DNA of 64,000 bases, taken from contig CAVSTP010000002.1 in the NCBI GenBank assembly GCA_963730935.1, forward strand, positions 704,001 through 768,000. The letters run 5' to 3'. Shown piece after piece: positions 1 through 64,000 of the stretch (position 1 is its first letter; every line of letters begins with the position of its first letter). The DNA comes from an uncultured Nitrospiraceae bacterium (GTDB lineage: Bacteria; Nitrospirota; Nitrospiria; Nitrospirales; Nitrospiraceae). The position numbers and the translations under genes were made by a program. The notes under the pieces were generated by a model. The model did no database searches and was not told the origin of the DNA. It saw only the letters and a program-made list of their open reading frames with translations.

Positions 1-2473
1 CGCGCAGCGCTTTGAGGATATGCTCTCGCTCCGCATCTTCGAGTGTCTTCAATGATCCGTTCGAGGGCGGAGACAGCACTTTGAGCTCGGACAGCGGGGC
101 TCTCAGATCGGAACCTGACGTTAAAATCACCGCGCGTTCGATGAAATTCTCCAACTCGCGCACATTACCGGGCCACGGATAGGCCTGAAGTGCCTTCATG
201 GCTTCTGCCGGAATCGTCTCGATGCGTTTTTTCATCCGCAGCGCAAATTTCTGAGCGAAGTGCCGCACCAGTGCGGGAATGTCCTCGGCCCGCTCGCGCA
301 ATGGAGGAAGCATGATGGGGAAGACTTTCAGTCGGTAATAGAGATCGCTGCGAAATCTCTGTTCCTCGACCATGTGCTCGAGGTCGCGATTGGTTGCCGC
401 GACAACCCGCACGTTGACGCGCATCGTCCTCGTGCTGCCCAACCGCTCGAACTCCTGTTCCTGCAATACCCGGAGCAATTTGACCTGCAGTTCGAGAGGG
501 ATCTCTCCCACTTCGTCGAGGAACAGCGTACCTCGATCGGCCGTTTCAAAGCGTCCGATCTTGGTCGCAATGGCTCCGGTGAAGGCGCCCCTTTCATGTC
601 CGAAGAGTTCGCTTTCCAGCAAGCCTGTGGGGATGGCCGCACAATTGAGCTTCACGAAGGTCCGTTCCCGTCGATCGCTGAGATTGTGCAGCGCCCGAGC
701 GATGAGCTCTTTTCCGCTGCCGGTCTCACCGAGAATCAAGACCGTCGACGCCGTGGCGGCAACCGTTTGCACTTCCTTCAGCACGCGCCGTAGTGTCTGG
801 CTGTCGCCCACAATCTCCTGAAAGTTGTACTCAGTCTGGATTTCCTCCTGGAGGTACAGCTTCTCCTCGGTCAACTTGTCCTTGAGTCGCGCGATCTGCT
901 TGAAGGCCAGCGCGTTTTCCACCGCGATGGCCACCTGCGCGCCGATCTGGGTGAGTAGTTCCGCGTCGTCTTGGCTGAACGCGTCCTCCTGCATGCTGAC
1001 CACGCTGAGCGTGCCGAGCACCTTTCCGTGGGAAATCAGCGGGACGGCGCATCCCGACCTTAAGCCGGCCGCTTCGGCCCGTTTGACGATCTCGGCGGGA
1101 AATTCGGCCGTGTCCAGATTCCGGATCAGCACGGTCTGGCGGGACGTAAATGCTTTGCCTTCCGGCGTGCCCTCGAGCGGAATGGCATCGCCGGTCTCGA
1201 CAAAATCCTGGTTGCGCGGAAAGTCCAACGCATGCGCCGACAGCCGCTGCGTATCGTGATCAAAGAGCGCGAAGCCCGCCAAGTCGTGGGGCACCACCCG
1301 GCTCAAGCTGACCGAGATGGCCTTCAATAGTTGGCGCAATTCGAGGTGAGCAATTACGGCATTGTTGACCTCGAGCAACAGACGCTGCCGATCCCGCTCG
1401 TGGGCGAGCTGTCGCTGATAGGCTATGGCCGCTTCTGAATTGAAGGCGTTATCTATCGCCACTGCGACCTGTTTCGCCACCTGCTGCATGAACTGGAGAT
1501 CGGCGTCCTGATAGGTCCTTAACTGCAAGCTTCCGAATCCCATGGCGCCCAACCGTCGCTGTGCCGTCGTCAGCGGGACTGCACAGAACGAATTCACGCC
1601 GTTCTCACGCAGGATGGACATCAACTTGGGGAAGCGGTGTTCCTGCGACAGATCGTTGACGGTGAGCGGCTGCTGATGCGTCCAAACCCATCCGCCGGGG
1701 GATTCCTCCACAGGCATTTCCAAGCCGGGGCTGATGGTACTGGGGACCGAGGCCACCAAGAGCCACAGCCGCATCACGTTGCGCGTGGGTTCGTGCAGCA
1801 CGACGTTGATGTAGTCGAACGGCACGATGGAGGGCAGACGTTGGGCGAGATCCTGGAGCAACTCCCCAAGATCCCGATGCGACGCGATGGATTCCGTGAC
1901 TTCCAGGAGGAGACGCAAGCGATCCCGGTCATGAACCAAGTCCTGATGGTGCAACACATTGTCTACGGCCACTGCGACCTGTTTGCCCACCTCTTGGAGA
2001 AACTCCAGGTCGCCGACGCCATACGCGTGTTTGCGCAGGCTCGCAAAGCCCATGGCACCCAGCTGCCGCACGGCCGTCGTCAGCGGGACGACACAGAACG
2101 AGTTGATGCCGTCCTCCTGCATCCGCTGAGTCACATTGGGCCAGCGCGCTTCCTCCGTCAGGTCCGGCACGAGGATTGGCTGTTGCGATTGCCAGACCGA
2201 ACCGGCGGGCGTTTCGTCGAGAGGCTCTTCATGGCCGCCGACAAGATCGGCCGGCACGTTGGCTTGGATCGTCTGCAGTCGCATCCGATTTCTCGCGGGG
2301 TCGTGGAGCGAGAGGGACACAAAATTCACCTGCACGACACGGGGAAGACGCCTGGCAAGATCGCGAAACAATTCGTGCAGATCGCGATGGGCGGAAATCG
2401 CTTCTGCTACTTCAAGCAGAGCCTGGTAGCGCTCTGCGACAGTCTCGCAGGGAGAGAAGGAGTCACGATCCAT
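1..2473 (-). CDS. FhlA-like sigma54-dependent activator with three tandem GAF domains (3' end runs off the window)
   Basis: Not in the ORF track because there is no stop in the window. Manual translation from ATG 2473 ([26 protein letters not shown]) shows Walker [42 protein letters not shown] and the start of a Fis-type HTH ([15 protein letters not shown]). The N-terminal part has three similar repeats. Confidence 0.9.
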
Positions 2474-2525
2474 AAGCGGTTAGTATGGCCTATCGATCCG
2501 CGATGACTCAAGGGGGGAGGATCAG

Positions 2526-2975
2526 TCAGAGGCGTAGCGCTTTGATCGGCGACAAGACGGCAGCCGGGTTCGCTTTCCACAAGGCTTCATCGGCATCGAC
2601 ATAGAGTTCCACTTCATTGCCATCCGGATCACTCACGTACAGACTTTGACTGACCGTGTGATCGCTCATGCCGTCGATCGGCACCCCAGCCTCTTCCAAC
2701 TCGCGCTTGGCGCGGCGCAGGTCATCCAGATTGTCGCCGACCTTGATGCCGATGTGGTACAGACCTCGCCGGCGTCCCGGCGGTGGCCCTGGCGCATCGC
2801 CCACTTGGATCAGCAGCAGCTCGTGGTGCGTGCGGCCCGAGGTCAACGCGGCGGCTGCCCCATTGAAGATTCGACCTACTTCCTTGAATCCCAACAGGTC
2901 ACGATAAAACCCTAGTGACTGGTCCAGGTCTTTGACATAGAACACGACGTGGCCGAGATATTGGGCTTTCATCAC
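2526..2975 (-). CDS. VOC/glyoxalase family protein (catechol dioxygenase-like)
   Basis: LGHVVFYVKDL, GLYHIGIKV and YVSDPDGNEVELY are VOC metal-binding motifs. Confidence 0.85.
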   Translation of the reverse strand: MMKAQYLGHVVFYVKDLDQSLGFYRDLLGFKEVGRIFNGAAAALTSGRTHHELLLIQVGDAPGPPPGRRRGLYHIGIKVGDNLDDLRRAKRELEEAGVPIDGMSDHTVSQSLYVSDPDGNEVELYVDADEALWKANPAAVLSPIKALRL

Positions 2976-3002
2976 GTCCTCCGTTCGGGCGGTCTCGCCG
3001 CA

Positions 3003-3446
3003 TCAGGTGGCTGTTCCATGCCGCCGCTTCGTGTTGCCGCGACCGAAGGCCAGACCGGTTTTTTGCACTTCTTGGTAGGGAAGCAGCCAGACCAAGGACT
3101 CGTCCGAAAGGTCTCCGACTTGGATGCGGTTCCCCCATGGATCACGAAAATCGCAGCGGAAGTCCGGGTGCAATTTGAGTTTGTACTTTTTCGTGAGCTT
3201 GCGCCTCACTTCCTCGATTTGGGCGGCATCCCGCACCATCAGGCCAAAATGCTTCACGCGGTCGGGCTGCAATTTCTCCACTTCAAAAATCGCCATGAAT
3301 TGGTGCTCGCCCAGCTTGCACCAGGCCGCTCCTTCACCGCCTCGCAACATTTTCAATCCGAAGACATCCGAGTAAAACTTGACGGCCTTTTTGGCGTCGG
3401 TCACCTCAATGACGATATGGTTGCAGCCATACACCTGTACGGACAT
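3003..3446 (-). CDS. VOC/glyoxalase family protein
   Basis: NHIVIEVTD..KAVKFYSDVFGL, HFGL, FRDPWGNRIQV. Confidence 0.8.
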   Translation of the reverse strand: MSVQVYGCNHIVIEVTDAKKAVKFYSDVFGLKMLRGGEGAAWCKLGEHQFMAIFEVEKLQPDRVKHFGLMVRDAAQIEEVRRKLTKKYKLKLHPDFRCDFRDPWGNRIQVGDLSDESLVWLLPYQEVQKTGLAFGRGNTKRRHGTAT

Positions 3447-3449
3447 CGT

Positions 3450-4106
3450 TTACTTCCTGCTCAGAAGGCCTTCCGCCTGCTGCGAATGGATTTTCTCAAT
3501 GGCGCCGACAAACACGTCGACCGGCTGCGCGCCAGAAATGCCGTAGCGGTTGTTCATCACAAAGTAGGGGACGGCGCGGATGCCGAGCCGGTGTCCCGCT
3601 GCTTCTTCTGCTTTCACGTCGGCGGCTCCTTCATCAGTCGCGAGAAAACGGGCCGCGTCTAACCCGGCCGACTCGGCCAGGCTGGCCAACACTGAGGGCA
3701 ATCCGATATCGGCGCCCTGCTCAAAATATCCTCTGAAAAGAGCGTCCACGACCGCATCCTGACGTCCCTGCTGTGCCGCATACCAGATTAGGCGATGGGC
3801 CAAGAACGTATTCGGCGTCTTGATGATCTTCTCGAATGCGAACGGGATCCGCTCGGCGACTCCAGCCGCGGTGACCTGCTCTTCGAGACGGCGGAAGGCA
3901 TCGAGACTGCCGAACTTTGCTTCGAGGTATGCGGTCCGATCCATTCCTTCCGCAGGCATCGCAGGATTCAACTGAAACGGCCGCCATGTGACCTGCCTTG
4001 GTACGGTCGGAAGCTGAGAAAGGGCGCGCTCCAACCGCCGCTTCCCAACGTAACACCAGGGACAGACCACATCAGAATAAATGTCGATGGTCAACGAGCC
4101 GTTCAT
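3450..4106 (-). CDS. DsbA family oxidoreductase (FrnE-like)
   Basis: SDVVCPWCYVGKRRL CxxC motif, PFQLNP, GIRAVPYF, ISGAQP. Confidence 0.9.
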   Translation of the reverse strand: MNGSLTIDIYSDVVCPWCYVGKRRLERALSQLPTVPRQVTWRPFQLNPAMPAEGMDRTAYLEAKFGSLDAFRRLEEQVTAAGVAERIPFAFEKIIKTPNTFLAHRLIWYAAQQGRQDAVVDALFRGYFEQGADIGLPSVLASLAESAGLDAARFLATDEGAADVKAEEAAGHRLGIRAVPYFVMNNRYGISGAQPVDVFVGAIEKIHSQQAEGLLSRK

Positions 4107-4987
4107 GACAAATGTCCCATCCTCCCAGCCTGATAATCCTCCGCCGCCTTTACCAGTTCGGCCCTCGTGTTCATGACAAACGGACCATAGCGGGCAATCG
4201 GCTCGTCGATCGGCTTGCCGCTCATGATCAAGATGCGGCTGTCCTGTTTGGCTTCAAGGACAACAAGGGATCCCTGGCGCTTCAACACGACCAATTCGGC
4301 TTCTCCGGCTGGTTTGGCACCGTTGACCGAAACACCCCCTTGAAGCACAAAAACCGACGTGCTCTGTCCCTCAGGGAGCGTCAACTCGACTCGCGCACCG
4401 GCTTGCAGCTGAAGGTCGTAGAGTTCGACCGGTGTAAACGTCCGCGCCGGTCCTTTCTGTCCCTGAAACGTCCCTGCGATGACCCGCAGGCGGCCCGCCC
4501 CATGCTCGAGAGCAACGGCCGGAATGTCGGCATCAAGCAGCGTTTGGTACCTCGGCGCCGACATTTTCTGCGCTTGTGGAAGATTCACCCACAATTGAAT
4601 CGCTTGAAATGTGCCGCCTTGTTTCGCCCACTGGGTTTCATGCAATTCCTCGTGCACGACACCCGAGGCGGCCGTCATCCACTGGACGTCTCCGGGACCG
4701 ATCACGCCGGCGTTGCCTGCCGAATCCCGGTGGGCCACCGCGCCGTCATACATGATGGTGACCGTCTCAAATCCGCGATGGGGATGTTCGCCAACTCCCC
4801 GCGGGTGGTCGGTCGCCGGAAAATGCTGCGGGCCGGCGTAGTCCAGCATGAGAAACGGGTCGACGGATCGATCCAAATCGTTGCTCGGAAAAAGGTTGCG
4901 CACGGGGAAGCCGTCGCCGACCATATGCGTTGATCCGGGTTGATAGATGCCCAAAACCTCCTTCGCCGTCGTTACGTCCGTTGTCAT
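4103..4987 (-). CDS. Pirin family protein
   Basis: HPHRGFETVT, VQWMTAASGVVHEE, QLWVNLP, GPFVMNT. Start moved to ATG 4987 behind an AGGAGG RBS. Confidence 0.92.
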   Translation of the reverse strand: MTTDVTTAKEVLGIYQPGSTHMVGDGFPVRNLFPSNDLDRSVDPFLMLDYAGPQHFPATDHPRGVGEHPHRGFETVTIMYDGAVAHRDSAGNAGVIGPGDVQWMTAASGVVHEELHETQWAKQGGTFQAIQLWVNLPQAQKMSAPRYQTLLDADIPAVALEHGAGRLRVIAGTFQGQKGPARTFTPVELYDLQLQAGARVELTLPEGQSTSVFVLQGGVSVNGAKPAGEAELVVLKRQGSLVVLEAKQDSRILIMSGKPIDEPIARYGPFVMNTRAELVKAAEDYQAGRMGHLS

Positions 4988-5009
4988 GATGTCCTCCTTG
5001 CCGATCGCC

Positions 5010-5326
5010 TTACGGCTCGATTCTCTCGGCCACGACTCGGTCAACCGACCATCGACCGCCTCCTCTGATTAAGAGCGCAGCCGCAATCCCGATGACCAAT
5101 AAATGATACTCATCGCCTTCTAATGGCTCCCAGCATGATAACGGCCAGGCTGGCAACCGCAAACCTGGTGAGAAACCCAGCCAGAAGCCCCAGGCTGCCG
5201 AACGACTCCAGTCCCATCCTTTGCGTGAAGGAGCCCATGGTGCCCTCAAAGCCGAAGCCGCCGAACTATCCCAGCAGTTTCTGGGCGCCATGAGGGACCG
5301 TCGTCGGTCTGAAAGAGCGCCTTCAT
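5010..5326 (-). pseudogene. Degraded DoxX family membrane protein gene
   Basis: AGGAGG RBS then ATG 5326 (MKALFQTDDG). A frameshift leads to PHGAQKLLG*FGGFGFEGTMG...ESFGSLGLLAGFLTRFAVASLAVIMLGAI with an in-frame TAG at 5266-5268. A second frameshift leads to EGDEYHLLVIGIAAALLIRGGGRWSVD. Confidence 0.85.
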
Positions 5327-5358
5327 GGCTACCTCCTTGTCAGTGCCTCACTACCGGG

Positions 5359-5387
5359 AAGATAGTTCTAGTTAGAACCAAAGTCAA
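5359..5387 (-). promoter_or_regulatory. sigma70 promoter of the doxX-pirin-dsbA-VOC operon with a palindromic operator in the spacer
   Basis: TTGACT-17 bp-TATCTT on the minus strand; inverted repeat GTTCTA-GT-TAGAAC at 5365-5378. Confidence 0.7.
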
Positions 5388-5392
5388 GGGCG

Positions 5393-6535
5393 CTAGTCCA
5401 ACGTTTGGCGGTACCGCTTGATGCCGACCGCCAGCGCCACGAGAGCAAAGAGGGCAATCTGCCAGAGTTGGAGCCCGACTTCCTCAAGCCCATTGCCCTT
5501 GAGCAGGATGCCTCGCACAATACGGAGAAAGTGGGTCAACGGCAGTAACTCACCGAGGGCCTGCGCCCACTGGGGCATGCCGCGGAATGGAAACATGAAG
5601 CCTGAGAGGAGCAGGGACGGCAAAAAGAAAAAGAAAGACAGCTGTACGGCCTGAAGCTGATTCTCCGCCAGCGTGGAAAAAGTGATGCCCATGGCTAGGT
5701 TCGCGGTGATGAAGACGAACGCGACCACTAGCAAGACTCCAACGTTTCCCAACATCGGCACATGAAACAGGAGCCGGGCTGCGAGCAGAATGAGCCCGAC
5801 CTGCACATATCCTACCAGGATATAGGGGATGATTTTCCCCACCATAACCTCAAAAGGGCGCGTCGGCATCGATAATAAATTCTCCATGGTGCCTCGTTCC
5901 CGCTCCCGAGTGATGGCCAGCCCAGTGATCATCACCATCGTCATGGTCAGCACGACGCCCATCAGACCGGGCACAATGTTGTACTGTGTGTTCGCTTCAG
6001 GGTTGTATTGCGCATGAATGCGCAGATCAATCGGCTCATCGCTCGCCGCCAGGAATCCCAGCGGCCCCTTGAGATCATGCCGGAGGGCCGTCGACACGAG
6101 CACCCGCAGAGACCCGATGGCATTGCTCGTGGCCGCGGGGTCGGTCGCGTCGGCCTCCACGAGAATCGCCGGCCGTTCCCCCCGTAGCAGATCACGCGTG
6201 AAATTCTGCGGAATGTTCACCACAAATTGCACTTCTCCCCGAGCAAGTACATCCCGGCCTTCCTGCTCGGTCGTCAGTTCTCGCTTGAACTCAAAGTAGT
6301 CGCTGTTGCGAATGGCGTGGAGCAACGTGCGGCCTTGCGGGCCGTAGTCGGCCAGGAGCACGGCGGTGGGCAGACGTTTAGGATCGGCATTGATGGCGTA
6401 GCCGAACAGCACAAGTTGGATCAACGGGACGCCGATCATCATGCCAAAGGTCACGCGGTCCCGGCGCATCTGGATGAATTCTTTCACCACGATGGCCCAA
6501 AGACGCGACATCGAAAATCTGCGCGGCGTGCTCAT
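5393..6535 (-). CDS. ABC-2 type exporter permease
   Basis: KEFIQMRRD, REREERGT-like RERERGTMENLLSMP, LSGFMFPFRGMP. ATG 6535 overlaps the upstream stop (ATGA). Confidence 0.9.
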   Translation of the reverse strand: MSTPRRFSMSRLWAIVVKEFIQMRRDRVTFGMMIGVPLIQLVLFGYAINADPKRLPTAVLLADYGPQGRTLLHAIRNSDYFEFKRELTTEQEGRDVLARGEVQFVVNIPQNFTRDLLRGERPAILVEADATDPAATSNAIGSLRVLVSTALRHDLKGPLGFLAASDEPIDLRIHAQYNPEANTQYNIVPGLMGVVLTMTMVMITGLAITRERERGTMENLLSMPTRPFEVMVGKIIPYILVGYVQVGLILLAARLLFHVPMLGNVGVLLVVAFVFITANLAMGITFSTLAENQLQAVQLSFFFFLPSLLLSGFMFPFRGMPQWAQALGELLPLTHFLRIVRGILLKGNGLEEVGLQLWQIALFALVALAVGIKRYRQTLD

Positions 6536-7470
6536 GACGCAAAATTGTCCGGCGCCCGATCCATGAGGTGAATAAACACTTCTTCCAGACCGGAGTTGAT
6601 CCGATGCCATTCATAGGGCGGAGTGCGAAAGGGCGCGATAGCGGTTTCAAGGGCTTCGGCGTCGTCGCTGCTGACGTGCAAGCGGTTGCCGAAAGCGACT
6701 GCTTGACGCACGCTGGGATGCCTCCGCAGCTCTTCCGCCAGTTGATGCAGGTTTGGCCCGCTCACCGCCCAGGTCGTGAGACGCGCCCGCGCGATGACCT
6801 CCGGAACTGTACCGTGCGTGAGCAAGTGCCCGTAGGCGATGTACGCCACCTGGTGACATCGTTCGGCCTCGTCCATATAGTGGGTCGTGATCAGAAACGT
6901 GAGCCCTTCGGCGGCAAGCTGATGGATCTGTTCCCAGAATTCGCGACGAGCCTTAGGGTCCACGCCGGCCGTCGGCTCATCGAGCAGCAGAAGCTTCGGT
7001 TGGTGGATCAGACAGGCCGCGAGCGCGAGCCGCTGCTTCCATCCGCCCGACAGCTGTCCGGCCAACTGCTGCTGACGTTCAGCAAGCCCAAGTCGTTGGA
7101 GACTCCGCTCGACGGCCTCCCGCCGGTTCTTCACGGCGAACATGCGGGCCACGAAGTCCAGATTTTCAGCGATGCTCAGATCTTCGTAAAAGCTGAACCG
7201 CTGGGTCATATAGCCGACCTCAGCTTTGATGGATTCGCTTTCCCGAATGACGTCGTACCCCAGACAGGTGCCGCTGCCTTCATCCGCACGAAGCAGACCG
7301 CAGAGCATCCGGATGAAGGTGGTCTTCCCGCTGCCATTCGGGCCGAGAAATCCGTAGATCTCCCCGCGACGGACCTCGAGGCCGATCCGATTGACGACCG
7401 TGCGCTCGCCGAAGCGTTTCGTCATCCCGTGAACGTCGATGGCGAGCGTCTGTCCAGACAGGTCGTTCAT
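6532..7470 (-). CDS. ABC transporter ATP-binding protein
   Basis: GPNGSGKTT, LSGGWKQR, LLLLDEPT, TTHYMDEAE. Confidence 0.95.
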   Translation of the reverse strand: MNDLSGQTLAIDVHGMTKRFGERTVVNRIGLEVRRGEIYGFLGPNGSGKTTFIRMLCGLLRADEGSGTCLGYDVIRESESIKAEVGYMTQRFSFYEDLSIAENLDFVARMFAVKNRREAVERSLQRLGLAERQQQLAGQLSGGWKQRLALAACLIHQPKLLLLDEPTAGVDPKARREFWEQIHQLAAEGLTFLITTHYMDEAERCHQVAYIAYGHLLTHGTVPEVIARARLTTWAVSGPNLHQLAEELRRHPSVRQAVAFGNRLHVSSDDAEALETAIAPFRTPPYEWHRINSGLEEVFIHLMDRAPDNFAS

Positions 7471-8459
7471 CGGGCGGACCCGAATAATACGTCCACCGGC
7501 TGCCCCGGATTCAGCTCCGCGGCCGCTGATGGATCAAAGACGAGTTCCACCATAAAGACCAGTTTGTCGCGGCTTTCTTGGCTATAAATCACCGGAGGCG
7601 TGTATTCGGCGCGCGGCGAGATGTAACTGACCTTCCCCGAAAATGGTCTGGCGACACCGTCGACGGCCACCAGTGCGTCATCGCCAGGATGTATCGTTCC
7701 AAGCCGCTTCTCCTGCACGAAGGCCCGTACCTTGATGTTTTCAGGAGGCAGGAGGACCACCACCGGCCGCCCCGCCGGCACCCATTCGCCCTCTCGATAC
7801 AGCGTGTCGAACACCAGCCCTGATTTCGGCGCCTGCTGACGCTTTTGCCCGAGCTCCCATTCGGCCCTGGCCAGCGCCGCCTCGCGCGCCCGAACCTCGG
7901 CCTCGGCCGCGAGAACTTGATCCGTGCGAGAGCCAAGCAACGCCGTGTCCAAATCCGCTTGGAGCTGCGCCACTCGCTGTCGGTCCTGATCGCGCGCCGC
8001 CCGGGCACGGTCCACCTCCAACTCCACCGCTGCGCCTGGAACCGTCGTCAGACCCTCCTGTCGCACCACCTCGCGGGTCGAGAGCCGCAAGGCCGCCTGC
8101 GCTTGTTTGAGTTGCGCCTTGATGGACTCAATCTCCGTCGGACGTTTGCCCTTCCTGGCATCCTCGAGATTCGCGTGAGCTTGACTCAGGCGGCGCTCGG
8201 CTTCATCTCTCGCGGCCTTTTCGGACACTCGTTCCAAGGCAAACAAGGCCTCTCCCGCGCGCACCTGTGCTCCGCGCCGAACGGCCAATGATTCCAGTGC
8301 GCCAGCAAAGGGGGAGGCGACGTAGACAAACTCGCCTTCGACATATCCTTGGACTCGATCCGAAGGCGGGCGTTGACAGGAGATCCACAGGGCCGACGCC
8401 ATGACTGCGCCGGTTACGCAGAACAATGTTCGAGCGCCCGCGTGGCCGTGCGCCCTCAT
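7467..8459 (-). CDS. HlyD family membrane-fusion protein
   Basis: QGYVEGE, a coiled-coil centre, SPRAEYTPP and PGQPVDV; in an operon with the ABC genes. Confidence 0.9.
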   Translation of the reverse strand: MRAHGHAGARTLFCVTGAVMASALWISCQRPPSDRVQGYVEGEFVYVASPFAGALESLAVRRGAQVRAGEALFALERVSEKAARDEAERRLSQAHANLEDARKGKRPTEIESIKAQLKQAQAALRLSTREVVRQEGLTTVPGAAVELEVDRARAARDQDRQRVAQLQADLDTALLGSRTDQVLAAEAEVRAREAALARAEWELGQKRQQAPKSGLVFDTLYREGEWVPAGRPVVVLLPPENIKVRAFVQEKRLGTIHPGDDALVAVDGVARPFSGKVSYISPRAEYTPPVIYSQESRDKLVFMVELVFDPSAAAELNPGQPVDVLFGSAR

Positions 8460-9079
8460 GGCGATGACCTCCGCACGATGGCCCCCTCTAAGATGACCCG
8501 GATGATGGTCGAGTAGCCTCGTTCCAGTGTCAGACCGAGTTCGGTCACTTTCGACGGAATCATGATGGCCTCGACAGCGCCGAGCAATATCTCAATGAGC
8601 AGATGCACCGGAATGTCCTTGCGAATGAGGCCCGCCTTGCGTCCCTTGTTGAATAGGGCGGCGACATGACGGCGAATTAGCCGACGGCGGCGATGTTCGA
8701 CGATCCGGAACAAATCCGGCGTTTCCCGCCCCAAGTCCCGAACGAACGACGGGTGAATTTCGGCCGTGTGCGCTTGCACGCGCTGGAGAAACCGATGGAT
8801 CGCTTCTTCCATGTCGAAGGAGCGCTCCGATGCCACCCGGCTGAGATCGGCCGCCACCTCGTTGAATTTGTCTTTTAACACGGCCTCCACGAGCGACGAC
8901 TTGCTCGGGAAGCAGGCATAGAGCGTCTTCTTGCTCATTCGCAGCTCGGCGGCGAGATCGTCCATGCTGACTCTTCTGAAGCCGTGGACGAAAAATTGCC
9001 GCCGGGCCGCGGCGATCACGTGCCGTGCGACGACAGATCCGCCTGTCCTCTGGTGTCGTCTCGAGCTCTGGGCATGCAT
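8456..9079 (-). CDS. TetR/AcrR family regulator
   Basis: FFVHGFRRVSMDDLAAELRMSKKTLYACFPSK helix-turn-helix. Confidence 0.92.
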   Translation of the reverse strand: MHAQSSRRHQRTGGSVVARHVIAAARRQFFVHGFRRVSMDDLAAELRMSKKTLYACFPSKSSLVEAVLKDKFNEVAADLSRVASERSFDMEEAIHRFLQRVQAHTAEIHPSFVRDLGRETPDLFRIVEHRRRRLIRRHVAALFNKGRKAGLIRKDIPVHLLIEILLGAVEAIMIPSKVTELGLTLERGYSTIIRVILEGAIVRRSSP

Positions 9080-9089
9080 GGCAATACTA

Positions 9090-9133
9090 TGGAAACCATT
9101 GCAGTACTACAAGTTTCCAGCCGTCGGTGTCAA
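9090..9133 (-). promoter_or_regulatory. Putative TetR operator and promoter
   Basis: Imperfect palindrome TGGAAAC-ca-TTG-c-AGTACT-a-CAA-GTTTCCA (9090-9119) downstream of a perfect TTGACA (9128-9133, minus strand); the -10 element is unclear. Confidence 0.55.
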
Positions 9134-9204
9134 CCTCGTGCGCCCTGACCGGACAGGGTACGAGGACGGTTCGTGGTCCATGAGGGAACAGGACCGCGCG
9201 CGTT

Positions 9205-9678
9205 CTATTTTCTTTCTTTGATGGCCCGTTGGACTTCCCGCCCGGCTTCGCGGGTTTTGATGGTCTCTCGGCGGTCGTACAGCTTCTTGCCCTTGGCGAG
9301 CCCAAGCTCGACCTTCGCGTATCCGCGCTTGGAAAAGTAGATGCGGAGAGGGATGAGGGTCAGTCCTTTTTGTTGGGTCTTACCCAGCAACTTGTGAATC
9401 TCGGTCTTGTGAAGCAGCAGCTTCCGGACTCGCGTGGGATCATGATTCATGATGTTCCCATGACTGTAGGGACTGATATGGCACTGATGAAGGTAGACTT
9501 CGTCTCCCCGTACAGAGGCATAACTGTCTTGCAGGTTCACCCGCCCTTCGCGCAAGGATTTGACTTCGGTGCCCTGCAGCATGATGCCGGCCTCGTATCG
9601 CTCCTCAATGAAATAATCGTGAAACGCCTTACGGTTCGTCGCCACGACCTTTTCGGAGGCCTCGGTGCGCTCTGTCAT
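9205..9678 (-). CDS. smpB: SsrA-binding protein SmpB
   Basis: [40 protein letters not shown]. Confidence 0.97.
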
Positions 9679-9735
9679 AATTCCCTCAGCAGCTCGTCCT
9701 CTTGACCTGACGCGGACCGCCGCCTAAGATTCGCC

Positions 9736-10227
9736 ATGCGTCCTTCCGGCTCGCTCGATTCGTTCAGCACCATCCTCGCGAGTCTCTCGAAACGGCTTGG
9801 GCTGCAATCCCATCTGTTCGAGCTGCGGCTCCAACAACAATGGCGTGAGATTATCGGGGAACCCGTCGGTTCTCACACGTGGCCCGTCCAGGTCCGATTC
9901 AAGAAACTGTACCTCATTGTCAGGAACTCCGTCTGGCTGCAGCAACTCGTCTTTTTGAAGCCCACGCTGCTGGCGAAACTGAATGACCGGGCCGGGACTG
10001 AAATGCTTACGGACATCGCCTTCCGTGTGGGGGAGATTCCGGATGTTCGTACCGTGGTCCCGGAGCCATCGCCCCAAAGCGTCCCGGTGAGCGACGCCGC
10101 GATAGTCGAAGCCCATGCCCATGCCGCCGCCGTGCAGGATCCTGAGCTGAGAACGCGATTGGCATCCGTCATGGCAGAAGCGTTTTCACGATCGGCACTC
10201 AACGATGAGGGGCCACCGACTCCTTGA
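9736..10227 (+). CDS. dciA: DUF721 / DciA helicase-loading protein
   Basis: WREIIGEPVGSHTWP...LYLIVRNSVWLQQL...LLAKLN...DIAFRVG pattern; located near dnaA/gyrase. Confidence 0.75.
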   Translation: MRPSGSLDSFSTILASLSKRLGLQSHLFELRLQQQWREIIGEPVGSHTWPVQVRFKKLYLIVRNSVWLQQLVFLKPTLLAKLNDRAGTEMLTDIAFRVGEIPDVRTVVPEPSPQSVPVSDAAIVEAHAHAAAVQDPELRTRLASVMAEAFSRSALNDEGPPTP

Positions 10228-10771
10228 ACAATTGCCGGGAATACGCCGCCGTAGCCGCAGAATCCGGCCCATCGACCATCGGACCGATCCTTCCCTCTTC
10301 CTCGGTTTCCGTCAGCTGATAGAAACCCCGGAGCGCCCGCTTGAAGCCATCGCGGACTTCTTGGTCCTCGCCGCTCAAATATTTGTGAAGGATCGGCGCC
10401 TCAGCCCACGCGTCGTGGGTGAAAATAAAAATAGTGATCCGACGATAGCGTCCAGCGGGGTCGTCTTGTGTCGTTGGCCTGATTTTCATCGGTCCGAAGT
10501 TCCTGCTCTCCCGCCCGACCTTCCGAAAACGCTCGATCAGCGTTTCGATTTCGGTATCGCTCGTCCAGGCCGGGACATGCACGGAGACGGCTGTGCCTTC
10601 CTGAGAGCCGATGCTGTAGGGAGGGATCGATCGATCCGGCCGGCTCAGGTACATTCCGCCCCAGATCAGCGCAAACGATCCGAAAAAGACCATCAAGGCG
10701 AGTTTGACGACCGTATCGAGAGGCTTCTTCTGGGAAGGAGAGGGAGCTTGGGGTGTTGTTGCATCGTTCAT
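10199..10771 (-). CDS. Hypothetical membrane-anchored protein downstream of gyrA
   Basis: One N-terminal hydrophobic segment (LALMVFFGSFALIWGGMYL); co-oriented with and close to gyrA. Confidence 0.7.
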   Translation of the reverse strand: MNDATTPQAPSPSQKKPLDTVVKLALMVFFGSFALIWGGMYLSRPDRSIPPYSIGSQEGTAVSVHVPAWTSDTEIETLIERFRKVGRESRNFGPMKIRPTTQDDPAGRYRRITIFIFTHDAWAEAPILHKYLSGEDQEVRDGFKRALRGFYQLTETEEEGRIGPMVDGPDSAATAAYSRQLFKESVAPHR

Positions 10772-10800
10772 CGGAGACACGGGCAGGACAGAGCGGCCGG

Positions 10801-13281
10801 TTATTGGCCGGCGGCGCCTTCGTCAGGACCCGCCTCTTCCCGCTCCCCGCTGTCCGCCAAACGAGCGACGGCCACCACACGATCCTCGTCACCATCCAGG
10901 TCGAGGATTCTCACGCCCTGCGTATTGCGGCCGATCTCTCGGATGTCGCCGACCTTGCAGCGGAGCACTTTGCCCTGCGCCGCCATCAGCATGATTTCAT
11001 CGCTATCCCGCACCTGGAGAAAACCGACCGCCAACCCGTTGCGCTCGGTGGTTTTGACGCTGATGATGCCCTTGCCTCCACGGCCCTGGACGCGGTATTC
11101 GCCGACGGGTGTGCGCTTGCCGTACCCCCCTTCGGTCACCGTCAAAATGGCGGTCGTCGAATCAGGGGTGATCGTTTCCATCCCGATGACTTCGTTGCCT
11201 TCCTCGAGCGTGATACCTTTGACGCCGTAGGCCGTCCGTCCCATGGACCGCACGTCACGTTCCGAGAAGCGGATGGTGATGCCCTGTTTCGTACCGAGGA
11301 GTATCTCCCGTTGTCCATCGGTGACCTGCACGCCGATGAGTTTGTCGCCGTCTTCCAGCCCGAGCGCGATGATGCCGCCCTGTCGCGGATTGCTGTAGGC
11401 GGCGAGCTCGGTCTTCTTGATGAGGCCGTTCTTCGTGGCCATGACCACAAACCGGTCCTCAGGATAATCCTTCACCGCTAACGTCGCCGTGACCTTCTCG
11501 CTCCCGGTAAGCGCCAATAGATTCACCAGCGCCTTGCCCTTCGCAGCTCGGCTGGCCTCCGGAATCTCGTGTACTTTGAGCCAAAAGACCTTGCCGGCAT
11601 CGGTGAAGAACAGCAACGTGTCGTGTGTCGACGCCGTCAACAGCGTTTCGACGAAGTCCTCGTCCTTGATGCCCATGCCGATCTTGCCCTTGCCGCCGCG
11701 CCGCTGGGCGCGGTACAGGGACGCCGCATTCCGCTTGATGTATCCGGCGTGGGAAATCGTGACGACGACTTCCTCATCGGCAATCAAATCTTCGAGACTG
11801 ATCTCAGCCTCTTCCTTCACAATCTGCGTCTTGCGGTCGTCCTTGTAGTCTTCACGGAGTTGGGTCAGCTCGCCCTTGATGATCGACCGCACAAGCGCTT
11901 CGCTCGCCAGCACCGACTTGAGATACTCAATCTGCTTCAGCACTTCTTGATATTCCTCGACGAGTTTGGCGCGCTCGAGCTGCGTCAACCGTTGAAGGCG
12001 CATGTCGAGGATGGCAGTTGCCTGGATGTCCGTCAGGGAGAACTGCCGCATCAACCCGGCCCGGGCTTCATCGGGAGACTGTGAGCGCCGAATCAGCGCG
12101 ATCACTGCATCCAGATTGTCGAGCGCAATCTTGAGACCCTCAAGAATATGCGCACGTTCTTCCGCCTTGCGAAGCTCATAGATGGTGCGGCGGACAACCA
12201 CTTCCCGCCGATGCTCGAGGAAATGATGCAGAATCTGTTTGAGATTGAGGACCTCCGGGCGATTGTTGACCAGCGCCAGCATGATCACGCCGAATGTCGT
12301 CTCGAGCTGGGTATGCTTATAGAGGTTGTTGAGGACGACGAGCGGGATCTCGTTGCGCTTGAGGTCGATGACGACCCGGACCCCTTCCCGGTCGGAGGAT
12401 TCGTCGCGGAGATCGCTGATGCCCTTGATGCGGTCCTCTTGAATCAATTCGGCGATCTTCTCGATGAGTTTGGCCTTATTGACCTGGTAGGGGATTTCCG
12501 TGACGATCAATCGCTCGCGTTCCGTTCGCTCATCGCTTTCGACGACGACCTTCGCGCGCAGCGAGAGCAGTCCACGGCCGGTTTCATAGGCTTCCTTGAT
12601 CCCGCTCATGCCGTAAATAAATCCGGCGGTCGGAAAGTCCGGTCCCGGGATTTTCTTCATCAGCTGGGCGATCGTCACGTCCGGGTTTTCGAGCAGCAGC
12701 AGCAGCCCATCGATGACTTCACCGACGTTGTGGGTGGGAATATTGGTCGCATAGCCCACGGCGATGCCGCCGGCGCCGTTGATGAGGAGATTTGGCACCT
12801 TGGTCGGCAGCACCAGCGGTTCTTGACGGGACTCATCGTAGTTCGGCCCGAAATCGACGGTTTCCTTGTCGATATCGGCCAGCATCTCTTCCGCCAGCTT
12901 CGTCATGCGCGCTTCCGTGTAGCGCATGGCCGCCGCAGAATCGCCGTCCATCGAGCCGTAATTCCCTTGGCCGTCGACCAGCACATAGCGCATGTTGAAG
13001 TCCTGCGCCATGCGCACCAAGGTGTCGTAGATGGCGGAATCGCCGTGCGGATGGTAATTGCCCATGATCTCGCCGACGATTTTGGCCGATTTGCGGTAAG
13101 CCCGGTTGTGCACGAGCCCCATCTCGTTCATGCCAAACAGGATGCGGCGGTGCACGGGTTTAAGGCCGTCGCGCACGTCAGGCAGTGCGCGGCCGACGAT
13201 CACGCTCATCGCGTAATCGAGGTAGGAAGCCCGCATTTCGTCTTCGATGGCGATCTGCCCTAGGCGTTCATCAGGCGGCAT
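10801..13281 (-). CDS. gyrA: DNA gyrase subunit A
   Basis: YHPHGDSAIYDT, AAMRYTE catalytic Tyr, GyrA-box QRRGGKG. Confidence 0.98.
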   Translation of the reverse strand: MPPDERLGQIAIEDEMRASYLDYAMSVIVGRALPDVRDGLKPVHRRILFGMNEMGLVHNRAYRKSAKIVGEIMGNYHPHGDSAIYDTLVRMAQDFNMRYVLVDGQGNYGSMDGDSAAAMRYTEARMTKLAEEMLADIDKETVDFGPNYDESRQEPLVLPTKVPNLLINGAGGIAVGYATNIPTHNVGEVIDGLLLLLENPDVTIAQLMKKIPGPDFPTAGFIYGMSGIKEAYETGRGLLSLRAKVVVESDERTERERLIVTEIPYQVNKAKLIEKIAELIQEDRIKGISDLRDESSDREGVRVVIDLKRNEIPLVVLNNLYKHTQLETTFGVIMLALVNNRPEVLNLKQILHHFLEHRREVVVRRTIYELRKAEERAHILEGLKIALDNLDAVIALIRRSQSPDEARAGLMRQFSLTDIQATAILDMRLQRLTQLERAKLVEEYQEVLKQIEYLKSVLASEALVRSIIKGELTQLREDYKDDRKTQIVKEEAEISLEDLIADEEVVVTISHAGYIKRNAASLYRAQRRGGKGKIGMGIKDEDFVETLLTASTHDTLLFFTDAGKVFWLKVHEIPEASRAAKGKALVNLLALTGSEKVTATLAVKDYPEDRFVVMATKNGLIKKTELAAYSNPRQGGIIALGLEDGDKLIGVQVTDGQREILLGTKQGITIRFSERDVRSMGRTAYGVKGITLEEGNEVIGMETITPDSTTAILTVTEGGYGKRTPVGEYRVQGRGGKGIISVKTTERNGLAVGFLQVRDSDEIMLMAAQGKVLRCKVGDIREIGRNTQGVRILDLDGDEDRVVAVARLADSGEREEAGPDEGAAGQ

Positions 13282-13288
13282 TCTTTCC

Positions 13289-13408
13289 TCGGATGCTGGG
13301 AATGGTCACCGACTTCGTTCTCGCGTCTCAGAGGCTTAACGTCCGGCAAACGTGCGCCTCGACTCTTCACCCGCTGCGGCCTTGCCCGATGACCATTTGG
13401 ACATCCGA
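13289..13408. repeat. MITE/REP-like 120-bp element with terminal inverted repeats
   Basis: TCGGATG..AATGGTCA / TGACCATT..CATCCGA ends; internal CGTTCTC and CTGCGGCCT motifs shared with the 40686-40805 element. Confidence 0.7.
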
Positions 13409-13422
13409 CAAGCACGTTTTTA

Positions 13423-15891
<2,469 letters not shown>

Positions 15892-15927
15892 TCAGACTCC
15901 TACATCCCGAACACTCATCGCTGTACC

Positions 15928-15999
15928 AGGATGTTCACGAAGGTTGTCCGCAGCAAGGGAAGGGCGAGGCGTGCATCAGCAGCGTAATTCAATATTCCT
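15928..15999. repeat. Truncated copy of the intergenic repeat family
   Basis: AGGATGTTCA...CCGCAGC..GAAG.GCGAGGCG resembles the reverse complement of 13289-13408. Confidence 0.5.
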
Positions 16000-16000
16000 C

Positions 16001-17128
16001 TCAGATTTTGATGGGCATCACAACACATTTGAAGCCGGGGGTTTCCGCCTCTTGGATCAGGCACGGGCTGAGCGCGCTCTCCATCTGCAACGAGATTTTT
16101 TCCCCGTCCATGACGTCGAACACATCAAGCATGTAGCGCGCGTTAAAGCCGGTATTCAACGCTTCGCCTTCGTATTGCGCGGCCATCTCCTCGGTGGCTT
16201 CACCATAGTCCGGATTGCTCGAAAACAGCGTGAGGCGCCCGGGCGCACACGAGAGTTTCACCGCATTCGCCTTATCTTTCGACAGCACCGAGACCCTCCG
16301 CAACGCGCTTTCGAGTTCGGTGCGCTGCACGACGATCTTCTTGTTGCTCTCCTTCGGAATGACCTGTTGGTAGTTCGGGTAGTTGCCTTCCATCAAACGG
16401 GACGTCAGGAGCAGGCCGCTTTTCCGGAAGATCATGAGGTTTTTCGTGAACCCAATGAGCGGCTCGCCATCGCCTCCCTCTTCCAAGAGGCGACGCATTT
16501 CGTGCGCGGCCTTCTTGGGAATGATCGCTTTGATTTCCTGAGGCGCGCCTTTGGCGCCGGCCTTTCCAAGATCCTGTTCGGCCACCGCCAAGCGATGCCC
16601 GTCGGTCCCGACGAGTCTGAGAGTCGTCTTCTTTTCAGTGGAGATGAGCGTGACGAGCAGACCGTTTAAGATATATCGGGCGTCGTTGTCCCCCGCCGCA
16701 AAGAGCGTTTTTCGAATCAGTTCCAGGAGGCCAGCCCCTGCAAGCGGTGTCAGGCCTTCGCGCTCAATGGCGGGCAGCGCCGGATAATCGCTACTGGGGA
16801 GTCCGACGACCTTAAACTGGCTTTTGCCGGCCTGGATTGTGGTCCAGTTGTTCTCGCTCGAGACCAGGTCGATGTCGCCGCTCGGCAACTCCTTGATGAT
16901 CTCGTACAACTTTCTCGCCGACACCGTGATGCCGCCGGCCTTATGGACCGTCGCCTTGTAGAGCCCGCGCATGCCGATCTCGAGGTCGGTGGCCACGATT
17001 TCCGCGCCTTCCTGTTTTGCCTCGATCAAAATGTTCGACAAAATTGGCATGGTGTTGCGCTTTTCCACGACGCCCTGCACGCGCTGAAGCCCTGTCAGCA
17101 ACTCATCCCTCCCGATGCGAACTTTCAT
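16001..17128 (-). CDS. dnaN: DNA polymerase III beta clamp
   Basis: MPILSNILI, ATDLE, GTDGHRLA, GNYPNYQQVIP, VVMPIKI; follows dnaA. Confidence 0.97.
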   Translation of the reverse strand: MKVRIGRDELLTGLQRVQGVVEKRNTMPILSNILIEAKQEGAEIVATDLEIGMRGLYKATVHKAGGITVSARKLYEIIKELPSGDIDLVSSENNWTTIQAGKSQFKVVGLPSSDYPALPAIEREGLTPLAGAGLLELIRKTLFAAGDNDARYILNGLLVTLISTEKKTTLRLVGTDGHRLAVAEQDLGKAGAKGAPQEIKAIIPKKAAHEMRRLLEEGGDGEPLIGFTKNLMIFRKSGLLLTSRLMEGNYPNYQQVIPKESNKKIVVQRTELESALRRVSVLSKDKANAVKLSCAPGRLTLFSSNPDYGEATEEMAAQYEGEALNTGFNARYMLDVFDVMDGEKISLQMESALSPCLIQEAETPGFKCVVMPIKI

Positions 17129-17153
17129 AGTTGCCCCTCTTTCGACCCGCCGG

Positions 17154-18497
17154 TCAGCTCCGGAGAATCTTTTCCTTCAACCCGTCTAGCGTTTGGTTCA
17201 AGCCGCTGTCACCCTCTTTAATTTTCACGATCTGCCGACAGGCGTGCATGATCGTCGTATGGTCCTTCCCACCGAACAGGCGGCCGATTTCAGGAAAGGA
17301 CGCATCGGTCAACTCGCGACAGAGGTACATGGCGATCTGTCGCGGATGCACCAACGTCTTGCTGCGGCGCCGCGACTTGAGATCCGCGATTTTGACATGG
17401 AACCAGGCTGCGACGGCCTCCTGAATATCCTCCATTGCGACAATCTTTTTTTTGTCGCCGATCAGATCGCGCAGGACGTTCTTCGCCATATCCAGCGTAA
17501 TCGTCTGACCGGTCAAGGATGCATAAGCGCCCAGGCGCACCAGCGAACCTTCCAATTCTCGAATGTTGCTTTTCATCGTGCTGGAGAGAAACTGAATCAC
17601 GTCTTCCGGCAACGTGACGCCTTCGTCCTCGGATTTCTTGCGAAGAATCGCGATTCTGGTTTCCACGTCCGGCGGCTGCAGGTCTGCAATCAGTCCCCAT
17701 TCGAAGCGAGAGCGCAACCGCTCTTCAATGTCCGGCATGTCCTTTGGGAACCGGTCGCTCGACAGGACGAGTTGTTTATGCGCTTCATACAGCGCATTGA
17801 ACGTATGGAAGAATTCCTCCTGAGTCCGTTCCTTGCCCGCCAAGAATTGAATGTCGTCGATCATCAACATATCGATATGGCGATAGCGCTTCCGGAGATC
17901 CATCATCTTGTCGTAGCGGATCGAATTGATGACCTCGTTCGTAAATTGCTCGGTCGTCAAATAGGCGATCCGTAAGTCGGTTCGCTCCGCCACATGATTA
18001 GCAATGGCATTCAACAAGTGGGTTTTTCCGAGTCCCACACCGCCATAGATGAATAAGGGGTTATAGGCCTTGGCTGGCTGTTCAGCAACGGCCATGCAGG
18101 CAGCGTGAGCAAATTGATTGCCGGCACCAACGACAAAATTCCTAAATGAATACTTTGGGTTAAGTTGGATGCCGCGTTTGGCTTTTGCGGGTCCGGCCGC
18201 CCGGACCGCTTGCGCTACAGCGGCCGCATCACTCTGCGCTGGCGCCGATCGATTGAACACGACGAATGAGACTGCCGTCTCTCCCCCTCCCCGGGCGGTC
18301 GAGACGGCTTCTACTAAAAGGGGTCCGTAATGTTGGCTGAGCCAGTCACCAAAAAACTTATTTGGAACGCCTATTTGCGCGGTCCTATCCTCAATTCTCT
18401 CCAAACGGACCGGCATAAACCAGGTGTCATAGACTTGTTTAGGCACCCGGCCTTGAATAAACGCCAAGGCTTCCTGCCAAACTGCCGAGACCGTCAT
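17154..18497 (-). CDS. dnaA: Chromosomal replication initiator DnaA
   Basis: YNPLFIYGGVGLGKTHL, IDDIQF, QEEFFHTFN, RLRSRFEWG, GGKDHTT. Start set at ATG 18497 because the track's upstream extension runs over DnaA boxes. Confidence 0.98.
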   Translation of the reverse strand: MTVSAVWQEALAFIQGRVPKQVYDTWFMPVRLERIEDRTAQIGVPNKFFGDWLSQHYGPLLVEAVSTARGGGETAVSFVVFNRSAPAQSDAAAVAQAVRAAGPAKAKRGIQLNPKYSFRNFVVGAGNQFAHAACMAVAEQPAKAYNPLFIYGGVGLGKTHLLNAIANHVAERTDLRIAYLTTEQFTNEVINSIRYDKMMDLRKRYRHIDMLMIDDIQFLAGKERTQEEFFHTFNALYEAHKQLVLSSDRFPKDMPDIEERLRSRFEWGLIADLQPPDVETRIAILRKKSEDEGVTLPEDVIQFLSSTMKSNIRELEGSLVRLGAYASLTGQTITLDMAKNVLRDLIGDKKKIVAMEDIQEAVAAWFHVKIADLKSRRRSKTLVHPRQIAMYLCRELTDASFPEIGRLFGGKDHTTIMHACRQIVKIKEGDSGLNQTLDGLKEKILRS

Positions 18498-18513
18498 TTC
18501 CCTCGTATTCTCC

Positions 18514-18815
18514 CCATACACAGGCTTATTCACACCTGTGGATAACAAACCATTAACTACTGGAATCCTAAGACACCATCAGGGGTTTTTCGTCTTTACA
18601 TGAGTCAGTGAACCGTCTCTCAAAAGGTTCTGCACAGTGCACTCTCCTCACACTCCGAGTCAATCCCCAAGTTCATCCACAACACGTCCAAGACAACAAC
18701 GCTTTTGTATCAGCCTCTTACCCACAATCCCCACCATCCACCCCTCCTACTCCGATTCCTACTACGACGACTGTTCTTCTCTATGCCACACATTTTCGGA
18801 GAAGAGCCTATCAGC
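18514..18815. other. Putative oriC / DnaA-box cluster
   Basis: TTATTCACA 18526-18534, TGTGGATAA 18537-18545 (perfect), TTCTGCACA 18628-18636, TCATCCACA 18673-18681, TTACCCACA 18718-18726; lower GC; directly upstream of dnaA. Confidence 0.75.
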
Positions 18816-19048
18816 TAGATCATCACTGTGTGGTCACATTCGAAAATCTTTTTCACAAGGCCGTCATACGTAAGGCCATGTTCACCATCGCCATTCGTGA
18901 GTGAGAAGATCGCTCCTCCCGTATATGGAAACATCCGACCGCCGCTTTCCTCCAACAGAATGACATCTCCCTGAGATTTCGCTGGGAGAAACAGAGCGGG
19001 ATCGATTTGATCGATTGGCTTTCTGAGGAGATAGAGTGTCTTCTTCAT
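18815..19048 (-). CDS. DsrH/TusB-like small protein
   Basis: MKKTLYLL...DVILLEE...LTYDGLVKKIFECDHTVMI resembles the TusB C-terminus; third gene of the triad. Confidence 0.6.
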   Translation of the reverse strand: MKKTLYLLRKPIDQIDPALFLPAKSQGDVILLEESGGRMFPYTGGAIFSLTNGDGEHGLTYDGLVKKIFECDHTVMI

Positions 19049-19389
19049 GAAAAAACCAGTGTACGGTCACACGATTCAAGCAGACTACGGATCTCCTCGG
19101 CCGACTTCTGCGTCACAGAGAACTCCTCGAGAAGCGCACTCGTGGCTGCACCGGATTCGAGAACGAACGGAATGCCGAGTTGAGCCAAAGAAGGACGGTA
19201 TTTTTCGAGGATATCCACATCAACGACGTCTTCGGTGTCATCGGTCAGTAGAAGAGGAGCTCGTCCCAGCAGGACGATCGTCGTTTCATGGTCGCCGGCG
19301 CAGAGACCAAGCGCAATTCGTAAGGCTTCGACTGGACGATGCGTTTTTGTCGGATCTTCTGCTATGACCACTGCTACACGCTTCGACAT
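19045..19389 (-). CDS. DsrF/TusC-like (DsrE-fold) protein
   Basis: KRVAVVI..DP...RPVEALRIALGL....TTIVLLG, CDRTLVF. Confidence 0.7.
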   Translation of the reverse strand: MSKRVAVVIAEDPTKTHRPVEALRIALGLCAGDHETTIVLLGRAPLLLTDDTEDVVDVDILEKYRPSLAQLGIPFVLESGAATSALLEEFSVTQKSAEEIRSLLESCDRTLVFS

Positions 19390-19404
19390 CTCATCACGCA
19401 CAGC

Positions 19405-19725
19405 TTATGTGAATGCTAAAAAACGATCACAGCCATCAATAATGCCGGAAAGCACCACTAAGCCTGAGAGTGAAACACGCGAATCCACCTGTTGGGTGGA
19501 GACACCATGCTGTTGGCATCCATAGGCACAGACGGACATCTTTACGCCCTCATCGAGCAAACGGCCAAAACGGGTATCTTTGAAGCCTTTCACCCCTTCA
19601 TCAATCAGATACAAATACACCTCGACGCCCTGACGAACGGCAGCTTCGGCAAGCCGGACCACCGTCTCAATTGTCGTGTCTGTAGGGGCTGTGGATAAGA
19701 GAAGACCGAGTTTCCGTGAAGGCAT
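19405..19725 (-). CDS. DsrE/TusD-like sulfurtransferase
   Basis: LGLLLSTAP, VYLYLIDEGV, Cys motif VCAYGCQQHG, SGLVVLSGIIDGCDRFLAF. Confidence 0.78.
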   Translation of the reverse strand: MPSRKLGLLLSTAPTDTTIETVVRLAEAAVRQGVEVYLYLIDEGVKGFKDTRFGRLLDEGVKMSVCAYGCQQHGVSTQQVDSRVSLSGLVVLSGIIDGCDRFLAFT

Positions 19726-19795
19726 TGGAAATCCCTGTACAGTAAACAGGATATTTCTTGAAGAATCAAGTGGTTATACGGAGCGTGTGTTGGCG

Positions 19796-19824
19796 AGACT
19801 ACGAGGTTTTTCAGGCGAAGTCAA
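19796..19824 (-). promoter_or_regulatory. sigma70 promoter for the dsrEFH-like operon
   Basis: TTGACT-17 bp-TAGTCT on the minus strand. Confidence 0.55.
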
Positions 19825-19840
19825 TCGGAAAAACCAGGGC

Positions 19841-21097
19841 CTAAAATCCCTTTATCAGCGAGAGAAAATAACGAGGAAGGTCCTGCAGCGACACGGTCTC
19901 TTGGGCCTTTGAACTCATGTTACGGACCACGGCAGATCCGGACTTGGCCTCATCGTCGCCGAGGAGCACCGCAAAGAGACATCCACTCCGGTCAGCTTGT
20001 CGGAGGTGCCCTTTAAGAGTGGCCGCGCGATAATCGCTGTGCACCGAGAGACCAGCTTGACGTAGCGCATCCAAGAGGTGGACTCCCGCCGTGCTACCCT
20101 CAGAGCCGAAGGCCGCGACGTACACTGATGGGAGAGACGGCGGAAGACTCTTGTCCGGAAGCATCATGACAATCCGTTCGAGGCCTGCGGCGAACCCGAC
20201 GGCGGGCGTCACGGGTCCCCCCAATAATGCCGCCAAACCGTCGTAACGGCCGCCAGCGCCCACGGCATTCTGCGCGCCGAGGTGAGACGACGTGATCTCG
20301 AACGCGGTCAGGCAGTAATAATCGAGTCCACGGACCAGCCGGGGATTCAGACGCCACGGGATGCCGAGAACGGCGAGGGTTGAAAGCACTTCATCGAAAT
20401 GGCTCTTGGCCTGCGGCGACAAGTGGGAGACGAGTTGAGGGGCGTCCTCCGTCGCCGCGCGACAACCCGGCACTTTGCAATCGAGCACGCGCAGGGGATT
20501 TGTCTCCATGCGCCGCCGGCAATTGTCACAGAGGTCTCCAATGCGGCTCTTGAGGAAGGACACGAGCACGGGGAGATATGCCGCCCGGTCGGCAGCGCTT
20601 CCCAGGCTGTTCATTTCAAGGATGAGGTCTGGTAAGGCCAGATCGGAAAGAAAGCGCCACAACAGTGCGATGACGTCGACATCGGCCTTGGGGTCCGGCG
20701 TCCCGAAGTATTCGACGCCGAACTGATGAAACTGCCGGAGGCGGCCAGCCTGCGGCCGTTCGTGACGAAACATGGGTCCGATGTAAAAGTACTTCTGCGG
20801 CAAGGGATCAGCGGCGCGATTGTGTTCGATGAACGCTCGAACCGTTCCTGCGGTCCCCTCTGGCCTCAGCGTCAGGGAAGTGCCGTCTCGGTCCGGAAAG
20901 GTGTACATTTCTTTTTCGACGATGTCCGTGGCCGCTCCAATGCTGCGGGCGAACAGAGTGGTGACTTCGAAGATCGGAATGCGGATCTCCCGAAACCCAT
21001 AGCGATCCGCCCACCGTCGTGCGGTCTCTTCAATAAATCGCCAGCGCGGCGTCTCTTCAGGAAGGATGTCCTTGACGCCCTTGATGCCTTTAATCAT
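19841..21097 (-). CDS. hisS: Histidine--tRNA ligase
   Basis: DIVEKEMY, LRPEGTAG, FRHERPQAGRLRQFHQ, LVRGLDYY, GGRYDGL. Confidence 0.97.
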   Translation of the reverse strand: MIKGIKGVKDILPEETPRWRFIEETARRWADRYGFREIRIPIFEVTTLFARSIGAATDIVEKEMYTFPDRDGTSLTLRPEGTAGTVRAFIEHNRAADPLPQKYFYIGPMFRHERPQAGRLRQFHQFGVEYFGTPDPKADVDVIALLWRFLSDLALPDLILEMNSLGSAADRAAYLPVLVSFLKSRIGDLCDNCRRRMETNPLRVLDCKVPGCRAATEDAPQLVSHLSPQAKSHFDEVLSTLAVLGIPWRLNPRLVRGLDYYCLTAFEITSSHLGAQNAVGAGGRYDGLAALLGGPVTPAVGFAAGLERIVMMLPDKSLPPSLPSVYVAAFGSEGSTAGVHLLDALRQAGLSVHSDYRAATLKGHLRQADRSGCLFAVLLGDDEAKSGSAVVRNMSSKAQETVSLQDLPRYFLSLIKGF

Positions 21098-21141
21098 GCG
21101 GGTCGCCTGGTATGCTCAGCCGTTCGTGAGATGTGCGCGCG

Positions 21142-21217
21142 AATATAACGACCGGTTTGCGGGCAAGTCAACGCGCGCCATCTCTTCTTGCAGGGAGCGC
21201 TGCGCGGGCGCTATAGT
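21142..21217. promoter_or_regulatory. Divergent sigma70 promoters for hisS and thyX
   Basis: Minus strand TTGACT-18-TATATT (21171-21142); plus strand TTGCAG-18-TATAGT (21188-21217). Confidence 0.5.
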
Positions 21218-21234
21218 TCGCCACTCCGCACTGT

Positions 21235-22743
21235 GTGCATGACGGGAGCCAATTTGTGAGCAGTGATCGCCCAGTCCGCCGTGTCATCGCCGTGGCGCCC
21301 ATGCCACCGGAAAAATCCGCCTATGCCCTGGCACGGTACAGTCGCTCGCCAGATTCGATCGAGCACAGCATCAAGTGGGTCCACGGGCATTCGTCCGAAA
21401 AATTCTGGGAGCAATTCTATTTTGACTACGGCCACGCGTCGATTGCCGATTTAGGCCACGTCATCATTTGCTTCGAAGACATCACCGAACTGGCCGCCAT
21501 CCGGCTGGAGGATGAACCCGTGTGGGACGGCCAGGCAAAGTCGAGTCGCTACCAAAATTTTGCCTCGGGCGGATGGTATGTGCCGGACGCCATTCATGGA
21601 AGCGAAACCGAGGGCACCTACCACGGTATTTTGCGGAGTCTCGGAGAAATCTACCGGCTCCTGCACGAGCCGCTCGTCACGTTCCTCACAGAGCGGGAAC
21701 CGCGCCCGGATGCGATGAAGCCTGGCGACTATCAGCGAACCATCGACGCCCGTGCCTTCGATGTGACGCGGTATCTGCTGCCTCTGGCCTGTAAAACCAA
21801 CGTTGGACAGGTGGTCAGTATTCGCACGCTGGAGAAGCAGATCACGAGACTGCTGTCTTCGCAACTTCCCGAACTTCGCATGATCGGCGAGGATCTGAAG
21901 GATGCCTGTCAACGGCCACCGATGAACGTGTGGGGAGAGCTGTCAGGCCAAACCGGCGGACTCAACGAGCCTATGGCGCCGACCCTTGCGCGTCATGCGA
22001 AGGCAAACGACTATCAGGCCACCGTCTATACAGATCTGGCGCGGTACGCGAAGGAAGCGCTCCGCGGGGCGGGAGTGGATTCCCCGGCAACGTGGGGAGT
22101 GCAAGAACCTGTCGATTTGATCGAGCCACACGATCCGCTGGATGAAACGGTCGCGACGCTGCTGTACCGCGTGTCGCAGGCACCGTATCGAAAGTTGCTT
22201 GCGGTCGTACGTGACTGGTCGGAGAAACAAAAGCAGGATACCATCGCCGTGGCCTTGAGCAACCGCGGACCGTATGACGAATTGCCCAGGGAGTTTCGCG
22301 CCGGATACGCGTTGACGTTCGACGTGCTCATGGACATCGGAGGCTGGCGGGACATGCACCGCCATCGCCGCTGCCAACAGATCCAACAGAACTTTACGAC
22401 CGCTCACGGGTATGAGGTGCCCCCGCCGTTGGTTCAGGCCGGGCTCGACGCGGAATATCGCCAGGCCATGGACGCGGTGCGCACCGACATTGACCAGTTA
22501 AAGAAAGTCAGCGGGGAGGCGGCGCTGTATGCCATCCCGTTCGGCTTCAAAGTGCGCTGTCTGTTCAAGATGGATTTTGCCGAAGCGGAGTATATCGCGA
22601 AGCTCCGCTCCGGGGTGAAGGGCCACTGGTCCTACCGGACCATCGCCTGGCTGATGAAGCAAAAATTGACCGAGCGGTATCCCGCCCTCGGCATGCATAT
22701 GCAAGCCACCTCGCCGGACATCGAAGACACGCTGACCAGATAG
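21235..22743 (+). CDS. thyX: Tandem-domain flavin-dependent thymidylate synthase (ThyX-like)
   Basis: ARYSRS, YGHASIADL, KSSRY, FDVTRYLLP in the N-half; RDMHRHR and ELR-like AKLRS...GHWSYR in the C-half. Confidence 0.8.
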   Translation: MHDGSQFVSSDRPVRRVIAVAPMPPEKSAYALARYSRSPDSIEHSIKWVHGHSSEKFWEQFYFDYGHASIADLGHVIICFEDITELAAIRLEDEPVWDGQAKSSRYQNFASGGWYVPDAIHGSETEGTYHGILRSLGEIYRLLHEPLVTFLTEREPRPDAMKPGDYQRTIDARAFDVTRYLLPLACKTNVGQVVSIRTLEKQITRLLSSQLPELRMIGEDLKDACQRPPMNVWGELSGQTGGLNEPMAPTLARHAKANDYQATVYTDLARYAKEALRGAGVDSPATWGVQEPVDLIEPHDPLDETVATLLYRVSQAPYRKLLAVVRDWSEKQKQDTIAVALSNRGPYDELPREFRAGYALTFDVLMDIGGWRDMHRHRRCQQIQQNFTTAHGYEVPPPLVQAGLDAEYRQAMDAVRTDIDQLKKVSGEAALYAIPFGFKVRCLFKMDFAEAEYIAKLRSGVKGHWSYRTIAWLMKQKLTERYPALGMHMQATSPDIEDTLTR

Positions 22744-22753
22744 CTCCTCTCCC

Positions 22754-23794
22754 ATGAGCCAGCACCAAACCACCTGTGAAGCAGCGCTACTGAGTGGAGC
22801 GTGGGAACGGGCGGCCGAGGCGGCGCTCGCCTGGGCGCGACACCCGGAGCCGACCGGCTCGCGCGATCCGCGTTCGCATTTCATCTTGAACGTCGTGCAG
22901 TTGATCAAGGGACAGTTTGCCGAGGCATGGGCCAGCCATGCGCTGTCGCTCCATGAGGTCGACGATATTGCCCGGGTCAAAGTGTGGGTCGAAGGACTGG
23001 TCGCCGGCCACCCTGATCAGGCCGCGGTGCATTTGGTCATGGGACTCTTCTTGTCGCAGTCGGGCCAATCTGAACTTTCGATGCAGTCCTATAAAACGGC
23101 CGCCAAGCTGGCGCCGCATTCCGCCCATCCCCACTATTTCTTGGCGCAAATTCACGAGCGGGCTGATCATGTGGAGATGGCGATCAAGGAATATCGAGAG
23201 GCGGTCAGGCTGGATCCCGGCTATGCTCCGGCCAGAACGAACCTCGGCGTCGCCTATCAGGAACAGGGGCGGTTAGAAATGGCGATCCCCCAGTACCGCG
23301 AGGTCATCAAGCTGAACCCGAACGATGGCGTCGCTCACGCGAACCTGGCCTGCGCGCTGGCCGAGCAGGGCAAACTACAAGCGGCCTTGCTGGAATATCA
23401 GGAGGCGTTGCGGCTCAATCCACGGGACGCCGAAGTGCATTTTGCGCTCGGTGGCTTATATGAAGACAAGAACCGTCCCGATCTCGCGATGAAGGAATAC
23501 CGTGAGGCCGTGGCGGCCAATCGGGATCTCGCGCCGGCCCATTCGGCGCTCGGCTGGATGCTCTTTGACCGCGGCCATCGTGAGGAGGCCATGGAATGTT
23601 TCAACCATGCCCTCCGCGCTGATCCCGAAAATGCGCGGGCCTATTTGGGCGTGGCCAAATGCTATGCGAGCCGGGGAAAAGTACAATTGGCGATTGAGAA
23701 CTACACGAAAGCGATCAAGTACGAGCAGGACCCGCAGAAAAGGAACGACATCATGAACAAGCTCTACAAAGAAGGCGGGACGTGGGATACGTAA
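22754..23794 (+). CDS. TPR-repeat protein
   Basis: Repeated 34-aa units (ARTNLGVAYQEQG, AHANLACALAEQG, AHSALGWMLFDRG). Confidence 0.9.
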   Translation: MSQHQTTCEAALLSGAWERAAEAALAWARHPEPTGSRDPRSHFILNVVQLIKGQFAEAWASHALSLHEVDDIARVKVWVEGLVAGHPDQAAVHLVMGLFLSQSGQSELSMQSYKTAAKLAPHSAHPHYFLAQIHERADHVEMAIKEYREAVRLDPGYAPARTNLGVAYQEQGRLEMAIPQYREVIKLNPNDGVAHANLACALAEQGKLQAALLEYQEALRLNPRDAEVHFALGGLYEDKNRPDLAMKEYREAVAANRDLAPAHSALGWMLFDRGHREEAMECFNHALRADPENARAYLGVAKCYASRGKVQLAIENYTKAIKYEQDPQKRNDIMNKLYKEGGTWDT

Positions 23795-23836
23795 AAGGGA
23801 TGGTTGGACTCGTTGCTCCGGTACAACGATGACTCA

Positions 23837-23888
23837 GGCAGGCCACGGCGAACGAAGAGTTCGGAGGGGCGACTGAGAACGAAGCCGG
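23837..23888. repeat. Degenerate copy of the intergenic repeat family
   Basis: CGACTGAGAACGA is an exact 13-bp match to the reverse complement of the 40686 element; also GGCC.C.GCG..CGAAGAG. Confidence 0.45.
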
Positions 23889-23901
23889 AGTAGACAGCCA
23901 A

Positions 23902-24171
23902 TTATAGCTCGCGGATGGCGCCCTGGAGGACCGTAATTTGCGTCACCGGGTCTCCCGAACTCTTCAACTCTTTGCGGATCTGATCCTTCAGGTAGGACGA
24001 GTAGCCGACACGATCGATCAGAAGATCAAGGAACCGCTCGGCTGGAAGCAGACTCTGCGCTTTGAGATCTTCAATGGTTTCGTCGCTGACGGGCACATAG
24101 GTGCCACCGAGATGGAACACCACATTGTAGTAGCGTCCCTGACCGATGCGTTCGAACCGAAGCCCCTTCAC
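23902..24171 (-). CDS. Small hypothetical protein (about 89 aa)
   Basis: GTG 24171 behind AAGAGG; protein-like composition; co-oriented with the dab operon. Confidence 0.65.
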   Translation of the reverse strand: MKGLRFERIGQGRYYNVVFHLGGTYVPVSDETIEDLKAQSLLPAERFLDLLIDRVGYSSYLKDQIRKELKSSGDPVTQITVLQGAIREL

Positions 24172-24256
24172 AACAGTACCTCTTGAGCCAACGCCAAGCC
24201 GCCCATTGTAGACAACTTCCTGTCGTGATGACAAGGGCAACGGCGCTGCGCCAGGG

Positions 24257-24595
24257 TCAGGCCTGTTTGCCTTTTTTTGCGAAATATTCTTGGCGGCTCA
24301 CAGCGACGTCCGCAACGAACATCACCCCAGAATGCCGTTCAAACAGCGGCCGCAGCCCCGCCAGGATCGGCTCGACCTTCTCCTCGGGCACCACGGTCAT
24401 GATCATCTCGAGGCTTTCCTGTTCGCTGAACATGAAATGCGCCTCGCGCACGCCATGATGGCCCTTGCCGGACACATTGCCGACGATCGTGTACCCTGTG
24501 GCATTGACGCGGTCCAGCAAATCGGTCACAAAGGCCCGTTGCTCGCCCGCCACGATGACGCGGATCTCTTTCATCGGATGCAATATCAGACCCAT
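24257..24595 (-). CDS. PII-like signalling protein (SbtB/DUF190-type)
   Basis: MKEIRVIV, GYTIVGNVSGKGHHG, MTVVPEE, GVMFVADVAVSR; AAAGGAG RBS before ATG 24595. Confidence 0.85.
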   Translation of the reverse strand: MGLILHPMKEIRVIVAGEQRAFVTDLLDRVNATGYTIVGNVSGKGHHGVREAHFMFSEQESLEMIMTVVPEEKVEPILAGLRPLFERHSGVMFVADVAVSRQEYFAKKGKQA

Positions 24596-24647
24596 TCCAC
24601 ACTCCTTTCCCACGCCCACTCAGATCGTTCTTGTATCCACAGACGCC

Positions 24648-27600
24648 TTATGGAATGGCGTTCCACACTCCCTTCGGGTGATATCGATACCATACTCCAT
24701 CCTCAGGATCGAAGGCGACGAGATGCACCCACTCATTATGATAGTAGTGCTGGAGCACTTCATGCCGAGAGATCAGTTTATCGATCCGCTCGCGAGGCGC
24801 TTCAATAATGGTGAGGAGCCGCATGGGTTCGTGGTACGGCATCGGGCCGTTCATGACCGTTTGTCTCGCCAGACCGAGCCGAAGATCGCTCCAAGGACCG
24901 GACATGATGCCGAGGCGACCAACGACATTGTGATAAATTTTGCTGCCACTGCCGTACACGTCATTATCGACGGCTGAAAAATAATGCTCCATGTTGATCC
25001 ACTGTCCGACGACTTGGGGAGCCGTCAAGAGCACTTCCAATAGTCGGTTTGTCGGGTCTTCACGGTAGTCATAGGAATGGAGGAAGACGCGGCCTCCCAG
25101 GTCAAGACCTTTCGTCAGTTCGCGTCGCCCGATCAGAAATGCCGTGTTGCCTGACAATCCCCATTCCGGGCGAACCTGGCTCCAGTCGACGCTGCGTCGC
25201 CGGACGTGGGCCTCAGCTTGTGCCTCCTCGAGAGGCTGCAGGACGTCGGGAAAGCGTGCGCAGCGTTCCAGGCTTGTCAATGCCGAGGCCGCCCTGAGAT
25301 CCTCTTGAAGCCGCGCAAGATCGGCGCGATGCGTCGGCGGCACATCTTCAAGGTCGAATAGATGCACCTCGTCGGTGGTGGTGTCCATCTGGCCGGCAAG
25401 GAAGTGCGTGTCACCGGGAATATCGATCCCCGCCTTTGTAAGCCGTTCACGAACCTTTTGATTGTTGGCCATCATCGCCAGAGAGCGGGCGTTCGGCTTG
25501 CCCTCGTTGCCTCCGCAGGCCCCGCAGTCGAGCGCCGATTCGTATGGATTGTTATCCGAAGTGCTGCCATGCGCGCAGAAGAGGACAAGCCGGGCGAAAT
25601 TCTTGGTCAATCCCATCATGCGCAGAGCGGTGTCCACCGTCAACGCCTGCTCTTCGAGAGTGAATCCCGTCCGCGTGATCCGCTCTTTCTGACGGGATGC
25701 GGATCGAGCATTCAGGTCATATTGGCGTCGCAGGATATCTACACAACTGCGCACCGAGTCCGCCGAAAGACCGGCAAGGCTCGCCGCTTCCTGCAATGCC
25801 GTGTCCGGTTCATCCGACTCGCTCAGCGCCTGTTGGCGGAGGCCCTCCAGCAGCTCAGGAGTGATACGGGATGCGCGGAGGCCGAACTTCTCCTCCAGCG
25901 CTTTTCGAACCACAGTCTGCTGTTCCGTAACGAGCATCTCGGCGGTTTCGTCGGGCGCCAGCTTGTCGACGGTGAGCGTCGTGGCGATTGACGGGACGAA
26001 CAGCCGCCTCAGCCACGCGGTCCAGCGCCGGTACAGCGCCGGCACCAACGTCTTGCCAAAGATGGGAAGACTGTAGAACCAACCCAACGATTCCACCATG
26101 ACGTATGGCGTAACGACGTTTTCTTTCAGATCGTGCAGCAGCGTGTGGCCGGCCCGGACCCACTTGGCACGTGCCTTATGTTTCGACACCCGATGGTCCA
26201 GATAACTCCGGGGAATTTCCCGCACCTCGTTCCTTGCCCGCATGATGACCGGAAATTGTTCGGTGTCATGTTCCTTGCCCCAAGCCCGATAGCGAATGAA
26301 GGCGGCGAAGAAGCCCGCGAAGCCGTAGGTCTCATGTCGACCGGTCGATTCGAGATGGCGGCGAAACGGCTCGGATCGTACGTCGATGCAATAGACCGAT
26401 TGCGAATAGGGGCGGAGCGAAGCAGGGGGACTTCCCTCTGCTCCCGATTGCTGGTCGGCCGTGCGGCGCAGCTGGGTCAGGAGGGGGGCTTGATAGCCTG
26501 CCTCAAACGCCTTGAGCCAGACCGGTCCATGGTCGGATTCTGGAAACGCCTCCATCCATTCGATCACCTGCTTGAGGCTGTCTGGCGAGGTTTCTGTGAG
26601 GCCTATCGGATCGATATCGAACGACCGTGCCAATGTCACGAGTCGCCTGGCCATCCCTCGTCTAGCGGCATCCTGTTGGCGGGGAACCACCTCGGTCCGA
26701 TACCGCTGCAGCACCGCGCCCCATCCGTTCCGCTTCTGATGACTCAGCCGGTCGATCTCCTCTGCATAGAGCGCCGGCAGACGGCCTGAGACGCGTTGAC
26801 GCCGCAGGTAATATTCCTCGGAATGATTTTGCATGAAGGCGATGACCGCATCGTAGCGACCTCCAATGCCGAGCATGTCCCGACATGCCTGCTGCACCAG
26901 TTCGCGGGCGTACCAGAGGCGAATAGCGAGGTACTTCACGAGCCCTACAGGATAGGCCTGTTGCCAGGGATAGTCGCGTTCCTCTTCACGCCACTTGATG
27001 AAGCCGGCCCAGCCAGGGAGAGCCGTCAGTTGTAGCGAGAGGTAATCTTGTCTGAGCTTTGTGGGGACACCGAGCGCGTCTAAATGTTCGAGGAGCGCGT
27101 CCTCCGGGTAGTCAGGCAGCTGCGCGATCTTCCGTTTGCTGTCCGCGATCCCACAGGGCGACCATTCGTGAGCGACCATCTCCTTCCAGGCTCTGTAAAA
27201 GCCCTTTTCGCGTTCTGGCATGGCCCAGGTGGCATGACCTTCGTCGAGAAAGGCTTCGCACCATTTGATCATCTGGTCGTTGATCTGTCCAACCATCTGG
27301 GTGCCGAGCGTGTCATCGCACCAGTGGGAAAGTGTGAGCCACCGGCCCAAGTCAGCCACGTCGCCTTGGACAATGGCGTCGATCCGCTTGCTCAAATCCC
27401 GCAGGGGCATCACTAAGGACAGCTTCTTCGCAAGGCTGTCGATCAAGTCACCGGAGTCATCCGGCAGCTCGGAATCGAGCGGCTCCACGACAGGATCGCA
27501 GAGGCCCTCGATCAAACAGGCTCGCAACACTTCCGCATGCGTCAGCTTCCGTGAGCCGATGAGGACCTGACTTTCGCGAGCCAGCGACTTTAGGGCGGCG

Positions 27601-27863
27601 TCGAGGTCCTCATGCCGAATGCGGCCTGCCGCGTAGTATTCACGATACTGGTAACTGGGGAGGTAGCCGCTGCCGCCCATGAATTGTTTCCCGCGGCGCA
27701 CGGTTTCTTCGAACGGCAGGTACTCCAGACTATGAAGGGGATTGTGGTGAACGAAGGTCCGCATCGGCCAATACTGGGCAATGACTTCGCCGGCGAGCTT
27801 CACCATGCCGCGCAGCTCCATCCGTCTGGTTTCAATGTCGATCGTGCGGTTTACCTGTTCCAC
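24648..27863 (-). CDS. dabA: DUF2309 inorganic carbon transporter subunit DabA/MpsB (beta-CA-like)
   Basis: WPMRTFVHHNPL; zinc-ligand motifs CIDVRSE, HGS and LDCGACGG; DWSQVRPEWGL, GSGSKIYHNV, HEPMRL. Confidence 0.93.
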   Translation of the reverse strand: MEQVNRTIDIETRRMELRGMVKLAGEVIAQYWPMRTFVHHNPLHSLEYLPFEETVRRGKQFMGGSGYLPSYQYREYYAAGRIRHEDLDAALKSLARESQVLIGSRKLTHAEVLRACLIEGLCDPVVEPLDSELPDDSGDLIDSLAKKLSLVMPLRDLSKRIDAIVQGDVADLGRWLTLSHWCDDTLGTQMVGQINDQMIKWCEAFLDEGHATWAMPEREKGFYRAWKEMVAHEWSPCGIADSKRKIAQLPDYPEDALLEHLDALGVPTKLRQDYLSLQLTALPGWAGFIKWREEERDYPWQQAYPVGLVKYLAIRLWYARELVQQACRDMLGIGGRYDAVIAFMQNHSEEYYLRRQRVSGRLPALYAEEIDRLSHQKRNGWGAVLQRYRTEVVPRQQDAARRGMARRLVTLARSFDIDPIGLTETSPDSLKQVIEWMEAFPESDHGPVWLKAFEAGYQAPLLTQLRRTADQQSGAEGSPPASLRPYSQSVYCIDVRSEPFRRHLESTGRHETYGFAGFFAAFIRYRAWGKEHDTEQFPVIMRARNEVREIPRSYLDHRVSKHKARAKWVRAGHTLLHDLKENVVTPYVMVESLGWFYSLPIFGKTLVPALYRRWTAWLRRLFVPSIATTLTVDKLAPDETAEMLVTEQQTVVRKALEEKFGLRASRITPELLEGLRQQALSESDEPDTALQEAASLAGLSADSVRSCVDILRRQYDLNARSASRQKERITRTGFTLEEQALTVDTALRMMGLTKNFARLVLFCAHGSTSDNNPYESALDCGACGGNEGKPNARSLAMMANNQKVRERLTKAGIDIPGDTHFLAGQMDTTTDEVHLFDLEDVPPTHRADLARLQEDLRAASALTSLERCARFPDVLQPLEEAQAEAHVRRRSVDWSQVRPEWGLSGNTAFLIGRRELTKGLDLGGRVFLHSYDYREDPTNRLLEVLLTAPQVVGQWINMEHYFSAVDNDVYGSGSKIYHNVVGRLGIMSGPWSDLRLGLARQTVMNGPMPYHEPMRLLTIIEAPRERIDKLISRHEVLQHYYHNEWVHLVAFDPEDGVWYRYHPKGVWNAIP

Positions 27864-29158
27864 GTCAGCGATTCCTTCACCGAGGTCTGAGAGCGCGTCT
27901 GATCAGTCCCGAAGAGCGTCGTCGGCGCCAGGCCCAACGCCAGGAGGACCAGGACGGCCATTACAAGCGACGCCAATTCCGTCGTGAGCAGATCCGTGTA
28001 GCGCAGATCCTGCCGTTGAGTACCGAACAACAGACGCTGGACCATCTGCATGATGTACCAAGACGAAGTGAGCCAGGCGAGCAGTGTAATGAAGAGGCCG
28101 AGGGTCGAGGGAAAGGGCGAACTCAGCAGCAACCCCATGAATCCGGCAAAGACGCCGAATGGAGGAAGCCCCATCGCGGCCAACGCCAATAATGAGAGCA
28201 GCACGGCGTATTGCGGCATGCCGGATGCCAACCCGCTGACGGCCTGCGGATCGATGTCGTCTCCATATCTGGTGCGAACGACCTGCCATGCAATCAAGAG
28301 TCCGCTCGTTGCGAGGCCGACTGTTCCAACCATTAGGGCCGCACGGGGTGTCGCGGTTCGCGTCGCGGCCACGAACCACCAGAGCATCGAAAAGAACGAA
28401 AGGCTGCCATACGCGAGCAAAAGCCGCACGCGAGACTGTGCCAGTGCCTTGATCGCGCCGTAGAGAGCTCCCAGCAAGGCGAAGAAGGTCACGGTCCAGG
28501 CGACGGTGTCCGGAACCGTCTGAAGAACGCTTGGAAGCCCGTGGAGGCCCGCGATGGGAAGCAGAACCACGATGAATGCCGGCAAGCTGCCGGGCAACCG
28601 TGTCAATGCCGTGAGGTGGCCATCGTGAAAGGGCATGAGAGGCAGGAGCACCGCGCAGGCGACCAGAGATGCCACGGAAGACACAGGTGGACCTACGCCG
28701 ACCGTCAACAAGGCGCAGAAGGCACCGAGGCCGTACGTCCCGATCCCCCACCAAGACATAGGCCAGAGGGCGCTGTGATGGCGGTAGAGCAGAATCGCGA
28801 GGATGACCAGCAGCACCGCCAAGGCGAGGCTGCCAACCACCGGCTGGCTCGTGAGGACGGACAAACCCAGGCCGAGAAGCACCAAGGTCAGGGTGCAGGA
28901 CTGCCGATAATCATCATGGGCCGGCTGTGCGAGAAGGGAGATTACAGCCGTCAGCGGGAGTAGATACAGCGGCAGTAACCCTTCCGGCGGCATCGCGAGG
29001 TAACCGGCGAAGCCAATGAGCGATCCGAAACTGATGGCGGACCAGAGGAGGGAGGAGAGTTTTAGATGGTCGGCATTCGACCAGAAGAACAGGTTCACGA
29101 GAGCTCCCAATAAGGGAGTCCCGGCCAAGAGCCACGAGAGGAGTGCGCCGTCCATCAT
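27851..29158 (-). CDS. NuoM/MrpD-like antiporter-fold membrane protein in the DAB operon
   Basis: Highly hydrophobic; LPLMPFH, LYGAIKALAQ, LLAYGSLS, GLASGMP, AMGLPPFG; translationally coupled on both sides. Confidence 0.8.
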   Translation of the reverse strand: MMDGALLSWLLAGTPLLGALVNLFFWSNADHLKLSSLLWSAISFGSLIGFAGYLAMPPEGLLPLYLLPLTAVISLLAQPAHDDYRQSCTLTLVLLGLGLSVLTSQPVVGSLALAVLLVILAILLYRHHSALWPMSWWGIGTYGLGAFCALLTVGVGPPVSSVASLVACAVLLPLMPFHDGHLTALTRLPGSLPAFIVVLLPIAGLHGLPSVLQTVPDTVAWTVTFFALLGALYGAIKALAQSRVRLLLAYGSLSFFSMLWWFVAATRTATPRAALMVGTVGLATSGLLIAWQVVRTRYGDDIDPQAVSGLASGMPQYAVLLSLLALAAMGLPPFGVFAGFMGLLLSSPFPSTLGLFITLLAWLTSSWYIMQMVQRLLFGTQRQDLRYTDLLTTELASLVMAVLVLLALGLAPTTLFGTDQTRSQTSVKESLTWNR

Positions 29159-30855
29159 CGCGACCAACCCCGTTCTCGTTTATCGAATTGGTGGACCCAC
29201 CGCATGATGGTGTCCCCCAGTAGCTGGTGGAGTTCGTCGGCATACAGGCGGTTCATGAAGGGCAAATAGAGTCGTATCCGCAAGGCGTCGATCCATGCTG
29301 GCATCCGGACGGTCCGGCCGTGGGCAGTCAGATAGAGGTAGGACCAGCTGGCGACCATGAGGATCGTGGCGGCGAGGATGATGAGATCGAAGAGCCAGTC
29401 GGGAAGGTCGGCGGCTTTAAAGTAGGAGGCGACCTCCTCCGGATCGGGATAGAGAAAGGCCGTGAAGGATTCGACGGCGAATAGATAGACGAAGACGATA
29501 AACAGCAAGGTCACCAACATCGCGGCCGAGACCTTCCAGGAGGCAACCTGCCGCAGCCTCGTCAATGTCAAGATGGCCTGTGACGAGGTAATCCAAATGA
29601 AGAAGAGAAAGATGACGGTCCCTTGCGACTCGAGCAATGGAATGCGCAGCACTCCGTGCGTCAATAGGAGAATGAACAGGGGGATCAGGAGCGTCGTGAC
29701 GGATCCGGTGATCCACGTCAGGCGGGACAAGCCCTCTTCATCTGTCTGATGGTCCGCATGAGGGAAATGTGGCTCCTGCCGGGCCTTGTGAATGACATTA
29801 CCGCAATTCAAGAACACCGTGGCCTTGAACAATCCATGCGCGATCAGATGAAACACCGCCAGTGAGAAGGCGCCCAGGCCACACTCCATGATCATATAGC
29901 CCATCTGACCGATCGTCGAGAATCCCAGAGTCTTCTTGATGTCGTTTTGTGCCAACATCATCGTCGCACCGAGGATGGCGGTCAGCGTTCCAATCACAAA
30001 AGCCACGTGCAGCGTCGCCGAACTCAGAGCGAACAGCGGAGCCAGCCGATTAATCAAGAATCCTCCGGCGTTGATGATGCCCGCGTGCAGGAGCGCGTGG
30101 ACGGGGGTCGGAGCGAAGAGCGAGCCGGGCAGCCAGAGATGGATCGGGAACTGCGCCGACTTTCCCATCGCTCCGATGAAAAAAAGGATTGTCACGGCGG
30201 TGACTCCGCTGACCTCCATGCCGAACCCGAGCGGCAAGCTAATCGGTGTTTCGGCCGCTCGAACGAACAGTTCTTGGAATTCAAGCGTCCCATAGAGCTG
30301 ATAGGCGAGCGCAATGCCGGCGAGAAACGCCGTATCCGCCACGCGCAGCAGCGTAAAGGTTTTGAACGCACCGGCCAGCGTTCCGGCGTGAGCATGATTG
30401 TGCGCGAGTACGTAGAGTAGATAGCTGAGGACCTGCCAGAAAAGAAATAGCATCATGAGATTGGAGCTGGAGACCATGCAGACCAGGACAAAATCTGTGA
30501 GGCAGATCATCGCCAGATACCGGCGGGCGTGGTGGTCTTGATACATGTAGCCGATCGAGTACTTGTAAATGATGACGCTGACGGCGGTGATCAGGGTCAT
30601 CATGACCGCGCTCAGCCGATCGACATGAAACCCAATCGGAATGGCGAAGGACCCGATGGAGGAAAGATCGTAAAACCGCAACGAAACGGGACCTTCGGTC
30701 GTGACCTGGTATAGCGTCGCGACGGCTCCCAAACAGGCGGCGCCAACGAGATAGGCGGCCATTCGCGCGCGCGCCTGGCGCGACCTGTTCGAGCCGATCA
30801 GCACCAGTGCGGCGGCGGCGAGCAGGAGCAGGGGGACCAACAGCGTAAACGTCAT
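29155..30855 (-). CDS. dabB: DabB/MpsA (NuoL-like) membrane subunit, copy 2
   Basis: VDRLSAVM, GKSAQFPIHLWLP, APTPVHALLHAG, STIGQMGYM, FHLIAHGLFKA; GAGGT RBS before ATG 30855. Confidence 0.88.
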   Translation of the reverse strand: MTFTLLVPLLLLAAAALVLIGSNRSRQARARMAAYLVGAACLGAVATLYQVTTEGPVSLRFYDLSSIGSFAIPIGFHVDRLSAVMMTLITAVSVIIYKYSIGYMYQDHHARRYLAMICLTDFVLVCMVSSSNLMMLFLFWQVLSYLLYVLAHNHAHAGTLAGAFKTFTLLRVADTAFLAGIALAYQLYGTLEFQELFVRAAETPISLPLGFGMEVSGVTAVTILFFIGAMGKSAQFPIHLWLPGSLFAPTPVHALLHAGIINAGGFLINRLAPLFALSSATLHVAFVIGTLTAILGATMMLAQNDIKKTLGFSTIGQMGYMIMECGLGAFSLAVFHLIAHGLFKATVFLNCGNVIHKARQEPHFPHADHQTDEEGLSRLTWITGSVTTLLIPLFILLLTHGVLRIPLLESQGTVIFLFFIWITSSQAILTLTRLRQVASWKVSAAMLVTLLFIVFVYLFAVESFTAFLYPDPEEVASYFKAADLPDWLFDLIILAATILMVASWSYLYLTAHGRTVRMPAWIDALRIRLYLPFMNRLYADELHQLLGDTIMRWVHQFDKRERGWSR

Positions 30856-30984
30856 GAACACCTCATTGCTATCGTGCAACGGTCCATGCGTCGCGCCCTC
30901 GGGAACCTGGAAATGCTGAGAGACACTCAAGCCGGCGGGCTACCATTAATACGGTGTCCTGACGTTCGTCAAGCACGGCGGTCC

Positions 30985-32682
30985 TCACACCCGTTCCTCC
31001 GCTCGCTTCTCAAGGCGTTGGAAGACAGACAGGCGGGTTTGCTCCAGGCGCTGGAACCCTTCATCAACATAGAGACGGTTCAAAAACAGCACATAGAGCT
31101 TGATGCGGATGCTCTCGATCCAGGCCGGCACCAGCAGTGACCGGCCATGGGCCTTCATATAGACATAGCACCAGCCGAGGATGATGACGAGCGTCGCCGC
31201 CCCGATCATCATGTCGAAGAGCCGGTTGGGCAGCTCCGCCGCCTTAAAGTATGAGGCGACATCCTCTTCGTTGGGATACAGGAAGGCGGTGAACGACTCA
31301 ACGGCGAACAGATATACGAAGACGACGAACAAGAGCGTCAGTAGCATGGCGGACGACACTTTCCACGAAGCCACGGCGCGCAAATGCGTCAACGTGAGGA
31401 TGGCTTGCGACGAGGTGACCCAGATGAAAAAGAGGAAGATCACGGTGCCTTGCGCTTCGAGCAGAGGAATATCCAGGATGCCGTGCGTGACCAACAAGAT
31501 CAGCAGAGGGATCATGAGCGTAGTAACAAATCCGGTGAACCACGTCAGCGGCGAGTAGCCCTCCTCGCCCGTGTCATGGGCAATATGGGGGAAATGCGGT
31601 TCCTGTCGCGCTCTGCCGATGACGTTGCCGCAGTTCAAGAACACGGTGGCCTTGAACAATCCATGCGCAATCAAATGAAACACGGCCAAAGAAAAAGCGC
31701 CCAAGCCGCATTCCATGACCATGTAGCCCATCTGGCCGATGGTCGAAAAGCCGAGCATGTTTTTGATGTCGTTCTGCGCCAGCATCATGGAGGCACCGAG
31801 TACCGCGGTCAGTGTGCCGATGAGAAATGCGATGTGCAGCGTCGTCGAGCTGAGGCCGAACAGCGGCGCGAGCCGGTTGATGAGAAAGCCTCCGGCGTTG
31901 ATGATGCCGGCGTGCAAGAGCGCTGTCACGGGGGTCGGAGCATACAGATAGCGCGGAAGCCAGATGTGAAAAGGAAACTGTGCGGACTTGCTCATGCCGC
32001 CGATCAGAAGAAGCAACGTGACGGCCGTGGCGCCATTGAAGTCGATGCCGGGTAGAAGCGCAACACTGGCCGTCGATCGGGCGGCAGCGGTGAAGATGTC
32101 AGGAAATTCCAACGTGCCATACAGTGAGTAAGCCAATGCGATAGCGGCGAGAAAGGCGACGTCACCAACACGCAAGATGGTGAACGTGCGGAAAGCACCT
32201 TCAAGGGTCCCGGCATGGCCATGGTTGTGGATCAGAATATAGAGCAGATAACCCAGGATCTGCCAGAAGACGAACAGCATCATGAGATTTCCGCTTGAGA
32301 CCATGCAGAGCAGGACGCAGATCGCAACGCCGATCGTGCTGAAATACCGGCGCTCATGAGGCTCCTGATACATGTAATTGAGCGAGTAGGTGTAGATGAT
32401 GGTTCCGATGGCGGAAATCAACACCATCATGACGGCGCTAAGACGATCGATATAGAAGCTGATCGGTAGCGGAAGTATGTTCGCATCAGCGGGATCGTAC
32501 AATCGGACCGAAATCGGTCCGCTCGTTGCGACCACGTAGAGAGTCCAGATGGCGCCGAAGAAGGCAGCGCCGAGCGGCCAGGCGCCCATTTTCATTCGCT
32601 CGCGTCTGCTAGCCTCACGGCCGGCAAGGACGATGAGGACCGTCAAGAGAGGAAGCAGCGGGACAAGCAGAGCGGCGGTCAT
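30985..32682 (-). CDS. dabB: DabB/MpsA (NuoL-like) membrane subunit, copy 1
   Basis: IDRLSAVM, SKSAQFPFHIWLP, APTPVTALLHAG, FHLIAHGLFKA; GAGG RBS before ATG 32682. Confidence 0.88.
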   Translation of the reverse strand: MTAALLVPLLPLLTVLIVLAGREASRRERMKMGAWPLGAAFFGAIWTLYVVATSGPISVRLYDPADANILPLPISFYIDRLSAVMMVLISAIGTIIYTYSLNYMYQEPHERRYFSTIGVAICVLLCMVSSGNLMMLFVFWQILGYLLYILIHNHGHAGTLEGAFRTFTILRVGDVAFLAAIALAYSLYGTLEFPDIFTAAARSTASVALLPGIDFNGATAVTLLLLIGGMSKSAQFPFHIWLPRYLYAPTPVTALLHAGIINAGGFLINRLAPLFGLSSTTLHIAFLIGTLTAVLGASMMLAQNDIKNMLGFSTIGQMGYMVMECGLGAFSLAVFHLIAHGLFKATVFLNCGNVIGRARQEPHFPHIAHDTGEEGYSPLTWFTGFVTTLMIPLLILLVTHGILDIPLLEAQGTVIFLFFIWVTSSQAILTLTHLRAVASWKVSSAMLLTLLFVVFVYLFAVESFTAFLYPNEEDVASYFKAAELPNRLFDMMIGAATLVIILGWCYVYMKAHGRSLLVPAWIESIRIKLYVLFLNRLYVDEGFQRLEQTRLSVFQRLEKRAEERV

Positions 32683-32706
32683 CAGCGCCTCATGTCTCCA
32701 TGAAAC

Positions 32707-32756
32707 AAAAAAAGCCAATCGATCCATCGACAGAGTCGATGGGACTCGGTTGGCTT
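32707..32756 (-). terminator. Intrinsic terminator/attenuator in the dab operon leader
   Basis: Minus strand AAGCCAA-C-CGA-GTC-CCATCGAC-TCT-GTCGATGG-A-TCG-A-TTGGCTT with a U7 tract, ending about 25 nt upstream of the dabB start. Confidence 0.8.
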
Positions 32757-32884
32757 GTACTGCGGCAGGCCGTCAGGCGAACAGCCGGCCACCCTACGGC
32801 CTAGAGGAGAAATCCGGCGTCCCGTTTGTCCGATACAACCACTGGAAAAACAGCAGCGCCGTCCGATCCTGGACGGCCTCATAG

Positions 32885-32911
32885 ATAATATGATGGCGCG
32901 AACGACGTCAA
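32885..32911 (-). promoter_or_regulatory. Putative dab operon promoter
   Basis: TTGACG (32911-32906) and TATTAT (32890-32885); the 15-bp spacer is short. Confidence 0.4.
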
Positions 32912-33003
32912 TATCGGAGTCGGCCTCAGGCCTCAATACCGCTGCCGGATAGCACGAAAGGCCCACAGCAGACCGAATGGTGAGACAAAGGGCTCACGGC
33001 ATC

Positions 33004-33033
33004 TTGTTCGAAACTCTCTTGCAACTCTATAAT
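33004..33033 (+). promoter_or_regulatory. Promoter for mpsC-CA-selO
   Basis: Perfect TATAAT at 33028-33033 with TTGTTC 18 bp upstream. Confidence 0.55.
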
Positions 33034-33052
33034 CCGCGCGAAAGGTCCAACC

Positions 33053-33397
33053 GTGGAAACAGCGATTCGCAACGCCATCATCAAGTTCGAACAGGAATTC
33101 ATGGGCAGGGGACCGGACGATGTCCGGGCCTCTATCGTCCGTGATCTGGTCGTGGTCCGGCTCAAGGGCGTCCTGACACCTGCCGAACGGCAGTTGGCAA
33201 AAACTGCGGAAGGTGTCGACATGGTGAAGCGACTGCGGCAGAATTTGATTGCGCAGGGGCGTGACAAGCTCTGCGAGCAGGTAAGCGAGATTACGCGAGC
33301 CAAGGTCTTGGGCGTCTTCACCGACATCGATGTCCAGCTGGGCGAGCGCGTGTTCGTGTTCACGATGGACCGAGAACTGCAGAACGGCGGACGGTAA
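33053..33397 (+). CDS. DUF2294 / MpsC family protein
   Basis: KFEQEFMGRGP, VVRLKGVLTPAERQL, TDIDVQLGERVFVFT; a family commonly linked to DUF2309 loci. Confidence 0.88.
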   Translation: METAIRNAIIKFEQEFMGRGPDDVRASIVRDLVVVRLKGVLTPAERQLAKTAEGVDMVKRLRQNLIAQGRDKLCEQVSEITRAKVLGVFTDIDVQLGERVFVFTMDRELQNGGR

Positions 33398-33403
33398 CCG
33401 GCA

Positions 33404-34051
33404 ATGGAAAAACTCGTCAAAGGATTCCTGAAATTCCGGGGCGAGGTCTTCGGGAAGAAAAAGGACCTCTTCACCCGGCTCTCTCAAAAGCAGGAGCCTC
33501 GCGCGCTGTTCATCACCTGTTCAGATTCCCGTGTGGATCCGACCCTGATGACGCAGGCCGAGCCGGGAGAGCTCTTCATCCTGCGAAATGCCGGCAACAT
33601 GGTGCCGCCCTACGGATCGATGCAGGGCGGGAGCACGGCGACCATCGAATATGCGATGGCTGTCCTCAAGGTTCCTCACATCATCGTCTGCGGCCATACG
33701 GATTGCGGCGTCATGAAGGCGCTCCTGCATCCCGAAGAGGTCCATGACTTGCCCGCCGTTAAAGAATGGGTGGGACAGGCTGAAACCACCAGGCGCCTGA
33801 TGCGGGAACACTACGTCGATCTCGAAGGCAACGACCGCCTGATCAAAACGACCCAGGAAAACGTCAGGGCTCAACTCGATCACCTGCGCACTCACCCCTC
33901 TGTCGCGTTGCAGCTTCGAAAGGGAAAGGTTGATCTCCATGGCTGGGTCTATTCCATTTCGACCGGCGACATCTGGGTCTACGATTTCGGAAGCGAGCAG
34001 TTCACTTCCCTCCTGGAGGAGCCGCCAACGCGGTTGAAAGCGGCCCCCTAG
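33404..34051 (+). CDS. Beta-class carbonic anhydrase
   Basis: ITCSDSRV, PGELFILRNAGN, TIEYAM, CGHTDCG, HGWVY. Confidence 0.95.
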   Translation: MEKLVKGFLKFRGEVFGKKKDLFTRLSQKQEPRALFITCSDSRVDPTLMTQAEPGELFILRNAGNMVPPYGSMQGGSTATIEYAMAVLKVPHIIVCGHTDCGVMKALLHPEEVHDLPAVKEWVGQAETTRRLMREHYVDLEGNDRLIKTTQENVRAQLDHLRTHPSVALQLRKGKVDLHGWVYSISTGDIWVYDFGSEQFTSLLEEPPTRLKAAP

Positions 34052-34070
34052 CCCTGGCATCCTGGTGTCC

Positions 34071-35546
34071 ATGGGCGATCGTCATCTTGAAACCCTCTCG
34101 TTCGACAACACCTATGCCCGGCTCCCGGATGCTTTCCACGCGAAGCTGAACCCCACTCCATTCTCCTCGCCGCCTTATCTGGTCAGTCTCAACGCCGCCG
34201 CTGCCGATCTCATCGACCTCGACCTTGAAGAAGCCAAGAGACCGGAGTTCGCCGCACTCTTCGGCGGCAACATGCTGGCGCCGGGCATGGAGCCGCTTGC
34301 CATGCTCTATTCGGGCCATCAATTCGGCGTCTATGTGCCTCAGTTGGGAGATGGCCGCGCCATTCTTTTGGGCGAAGCCACAAATGCACGGGGCGAACAC
34401 TGGGATCTGCATCTCAAAGGAGCGGGGATGACACCCTTTTCGCGGGACGGCGATGGCCGCGCCGTCTTGCGGTCAACGATACGGGAATATCTGTGCAGTG
34501 AGGCGATGCACGCGCTCGGCATTCCCACCACACGAGCCTTGTGCATCGTCGGCAGCGACGACAAGGTATACCGCGAACAGGTCGAAACCGGTGCGACACT
34601 GCTGCGTATGGCGCCCTCGCATGTGCGATTCGGCACCTTCGAGATCTTTTATTATCGCCGCCAACACGAACATCTCAAGATTCTGGCCGACTATGTCATC
34701 GACAGTCATTACGCTCACCTTCGAGAGGCCACGGAGAAATATGCGGTCTTTTTTGGCGAGGTGGTCGAGCGCACGGCAAAGTTGATTGCGCGCTGGCAGG
34801 CGGTCGGCTGGGCGCACGGCGTCATGAATACCGACAACATGTCGATTCTGGGCCTGACGCTCGACTATGGGCCGTTCGGCTTCATGGACGACTATGATGC
34901 CGGCCTCATCTGCAATCATTCGGATCATAACGGACGTTATGCCTTCAATCAGCAGCCGTATATCGGATTGTGGAATCTCAGCTGTCTCGCCCAGGCGTTG
35001 CTGCCACTCGCAGACAAAGAGGCATTGAAAGCGGCACTCGATTCCTACATGCCGACGCTCGAGCGCGAGTATCGAGCCCTCATGCGGGCCAAGCTCGGCC
35101 TAACACAAGAACGGGGAGATGACGACGAACTGATCCGCGATTTCCTAGGCCTGCTCCAGGGGAGTCATGCCGACTTCACGATTGTGTTCCGCGAGATGGG
35201 CAGGTTCTCGTCACAACCGGGAATGAAGAACGAACATTTACGCGAGCATTTCCTGAACCGCGACCGGTTCGATGAGTGGGCAGGGCGTTACCGCGATCGC
35301 TTGCAGAGCGAGGGGGGCCGGGACGAGGAGCGGCAGGACGCCATGAACCGGGTCAACCCGAAGTATGTGCTCCGAAATTACCTGGCCCAGCACGCGATCG
35401 AAAAGGCGCAGCAAAAAGATTTTGCCGAGGTGGACCGCCTTTTTACGCTTCTGCAACACCCCTATACCGAGCAGCCTGGAATGGACGCCTACGCCGCTCC
35501 TCCGCCCAATTGGGGCAAGCACTTAAGCGTGAGCTGCTCCTCTTAG
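34071..35546 (+). CDS. selO: Protein adenylyltransferase SelO (YdiU)
   Basis: YSGHQFG, QLGDGRA, LKGAG.TPFSR.GDGRAVLRS, HGVMNTDN, DYGPFG, C-terminal SCSS. Confidence 0.95.
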   Translation: MGDRHLETLSFDNTYARLPDAFHAKLNPTPFSSPPYLVSLNAAAADLIDLDLEEAKRPEFAALFGGNMLAPGMEPLAMLYSGHQFGVYVPQLGDGRAILLGEATNARGEHWDLHLKGAGMTPFSRDGDGRAVLRSTIREYLCSEAMHALGIPTTRALCIVGSDDKVYREQVETGATLLRMAPSHVRFGTFEIFYYRRQHEHLKILADYVIDSHYAHLREATEKYAVFFGEVVERTAKLIARWQAVGWAHGVMNTDNMSILGLTLDYGPFGFMDDYDAGLICNHSDHNGRYAFNQQPYIGLWNLSCLAQALLPLADKEALKAALDSYMPTLEREYRALMRAKLGLTQERGDDDELIRDFLGLLQGSHADFTIVFREMGRFSSQPGMKNEHLREHFLNRDRFDEWAGRYRDRLQSEGGRDEERQDAMNRVNPKYVLRNYLAQHAIEKAQQKDFAEVDRLFTLLQHPYTEQPGMDAYAAPPPNWGKHLSVSCSS

Positions 35547-35706
35547 AAGGCCTCTTATTGGAGGTGTCCTCCCCTGAGCGAAACAGTCCCCTGTATTGCA
35601 CTCCTCGCCGGGGTGGTCGAAACAGGAGTAGCTTCCTATTGCAGTCCCCCTAATCCACTGTTGTACAGTGGGTCCCACTTTTTTAGTCGAATAGGAGTAG
35701 CCCCCT

Positions 35707-38700
35707 TTGGCCAAACCGCGCGGTGATTCAAAATTAGCGGTGGCGGGTGCGCTGACGCTTGTGCTGGCCATCGCGGGTATCCTGCTGGTCAAGGAGCCTC
35801 TGCGCAGTTCGCGGCCCGTCGGCAGCGGCCTGGAGATGAAGCAGGCCACAGGCGAGCAATTGGTTCGAGCGCGCCTCTGGGAAGATCCCGTTGCGGCGGT
35901 TGAACGGGCGATACGCGAGAAAGCGCCCACCAAGACCGGAAGCGGATTGTCCTTGGCCCAACGGCTCGCCTCTCTGCGTCATGCAATTGCGCATCGCGTC
36001 CGCAGCGGACAGCGCCTGACTGTGCTGCTCGTCACCACGACCGGAGGGCCTTATGTCGAAAGCACCGAATCGCGCCTCCGTGACCGGTACGCCGTCGGCA
36101 CAGCGCTGGGCGCCGCCTGTTATGTCCCTGAGGATGAAAACCGTCTCTCCTTTCTGTATTGGGAACCGGAAAGTCCCGTTCGAGGGCTTCCCTATGAATG
36201 GTACCGGCTCAGAAAAACCCGCTTGTGCAGCCCGGCAGGTACACGGGCAGACAGTATTCTGGTCGTGTGGCTGCCGGACGAGGCCTTGACCAGCGGCTTT
36301 CTCGGGACATTGACTTCGTTGTCTCAAGGACTCGTCTGCCAGGAGACGGCGAAGCAGGAGTGTCCGCTTACCGCAACCACGCCTCCTCTCGTGCGATTGG
36401 ATCCCGCCTTGCAGCGGGCGGTGTCTTTCAAAATCATCGGGCCCCGGAGTTCGTCCGCCTACCGCGGGCTTCTCGACGAGGCCGGGCGCCTTTATGGATC
36501 TCCGCATCCGGACGTCGGGACCTGGCCCAACGCCGACGGCGCGATCGAACTCTACTCGCCCTGGGCCAGCGCGATGAAGGGACTGCTCGCGTATGGCCTC
36601 AAGGCTGAATCCGGCAAGGGCACAGCCTGCGTGACCTATGAAGACTGCGAACACGAATTTCATCGACGGCTTTCGGATGCGAACATTAGGTTGGTCTATG
36701 ACGTCGGCAGCGACGACCTCCGCTTCCAGTCTCTGATTGCCGAATTGGAACGAAGGCAGGTTCGCCTCGGCTGGGATGCCGTCATCCTGATCGGGGAATG
36801 GGACTCCTTTTATGGGCGGGCGCTTCCCCTCGAGTTCCGGGCGGCAGCCTGTACGAAAATCGCTACTTTTTCTGAAGCGGATCTCAAGACGATTCAGGTG
36901 CCGATCGATATCAAGCAGTGGTGTCAGACGGTGCCGCAGGCGATCGATCTGCAGATTCAACATCCCGCCGATTATGAATCACTCACTCTCAATGTGTTCC
37001 GCTACAGCTATCTTGGCGGCCTGGATGGAGAAATTCCTGGGGACGATGCCGCCCGCGCAGCACGCGCGGCCAAGGCGGCCGACCAAGGCAAGGATGCCAC
37101 GAGAGACCGGCCGGAAGGCACCGGCCAAACGGACTATGTCAAGGCGCTCGTTGCGCGCATTCATGATGAGGGAGAGGGTGCCAGAGCCATCGGCATCATG
37201 GGGACCGATCCCTACGATGCGCTCCTCATCATCAAGGCCCTGCGCCCTGCCTTTCCGCACGCGATCTTTTTTACCCTCGATTTGGATGCGCGCCATTTGC
37301 ATCCCAGCGAATACAAATCCACGCGCAACATGGTGATTGCCGCACCCTTCGGCCTACAGCTTGAGGGAAATTTTCAGCGAGACGTCCCGCCGTTTCGCAG
37401 CAGTTACCAAACATCGGCGTATTTTGCCGTGTTGCAAGCCGTCGGCCACGTTCGCTGCGAGTTGCACGGTCATCAGCAGCAAACGGCGCCCTGTACGACC
37501 GGTTATCACGTCGCGCTGACACCGGACGATCGGCTCTATGACGCTGGCTCCCATCCGCGTCTATTTGAAGTGGGAAGGGACGGCGCCGTTGACTTGAGCG
37601 TGGTCGAGAAGGAGGGCGTGCGAACGATTCATCCGATGCGGCCCGATCTCGATCATACGGAAGAGATGGGCCAACTCAAGCAAGGCATCGGGTTAGACAA
37701 CACCGCCGTTGCGGTCATGTTGCTCGTCGCGCTGTTCATTGGAAGTATCATCGCCTGGAGCAATCAGCGTCTGTGGCTATGGGTTTCGCGGAATATGCGG
37801 CTCTTGTCTACCATTGGGCTTATTGTGTTGGCCGCATTCTCGGCCTTTCTGGCATTAGGCGGGGTTTCTGCTTTGCTTGCAGGTCATGATGAAGGCGAGC
37901 CATTCTCGTTGACTGCTGGAGTGAGTGTCTGGCCGAGCGAATTGATTCGTCTCTTCGTCGTCGTGCTCTGCCTGGTGTTGCTTGCAAACGGGTCGCGCGA
38001 CCTGCTCAAGAACGGCGACCGCATTACGGATGCCTTTCTGTTCCAAGACGAGTCTGGATTTCAGGGCTTTTCACTGAAGAGCTTCTGGACCAACCTCAAG
38101 CGGGTCTATCATCCGGCCGCGACGATGACCGCGACGACGGTCGATCAAGCCTGGTCGTGGTATCGCGAGGCTAGCAAACCGGCACAGTGGATGACGCGAA
38201 CGGTTCTGTTGTTCATGCTGTATATCGGGATGATGTGGCTCTTAGGCTACTATGTCCTGGACGAGGAGTACATTCATCCCTGCCGCGGTCAGCTGAGTTG
38301 CCGAGTGGACTGGATTATGACCGTGGCCAGCACGGCCTTGGTGGTATTTCTCAACCTTGCCGTGTTCGACGCGGTGATGTTATGCCGCCGCTGGATCAGC
38401 TGGGTCACGGCGTCGACAGGCGGCTGGTCTCAACAGGTGCAGGAACAGTATCTCGTCGATTATGGCTTGAGTGAGACTCAGAAGGCCGAATTCGACAAGC
38501 TCAAGCATTTGGCCGTCGTAGACCTGATCGGACAGCGGACTGAAGTAGTAAATCGCCTGATCCGGTATCCATTTATTGCCTTGATCATCCTGATCGCCGG
38601 GCGTAACGATTACTTCGACATCTGGAATTACCCCACTCTTTTACTGCTCTCGTGGGCATTGAACGTGCTGCTGGCGTTGCTGGCCGCATATTTACTGTAT

Positions 38701-38931
38701 CAGGCGGCGAGCCAGGCCAAGGCCGCAATGCTGGATGGCCTCAGCAGGAAGATGGTGCAGGTCTTGGGCAGCGGCAAAGACCACGACCTCCGAATGAAGC
38801 AGGTTCAATTTATTATCGACAGAGTGGAAGCCCATGAACAAGGCGCATTCGTGCCTCTTTACCAGCAGCCGGTCATCGAGTCGTCGCTGTACGGCCTCGT
38901 GGCGCTTCTTCAATACCTGTACGTGCGATAA
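35707..38931 (+). CDS. Large hypothetical membrane protein (N-terminal anchor, Cys-rich extracytoplasmic domain, multi-TM C-terminus)
   Basis: 1074-aa uninterrupted ORF; TTG start behind AGGAG; hydropathy judged by eye. Confidence 0.85.
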   Translation: MAKPRGDSKLAVAGALTLVLAIAGILLVKEPLRSSRPVGSGLEMKQATGEQLVRARLWEDPVAAVERAIREKAPTKTGSGLSLAQRLASLRHAIAHRVRSGQRLTVLLVTTTGGPYVESTESRLRDRYAVGTALGAACYVPEDENRLSFLYWEPESPVRGLPYEWYRLRKTRLCSPAGTRADSILVVWLPDEALTSGFLGTLTSLSQGLVCQETAKQECPLTATTPPLVRLDPALQRAVSFKIIGPRSSSAYRGLLDEAGRLYGSPHPDVGTWPNADGAIELYSPWASAMKGLLAYGLKAESGKGTACVTYEDCEHEFHRRLSDANIRLVYDVGSDDLRFQSLIAELERRQVRLGWDAVILIGEWDSFYGRALPLEFRAAACTKIATFSEADLKTIQVPIDIKQWCQTVPQAIDLQIQHPADYESLTLNVFRYSYLGGLDGEIPGDDAARAARAAKAADQGKDATRDRPEGTGQTDYVKALVARIHDEGEGARAIGIMGTDPYDALLIIKALRPAFPHAIFFTLDLDARHLHPSEYKSTRNMVIAAPFGLQLEGNFQRDVPPFRSSYQTSAYFAVLQAVGHVRCELHGHQQQTAPCTTGYHVALTPDDRLYDAGSHPRLFEVGRDGAVDLSVVEKEGVRTIHPMRPDLDHTEEMGQLKQGIGLDNTAVAVMLLVALFIGSIIAWSNQRLWLWVSRNMRLLSTIGLIVLAAFSAFLALGGVSALLAGHDEGEPFSLTAGVSVWPSELIRLFVVVLCLVLLANGSRDLLKNGDRITDAFLFQDESGFQGFSLKSFWTNLKRVYHPAATMTATTVDQAWSWYREASKPAQWMTRTVLLFMLYIGMMWLLGYYVLDEEYIHPCRGQLSCRVDWIMTVASTALVVFLNLAVFDAVMLCRRWISWVTASTGGWSQQVQEQYLVDYGLSETQKAEFDKLKHLAVVDLIGQRTEVVNRLIRYPFIALIILIAGRNDYFDIWNYPTLLLLSWALNVLLALLAAYLLYQAASQAKAAMLDGLSRKMVQVLGSGKDHDLRMKQVQFIIDRVEAHEQGAFVPLYQQPVIESSLYGLVALLQYLYVR

Positions 38932-38939
38932 CATTGTTC

Positions 38940-39659
38940 ATGCGGCAAGACCATATCGGAGGCTTGAAGATCCGATTGACTGGGGGAACGGACGGTCGGG
39001 GCGGCGGTAACGGTCCTGTCGTGATCTTGTTGCACGGTTACGGTGCTCCCGGAGACGATTTGCTCCCGCTCGCGGAGGTGCTGAGCGGTCCGGCAGGGAC
39101 GCGGTGGATCTTCCCTGAAGGGCCCTTGCCGCTCAACATGGGTTTCGGTGATTCCCACGCCTGGTGGCTGATCGATATGGCGCGTCTCGAAGCAGATCGT
39201 GCAGCCGGACGGGTGCGTGACTTGTCTTCTGAGGTGCCGCGTGGACTTCTCCAAGCACGGCAAGCGCTCGAGACATTCCTGACCGACTTGCCCCGCAAGC
39301 TGCCGGTAGATCCTCGAAAAACGATCATCGGCGGATTTTCGCAGGGTGCGATGCTCACGTGCGATCTTGTGATGCGCACGGCTTTCCCGTTTGCGGGGTT
39401 GATTCAGCTCTCCGGGTCGCTTCTTGCCAAGCAGGATTGGCGGCCTTCCGTTGGCAAGCGGGCGGGCCTGCCCGTCTTCCAAAGCCACGGGACGCTGGAT
39501 CCCATTCTTCCGTACGTCATGGCGGAGCGGCTGCGGGATGAGCTCACTTCAGCCGGATTGAAGGTGCAGTGGCACAGTTTTCAGGGGGGCCATGAGATTT
39601 CCGAACCGATCCTGACGCGGCTGAACGGATTCATTACGAAGGTACTGGCTAAGGCATGA
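38940..39659 (+). CDS. Phospholipase/carboxylesterase family alpha/beta hydrolase
   Basis: LLHGYGAPGDDL, GGFSQGA, HGTLDPIL, GGHEI. Confidence 0.9.
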   Translation: MRQDHIGGLKIRLTGGTDGRGGGNGPVVILLHGYGAPGDDLLPLAEVLSGPAGTRWIFPEGPLPLNMGFGDSHAWWLIDMARLEADRAAGRVRDLSSEVPRGLLQARQALETFLTDLPRKLPVDPRKTIIGGFSQGAMLTCDLVMRTAFPFAGLIQLSGSLLAKQDWRPSVGKRAGLPVFQSHGTLDPILPYVMAERLRDELTSAGLKVQWHSFQGGHEISEPILTRLNGFITKVLAKA

Positions 39660-40501
39660 CCCTCCACACGTTTGAATTGTCAGGGGCGGACGGCAAACTG
39701 ATACGAGGCGATCGAGCCGACGGCAGCGGCCGTCAGATTCTTTTCATCACGGGCTTTCTCTCGAAGCGCTGGGGGAATAAGAGCAAGGCGCTGGCCCAAT
39801 GGTGCGCAGAACAGGGATGGGGCTTTTGCTGCTATGATGTTCGTGGATTCGGGGATTCCGAAGGGAAATTTGCGGACTACACGCTCTCGGATTGGATCGC
39901 TGATGCCCGGTCCGTGATCTCGATGTTGCTGGGCACAACAGATCTCACCCCACCCACCCCGGCGCGCCGAGACGCGCCCTTTCCCGAGCTCACCCGCCCA
40001 ACCCCAGCGCGCCAAGGCGCGCCCTTCCCCCGGCTCACCATCGTCGGAAATTCATTGGGCGGGTGGATCGCGTGGCTGATGGCACAAGAACGTGATCAGG
40101 TAGAGCGATTGATCCTCATCGCGCCGGCCTTCAACATCATGGGTATACGCGCGAAGGCCATCTCGCCCGAACGACGGCATGCTTGGCATAGCGCCGGATG
40201 GATGCCGTGGGACGATGATCCACTCCACCGGGATTGGCCGCTGTCCTGGAAATGGGTGGAAGAAAGCGAATCCTACTGGGCCTCGAGCTTCGATCGAATG
40301 AGGCCGTTGAAAACGTCGATTTTGCACGGGTCCGGCGACACAGTGATTTCTCCCGAAGGCAGCCGTGAATTTGTGGATCTCCTGCGCCGTCGGGATCCTT
40401 TCTATCCCGTAGAACTCCATCTCGTTTCGGGAGACCATCGGTTGAGCGGTCTCGAGCACATGGAACACTTGCGCCGGCTCCTTCTTGAGCCTATGGTCTA
40501 A
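39656..40501 (+). CDS. Alpha/beta hydrolase carrying a 30-aa repeat-derived insertion
   Basis: YDVRGFGDSEG, GNSLGG, LIAPA, HGSGDTVI, GDHRLS. Confidence 0.88.
   Translation: MTLHTFELSGADGKLIRGDRADGSGRQILFITGFLSKRWGNKSKALAQWCAEQGWGFCCYDVRGFGDSEGKFADYTLSDWIADARSVISMLLGTTDLTPPTPARRDAPFPELTRPTPARQGAPFPRLTIVGNSLGGWIAWLMAQERDQVERLILIAPAFNIMGIRAKAISPERRHAWHSAGWMPWDDDPLHRDWPLSWKWVEESESYWASSFDRMRPLKTSILHGSGDTVISPEGSREFVDLLRRRDPFYPVELHLVSGDHRLSGLEHMEHLRRLLLEPMV
39944..40033 (+). repeat. Two tandem 45-bp units inside the hydrolase CDS
   Basis: 39944-39988 and 39989-40033 are 36/45 identical by manual count; they encode LTPPTPARRDAPFPE and LTRPTPARQGAPFPR. Confidence 0.9.
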
Positions 40502-40509
40502 GGGCCAAC

Positions 40510-40680
40510 ATGCTCACGCTGATTCATAAGGAATGTGGTGGGCCGGCGCTTGAGCCAAACACGGCCGTTGGTGAAGTCTGCGCCCTTCCGGTCGACCGCC
40601 TCCCCTTCCCCTGCTTCAGCTGTCTGGAAGAAATCGTGGATGAATCGGAGCTCCGGCTGTCCGAAGAGCTGGGTATGTAG
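40510..40680 (+). CDS. Small (56 aa) putative zinc-ribbon protein, absent from the ORF track
   Basis: MLTLIHKECGGPALEPNTAVGEVCALPVDRLPFPCFSCLEEIVDESELRLSEELGM; HxxC...CxxC; starts 8 bp after the hydrolase stop with an AAGGG RBS-like site. Confidence 0.6.
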   Translation: MLTLIHKECGGPALEPNTAVGEVCALPVDRLPFPCFSCLEEIVDESELRLSEELGM

Positions 40681-40685
40681 CCAAT

Positions 40686-40805
40686 CTGTTGAAAAAGGCC
40701 TCATCGCACCCACCCGGCCCCTGCGCGCCGAGACGCGCTCTTCACCGAGCCTCGTTCTCAGTCGTCAGACTCCCTGCGGCCTCGCTGGACCGCCTCTCTG
40801 AACAG
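40686..40805. repeat. MITE/REP-like element containing the 45-bp module
   Basis: Terminal inverted repeats CTGTTGAAAAAGGC / GCCTCTCTGAACAG; 40705-40749 is 36/45 identical to 39944-39988. Confidence 0.7.
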
Positions 40806-40833
40806 CCTGAGCACGGAATTCAGGAACGGCGTT

Positions 40834-41616
40834 TCAGCTGTCCAAGAATTCTCGCAAGGCTTTGGCGGACGGTTTCTGAAAGGTCGCCAGCCGGCTGGCG
40901 CCGGTGCCGTTGAAACGGTTCAATGCCACCGCCGTTTCCGTCATCTTGGCCAGCACGGCGATGCAATTCAGGACCAGAGCCTTGCCGACTGTAAAGTTCT
41001 TTAGTCGTGAGAACAACAGAGAGGGAAGTCCACCTGCCGGTATGATCACTTCGATCCCATCCTTCACCAACGGTTCGACTTGCTTGCGGAATTGATGCAA
41101 GACCGTTTCGAACGTCTTTCTCTCGGTGAAAGCGCGCACCAGCAGTGCGGGATCCGTCTCGATTGCCTTCACGGCCACCACGCGGCGTGAGAGGCCATAA
41201 CGCTGAATCTGCTCCTCATGCATCGGGATGAACACGGGATTAATGGTGACCAACCCGATTTTCTGTCCCAGCGTGCAGGCATACAGCATGGCCGCTTCAC
41301 CTAAACCCAGCACCGGGATGTCCACCGTCGATCGCGCTTCGTAGAGACCGCCATCTTGAAAATGGCCAATCGCAAACGCGTCATACCCTTGCCGCTGCGC
41401 CTCGACGGCATGGCGGATGACCTGCCGCGCACAGCGAAACTCTGTTAGACGATGCAGTTGGAGATCTGGCGGCACGATGCCATGCACGTCAAATCTGACA
41501 TCCTTTCCTGCCATGCGGTTCAGCGCTTGCGCGAGGGTCTTGCCGTACGCGGATTGCTGATCCGGATCAACAAAACTCTGATACCAGATCTTGACGCGCC
41601 TCGGCTGGCTGGACAT
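40834..41616 (-). CDS. Asp/Glu/hydantoin racemase family protein
   Basis: GYDAFAIGHFQDGGLYEARSTVDIPVLGLGEAAM, GIEVIIPAGG. Confidence 0.8.
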   Translation of the reverse strand: MSSQPRRVKIWYQSFVDPDQQSAYGKTLAQALNRMAGKDVRFDVHGIVPPDLQLHRLTEFRCARQVIRHAVEAQRQGYDAFAIGHFQDGGLYEARSTVDIPVLGLGEAAMLYACTLGQKIGLVTINPVFIPMHEEQIQRYGLSRRVVAVKAIETDPALLVRAFTERKTFETVLHQFRKQVEPLVKDGIEVIIPAGGLPSLLFSRLKNFTVGKALVLNCIAVLAKMTETAVALNRFNGTGASRLATFQKPSAKALREFLDS

Positions 41617-41780
41617 GGTGGCTCTCCCGGGTACTCATGAACGGCCCCTCATGTACCACAAAAGGCGGTCGTCGGTCAGGTGCGTTCTGGTGTGGCGGTC
41701 GAAGGATTGTGCGGCGGCGCAAGCGTCTGGTAAGGTGCCAGCTTTGCCACGACACGATCAAAGAAGGAGCCACGAATCTC

Positions 41781-43463
41781 ATGGCCACGAACGACAAACA
41801 AGTCATTTTCTCTCTAGTCAACGTCGGCAAAGTGTATCCGCCGAAGAAGCAGGTCCTCCGTGAAATCTATCTCGGCTTCTATTATGGAGCCAAGATCGGC
41901 GTGCTCGGATTGAACGGATCCGGCAAGAGCAGTCTCCTCAAAATCATCGCGGGCGTCGATCAGAATTTCACCGGTGAAATTTCTCGCTCCAAAGGCTACA
42001 GCGTCGGCTTGCTCGAGCAGGAGCCGGAGCTCGATTCCAACAAGACCGTGAAAGAGGTGGTCGAAGAAGGTAAGAAAGAACTGGTGGCGTTGCTCAAAGA
42101 ATACGAAGCGGTGAGCAACAAGATCGGCGAATCATCACCGGACGAAATGGAGAAGTTGCTCGATAAGCAGGCGCAGCTCCAAGAGAAGATCGAAGCGGCG
42201 AACGGGTGGGAGCTGGAGAACCATCTGGAAATCGCGATGGACGCGCTTCGCTGTCCTCCCGCCGATCAAAAAATCGGCACGCTTTCTGGCGGGGAGAAAC
42301 GACGCGTTGCTCTGTGCCGGCTGATGATTCAGGAACCGGACATCCTGCTCCTCGACGAGCCCACGAACCATCTGGACGCGGAATCCGTCCAGTGGCTCGA
42401 GCAGCACCTCCAGCAGTACAAAGGCACTGTGATCGCTGTGACGCACGATCGATACTTTCTCGACAACGTTGCCGGTTGGATCCTCGAGCTCGACCGGGGC
42501 CACGGCATTCCATTTCAAGGCAACTATTCGTCGTGGTTGGAACAAAAGCAGGAACGGCTGGCCCAGGAGGAAAAGGCTGAATCCAAACGCAAGAAAACGC
42601 TGGAGCACGAGTTGGAATGGATCCGGATGTCGCCGAAGGCGCGCCAGTCGAAGGGGAGAGCCAGGCTGAACCGCTACGAAGAGCTGGTCAATCAGAAGCA
42701 GGAGCAACGCACCGAGGATCTGGAGATCTACATTCCGCCGGGGCCGCGTCTGGGCGATGTCGTCGTGCAGGCCAACGGAGTGACCAAGGGTTTTGGCGAT
42801 AAGCTCCTCTATGAAGGCATCAGCTTCGACCTGCCTAAGGGCGGGATCGTCGGTGTCATCGGTCCGAACGGCGCGGGAAAGACCACGCTCTTTACAATGA
42901 TCATCGGGAAAGACAAGCCTGATTCCGGCTCAATCAGGATCGGTGAAACCGTGAAGCTCGGCTATGTGGATCAGGACCGCAGCCTCGACGGCAACAAGAC
43001 CGTCTACGAAGTGATTTCCGAGGGGCAGGAGACGGTGAAGCTCGGCAAGGTTGAGGTCAATGCCCGGGGCTATTGCGCCCGGTTCAATTTCGCCGGCGCG
43101 GATCAGCAGAAGAAGGTGAAGGACCTGTCCGGTGGGGAGCGCAACCGCGTACATCTCGCACGCATGCTCAAGGAAGGGGCCAACCTCATCATCCTCGATG
43201 AGCCGACGAACGATCTTGACGTCAATACGCTGCGAGCACTGGAAGAAGGGCTTGAGAATTTCGCCGGCTGTGCGGTGATCAGCAGTCACGACCGGTGGTT
43301 TCTCGACCGGATTGCGACGCACATCCTGGCGTTCGAAGGCGACAGCAAAGTGGTCTGGTTCGAAGGCAACTATAGCGACTACGAGGCCGACCGAAAGAAG
43401 CGTCTCGGCAAGGAAGCGGATCAGCCGCATCGCATTCGGTATCGCAAGCTCACACGCCAATAA
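41781..43463 (+). CDS. ettA: Energy-dependent translational throttle ABC-F protein
   Basis: GAKIGVLGLNGSGKS, two ABC cassettes, ELDRGHGIPFQGNYSSWLEQK, C-terminal PHRIRYRKL; AAGGAG RBS before ATG 41781. Confidence 0.95.
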   Translation: MATNDKQVIFSLVNVGKVYPPKKQVLREIYLGFYYGAKIGVLGLNGSGKSSLLKIIAGVDQNFTGEISRSKGYSVGLLEQEPELDSNKTVKEVVEEGKKELVALLKEYEAVSNKIGESSPDEMEKLLDKQAQLQEKIEAANGWELENHLEIAMDALRCPPADQKIGTLSGGEKRRVALCRLMIQEPDILLLDEPTNHLDAESVQWLEQHLQQYKGTVIAVTHDRYFLDNVAGWILELDRGHGIPFQGNYSSWLEQKQERLAQEEKAESKRKKTLEHELEWIRMSPKARQSKGRARLNRYEELVNQKQEQRTEDLEIYIPPGPRLGDVVVQANGVTKGFGDKLLYEGISFDLPKGGIVGVIGPNGAGKTTLFTMIIGKDKPDSGSIRIGETVKLGYVDQDRSLDGNKTVYEVISEGQETVKLGKVEVNARGYCARFNFAGADQQKKVKDLSGGERNRVHLARMLKEGANLIILDEPTNDLDVNTLRALEEGLENFAGCAVISSHDRWFLDRIATHILAFEGDSKVVWFEGNYSDYEADRKKRLGKEADQPHRIRYRKLTRQ

Positions 43464-43541
43464 GCGGATCGGGGTTCCCTTTGCTGGGTGGTGTGATGAT
43501 TCCCTTCTCAGTGAGCCTTTGTATCAATCACAGGCGCTGAA

Positions 43542-44423
43542 ATGGCACCGCGTGCGATCATCACTGGAGCGGCGGGGTTGATCGGACAGTACCTCGTGAA
43601 ATCAGCTCCGCGCTGGGCGCCCGGCTGGACGGTGGAGGGGATCGCTCGGCCGGACCTGGATCTTACCGACCAGTCCGCAGTCTCTTCCGCCTTTCAACGA
43701 TACAATCCGGACCTCATCATTCATTGTGCGGCGTTGAGTCGCACCAAGGATTGTGAGCAAGACCCGGAAGGAGCCGCACGGATCAACGTCGCTGCCACGA
43801 GCCTGCTTTCGCGGATCGCCCGAAACACCCGGTTCGTGTTCCTGTCGAGCGGTGAAGTCTTTGACGGCTCAGCCGGCTGGTATGACGAGAATGCTCAGCC
43901 GAATCCCATCAATGTCTACGGACGAACGAAGCTTGAGGCCGAGCGCCTCGTGTTGCAAAATCCGGCACACACCGTCGTGCGCATTGTCCTGACGGCAGGA
44001 ACTTCAGAACATCGCAATCGGAGCTTCGTCGAGGACATGTGCCGGACCGCCAAGGCGGGGAAGGACATCACGCTGTATGCCGACGAGTTCCGCTGTCCGC
44101 TCCCGGCCGGTGCGGTCGCCCGGGCATTGTGGGAGCTGGCCCAGCAGCACAAGCCGGGCCTGTATCATCTTGGCGGCAGCGAGCGTCTCTCCCGTTGGGA
44201 AATCGGAGAACTCCTCGTCCCATGGTTTCCTGAACTGACCGGCCGGCTCATTCACGGCACGGCACGCAACCATCCGGGAGCGCCGCGGCCGGCGGACCTG
44301 TCCTTGTCCTGCGGCAAGATTCAGCAAGTGCTGTCTTTCCGTTTGCCGGGTTTGCGGTCTTGGCTCACAGCGAGGAGGCAGCCGGACCACGACCTCTGGG
44401 ATTATCACCATCATGACCTCTGA
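43542..44423 (+). CDS. RmlD-like (dTDP-4-dehydrorhamnose reductase family) SDR
   Basis: ITGAAGLIG, IHCAA, VFDG, PINVYGRTK, PRPADLSL. Confidence 0.85.
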   Translation: MAPRAIITGAAGLIGQYLVKSAPRWAPGWTVEGIARPDLDLTDQSAVSSAFQRYNPDLIIHCAALSRTKDCEQDPEGAARINVAATSLLSRIARNTRFVFLSSGEVFDGSAGWYDENAQPNPINVYGRTKLEAERLVLQNPAHTVVRIVLTAGTSEHRNRSFVEDMCRTAKAGKDITLYADEFRCPLPAGAVARALWELAQQHKPGLYHLGGSERLSRWEIGELLVPWFPELTGRLIHGTARNHPGAPRPADLSLSCGKIQQVLSFRLPGLRSWLTARRQPDHDLWDYHHHDL

Positions 44424-45216
44424 TCCGCTCTCATTGGTCCTTACTGGGTACGGAGCCATGGTGGTCTTCATGCTCGGCCTGTGGGCCGTGCAGTTGCGCG
44501 TGCGCAACGCTTCGATTGCGGACGTTGGTTTTTGCATAGGATTGATCGCTGTCGTGCTTTGGTATGCCCGAGAGGCGTCCGGAGAGACGGAGCGGAAGTT
44601 GCTGGTGATACTCATGGTGTGCCTGTACGCGGGTCGGCTTGGATTCTTTCTTCTCTTCAACCGCGTGATCGGTAAGGCGGAGGACGCCCGCTATCAGGAG
44701 TTGCGCCGGTCCTGGGGCACGCATGAGCGCTGGCGGATGTTCGGCTATTTCCAGCTGCAAGCGGCGGCGGTCACGGCGTTTTCATTGCCGTTTCTGGTCG
44801 TCATACAAAATCCGAGGCCGCCCTTCGGGCTCGGAGAATTGGCAGGTCTGCTGCTCTGGATTGGAGCCGTCTCTGGTGAAGCCGTTTCGGATTGGCAGCT
44901 GTCACGCTTTCGCGCCCACCCCTGGAATCGCGAGCGTGTGTGCCGCGACGGGTTTTGGTATTGGTCGCGTCATCCCAACTATTTCTTCGAGTGGCTTCAC
45001 TGGTGGGCCTATGTCGTCATGACCGTTGGCGCGCCTGGCTGGCCGTTGACGCTGATCGGTCCCATTGGGATGGGATGGGCGCTCATCAATGTCTCCGGGA
45101 TTCCTTTGGCGGAGCGGCAGGCTCTGAAGACGCGGGGACAGGACTATAGAGAATACCAAGAAACCACCAATGCGTTTGTGCCGTGGAAGCCCAAACGGCC
45201 GGTCAGCCAGCGTTAA
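44413..45216 (+). CDS. DUF1295 (steroid 5-alpha reductase-like) membrane protein
   Basis: EDARY, SDWQL, WSRHPNYFFEWL.W, SGIP, YQETTNAFVPW. Confidence 0.88.
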   Translation: MTSDPLSLVLTGYGAMVVFMLGLWAVQLRVRNASIADVGFCIGLIAVVLWYAREASGETERKLLVILMVCLYAGRLGFFLLFNRVIGKAEDARYQELRRSWGTHERWRMFGYFQLQAAAVTAFSLPFLVVIQNPRPPFGLGELAGLLLWIGAVSGEAVSDWQLSRFRAHPWNRERVCRDGFWYWSRHPNYFFEWLHWWAYVVMTVGAPGWPLTLIGPIGMGWALINVSGIPLAERQALKTRGQDYREYQETTNAFVPWKPKRPVSQR

Positions 45217-45427
45217 GCTTGGCGAGCCGTTCGCGGGCCGATTGCGCCTGCGGACTCGAAGGATACAAACGGATCACTTCTTCGTAGAGCTGCTTGGCAT
45301 GCGGAACGTTCATTTGCCGCTCTTCGAATTCGGCGGTCTCCAGCAGTTCCTTTGCCTTGTCGCCACTGCAGCCGCCCAGAACCAGCGAAAGCAGCAAGGC
45401 CGCGCCGGCCATATTCCTCAGGGTCAT
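45203..45427 (-). CDS. Small TPR-like lipoprotein
   Basis: Lipobox LGGC after a hydrophobic stretch; AKQLYEEVIRLYPSSPQA. Confidence 0.7.
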   Translation of the reverse strand: MTLRNMAGAALLLSLVLGGCSGDKAKELLETAEFEERQMNVPHAKQLYEEVIRLYPSSPQAQSARERLAKLNAG

Positions 45428-45468
45428 GGCGTAGTGTAGCCGGTTCTCGGCCTGCGACGCCAGGCGAA

Positions 45469-47040
45469 CTATTCGAGCCATTTTTGCCACCAGGAGGTGC
45501 TCCGAAGCCCCCGTCTGCCCGCATAGGAGGCGCCGCGCATCTTGTCCCAGTCCACCAGGACCTTTCCCTGGTTGGCTTCGTGCTGTAGCTGCCAGTTCTG
45601 GAGGAGGTTCAAGCACGCGTGGTCAATATGCCGTAAGGAGGTGCTATCCACGCTGATTTCCGCGAACGGCGGTGCAGTTTCCAGCGTTGCGGCCAGTCTC
45701 GGCAGGCTCACAAACGTGGCAATGCCTTGTAGATGAAGCGTGAGTCTCCCCGTCGCGGAATCCTGGTCAAAAAACGTTTCGAGATTCTGTGTCGTATACA
45801 GCAACTTGGCGAGCGCGAGGCACAACCCGAGAATCACCCCTGTCAGCAAATTCACGAAGACAATGGTACCCATGGTGGCAAAGAAGATGACCACTTCGCC
45901 GCGGCCGTGCTTCTTGAGTTCCGGAAGGACGCCGAAGTTCATGAGCTTGTAGCCGGTATACACCAGCACGGCGCCGAGGCTGGCGGTCGGGATGAAGCGG
46001 AGCACGGACGGCAAAATGGACACGAACACGAGCAGCCAGGCACCGTGAAAAATCGTCGAGGCTCTCGTCTTGGCGCCTGCCTCGACATTGGCGGAACTGC
46101 GAACGATGACGCCCGTCATGGGCAATGATCCGATGAATCCGCACAGCATGTTGCCCACGCCTTGCGCAAACAGCTCGCGGTTATATCGCGTACGCGGGCC
46201 GGTATGCAGCTGATCGACCGCCGACGCGGATAACAGCGTTTCGACGCTGGCGATGAATGCCAGGCCCAGGGCCTCCGCGAGGATGTCGGTATCCAAGAAA
46301 TGAGAGAGACTTTGGAGCGTGGGAATGTGAACGATGGAGAACAGATTGTCCTGCACCTCGATGCGCTGGATCGGAATCTCGAGAAGTGCGGACACGGCGG
46401 TCGCAACAGAGACGCCCATCAATACCGCCGGCATCACATGAAACCGTTTGGGGAGGATCAGGTTCCAGCACACCATCGTGCCGATGGTGAGCACGCCGAT
46501 CCGGGCGGCCAGATGATGATTCATTGGCGTGCTGTCGTCGTCGATCAGGCCTTTCCAGACGGCGGAGGGCAGGGAAAGAATATTCTCCAGGCCTGAGCCT
46601 TTGGGCAAATCATCGATCATGATGTGAAACTGACTGGCGAAGATGAGCGCACCGATGCCCGCCAGCATGCCGTGGATGACCGCCGGCGAGACGGCGCGAA
46701 ACCATTGCCCGAGCTGCAGCCACGACCAGAGGATTTGGATCAGGCCGGCCGCGATCACGATGACAGCGAAGGCTTCCAGCCCCTGGTCGCGAATCAGTTC
46801 ATACACGACCACGGTAAGACCGGCGGCAGGGCCGCTGACCTGCAACGGAGAGCCGGAGAGCCATCCGACGACGAGGCCCGCCACGATGCCGGTGACAATG
46901 CCGGACCCGGTGGGAGCGCCCGAGGCGATCGTGATGCCGATGCAGAGCGGGAGGGCCACCAAAAACACGACGACCGAGGACAACGCATCGTGGCGGAGAT
47001 CGGCAAACCTGTTATAAGAGCCGAAGGATTGGAAATTCAT
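45469..47040 (-). CDS. SulP/SLC26 family anion (possibly bicarbonate) transporter
   Basis: VVFLVALPLCIGI, QVSGPAAGL, ASVETLLS, RELFAQGVGN, PMTGVIVRSSAN; STAS-like tail. Confidence 0.92.
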   Translation of the reverse strand: MNFQSFGSYNRFADLRHDALSSVVVFLVALPLCIGITIASGAPTGSGIVTGIVAGLVVGWLSGSPLQVSGPAAGLTVVVYELIRDQGLEAFAVIVIAAGLIQILWSWLQLGQWFRAVSPAVIHGMLAGIGALIFASQFHIMIDDLPKGSGLENILSLPSAVWKGLIDDDSTPMNHHLAARIGVLTIGTMVCWNLILPKRFHVMPAVLMGVSVATAVSALLEIPIQRIEVQDNLFSIVHIPTLQSLSHFLDTDILAEALGLAFIASVETLLSASAVDQLHTGPRTRYNRELFAQGVGNMLCGFIGSLPMTGVIVRSSANVEAGAKTRASTIFHGAWLLVFVSILPSVLRFIPTASLGAVLVYTGYKLMNFGVLPELKKHGRGEVVIFFATMGTIVFVNLLTGVILGLCLALAKLLYTTQNLETFFDQDSATGRLTLHLQGIATFVSLPRLAATLETAPPFAEISVDSTSLRHIDHACLNLLQNWQLQHEANQGKVLVDWDKMRGASYAGRRGLRSTSWWQKWLE

Positions 47041-47127
47041 GGTCGATAAAGTTCTCTACGACCACTGTAGCCGACTCTCGAGTGTCTCCCAAGAGAATGC
47101 AGGAAATGGGCAGCTCTGGGAAGGGGT

Positions 47128-47433
47128 CTACGTACTGGCGTCAATGCCATACCTGGGAGCGGTGATGCTCTCGCCTCGGCAGCGTGGGCAGCGGCCCGGT
47201 CTGGTGAGTTTCGTGCGGTCGCGAAAGACAAAGCCGCAGTCCTGGCAGCAGGATGGTTCCAGGATGAAGCGTCGGGCTCGATCCCGCGCGACGGTTTTCA
47301 CGACATGTGTGAGATGATCTTCCACTTGCCGCTCAGGAATGCCGAGGAGTTGCGCAAGCTGGTAGGAGGACAGCCGGGATCCGGTCAAGAGCCCGACCAA
47401 GCGCTGACGCACCGTCTGTGACACAGGCGGCAT
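47128..47433 (-). CDS. HTH plus zinc-ribbon transcriptional regulator (COG3357-like)
   Basis: QLAQLLGIPERQVEDHLTHV, CQDCGFVF, PGRCPRCRGE. Confidence 0.8.
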   Translation of the reverse strand: MPPVSQTVRQRLVGLLTGSRLSSYQLAQLLGIPERQVEDHLTHVVKTVARDRARRFILEPSCCQDCGFVFRDRTKLTRPGRCPRCRGESITAPRYGIDAST

Positions 47434-47509
47434 GCCGGCCATCCTAGGGGAAGGGCGGCGTGAATTCCAAGTTGAATGCCTTCCGGGACTTTGGCAGGAT
47501 GAAGCCACG

Positions 47510-48955
47510 ATGCCTTTCACGCGTGTGGACGAAATGGCCGACCTGGCACTAAAGCGCGTGGCGGCTTCCGGCGCCGAGTACGGCGACATCCGCTTCCTCA
47601 AGAGCACCAGCCAAACCATCAGCGGTGAAGACCGGCGGATCGCATCCATCCGCGATATGGAGGACAGCGGGTTCGGCGTGCGTGTGCTCTATCACGGAGG
47701 GTGGGGGTTTGCCGCCAGCTCGGTGCTGTCCCTTGAGGAAATACCGCGTGTGGCCGACTTGGCCGTTGACATCGCCAGAGGATCGGCCTCTCTCGCCAGC
47801 GAAAAGACTCGATTGGTGGAGGAACCGGTCCACCGCGACCGGGTAGCGACCCAAAGCCGGATCGACCCCTTCACCGTGCCGCTCGATCGAAAAACGACGC
47901 TGCTGCGCGAGGTGATGGACTGTGTTCAGCGAGAACCGGAGATCGTTCGCAGCAGCGCAAGCCTCTGGGCACGCCGCGACCGCAAACTGTTCGTGTCGAC
48001 CGAGGGGACAAGGCTCGAATTTGACCTGTGCGCCGTGCAGGGCGAGTTCACTGCGACCGCCCGGTACGATGGCCGCTTCGCGTCCCGCACCTTCTCGACC
48101 CCACATTTGCGCACGGGCTATGAGTTGATCGAGGCAGCGGACTTCATGGCCCACGCGCCCCGAATCGCCTCGCAGGCGGTCGAAAAGGTCAAGGCGCCGA
48201 CCGTCCGGCCCGGCCTCTATGACCTCGTGCTGGATCCCGAGCATCTCTCCTTGACCATGCACGAATCCTGTGGCCATCCCAGCGAATTAGACCGCGCCTT
48301 GGGTTACGAAGCGAACTATGCCGGCACCAGTTTTCTCACTCCGGAGAAACGCGGCACCTTCCGGTACGGGTCCCCACATGTGAACCTCGTCGCAGATAAC
48401 ACCGAACCCGAGACCCTCGCCGCCACCGGATACGACGACGACGGGGTGGCGTGTCAACGGTGGGACATTGTCCGGGACGGCCTGTTCGTCGGCTATTGCA
48501 CCAACCGTGAGGTCGCCGCAAAGATCGGCGAAACCCGGTCGCGGGGCTCAAACCGGGCGGATAGTTGGGGCAGCGTCCCGATCGTGCGCATCGCCAATAT
48601 CGGCTTGGAACCCGGCTCGGCCTCGATGGACGATCTTCTTGCCGACGTGAAGCGGGGCATCTACATCGAAGGCCACGGGTCCTACAGCATCGATCAGCGG
48701 CGCTATAACTTCCAGTTCGGCGGCGATGCCTTCTGGTTGATCGAGAACGGCAAGCGCACCCACATGCTGCGGGACGTGATCTACCACGGGATCACGCCGG
48801 AATTCTGGAACAGCTGTGACGGCGTGGCCGACCGCCGCCATCGCTGCCGCTTCGGCTTCATCACATGCGGCAAAGGCCAGCCGGGCCAATCCGGTTGGAT
48901 GACGCATGCCGCGTCCCATGCGCGGTTCCGCCGTGTCGCGGTCATCAAAGGATAG
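47510..48955 (+). CDS. tldD: TldD family metalloprotease
   Basis: GFGVRVL..GGWGFA, HESCGHPSELDR, YDDDGV, CGKGQPGQ. Confidence 0.9.
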   Translation: MPFTRVDEMADLALKRVAASGAEYGDIRFLKSTSQTISGEDRRIASIRDMEDSGFGVRVLYHGGWGFAASSVLSLEEIPRVADLAVDIARGSASLASEKTRLVEEPVHRDRVATQSRIDPFTVPLDRKTTLLREVMDCVQREPEIVRSSASLWARRDRKLFVSTEGTRLEFDLCAVQGEFTATARYDGRFASRTFSTPHLRTGYELIEAADFMAHAPRIASQAVEKVKAPTVRPGLYDLVLDPEHLSLTMHESCGHPSELDRALGYEANYAGTSFLTPEKRGTFRYGSPHVNLVADNTEPETLAATGYDDDGVACQRWDIVRDGLFVGYCTNREVAAKIGETRSRGSNRADSWGSVPIVRIANIGLEPGSASMDDLLADVKRGIYIEGHGSYSIDQRRYNFQFGGDAFWLIENGKRTHMLRDVIYHGITPEFWNSCDGVADRRHRCRFGFITCGKGQPGQSGWMTHAASHARFRRVAVIKG

Positions 48956-48960
48956 CCGAA

Positions 48961-50304
48961 GTGAGCACTGCCAACGCCAAGACCTGGCCGAAATTGACAA
49001 GCGCGGACGAATTTCGATTCCTCGCCGACCTCGTATTGAAACGATCAGAGGCGGACTATACCGTGGTCAATTGTCATGATCATCACGGTGGGACGACTCG
49101 GTTCGCGAACAGCCGCGTCGTCCAAAACGTCGATACCAGACGAGGCACGCTGACGATCGCCGTTGCTTTCGACCGCAGACGCGGCTCGGCCTCCACCACG
49201 GATTTTACGGCCGGTGCAGTCCAGGACGCACTCGCCCGCGCCGAAGGAATCGCCCGAGTGTCTCCGGAAGATCCTGAGTTTCTCCCACCGCCGGAGCCGC
49301 AGGTCTTTCCGACGCTCTTGACGAGCCGGCCGGAGACGGCGGCGGCAGGACCGTCTCGGCGGCTCGAATACGCCAATGAAGCCATCGGACAATGTCGCAT
49401 TGAAAATCTTCAGGCCGCCGGTATCGTCTCGTCGTCCGTCGCCTCGGTGGGCATCGCGGCGAGCAACGGCTTGTTTGCGCAGGAGGAACGCACAGAAGCG
49501 CGTTTCAGTCTCACCGTGCAGGCCGAGGATGCCACCGGGTGGAGTGCAGCTACTCATCGTTCCATTGATCACCTGAAAATCCAAGACCGGACCTTGTCAG
49601 CGATCAACAAGGCGAAGCGCAGCCGCGACGTTCAGGAGCTGGCGCCGGGGCGCTACCGGGTCATCTTGGAGCCTGCGGCGGTGGCGGGTCTCTGGAGTTG
49701 GATGCTCTGGACGCTGGATGCAAAATCCTATGACAAGGGAACGAGCCCTTTCGCAGGACAGCTCGGACGCCAGATTCTGGACGAACGGCTGACCCTTCAA
49801 AATCTTCCCGAACATCCCGACCTCCTCGGCACCGGCTTCACGCACGAGGGTTTGCCGAGTGAAGGCTCGCTCTGGATCGAAAAGGGCGTGTTGCGACAGC
49901 TGGCCTATGACCGGTTCACCGCAAAGCAACACAGGATCAAACGCATCGCGACTCTTGAGGCGCCCTGTTTATCCGCATCCGGACCCGCCGCATTTAAAAC
50001 TCAGGAACTCATCAAGCGGTGCGAACGCGCCATCCTCGTTACCAACTTTTGGTACATCCGCACGGTGAATCCGACCGATTTGACGCTGACCGGCATGACA
50101 CGAGACGGCACCTTTCTCGTTGAAGACGGCCAAATCACCACGGCCGTGCGGAATTTCCGTTTTCACGAAAGTCCATTGCGGGTGTTCAAACAGGTGGACG
50201 CCTTTACGGAGCCAGTGGAAGCCGTGACCTCCGAGACGGGCAAGATGCTGGTCCCCGCAATGCTCCTTCCCGATTTTCATTTTTCTAGCGTCACAAAATT
50301 TTGA
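48961..50304 (+). CDS. TldE/PmbA family protein
   Basis: TRFANS, PGRYRVILEPAAV, TGMTRDG, NFRFHESP; no HExxxH; follows tldD. Confidence 0.88.
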   Translation: MSTANAKTWPKLTSADEFRFLADLVLKRSEADYTVVNCHDHHGGTTRFANSRVVQNVDTRRGTLTIAVAFDRRRGSASTTDFTAGAVQDALARAEGIARVSPEDPEFLPPPEPQVFPTLLTSRPETAAAGPSRRLEYANEAIGQCRIENLQAAGIVSSSVASVGIAASNGLFAQEERTEARFSLTVQAEDATGWSAATHRSIDHLKIQDRTLSAINKAKRSRDVQELAPGRYRVILEPAAVAGLWSWMLWTLDAKSYDKGTSPFAGQLGRQILDERLTLQNLPEHPDLLGTGFTHEGLPSEGSLWIEKGVLRQLAYDRFTAKQHRIKRIATLEAPCLSASGPAAFKTQELIKRCERAILVTNFWYIRTVNPTDLTLTGMTRDGTFLVEDGQITTAVRNFRFHESPLRVFKQVDAFTEPVEAVTSETGKMLVPAMLLPDFHFSSVTKF

Positions 50305-51959
50305 GGAAACGGGTGAGTGCCGATCGAGGATGGTCCACAAGACCTGTCGTGCGTGTGGTCGGCGCCCTGCTGTACCTGTGGTGGGCCGCACCCCTCATCG
50401 CTCACGGAGAGCCGCAACTGTATGACAACCTTGGCACGCTTCATCATCCGATCAGCACCGCGTCGGATCCGGCGCAACGGTATTTTGACCAGGGGTTGCG
50501 GCTGGTCTATGCCTTCAATCATGAAGAAGCGATTCGCTCGTTCGAGGAAGCGGCCAAACAGGATCCAAGCGCGCCCATGCCCTACTGGGGAATCGCATTG
50601 GCGTTCGGACCGAACATCAATGCGCCCATGTCGAAGGACGACGGACGCCGGGCGGTCGAGGCCATCAAGCAGGCGCGGGCCCGTCTGTCCACCGCAACTG
50701 CGGCCGAGCGCGCCTACATCGAGGCCTTAGCGAAGCGCTACCTTGGTTCTCCTCGCGCGTCGCGCGCCGCCTTGGACAAAGCCTACGCGGACGCGATGCG
50801 GTCGATGTGGAAGACCTTTCCCGAGGACGTGGACGCCGGCGTGCTATTCGCCGAGGCCATGATGGATCTTCGGCCTTGGGACTTCTGGACCGCGGAGGGG
50901 ACACCGAAGCCCGGGACCCAAGAAATCGTCTCGACGCTCGAGGCGGTCATCGAGAGGCAGCCAGATCATCCCGGCGCCTGTCATTACTATATTCATGCCG
51001 TCGAAGCTTCGCGTGAACCGCAGCGCGCGCTGGCTTGTGCCGACCGCTTACCGGGGCTCATGCCCGGCGCAGGCCACTTGGTCCATATGCCGGCGCATAT
51101 CTACGCTCGCGTCGGGATGTATCACCAGTCATCTGAACGCAATGCCGAAGCGGCCCATGCCGATGAACGGTATCTGGCCGGTGCGCATTTGACCGGCGAA
51201 TATGCCGACGGGTATTACAGCCACAATCTCCATTTTTTGTGGTCTTCGCTCATGATGGAAGGACGTAGCGCAGAAGCCTTGAAGGCGGCGACCTCGCTCG
51301 TGTCCACCATTACGGACGAAGAAATCAAAGCGAACCGCAGCAAAGAAGCCTATCTCACGACGAAACTGTTCACTCGAATCCGTTTCGGCCATTGGGAAGA
51401 CCTGTTGCGGGAACCTCCGCCTACGAAGGGTCTGCGTCTTCTCGAGGGCGCCTGGCGACTGGGCCGTGGAATGGCCTTGGTTGCAACCGGACGCGTACCG
51501 GGCGCGGAGGGTGAGCGGCAGGCGCTGCTGACGCTCACAAAACAGTTCAGACGAAGCAGGAATCAGCAGGACAAGCTCGAGCGCGACCTTTTGAAAATCG
51601 CCGAGCGCCTGCTGGCCGGTCAAATCGCGGCTCAGCGCCGCCGCCACGATGAGGCCATCAAGACGTTGCGAGAGGCGACGAAGATCGAGGACTCATTGCA
51701 GGGCGCTGAACCGCCGCATTGGGCGCTTCCCGTTCGCCATTACCTCGGCCCAGTCTTGCTGCTCGCCGGTCGTGCGCCGGAGGCCGAAGCCGAGTACCGG
51801 GCCGACCTGAAATGGAATCCGGAAAATGGGTGGGGATTGTTTGGCTTGCTTCAAAGCCTGAAGGTTCAGCGAAAGGATGCCGACGCCGCCGAGGTCTCTG
51901 ACCGGTTCGAAAAAGCCTGGGCCCATGCCGACGTCACGCTTGCTGCCTCTCGATTCTAA
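50301..51959 (+). CDS. Exported TPR-containing conserved protein
   Basis: AQRYFDQGL..YAFNHEEA, HPGACHYYIHAVE, GHLVHMPAHIY, PENGWGLFGL; start uncertain. Confidence 0.8.
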   Translation: MRKRVSADRGWSTRPVVRVVGALLYLWWAAPLIAHGEPQLYDNLGTLHHPISTASDPAQRYFDQGLRLVYAFNHEEAIRSFEEAAKQDPSAPMPYWGIALAFGPNINAPMSKDDGRRAVEAIKQARARLSTATAAERAYIEALAKRYLGSPRASRAALDKAYADAMRSMWKTFPEDVDAGVLFAEAMMDLRPWDFWTAEGTPKPGTQEIVSTLEAVIERQPDHPGACHYYIHAVEASREPQRALACADRLPGLMPGAGHLVHMPAHIYARVGMYHQSSERNAEAAHADERYLAGAHLTGEYADGYYSHNLHFLWSSLMMEGRSAEALKAATSLVSTITDEEIKANRSKEAYLTTKLFTRIRFGHWEDLLREPPPTKGLRLLEGAWRLGRGMALVATGRVPGAEGERQALLTLTKQFRRSRNQQDKLERDLLKIAERLLAGQIAAQRRRHDEAIKTLREATKIEDSLQGAEPPHWALPVRHYLGPVLLLAGRAPEAEAEYRADLKWNPENGWGLFGLLQSLKVQRKDADAAEVSDRFEKAWAHADVTLAASRF

Positions 51960-52064
51960 AGCTTTGCCCTCCTCATCACCTCCCTCCATACGCTCGTACG
52001 GGCGCTTTTTTGACAAACGCCGCGTAAAACCGGCTACAATCTTCCCACTTTCGGGGGCAATAGG

Positions 52065-52634
52065 ATGCGTTACGTCGTTGGAGTCATGGGGCCCGCCAAG
52101 GCCAGAAGAAAAGATGTGGAAAATGCGCGTGTGCTCGGAGAACTCATTGCCAGGCGTGAGTGGGTGTTGCTCACGGGCGGCCGCGATGTGGGCGTCATGC
52201 ATGCGGCGAGTCAGGGAGCCAAGAAGGTCCCTCGCAGTTTGACGGTTGGAGTGTTGCCGACGACCAGAGACAGGATTTCCAAATATGTGGATGTGGCGGT
52301 CATCACGGAAATGGGCAACGCGAGAAACAACGTCTGCGTCCTTTCGAGTCAGGTGATCGTCGCCTGCGGCTTAGGGGGGGCAGGCACCGTGTCGGAAGTG
52401 GCGTTGGCGCTCAAGGCTGGAAAAGAAGTGGTGCTGCTCGGCGCGACGCCCGCCGAAGAGAAATTTTTCAAAAACCTGGGCGGCCGGCTCGTGTCCAGTG
52501 TGCAGACACCGGAAGATGCGATCAATGCCATCTTGAAACGTTTTGAGCGCGGCAACGGCTCGGACATGCAGGCGCCCCAACCGTGGGAGGGCAGTGGACC
52601 ATTGCAGCCATCCACCGGCAGGGAACGACCGTAG
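52065..52634 (+). CDS. TIGR00725/LOG-like Rossmann-fold protein
   Basis: LTGG..GVMHAASQGA, MGNARN, GAGTVSEVALALK. Confidence 0.85.
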   Translation: MRYVVGVMGPAKARRKDVENARVLGELIARREWVLLTGGRDVGVMHAASQGAKKVPRSLTVGVLPTTRDRISKYVDVAVITEMGNARNNVCVLSSQVIVACGLGGAGTVSEVALALKAGKEVVLLGATPAEEKFFKNLGGRLVSSVQTPEDAINAILKRFERGNGSDMQAPQPWEGSGPLQPSTGRERP

Positions 52635-52677
52635 AGATGTGGAGGTGCTCGACGGAGTATCGCCGAAGGAGGAAATC

Positions 52678-53301
52678 ATGACGGCCCTGCGATGGGCGAG
52701 GACGCTCATACTGTCAGGCATTGCGATAGCAACCGCACACTTCGCCTTGGCGCAATCGACCACATCCGGAACATCCTCGATGGCCAAGGCCTATTTTGCC
52801 GGTGGATGCTTTTGGTGCATGGAGGAAGCCTTTGAGAAGGTGGATGGTGTGCTTGAGGTCGTGTCGGGATACATGGGAGGCACCGTCAAAAATCCCAGTT
52901 ACGAACAAGTCTCGGCAGGACAGACGGGACATGCGGAATCGGTCGAGGTGCGCTACGACCCGGCGAAAGTGACGTATACGCAGTTGCTGGAAGCCTTCTG
53001 GCGCAACGTCGACCCTGTGACCCCCGACGCGCAGTTCTGCGATCACGGGAATCAGTACCGGGCGGCGATTTTCTATCAGACCGAAGAAGAGAAGCGGGCT
53101 GCGGAGGAGTCGAAGCGGGCGATCGAACAATCCAAGCGGTTTTCAACGCCGATCGTCACCCAACTGACAGCCGCATCGGAATTTTATCCGGCCGAGGAGT
53201 ATCATCAGGATTTCTACAAGAAAAATCCCATTCGTTACAAATACTACAAATTCACCTGTGGCCGCGCACAGCGTCTCGAAACCTTGTGGGGCAAGTCATA
53301 A
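52678..53301 (+). CDS. msrA: Peptide-methionine (S)-S-oxide reductase with signal peptide
   Basis: FAGGCFWC, SGYMGG, TGHAE, FYPAEEYHQDFY; AGGAGG RBS before ATG 52678. Confidence 0.95.
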   Translation: MTALRWARTLILSGIAIATAHFALAQSTTSGTSSMAKAYFAGGCFWCMEEAFEKVDGVLEVVSGYMGGTVKNPSYEQVSAGQTGHAESVEVRYDPAKVTYTQLLEAFWRNVDPVTPDAQFCDHGNQYRAAIFYQTEEEKRAAEESKRAIEQSKRFSTPIVTQLTAASEFYPAEEYHQDFYKKNPIRYKYYKFTCGRAQRLETLWGKS

Positions 53302-53456
53302 GCGGTGAGGATCCCTCAGCCGACTGCCTCAAAAAGGAGACGCTCGCTGCACAGTCCTGTGCAGTTAGTCGCACATGTCGAGATAGACATTCTCCACATG
53401 TTTCGCGGTCTTGCATGAAACCGATCTCGGCATGGATGTTGACCGCTTCATGAGGG

Positions 53457-54062
53457 ATGGACTGGTGGGACAACCCTATCTTTCGAAGGGCGGCTCGCAG
53501 CAGCTGCATTGGCCTCATGGCCGTGCTGATGGTCGTCCTGGCTCCGGTCGCCACGATTTCCGATTCCGAAAATCGTCTGCACTACTCGAAGCAAGACATT
53601 CGACGGGCAATCACCTTTTACGCGAAACGCTACCGTCTTGATCCTGCGTTGTTGCGCGCCGTGATCAAGGCCGAGTCGGATTTTCGTCAACACGTCGTCT
53701 CGAAGAAGGGAGCTATCGGGCTCATGCAGCTGACTCCCGACACGGCAGCGACCTTGCGGGTGGCCAATGTGTATGATTCCGTGGAAAACATCCACGGCGG
53801 CGCCAGGCAGCTCCGCCACCTGCTGAACCTCTATCAAGGGGATCTCCCACTCGCGCTGGCTGCGTACAACGCTGGTGTGCATCGCGTGAAAGGAGGCCAG
53901 GTGCCACAAATCAGAGAGACGCGGCTGTATGTGAGGAAGGTGCTCCGCTACTACCGTCAGCTGCACGCTCGGCCACGAGCACTCCGAGAACCCCCCGGCA
54001 AGTTTCTCTCTGGTCGGATTCGTTCGGCATCCCGAACGGTGGCGCGAGGGTCAGGCCATTAG
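53457..54062 (+). CDS. Lytic transglycosylase (SLT domain)
   Basis: AVIKAESDF, GAIGLMQL, ALAAYNAG, ETRLYV. Confidence 0.92.
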   Translation: MDWWDNPIFRRAARSSCIGLMAVLMVVLAPVATISDSENRLHYSKQDIRRAITFYAKRYRLDPALLRAVIKAESDFRQHVVSKKGAIGLMQLTPDTAATLRVANVYDSVENIHGGARQLRHLLNLYQGDLPLALAAYNAGVHRVKGGQVPQIRETRLYVRKVLRYYRQLHARPRALREPPGKFLSGRIRSASRTVARGSGH

Positions 54063-54421
54063 GGGTTGACCTTCATCAAGATAGACCGGAGCCGTTCGCG
54101 CTGTGCGGGCCTGATCCCGGTGAATTCCATTCCAAAGCTTTGGCCATCCACCCATCGGACCACCGCATGATCAATCCGTAACGGCCACTGTTGATCCTGG
54201 AGAAACAACGACAATTTCAGCGATTGGCCGACTTTCACTTCCGTGAGGGACGTCGCCTTGCAGCCGTTCGTGGAAATGTCCAAGACCGTGGCTTCGCCCT
54301 CGAATTCCCCCTCGCCGAAAAAGAACAGACGACGATTCATCGTGAGCCGTCGGCCACGCCGCTCGAAGAGTGGGTCTTCCTCGGGGCTCTGGGGCCTCTG
54401 ATCCTGCGTCGTCTTACTCAT
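54059..54421 (-). CDS. PilZ domain protein
   Basis: RRGRR (RxxxR), DISTNG, VRW...FGMEF. Confidence 0.85.
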   Translation of the reverse strand: MSKTTQDQRPQSPEEDPLFERRGRRLTMNRRLFFFGEGEFEGEATVLDISTNGCKATSLTEVKVGQSLKLSLFLQDQQWPLRIDHAVVRWVDGQSFGMEFTGIRPAQRERLRSILMKVNP

Positions 54422-54657
54422 TCGATCAACCCTCAGCATTCCTTTTCACTGGTAAATACACCAGGAGTTACATTTAGTATAGAAGATTGATTTTTAAATG
54501 CATTCCCCATGAGCATTACCTCGAATGGGCTAACAGTGACTCTAGCACGCGAAGAGATCACTTCCCAGAAAATACGTAAGGTAAGCGGGAAGCGGCAATA
54601 AGGGCGGGCCGAACCGCTTGACGGACTTGGGATTGCTCTGCGACAAGGGTATTCAAC

Positions 54658-55830
54658 GTGAGTGCATTGATGGATGCTAAGCGGACCAATCAACGAATGG
54701 CCGAGTTAGGCCACTCCGAAATCCGGGCGATGACCCAGGCATGCGTGGCGGCGGGAGGCCTCAACATGGCGCAGGGCGTTTGCGATACGCCTGTCCCGCC
54801 TGTCGTGCTCGCAGCCGCAGCGGAGGCGATGGCCCGCGGGAAGAATACGTATTCTCGTTTTGACGGGTTACCCGAACTCCGGGCGGCGCTGGCGCTCAAA
54901 CTGGCACGGGACAACGACATTCACGCCGATCCCGAGACCGATATTACGGTCAGCGCCGGCGCCACCGGTTCGTTTCACGCCGCTTGTCTGGCCCTGCTGA
55001 ATCCGGGCGACGAGGTCATCCTGTTTGAACCCTTCTATCAATATCATGTGAGCGCGTTGCGGGCCGTCGAAGCGGTTCCAGTCATCGCAACACTTGCGGC
55101 TCCCGACTGGACGCTGGCTCCGGACGCCGTCGACCGCGCCGTCACTCCTCGGACCAAGGCCATCATTGTCAACTCACCGGGGAATCCGTCGGGAAAGGTC
55201 TTCACGAGGGAAGAACTGGAAGGCATCGCTCAGATCGCGCTGCAGCATGACCTCTTGGTCTTTACGGACGAGATCTACGAGTATTTTCTCTACGATGGTC
55301 GCCGCCACGTGAGCATGGCGTCCTTGCCCGGGATGGCGGAGCGGACCATTACTATCGGCGGCTATTCCAAAACCTTTAGCATCACCGGCTGGCGCATTGG
55401 CTACAGCGTGGCAGCGCCGCGGTGGGCGCAAGCCATCGGCGCAATGAACGACCTGCTCTACGTCTGCGCACCCACGCCCCTGCAGGCAGGCGTGGCGGCG
55501 GGCATTGAAGAACTGCCGGACGCGTTCTATCGCCAACTGGCGAAGGAGTACCAGCACAAACGCGATCGCTTCTGCGCAGCCTTGGCCCAAGCAGGACTGC
55601 CGCCCGCGGTCCCACAAGGCGCCTATTATGTGCTGGCCGATGCGACAAGGCTGCCCGGCAAGAACGGCAAGGACCGCGCCATGCATGTCCTCAAGACCGC
55701 CGGCGTAGCCGGAGTCCCCGGTGAAGCATTTTTTTCCGGACGCGACGGATCGCGCTACATCCGCTTCAGTTATGCGAAGACCGATGCAGATATCCACGAA
55801 GCCTGTCGGCGCATCGCGCGCCTTTCTTGA
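54658..55830 (+). CDS. PLP-dependent aminotransferase class I/II
   Basis: NSPGNPSGKV, DEIYE, SKTFSITGWRIGY. Confidence 0.93.
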   Translation: MSALMDAKRTNQRMAELGHSEIRAMTQACVAAGGLNMAQGVCDTPVPPVVLAAAAEAMARGKNTYSRFDGLPELRAALALKLARDNDIHADPETDITVSAGATGSFHAACLALLNPGDEVILFEPFYQYHVSALRAVEAVPVIATLAAPDWTLAPDAVDRAVTPRTKAIIVNSPGNPSGKVFTREELEGIAQIALQHDLLVFTDEIYEYFLYDGRRHVSMASLPGMAERTITIGGYSKTFSITGWRIGYSVAAPRWAQAIGAMNDLLYVCAPTPLQAGVAAGIEELPDAFYRQLAKEYQHKRDRFCAALAQAGLPPAVPQGAYYVLADATRLPGKNGKDRAMHVLKTAGVAGVPGEAFFSGRDGSRYIRFSYAKTDADIHEACRRIARLS

Positions 55831-55871
55831 GCAAGGGCTTTGAGAGCTTGTCCGGATCATCCTCCCGTGAT

Positions 55872-56342
55872 ATGAACAGACCTATGCGCCACGCGAAGTG
55901 GAATCTCGCCTTGTCGGCCTTCCTATTCTTGTCGGCCACGGCATGCACCACCCCCTCAGGCCACGAGGGAGTCGTGCCGCCGCTCATCATGCCTTCGGGA
56001 GCGCAGGAGGATCGCCGCGTGTTGGCGGGCGAGTGGGATTATGAAGAGGACGCGGTCGTGACCGTGACCCTCGACGAGCAGGGAAACGGCACGTATCCTT
56101 GGAAGGGCGGCCGGTTCGAAACGCATTCGCTGTCGGACCATACTTGGCACGGGAAGTGGATACAGGAAGACAACGACCGCGAGGGAGGCTTTACCGTGCA
56201 GTTGTCTCCGGATTTCTCGAGGGGCGAAGGCCGCTGGTGGTACACAAGAATTGAGAACGATCTGGAACCGACACAAAAGGGCGGGACGTTCCAGATGACG
56301 AAAAAATCTTCCGCGGTGAATGGTACTCCTCCCACTCCCTGA
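55872..56342 (+). CDS. Hypothetical lipoprotein
   Basis: Hydrophobic stretch plus ATAC lipobox; beta-rich mature part; start uncertain. Confidence 0.65.
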   Translation: MNRPMRHAKWNLALSAFLFLSATACTTPSGHEGVVPPLIMPSGAQEDRRVLAGEWDYEEDAVVTVTLDEQGNGTYPWKGGRFETHSLSDHTWHGKWIQEDNDREGGFTVQLSPDFSRGEGRWWYTRIENDLEPTQKGGTFQMTKKSSAVNGTPPTP

Positions 56343-56344
56343 CC

Positions 56345-56659
56345 ATGCAAGAACGCAAGCACGTCCGGTTTGCGGTGCAACGGCCCGTGTCCTTTCGTGG
56401 AGATCTCGTGGCCGGCACCGGCACTATCCTCAATATTTCCCGGCAAGGGTGTGCCATTGTCTCCGACACCGTCGCGGAAACCCAGGCATATCTCCAACTG
56501 CAAGTGCAGCTGCTTGAGGAAGAGGAACCGGTGAAGGTGGATCTGGCCGCGGTGCGCTGGTCGAGCGCCAGGAGGTTCGGCGTGGAATTCATCAAGATGC
56601 AGCAGGATGTAGGGGAACGGCTCAGGCAGTTCGTCAAGCTGCTGGAAGCGGAAGGGTAA
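56345..56659 (+). CDS. PilZ domain protein
   Basis: RKHVR (RxxxR), NISRQG, VRW...FGVEF. Confidence 0.88.
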   Translation: MQERKHVRFAVQRPVSFRGDLVAGTGTILNISRQGCAIVSDTVAETQAYLQLQVQLLEEEEPVKVDLAAVRWSSARRFGVEFIKMQQDVGERLRQFVKLLEAEG

Positions 56660-56675
56660 GCAACGGCCGCGGCCG

Positions 56676-58430
56676 CTACTTCATCGCGACAGCTCTCACC
56701 TGTTCGAAGGTCGTGAGTCCGCCGAGGGCTTTGAGAATCCCGTCCTGCATCAGCGTAATCATGCCCTCCTTTTTTGCCAGGCTGGTCATGTCCGCGGTTT
56801 TCGCCCGGTTCTGAATCATGGTCTTCATTTCATCGGTTCCCTGCAAGAGTTCGTGCAGCGCGACCCGTCCCTTGAACCCCGTCTGACGGCAGTGGTCGCA
56901 GCCGCGGCCTCGATAGAGCCGAAATTTGTCATCATAGGCAGGCAGTTTCATGGTTTCCCACGAGGCCGGCCCGTACTCGCGCAGGATCTTGTCATAGTCC
57001 TGCATGGACGGATGATACGGCTCTTTGCAATGGGTGCAAAGCCGCTTGCAGAGACGCTTTGCCAGGATGCCTTGCATGGCGTCGGCAAAGTTGAAGGGAT
57101 CGCATCCCAGATCGAGGAGGCGGATCACCGTTTCGACCGCGCTGTTGGTGTGCAGCGTACTCAACACGAGATGTCCCGTCAGCGACGCCTCGACGGCGAC
57201 GTCCGCAGTTTCCCTGTCGCGCATCTCACCGATCATGATGACATCCGGATCCGCGCGGAGAAACGACCGCATGGCCGCTGCGAAAGTAAAGCCGATCTTT
57301 GGCAGCACCTGGACCTGTCTGAGGCCTTCCTGCGTGATTTCGATCGGATCCTCGGCGGTCCAGATTTTTCGGGCATCCGTATTTAAACGATGCAGCACCG
57401 CATGGAGGGTCGTCGTTTTTCCTGATCCCGTTGGGCCGACGCACAAAATGATGCCATGCGGCTTTTCGATAATTTCCAGGAGGGCGGTAAGGGTCGACGG
57501 CGCAAATTCCATCGATTCCAGCGGCATGGGTTCTTTCGCGGTGAGGAGTCGCATCACGATATCTTCGTTGTTGCCGGCGGTCGGTAGCGTTGCGACCCTG
57601 ACTTCGATCTCCTTGTCGCGGTTCAGCTTGAACCGAAGTTTGCCGTCTTGCGGTTTCCGGCGTTCGGCGATGTCCAGGCTTGACATGATCTTGATGCGTG
57701 ACACCAGCGCGCGGCGATAGGTAGCCGGAATCCGCATGTAGGTTGAACAGGTCCCGTCGACGCGGAACCGGATCGCCGTTTCCTTGCGGTCGGAGTACGG
57801 TTCGATGTGGATGTCAGACGCCTCGTGCCGGTAGGCCTCGGCAATAATTTGGTTGGCCAGTCGGACAATGGCGGAGTCGTTCTCGTCAATTTCGTCGATG
57901 TCGGCGTCCGAGGATTCCTCGATTCTGGCGTCATGAACGAGCTCGCCAAGGGTATCCTCAATCGATCCGGTCTCGGTCATTCCGAGCGTCGATTGCAGGA
58001 AGCGCTTGATATCGCACTTCAGGCTTACCGCGTACCGGATCGTCATACCGGGAAATGCCCGCTGAATGTCATGTCCCCTGACGATGTCATGCGGGTCGTC
58101 GATGAGCACGTCCAGGACGCTCCCGTATGTTTTCAACGGCAGCCAGGAATGTTTCCACAGGTAGTCGTGGCTCAGATCTTTTGTGAGTTGGGGATCGACG
58201 ATCGTTTTTTCATCAAAGGGAATGTAGGGGCAGTCGAAAAACTTACTCAGCGCTCTGCCGAGCGCCGCTTTGGGCACCCGATACTTTTCGAGCAACACCT
58301 GTTCCAGATCGACGCCCTGCTGGAGGGAATCCTGCACCGCTTTGATCAGATCGCCCTGGCGGATAAAGCTTTCATCGATCAGAAGATCGAAGGCGCGCGG
58401 GTCGGTCGTTCTGCTTACTGTCTTCTGCAT
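56676..58430 (-). CDS. GspE/PilB family secretion/pilus ATPase
   Basis: ASDIHIEP, LDIAERRKPQDG, GPTGSGKTTT, LRADPDVIMIGEMRD, TGHLVLSTLHTN, CxxC pairs; alternative TTG start at 58445. Confidence 0.93.
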   Translation of the reverse strand: MQKTVSRTTDPRAFDLLIDESFIRQGDLIKAVQDSLQQGVDLEQVLLEKYRVPKAALGRALSKFFDCPYIPFDEKTIVDPQLTKDLSHDYLWKHSWLPLKTYGSVLDVLIDDPHDIVRGHDIQRAFPGMTIRYAVSLKCDIKRFLQSTLGMTETGSIEDTLGELVHDARIEESSDADIDEIDENDSAIVRLANQIIAEAYRHEASDIHIEPYSDRKETAIRFRVDGTCSTYMRIPATYRRALVSRIKIMSSLDIAERRKPQDGKLRFKLNRDKEIEVRVATLPTAGNNEDIVMRLLTAKEPMPLESMEFAPSTLTALLEIIEKPHGIILCVGPTGSGKTTTLHAVLHRLNTDARKIWTAEDPIEITQEGLRQVQVLPKIGFTFAAAMRSFLRADPDVIMIGEMRDRETADVAVEASLTGHLVLSTLHTNSAVETVIRLLDLGCDPFNFADAMQGILAKRLCKRLCTHCKEPYHPSMQDYDKILREYGPASWETMKLPAYDDKFRLYRGRGCDHCRQTGFKGRVALHELLQGTDEMKTMIQNRAKTADMTSLAKKEGMITLMQDGILKALGGLTTFEQVRAVAMK

Positions 58431-58621
58431 CGGCCAATGGTTCAAGGAATGAAGAACGAATATGATGGACGGCCGTGGAGGCCCCGGGCGCCCTAAAACA
58501 GCTCTTCAGGACGCGCCCAACGCCGTTCCTCACGCCGCCTTTGAATAGAACCGAGTATACGGGTCCAGCGTCGATCCTCAATGAATAAGTGAAAAGGAAC
58601 AGCGCTGTTGGGAGGAAGTCG

Positions 58622-59515
58622 CTAGGAAAGCGTGGAACCACGGGTCGGAGGATTGACGAGCTCGAAAAGAGCCGAATAATCCAGGTCGCCCAAGCCTTGT
58701 TTGATGGCGCGCTCGAGAAGCAACGGCAACCCTTCCAGCGCGTCCGTCGTCAACCCGCGTGACGCGGCCTCTTGGCAAAACAGCCTCACATCCTTGAGGA
58801 GATGGCGGGTCGAAAAGTTCGGGTGCTGGTAATCACGCTTCAGGAGACGCGGCAGCTTCTTATCGAACGCCGGCGCATAGAGAGCGCTCTCACGGAGAAT
58901 GGCCATGAACGTTTCCACGGCGACCCCCGAACGTTGGACCAATCCGAGGCTCAAGGCAAACGCCGACGTCTCGGCCGCGATGAGGTGGTTCAGCGCCAGC
59001 TTGAGGGCTGCCGCGCTGCCCACCGGACCAATGTGCCGAGGCTCGCGTCCCAGCGAGCGAAAGAGTGAGGACCATGTCGCGAACTGCGCATCCGTGCCGC
59101 CCACCATGACAAACAGCATTCCCGCCTTCGCTTCGGCCAAACTCCCGAGGACCGGCGCTTCGCAGTAGGCGCCTCCCTGTTGTTCAACCTCGCGCTGTAT
59201 CTCCAAACTTTCGTTCGGGGCGATGGTGCCCATTTGCACGATCGTTTTGCCCTTGAGCGCGGCCGAGCAGGCAGGAGTGAACAGCATGGAGCGGATCGCA
59301 GTAGTATCCGTCAACAGCAGGAGTGCGCAGTCGGCCTGACGCACGGCGAGCTCGGCAGCGCCCACGACTGCGATCCCTTGGGTCTGAAGCGGCAGTGCCT
59401 TGGTAGAGGTGCGGTTGAAGGCAACCACCGTATGTCCGACCGCATGCAAACGCTCAGCGATGGCGCTGCCCAGGAGACCTGTTCCCAATAGAGCGATCGT
59501 CGATCGAGACGTCAT
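58622..59515 (-). CDS. NAD(P)-dependent beta-hydroxyacid dehydrogenase family
   Basis: GTGLLGSAIA, EAPVLGS, MVGG, ALKLALN, LLKDV. Confidence 0.88.
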   Translation of the reverse strand: MTSRSTIALLGTGLLGSAIAERLHAVGHTVVAFNRTSTKALPLQTQGIAVVGAAELAVRQADCALLLLTDTTAIRSMLFTPACSAALKGKTIVQMGTIAPNESLEIQREVEQQGGAYCEAPVLGSLAEAKAGMLFVMVGGTDAQFATWSSLFRSLGREPRHIGPVGSAAALKLALNHLIAAETSAFALSLGLVQRSGVAVETFMAILRESALYAPAFDKKLPRLLKRDYQHPNFSTRHLLKDVRLFCQEAASRGLTTDALEGLPLLLERAIKQGLGDLDYSALFELVNPPTRGSTLS

Positions 59516-60315
59516 GGCCGGTTCTGCTTCAGCCTGGCACGATCAGCATGCGTTTGCAGGAACGGACGCAATTCGGCTCCTGCCGTCGCAGAGACGGCGA
59601 TCACGCCTCGGAACCGGGGAGTGGCCTGGTTGAAGAGAAAGGGGCGGCCCTCCGCATCGGCGACCGTGCCGCCGCTTTCCTGGACGAGGAGGACGCCGGC
59701 GACCAAATCCCATTCATTCTCCGGCTCGATCGTGAGCGTGGCTTGCACGCGACCTACCGCGACCACCGCCATGGCATAGGCGATCGATAGCATCGGCCTG
59801 CATTGGATCCGGCCATCGAAATCCGCCCAGCGGCCTCCTCGATATTCCCACGGGCTTACGAGCACCTGCGACCGCTCGTCGACCGGCGCCGCGGGACTCA
59901 CGGGTCGGCCGTTCAGGCGGAGCCCCTGACCGACAGTCGCCGTAAACAGCTCGTCAGTGGACGGATTAAAAATGGCGCCAAGCACAGGCACCCCGGCTTC
60001 GACCAGTCCGACAGAGATGCAATACTCCGGCAATTTATTGACGTACGCTTTCGTGCCGTCGATCGGATCGACGATCCACACACGCGCCTTTTCCAGTCTG
60101 GCGGGATCGTCCGGCGACTCCTCGGACAGCCATCCGTCGTCGGGGAAGTAGGTTTCCTGCATCTCATGGAGGACCCGGTTGACCTCGAGATCGGCCGTGG
60201 TCACCGGCGAGCGATCCTTCTTGATCTGAATCTCGAATCCCTGCCGGGCTAGGTCCATCGCCCGTTTGCCGGCTTCCCTGATCGCGCTGCTCACTCGAGC
60301 AAGTTCTCGTTCCAT
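59512..60315 (-). CDS. cysQ: CysQ / inositol monophosphatase family
   Basis: SPVTTADL, LSEE, WIVDPIDGT, EWDLVAG. Confidence 0.8.
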   Translation of the reverse strand: MERELARVSSAIREAGKRAMDLARQGFEIQIKKDRSPVTTADLEVNRVLHEMQETYFPDDGWLSEESPDDPARLEKARVWIVDPIDGTKAYVNKLPEYCISVGLVEAGVPVLGAIFNPSTDELFTATVGQGLRLNGRPVSPAAPVDERSQVLVSPWEYRGGRWADFDGRIQCRPMLSIAYAMAVVAVGRVQATLTIEPENEWDLVAGVLLVQESGGTVADAEGRPFLFNQATPRFRGVIAVSATAGAELRPFLQTHADRARLKQNRP

Positions 60316-60444
60316 AGGGTCAGGGTAGCAGGTCTGTCGGTGCCGGAAAAGTACAACCTGGCGGCTCCTTCCAGATTCCCCTTGACCCCTTCAACGAACC
60401 TGCGTACAAGCCTGCCTCAAGCCGTTCGACCACAATTGCCTCCT

Positions 60445-61500
60445 ATGAAACTCGTTCAAAAGCGTTCCAAGAAAACCGGCCTTCCTCCTGGCACACTGGT
60501 TCACATCGGTGAGCGGAAGTCGGAAAAAGTCACCGTCGCGGTCTTCCGCTACAGCACCACGAGATGCGAAGAGCTGCAAGTGGAGCAGGTCGACCAGCTG
60601 TCACCGCCTGCCGACGAATCGGTGATCTGGATTAATGTGGGCGGCGTTCACAAGGTGGAAATGGTCGAGATGCTGGGCAAGCAATTCTCTCTGCATCCTC
60701 TGTTGCTGGAAGATGTGACGAATACGGACCAGCGTCCCAAGCTTGACGATTATGAGGCATACATTTTTCTCGTCATGAAAATGCTGTCGTTGACGGACCG
60801 GAAAGATATCGCGGTCGAGCAGGTGAGCTGTGTGCTCGGCAAGAACTATGTGATCTCATTTCAAGAAAATGGGACGGATGTCTTCCAGCCAGTCCGGGAA
60901 CGTCTCCGCGGAGGGAAGGGTCGGCTGCGCCAGTCCGGCGCAGATTATTTGCTGTATGCACTGGTCGACGCCATCGTTGATCAATATTTTGCGGTCTTGG
61001 AGCATATTGGTGAAAAAATCGAGGCTGTGCAACAGGCCGTGGTCGATGATCCCAAACCAGAGACGCTCAATGAGATTCATGCCCTCAAGCGCCAGCTGCT
61101 CTTTGTTCGCCGGGCAGTCTGGCCCCTTCGCGATGTGATGACCAACCTGTCACGCTCGGACTGTCCCTTCCTTCAACAGCCAACCAAGCTCTTTTTCCGG
61201 GACGTCTACGATCATGTGGTGCAAATCGTCGATACCATCGAAATACTTCGCGACATGGTCTCGGCGAGTCTCGACATCTACCTGTCGAGTGTGAGCTACC
61301 GGCTCAACACGATCATGCGGGTGTTGACCGTCATTACCACCATCTTCATGCCGCTCAGCTTCATTGCGAGCATTTACGGCATGAACTTCGAATACATGCC
61401 AGAGCTGAGATCGCCATGGGGCTATCCGCTCGTGCTGGGCGTGATGGCGGCGGTAGGGGTCGGGATGTTGGTGTTGTTCAGGAATAAACGCTGGCTGTGA
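60445..61500 (+). CDS. corA: Magnesium/cobalt transporter CorA
   Basis: KTGLPPGTL, HPLLLED, QRPK, YGMNF, MPEL; candidate promoter TTGACC-17-TACAAG at 60382-60410. Confidence 0.95.
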   Translation: MKLVQKRSKKTGLPPGTLVHIGERKSEKVTVAVFRYSTTRCEELQVEQVDQLSPPADESVIWINVGGVHKVEMVEMLGKQFSLHPLLLEDVTNTDQRPKLDDYEAYIFLVMKMLSLTDRKDIAVEQVSCVLGKNYVISFQENGTDVFQPVRERLRGGKGRLRQSGADYLLYALVDAIVDQYFAVLEHIGEKIEAVQQAVVDDPKPETLNEIHALKRQLLFVRRAVWPLRDVMTNLSRSDCPFLQQPTKLFFRDVYDHVVQIVDTIEILRDMVSASLDIYLSSVSYRLNTIMRVLTVITTIFMPLSFIASIYGMNFEYMPELRSPWGYPLVLGVMAAVGVGMLVLFRNKRWL

Positions 61501-61544
61501 GAGCACGTTGAACGTGCTCTCGCGCGAGATTGCTCCGCGCTCGG

Positions 61545-61925
61545 CTACTCTTGGAGCTCGACGCGATCGACGAAGTACGGCGTATCGCCGAAGCAGGTGG
61601 TCGGCAGGTAACGAAACTCTTTGTAGTGGAGCACGACGCGCTTCCCCATCACCTGGGAAAGCTGTTGAGCCACTGCATCGTCCCAGATCGTAAATTCCCA
61701 AAGAACCGGCGCCGTCCCCGGGACGGTCGTCATGGCGAGCTCGCCCTCATGCGTCTTGCAGAGCCATCCCTTCGTTGAGAACTTTTGAATATATCCAGCG
61801 CGATTGCCGTCCGAGTAGCTGTAGTTGAACGCAACCATCAGCGCACCTGCCGCCAGAAAGAACAGCAAGAGCAAGACTCGGGGGCTAAAGAGCCATAACG
61901 GGAAAAGGACCGATGCCCAATTCAT
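61545..61925 (-). CDS. Conserved hypothetical membrane-anchored protein
   Basis: N-terminal TM then YSDGNRAG.IQKFSTKGWLCKT.EGEL, GDTPYFVD. Confidence 0.75.
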   Translation of the reverse strand: MNWASVLFPLWLFSPRVLLLLFFLAAGALMVAFNYSYSDGNRAGYIQKFSTKGWLCKTHEGELAMTTVPGTAPVLWEFTIWDDAVAQQLSQVMGKRVVLHYKEFRYLPTTCFGDTPYFVDRVELQE

Positions 61926-61939
61926 GCAGCCTCCTTGGC

Positions 61940-62563
61940 CTAGGGACGAATATCGGAGAACAGCCAGGGAGCCTCGACCTTTCGGCGGGCCTCATAGGCT
62001 GCGATCGCGGGCTCATGTTGCAAGCTGAGGCCGATTGAATCCAGTCCTCGATAGAGGCAATCTTTCCTGAAGGGATCGATCGAGAAGCGATAGGAGGTTC
62101 CCTCGGGCGTCGCGACGGTCTGCTCGGCGAGGTCCACGGTCGCTTGATATCCGGGCTTGGACAAGACGTCCTTCATCATCGTCTGAACGTGTTGGGGCTC
62201 CAGGACCACGGGTAGAATACCGTTTTGAAAACAGTTGTTGTAAAAAATGTCGGCGAAACTGGCCGCGATCACGCAACGGAACCCTTGATCGAGCAGGGCC
62301 CAGGGGGCATGTTCGCGCGAGGAGCCGCAGCCGAAGTTGTCTCGCGTGAGAAGAATCGTCGCCCCCTGGTAACGGGGTTGGTTCAAAAAGAATGACGGAT
62401 CGGGCGAACCATCTTTCTGCCGCCTCCAGTCAAAAAACAAGCCCTCGCTGAGGCCGGTTCGCTTAATGGTCTTGAGAAACTGCTTGGGAATGATTTGATC
62501 GGTGTCGACATTGACGCGGTCCAGCGGCGCGACGAGACCGGTGAGTTGGGTGAACGGCTGCAT
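61940..62563 (-). CDS. leuD: 3-isopropylmalate dehydratase small subunit
   Basis: [45 protein letters not shown] before ATG 62563. Confidence 0.97.
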
Positions 62564-62570
62564 GCAACAG

Positions 62571-63974
62571 TTACCTCCAGTGACGGATGTCGACGAAATG
62601 GCCTTCGACGGCCGCAGCGACCGCCATTGCGGGAGAGACCAGATGAGTGCGGCCTCCGGCCCCCTGACGGCCTTCGAAGTTGCGATTGCTCGTTGACGCG
62701 CAGCGCTCCCCGGGTTGGAGCACGTCCGCATTCATGGCAAGGCACATACTACAGCCCGGTTCCCGCCATTCAAATCCCGCCTCGGTAAAGATTCGATCGA
62801 GTCCTTCAGCTTCCGCTTGTTGTTTGATGAGCCCGGAGCCGGGGACCACCATGGCCCGCACCGTTTTCGCAATGCGCTTGCCTCTGGCCAGGCTGGCCGC
62901 GAGCCGCAAGTCCTCCATCCGAGAGTTCGTGCAGGACCCAATGAACACCCGGTCGATATTGATGTCGGTGATGAGCATGTTGGCGGTGAGGCCCATATAG
63001 GCGAGGGCGCGCTCGATGGCCTGGCGCGATTTCTCGTCGGCGATCACCTTGGGATCCGGAACCCTGCCGTCCACCCCTGTCACCATTCCCGGGCTCGTGC
63101 CCCAACTGACTTGTGGTGCGATGTCTTCGGCCTTGATGACGACGGTCGCGTCGTAGGCGGCGTTGGCGTCCGTCTTGAGATCCCGCCAGACTTTCACAGC
63201 CTGCTCCCAGGAGTCGCCGGTGGGTGCCAGCGGACGGCCCTTGAGATAGGCAATCGTCTTCTCGTCCGGAGCCACCATGCCCGCCCGCGCCCCGCCTTCA
63301 ATCGACATGTTGCAGAGCGTCATGCGCCCTTCCATGCTGAGTGCGCGGATAACGGAGCCCGTGTATTCGATGACGTAGCCTGTCCCGCCGGCCGTGCCGA
63401 TTGTACCGATGATGGCCAGGATCACATCCTTCGCCGAGCAGCGGTCCGAAAGGACGCCCTCGACCCGGACTTCCATGGTCTTGGGCCGCTTCTGCACCAG
63501 GCACTGGGTTGCCAGCACGTGCTCAACCTCGCTGGTGCCGATCCCGAATGCCAAGGCGCCAAAGGCGCCGTGCGTCGACGTATGCGAGTCGCCGCAGACG
63601 ATCGTCGTGCCGGGGAGGGTGAAGCCTTGTTCAGGGCCGATCACATGCACGATGCCTTGCCGGATATCACTCATGTTGAATAGCGTAATGCCGAAGTCCC
63701 GGCAGTTGTCCTCCAGCGTTTGGATCTGGATTGCGCTCACGGGGTCCGCGATGCCCAGGCGGCGGTCGGTCGTCGGCACATTGTGGTCGGGAACCGCCAG
63801 CGTGGTCCCGGCTCGCCTCGGCCGGCGTCCGGCCAGCTTCAATCCTTCAAACGCCTGTGGCGAGGTGACTTCATGCACCAGTTGCCGGTCGATATACAGC
63901 AGCGTTGTCCCATCCGGCTCTGCGCGCACGACATGGGAATCCCAAATTTTATCGAAGAGGGTCTGACCCGACAT
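62571..63974 (-). CDS. leuC: 3-isopropylmalate dehydratase large subunit
   Basis: [49 protein letters not shown]. Confidence 0.98.
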
Positions 63975-64000
63975 ACCTGCTCCTGATCAATGGATAAGAG

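Follow-up and report, generated by a model that had tools for sequence, protein, structure and literature searches.

The window, a stretch of 64,000 nucleotides from an uncultured Nitrospiraceae bacterium, carries on its minus strand a dab operon with the gene order dabB-dabB-NuoM-like gene-dabA-PII. The first copy of dabB, which opens the operon, spans positions 30985 to 32682 (Pfam PF00361 and PF00662) and is preceded by a probable ribosome binding site, GAGG, read from the sequence at 32688 to 32691 on the same strand and similar in relatives; genes further downstream match PF10070 (DabA) and PF00543 (PII). Divergent from dab, mpsC (DUF2294; 33053 to 33397, plus strand; PF10057, E 1.5e-34) is the first gene before those for a beta-carbonic anhydrase and selO. 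These matches confirm the first-pass annotation, which had called DabB and DabA in the operon and MpsC on the opposite strand. The genome contains a single mpsC and a single dabA. In this arrangement mpsC does not itself lie under the terminator of the dab leader and is a candidate regulator of the operon. The genome is Nitrospira-like: its 71 related loci, taken from the best 80 of 589 relatives, belong almost without exception to Nitrospira or Nitrospiraceae records.

Some features of the locus vary among relatives. Two tandem full-length dabB-like genes, with a NuoM-like third membrane subunit, occupy positions 29155 to 32682; many relatives have a single dabB, and some two-dabB loci have a second promoter-like box between the copies. 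A minus-strand open reading frame of 112 residues located 3' of the PII gene (23902 to 24240) has no Pfam match and recurs in a relative, L230, where the dab genes are deleted. In several Nitrospira (L007, L009) a gene for an NhaD-like transporter is inserted between mpsC and the dab promoter.

The dab promoter is marked by a -35 box, TTGACG, at 32906 to 32911 on the minus strand and a probable -10 box at 32882 to 32887, separated by an 18-nt spacer. TTGAC is at least 90% conserved in 36 aligned leaders, while A32886 and T32885 are invariant in 36 leaders. Spacers of 17 and 18 nt dominate in this genome (180 and 119 sites, versus 28 to 45 for other spacers), and promoter spacing would place the dab transcription start near 32875. 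On the plus strand, a probable mpsC promoter (TTGTTC, 18 nt, TATAAT) can be read at 33004 to 33033; 36 of 44 loci have a TATAAT-like box no more than 110 nt from the start of mpsC. Two short direct-repeat boxes (minus strand, 32957 to 32993) precede the -35 box of dab, GCCCTTT at 32993-32987 and GGCCTTT at 32963-32957. Raw counts show their positions to be kept: 28 of 30 leaders have a box at -51 to -53, and 19 of 30 have one at -79 to -85. Lying about 30 nt apart between the divergent promoters, these boxes are a candidate transcription-factor site.

The leader ends in an intrinsic terminator (32707 to 32756, minus strand), with the stem at 32756-32712 and a tract of seven U residues at 32713-32707. 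Its stability is far beyond chance (z -6.0; 0 of 200 shuffles). The dabB ATG at 32682 lies 24 nt past the U-tract, against about 25 nt in the earlier estimate, and the earlier argument that this terminator has no upstream gene to end holds, for no gene of that strand stops between mpsC and the leader. A covarying terminator hairpin, whose existence had been proposed as a check, was found across Nitrospira: in 46 leaders the nine basal pairs are 99% paired and four of them show two-sided changes. Just these nine pairs are kept. The upper terminator and its internal loop vary freely in length and sequence among relatives, which removes the loop from the functional parts to which the first-pass annotation had assigned it. 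In another genome (G098; L226, 4420-4520), the element ahead of dabB stands in tandem with a further hairpin-terminator of a different kind, which comes after it.

The same annotation had placed two further hairpins in the leader. All three stems can indeed be drawn where they had been described, and only the terminator exceeds chance. Hairpin 1 (32877-32858) scores z -1.9, with 7 of 200 shuffles as stable, and a fold of -10 kcal/mol or better occurs at its place in 2 of 40 leaders. Hairpin 2 (about 32802-32767) scores z -0.7 (44 of 200 shuffles); 66.7% of its cells are paired, a level equalled in 127 of 500 shuffles. Such rare recurrence and shuffle-level pairing rule out both as conserved folds, hairpin 2 being a possible alternative fold only in the terminated state of this genome.

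Instead of these, comparison of relatives revealed a conserved hairpin at 32752 to 32801 (minus strand) that shares the left arm of the terminator. The alignment comprised the window and 45 of the 48 loci in which the core of this hairpin was recognized (best 80 of 589 relatives), after removal of a truncated copy and two near-duplicates. From the bottom up, the hairpin consists of a three-pair basal helix (32801-32799 with 32754-32752), an AA bulge (32756-32755), a GUA/UAC helix (GUA/URC in relatives), a 2x2 GG/AG loop (32794-32793/32761-32760) and an upper stem with a variable loop. The core, GUA-GG-G / C-AG-URC, is invariant; bases invariant in the aligned leaders are GUAGGG, AGU, C and GCC, together with the UGGC of the terminator. 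The hairpin is the minimum-energy fold of its stretch alone, and 95.3% of its cells are paired. Of the 15 pairs, 6 show two-sided changes, and none of 500 shuffles comes up to this, although related sequences can exceed such shuffles even without structure; slid controls drop to 20-49%. Further upstream, a hairpin at 32815 to 32861 (minus strand) is kept in structure and variable in sequence: each of its six consensus pairs shows 4 to 9 two-sided changes in 36 sequences (z -2.6 alone). By eye, it is missing in some copies of the element before mnhE.

Because the basal helix uses the GCC at 32754-32752, which the terminator also needs, the two folds are mutually exclusive. Among 46 sequences, 44, 45 and 44 keep the first, second and third basal pair, with no two-sided change at any of them; since this helix never covaries, its support comes from two conserved G bases that the terminator fold does not use. 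Thus, a terminator lies between the probable promoter and start and the first gene, and is preceded by a hairpin that excludes it, as indicated by conservation without two-sided covariation in the shared helix. The leader appears to have the anatomy of an ON-type attenuator, in which the conserved hairpin, as antiterminator, would take the left arm of the terminator. Under equilibrium folding, the terminator fold of the window is the more stable (-81.9 versus -76.1 kcal/mol for the antiterminator fold), and the same preference holds in 46 of 46 leaders, by 3.0 to 13.3 kcal/mol (mean 7.7). Since the terminator fold wins unaided in every leader, the antiterminator would need a stabilizing partner. 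A ribosome-mediated attenuator was rejected as unlikely, for no leader peptide is conserved among the 46 loci: just 18 of them have an open frame that runs across the leader, and core lengths fall in all three frames.

Among the best 80 of 589 relatives, the core precedes the first dabB in 48 of the 69 loci with a usable dabB start, and mpsC lies within the fetched flank in 43 of those 48. The other 21 loci are second-type dab operons, intra-operon spacers, short flanks or one degenerate copy (L003). A model of this form, R1, finds one copy in the present genome and no further ones. In a sample of the phylum, the order is represented by two families; R1 matches 17 of 21 genomes in one and 8 of 10 in the other, and 0 of 119 genomes outside the order. 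Within the order, the RNA was detected in 105 of 151 genomes, before dabB, dabA, sulP or mnhE at the loci inspected. The association with DUF2294 that had been put forward as a check is borne out: among these 151 genomes, which cover kin and are not independent, 95 have both RNA and MpsC and 36 have neither, with 10 carrying the RNA only and 10 MpsC only (MpsC counted at E 1e-22, which excludes distant paralogues).

In the sister family the element forms up to three copies per genome. The 11 regions fetched contain 18 matches that score above 25 bits, located before sulP (6), dabA (5), mnhE (5) and dabB (2); by eye, one of the five copies before dabA is a truncated remnant, and a U-tailed hairpin follows 17 of the 18. 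The mnhE targets belong to an Mrp-type operon. At several loci of this family (L082-L087), dabA has no adjacent dabB and is followed by a gene for a DegP-like protease and a multi-subunit Mrp-type operon. Because each unit carries its own leader copy, this layout suggests that DabA of the sister family uses an Mrp-like membrane arm.

The genomes in which RNA and MpsC part company were inspected individually. Among the ten with RNA only, three matches lie on short or ending contigs. One genome without mpsC (G123) has a decayed hairpin and no terminator; three others (G262, G320, G420) have damaged hairpins, the terminator being kept in G320 and G420. The remaining three, G086, G147 and G400, are single-contig genomes with no MpsC match and with a near-intact hairpin and terminator. 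Of the ten with MpsC only, five have a weak copy (20-25 bits) at the expected place and one (G368) has a degenerate copy, recognized by eye. In G141, mpsC carries two stops and leaders are absent; G120 and G184 lack the adjoining operon; in G094, mpsC lies beside sbtA with a promoter present and the leader absent. G141 and G123 look like cases of co-decay of mpsC and leader, which we count in favor of a role for MpsC.

Second-type dab operons without mpsC also lack the element, and a terminator-like site occurs in 1 of 12 of them versus 40 of 47 leaders with the motif. A GG-N10-GC box resembling the sigma54 signal is found in 10 of 12 second-type loci (L059-L071) versus 3 of 47 motif leaders; it sits about 50-90 nt before dabB in these operons that have neither mpsC nor leader. 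A pattern scan of metagenomes yielded at least 120 stretches, 80 of which were examined. Seven were strong, and since all seven had mpsC and were of the Nitrospira type, they add no new phylum for this form. Viral contigs gave 105 pattern matches, none of them with mpsC or a dab gene in the DNA fetched for it; a single mpsC was found on a viral contig, without the element.

Inspection by eye of other Nitrospirota identified a longer hairpin beside mpsC that is composed of the same parts: a GG, a bulge, a helix that starts with AU, a 2x2 loop of purines with A-U and G-C as its closing pairs, and ARGCC leading into a terminator. A pattern for this second form gave 22 matches in 19 of 401 genomes, as compared to 11 for the reversed control. 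The 11 well-folded matches all adjoin mpsC and precede dabB (7), sbtA or PII-sbtA (2), mpsC (1) or a contig end (1); the form covaries at 9 of 17 pairs. A model built from these 11 sequences, R2, finds the RNA outside the order in 6 of 8 genomes bearing MpsC, three of the six being training genomes, and in 0 of 111 without MpsC. The three new matches are weak (24-27 bits) and precede a gene for monomeric isocitrate dehydrogenase, identified by Pfam in one genome and by a similar N terminus in the other two. One family has DabA in all of its 20 genomes, yet just two of them carry MpsC, and these two are also the ones with the RNA.

The second form may extend beyond the phylum. An element between mpsC and an MFS gene in Acetoanaerobium, first spotted by eye and held out from training, scores 22.1 bits and is the only R2 match in a 2.6-Mb record. 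The mpsC-sbtA spacer of Anoxybacillus has the same anatomy (z -4.8), and R2 does not find it in register. R1 has no match to the second form or to the Bacillota loci, and R2 has none in the window. Because the two models miss each other's sequences, kinship of the forms rests on anatomy and position: their common parts and their place before orthologous dab operons suggest that they belong to one family. One staphylococcal mpsA leader, from S. pettenkoferi, matches neither model.

Other DUF2294 genes have different surroundings. A divergent subgroup lies beside formate dehydrogenase genes (fdhF, fdhD) in four Bacillota records (L096-L099), where no leader match was found (L099 was searched with R1 and the pattern only). 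In Anoxybacillus, a second long structured leader upstream of mpsC (L093, 6815-6935) is, by eye, unlike R1 or R2. In Nitrospirota without DAB (L222, L223, L224, L225, L227), the neighbors of mpsC are all linked to CO2 use, namely purE, carbonic anhydrase, or isocitrate dehydrogenase and ATP-citrate lyase.

The element matched none of the classes with which it was compared. The Rfam search suggested by the first-pass annotation gave (Rfam 15) no match at the gathering score in the window and none at E 10 in 32600-33100; in nine related loci the only matches were two chance ones, located elsewhere. A close RNA-only parallel is the Na+-I (DUF1646) riboswitch, an ON switch in which the aptamer stem excludes a terminator and transporter genes lie downstream; its two stems stand in tandem with a linker between them, and bases of the P2 loop are conserved (PMC9337991). 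The dab element resembles it in that a conserved stem excludes the terminator ahead of transporter genes, but differs in being one nested hairpin with a variable terminal loop. This difference, and the lack of any match to RF03071 in the genome at E 10 (control genomes do match), rule out Na+-I.

Protein-dependent systems offer other parallels. In the BglG/LicT-RAT systems of sugar PTS operons, an imperfect hairpin with internal loops overlaps through its 3' strand the left arm of an intrinsic terminator, the regulator gene is next to its target and termination is the default. The dab leader shares the single imperfect hairpin, the overlap, the adjoining candidate regulator and a predicted default of termination; unlike BglG/LicT, its targets are carbon-uptake genes, and MpsC has no CAT_RBD domain. 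A BglG/SacY system is ruled out by the absence of a CAT_RBD protein (PF03123) from this 99.9% complete genome, in a search whose controls matched in 4 of 14. HutP, a small protein that depends on a ligand and has its gene next to a leader terminator, binds single-stranded UAG repeats. The likeness lies in the small protein encoded beside the terminator, and the difference in the conserved UAG of the dab leader, which is mostly paired. HutP itself (PF09021) was not found in the genome, with control matches in B. subtilis. ANTAR RNAs consist of twin short hairpins with conserved small loops; terminal loops here are long and variable, and the one ANTAR protein is encoded elsewhere in the genome, so this system was rejected as well. 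By analogy, the element might work like RAT-type protein antitermination or like an ON ion riboswitch, outside the classes tested.

The pump and its companion gene also have relatives in Bacillota. Like the Nitrospira locus, S. aureus mpsABC and B. subtilis ndhF-ybcC-ybcI combine a DAB-type pump with a DUF2294 gene. In S. aureus, mpsA is down-regulated in 5% CO2, and a delta-mpsC mutant grows normally in air while a delta-mpsA mutant does not (PMC6689103). There, unlike in Nitrospira, mpsC lies downstream of the pump genes, and its loss has no effect on growth. A staphylococcal screen (PMC2790875) lists RsaX05 as a predicted "cis-acting leader of ndhF?". Full-text literature searches retrieved no description of the RNA element, which may nonetheless be listed in supplementary motif catalogues; the main texts of three such catalogues and one supplement contain none of its terms.

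To our knowledge, DUF2294 has no settled function; a full-text search on that name returned nothing relevant to function, and literature searches found no description of MpsC as a regulator. The protein has 114 residues, and its predicted model is confident (pLDDT 92.8), with the topology alpha-beta-beta-alpha-alpha-beta-beta. No solved relative was found by sequence, and the model has no Foldseek match at E 0.001 and no match in the Atlas. In a wide structural search no match exceeded a Z of 7.4. RbfA, at 5.2, and Era, at 4.8, of which we take the matched parts to be type II KH domains, fall in the noise range of common arrangements. HutP is not among the structural matches listed, a listing that does not exclude a HutP fold. 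Charge is unremarkable (19 K+R, 17 D+E), and several arginines and lysines are invariant. The model shows no clear RNA-binding fold.

We favor the view that the leader is an attenuator subject to MpsC-dependent antitermination tuned by inorganic carbon, to which we give a probability of roughly 0.55 on the strength of the comparative evidence. RNA polymerase would start near 32875 and make the upstream hairpin, the conserved hairpin and the terminator in turn. By default the terminator fold would win and transcription stop near 32707. When inorganic carbon is scarce, MpsC would bind the hairpin through the AA bulge, the GUA/UAC helix and the purine 2x2 loop and hold the basal helix, so that the terminator could not close and the DAB pump would be transcribed; with plentiful carbon, MpsC would release the hairpin, restoring the stop near 32707. 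This reading agrees with the drop of mpsA in 5% CO2 in S. aureus and with the absence of CAT_RBD and HutP proteins from the genome. With less support, the signal that MpsC senses might be CO2, bicarbonate or something that stands in for them, such as pH, and the carbonic anhydrase encoded with it might assist. The antitermination scheme of the first-pass annotation is supported by the conserved promoter ahead of the leader terminator, the exclusive antiterminator, the lack of an Rfam class and the tie to MpsC and to inorganic-carbon genes, and loses hairpins 1 and 2 and the internal loop as working parts. The main points against activation by MpsC are the near-intact copies in G086, G147 and G400, where an obligatory activator would leave the genes off, and the normal growth of S. 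aureus delta-mpsC (PMC6689103). The basal helix without two-sided covariation, G094 without a leader, the unmatched staphylococcal mpsA leader, the two models that miss each other's form and the unclear fold and unremarkable charge of MpsC count further against it. A broader version, in which DUF2294 would be a new family of RNA-binding antiterminators that sense CO2 or bicarbonate directly and control, with the hairpin, a cross-phylum regulon (DAB, SbtA, SulP, carboxylating enzymes), is held only tentatively and seems to us rather less probable than not.

The same leader could do without a protein if the hairpin itself bound bicarbonate or CO2, Na+ or protons as an ON riboswitch, MpsC being just a fellow member of the module. 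Ion riboswitches typically combine invariant bases in loop and bulge with a terminator that overlaps them (Na+-I mechanism, PMC9337991); the element also stands before an Mrp-type operon and near NhaD-like and LysR genes, and the extra upstream hairpin could be part of an aptamer. The near-intact copies in MpsC-less G086, G147 and G400 fit as well. We consider this explanation unlikely nonetheless, given that an ON switch for uptake genes would need a scarcity signal rather than bicarbonate itself, that the RNA tracks MpsC and not DAB (2 of 20 versus 20 of 20 genomes in one family; 6 of 8 versus 0 of 111 outside the order), that Nitrospira mpsC is adjacent to the controlled transcript yet outside it, and that a single hairpin has no second conserved loop to dock.

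MpsC might, on the other hand, act negatively, opening the basal helix and favoring termination when carbon is plentiful, or at another level, through the DNA repeats ahead of the promoter. The hairpin, forming first, would then let polymerase through by default, in keeping with the genomes that keep the element without MpsC, with the normal growth of S. aureus delta-mpsC and with the drop of mpsA in 5% CO2 (PMC6689103); the boxes upstream of the -35 are conserved in position. Such action is improbable, in that each of the 46 leaders favors the terminator over the three-pair basal helix, though in equilibrium folding, and that the boxes were seen in one promoter type only while the link to MpsC holds for both RNA forms. 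Finally, a leaky, unregulated terminator or a stabilizing 5' structure could simply set the level of dab mRNA, with mpsC nearby by inherited synteny. Most Nitrospira loci are one orthologous locus, so that co-occurrence there is partly due to descent, and assembled contigs from RNA libraries (four runs), which show neither starts, ends nor strand and may derive from DNA, cross the terminator. From a passive terminator one would expect neither invariant unpaired bases nor copies before four gene types nor the same layout beside mpsC in a clostridium; we regard it as very improbable.

Altogether, the locus contributes a revised fold, a regulon with several copies, counts of how RNA and MpsC occur together, exceptions included, and a putative kinship of the two forms. 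The tuning of carbon pumps to CO2 outside cyanobacteria is a largely open question on which the element bears, and with an RNA of 50 nt and a protein of 114 residues it is open to a simple read-through assay. If the RNA alone responds, it would be a new riboswitch class; if CO2 or bicarbonate is sensed directly, carbon would be sensed at transcription termination, of which the literature searches found no description. The hosts, Nitrospira, are major CO2-fixing nitrifiers, and in Staphylococcus and Bacillus, too, the Mps/DAB pump comes with DUF2294. In the present Nitrospira-like bacterium, the MpsC-linked hairpin points to a candidate, previously undescribed on/off switch for inorganic-carbon uptake.
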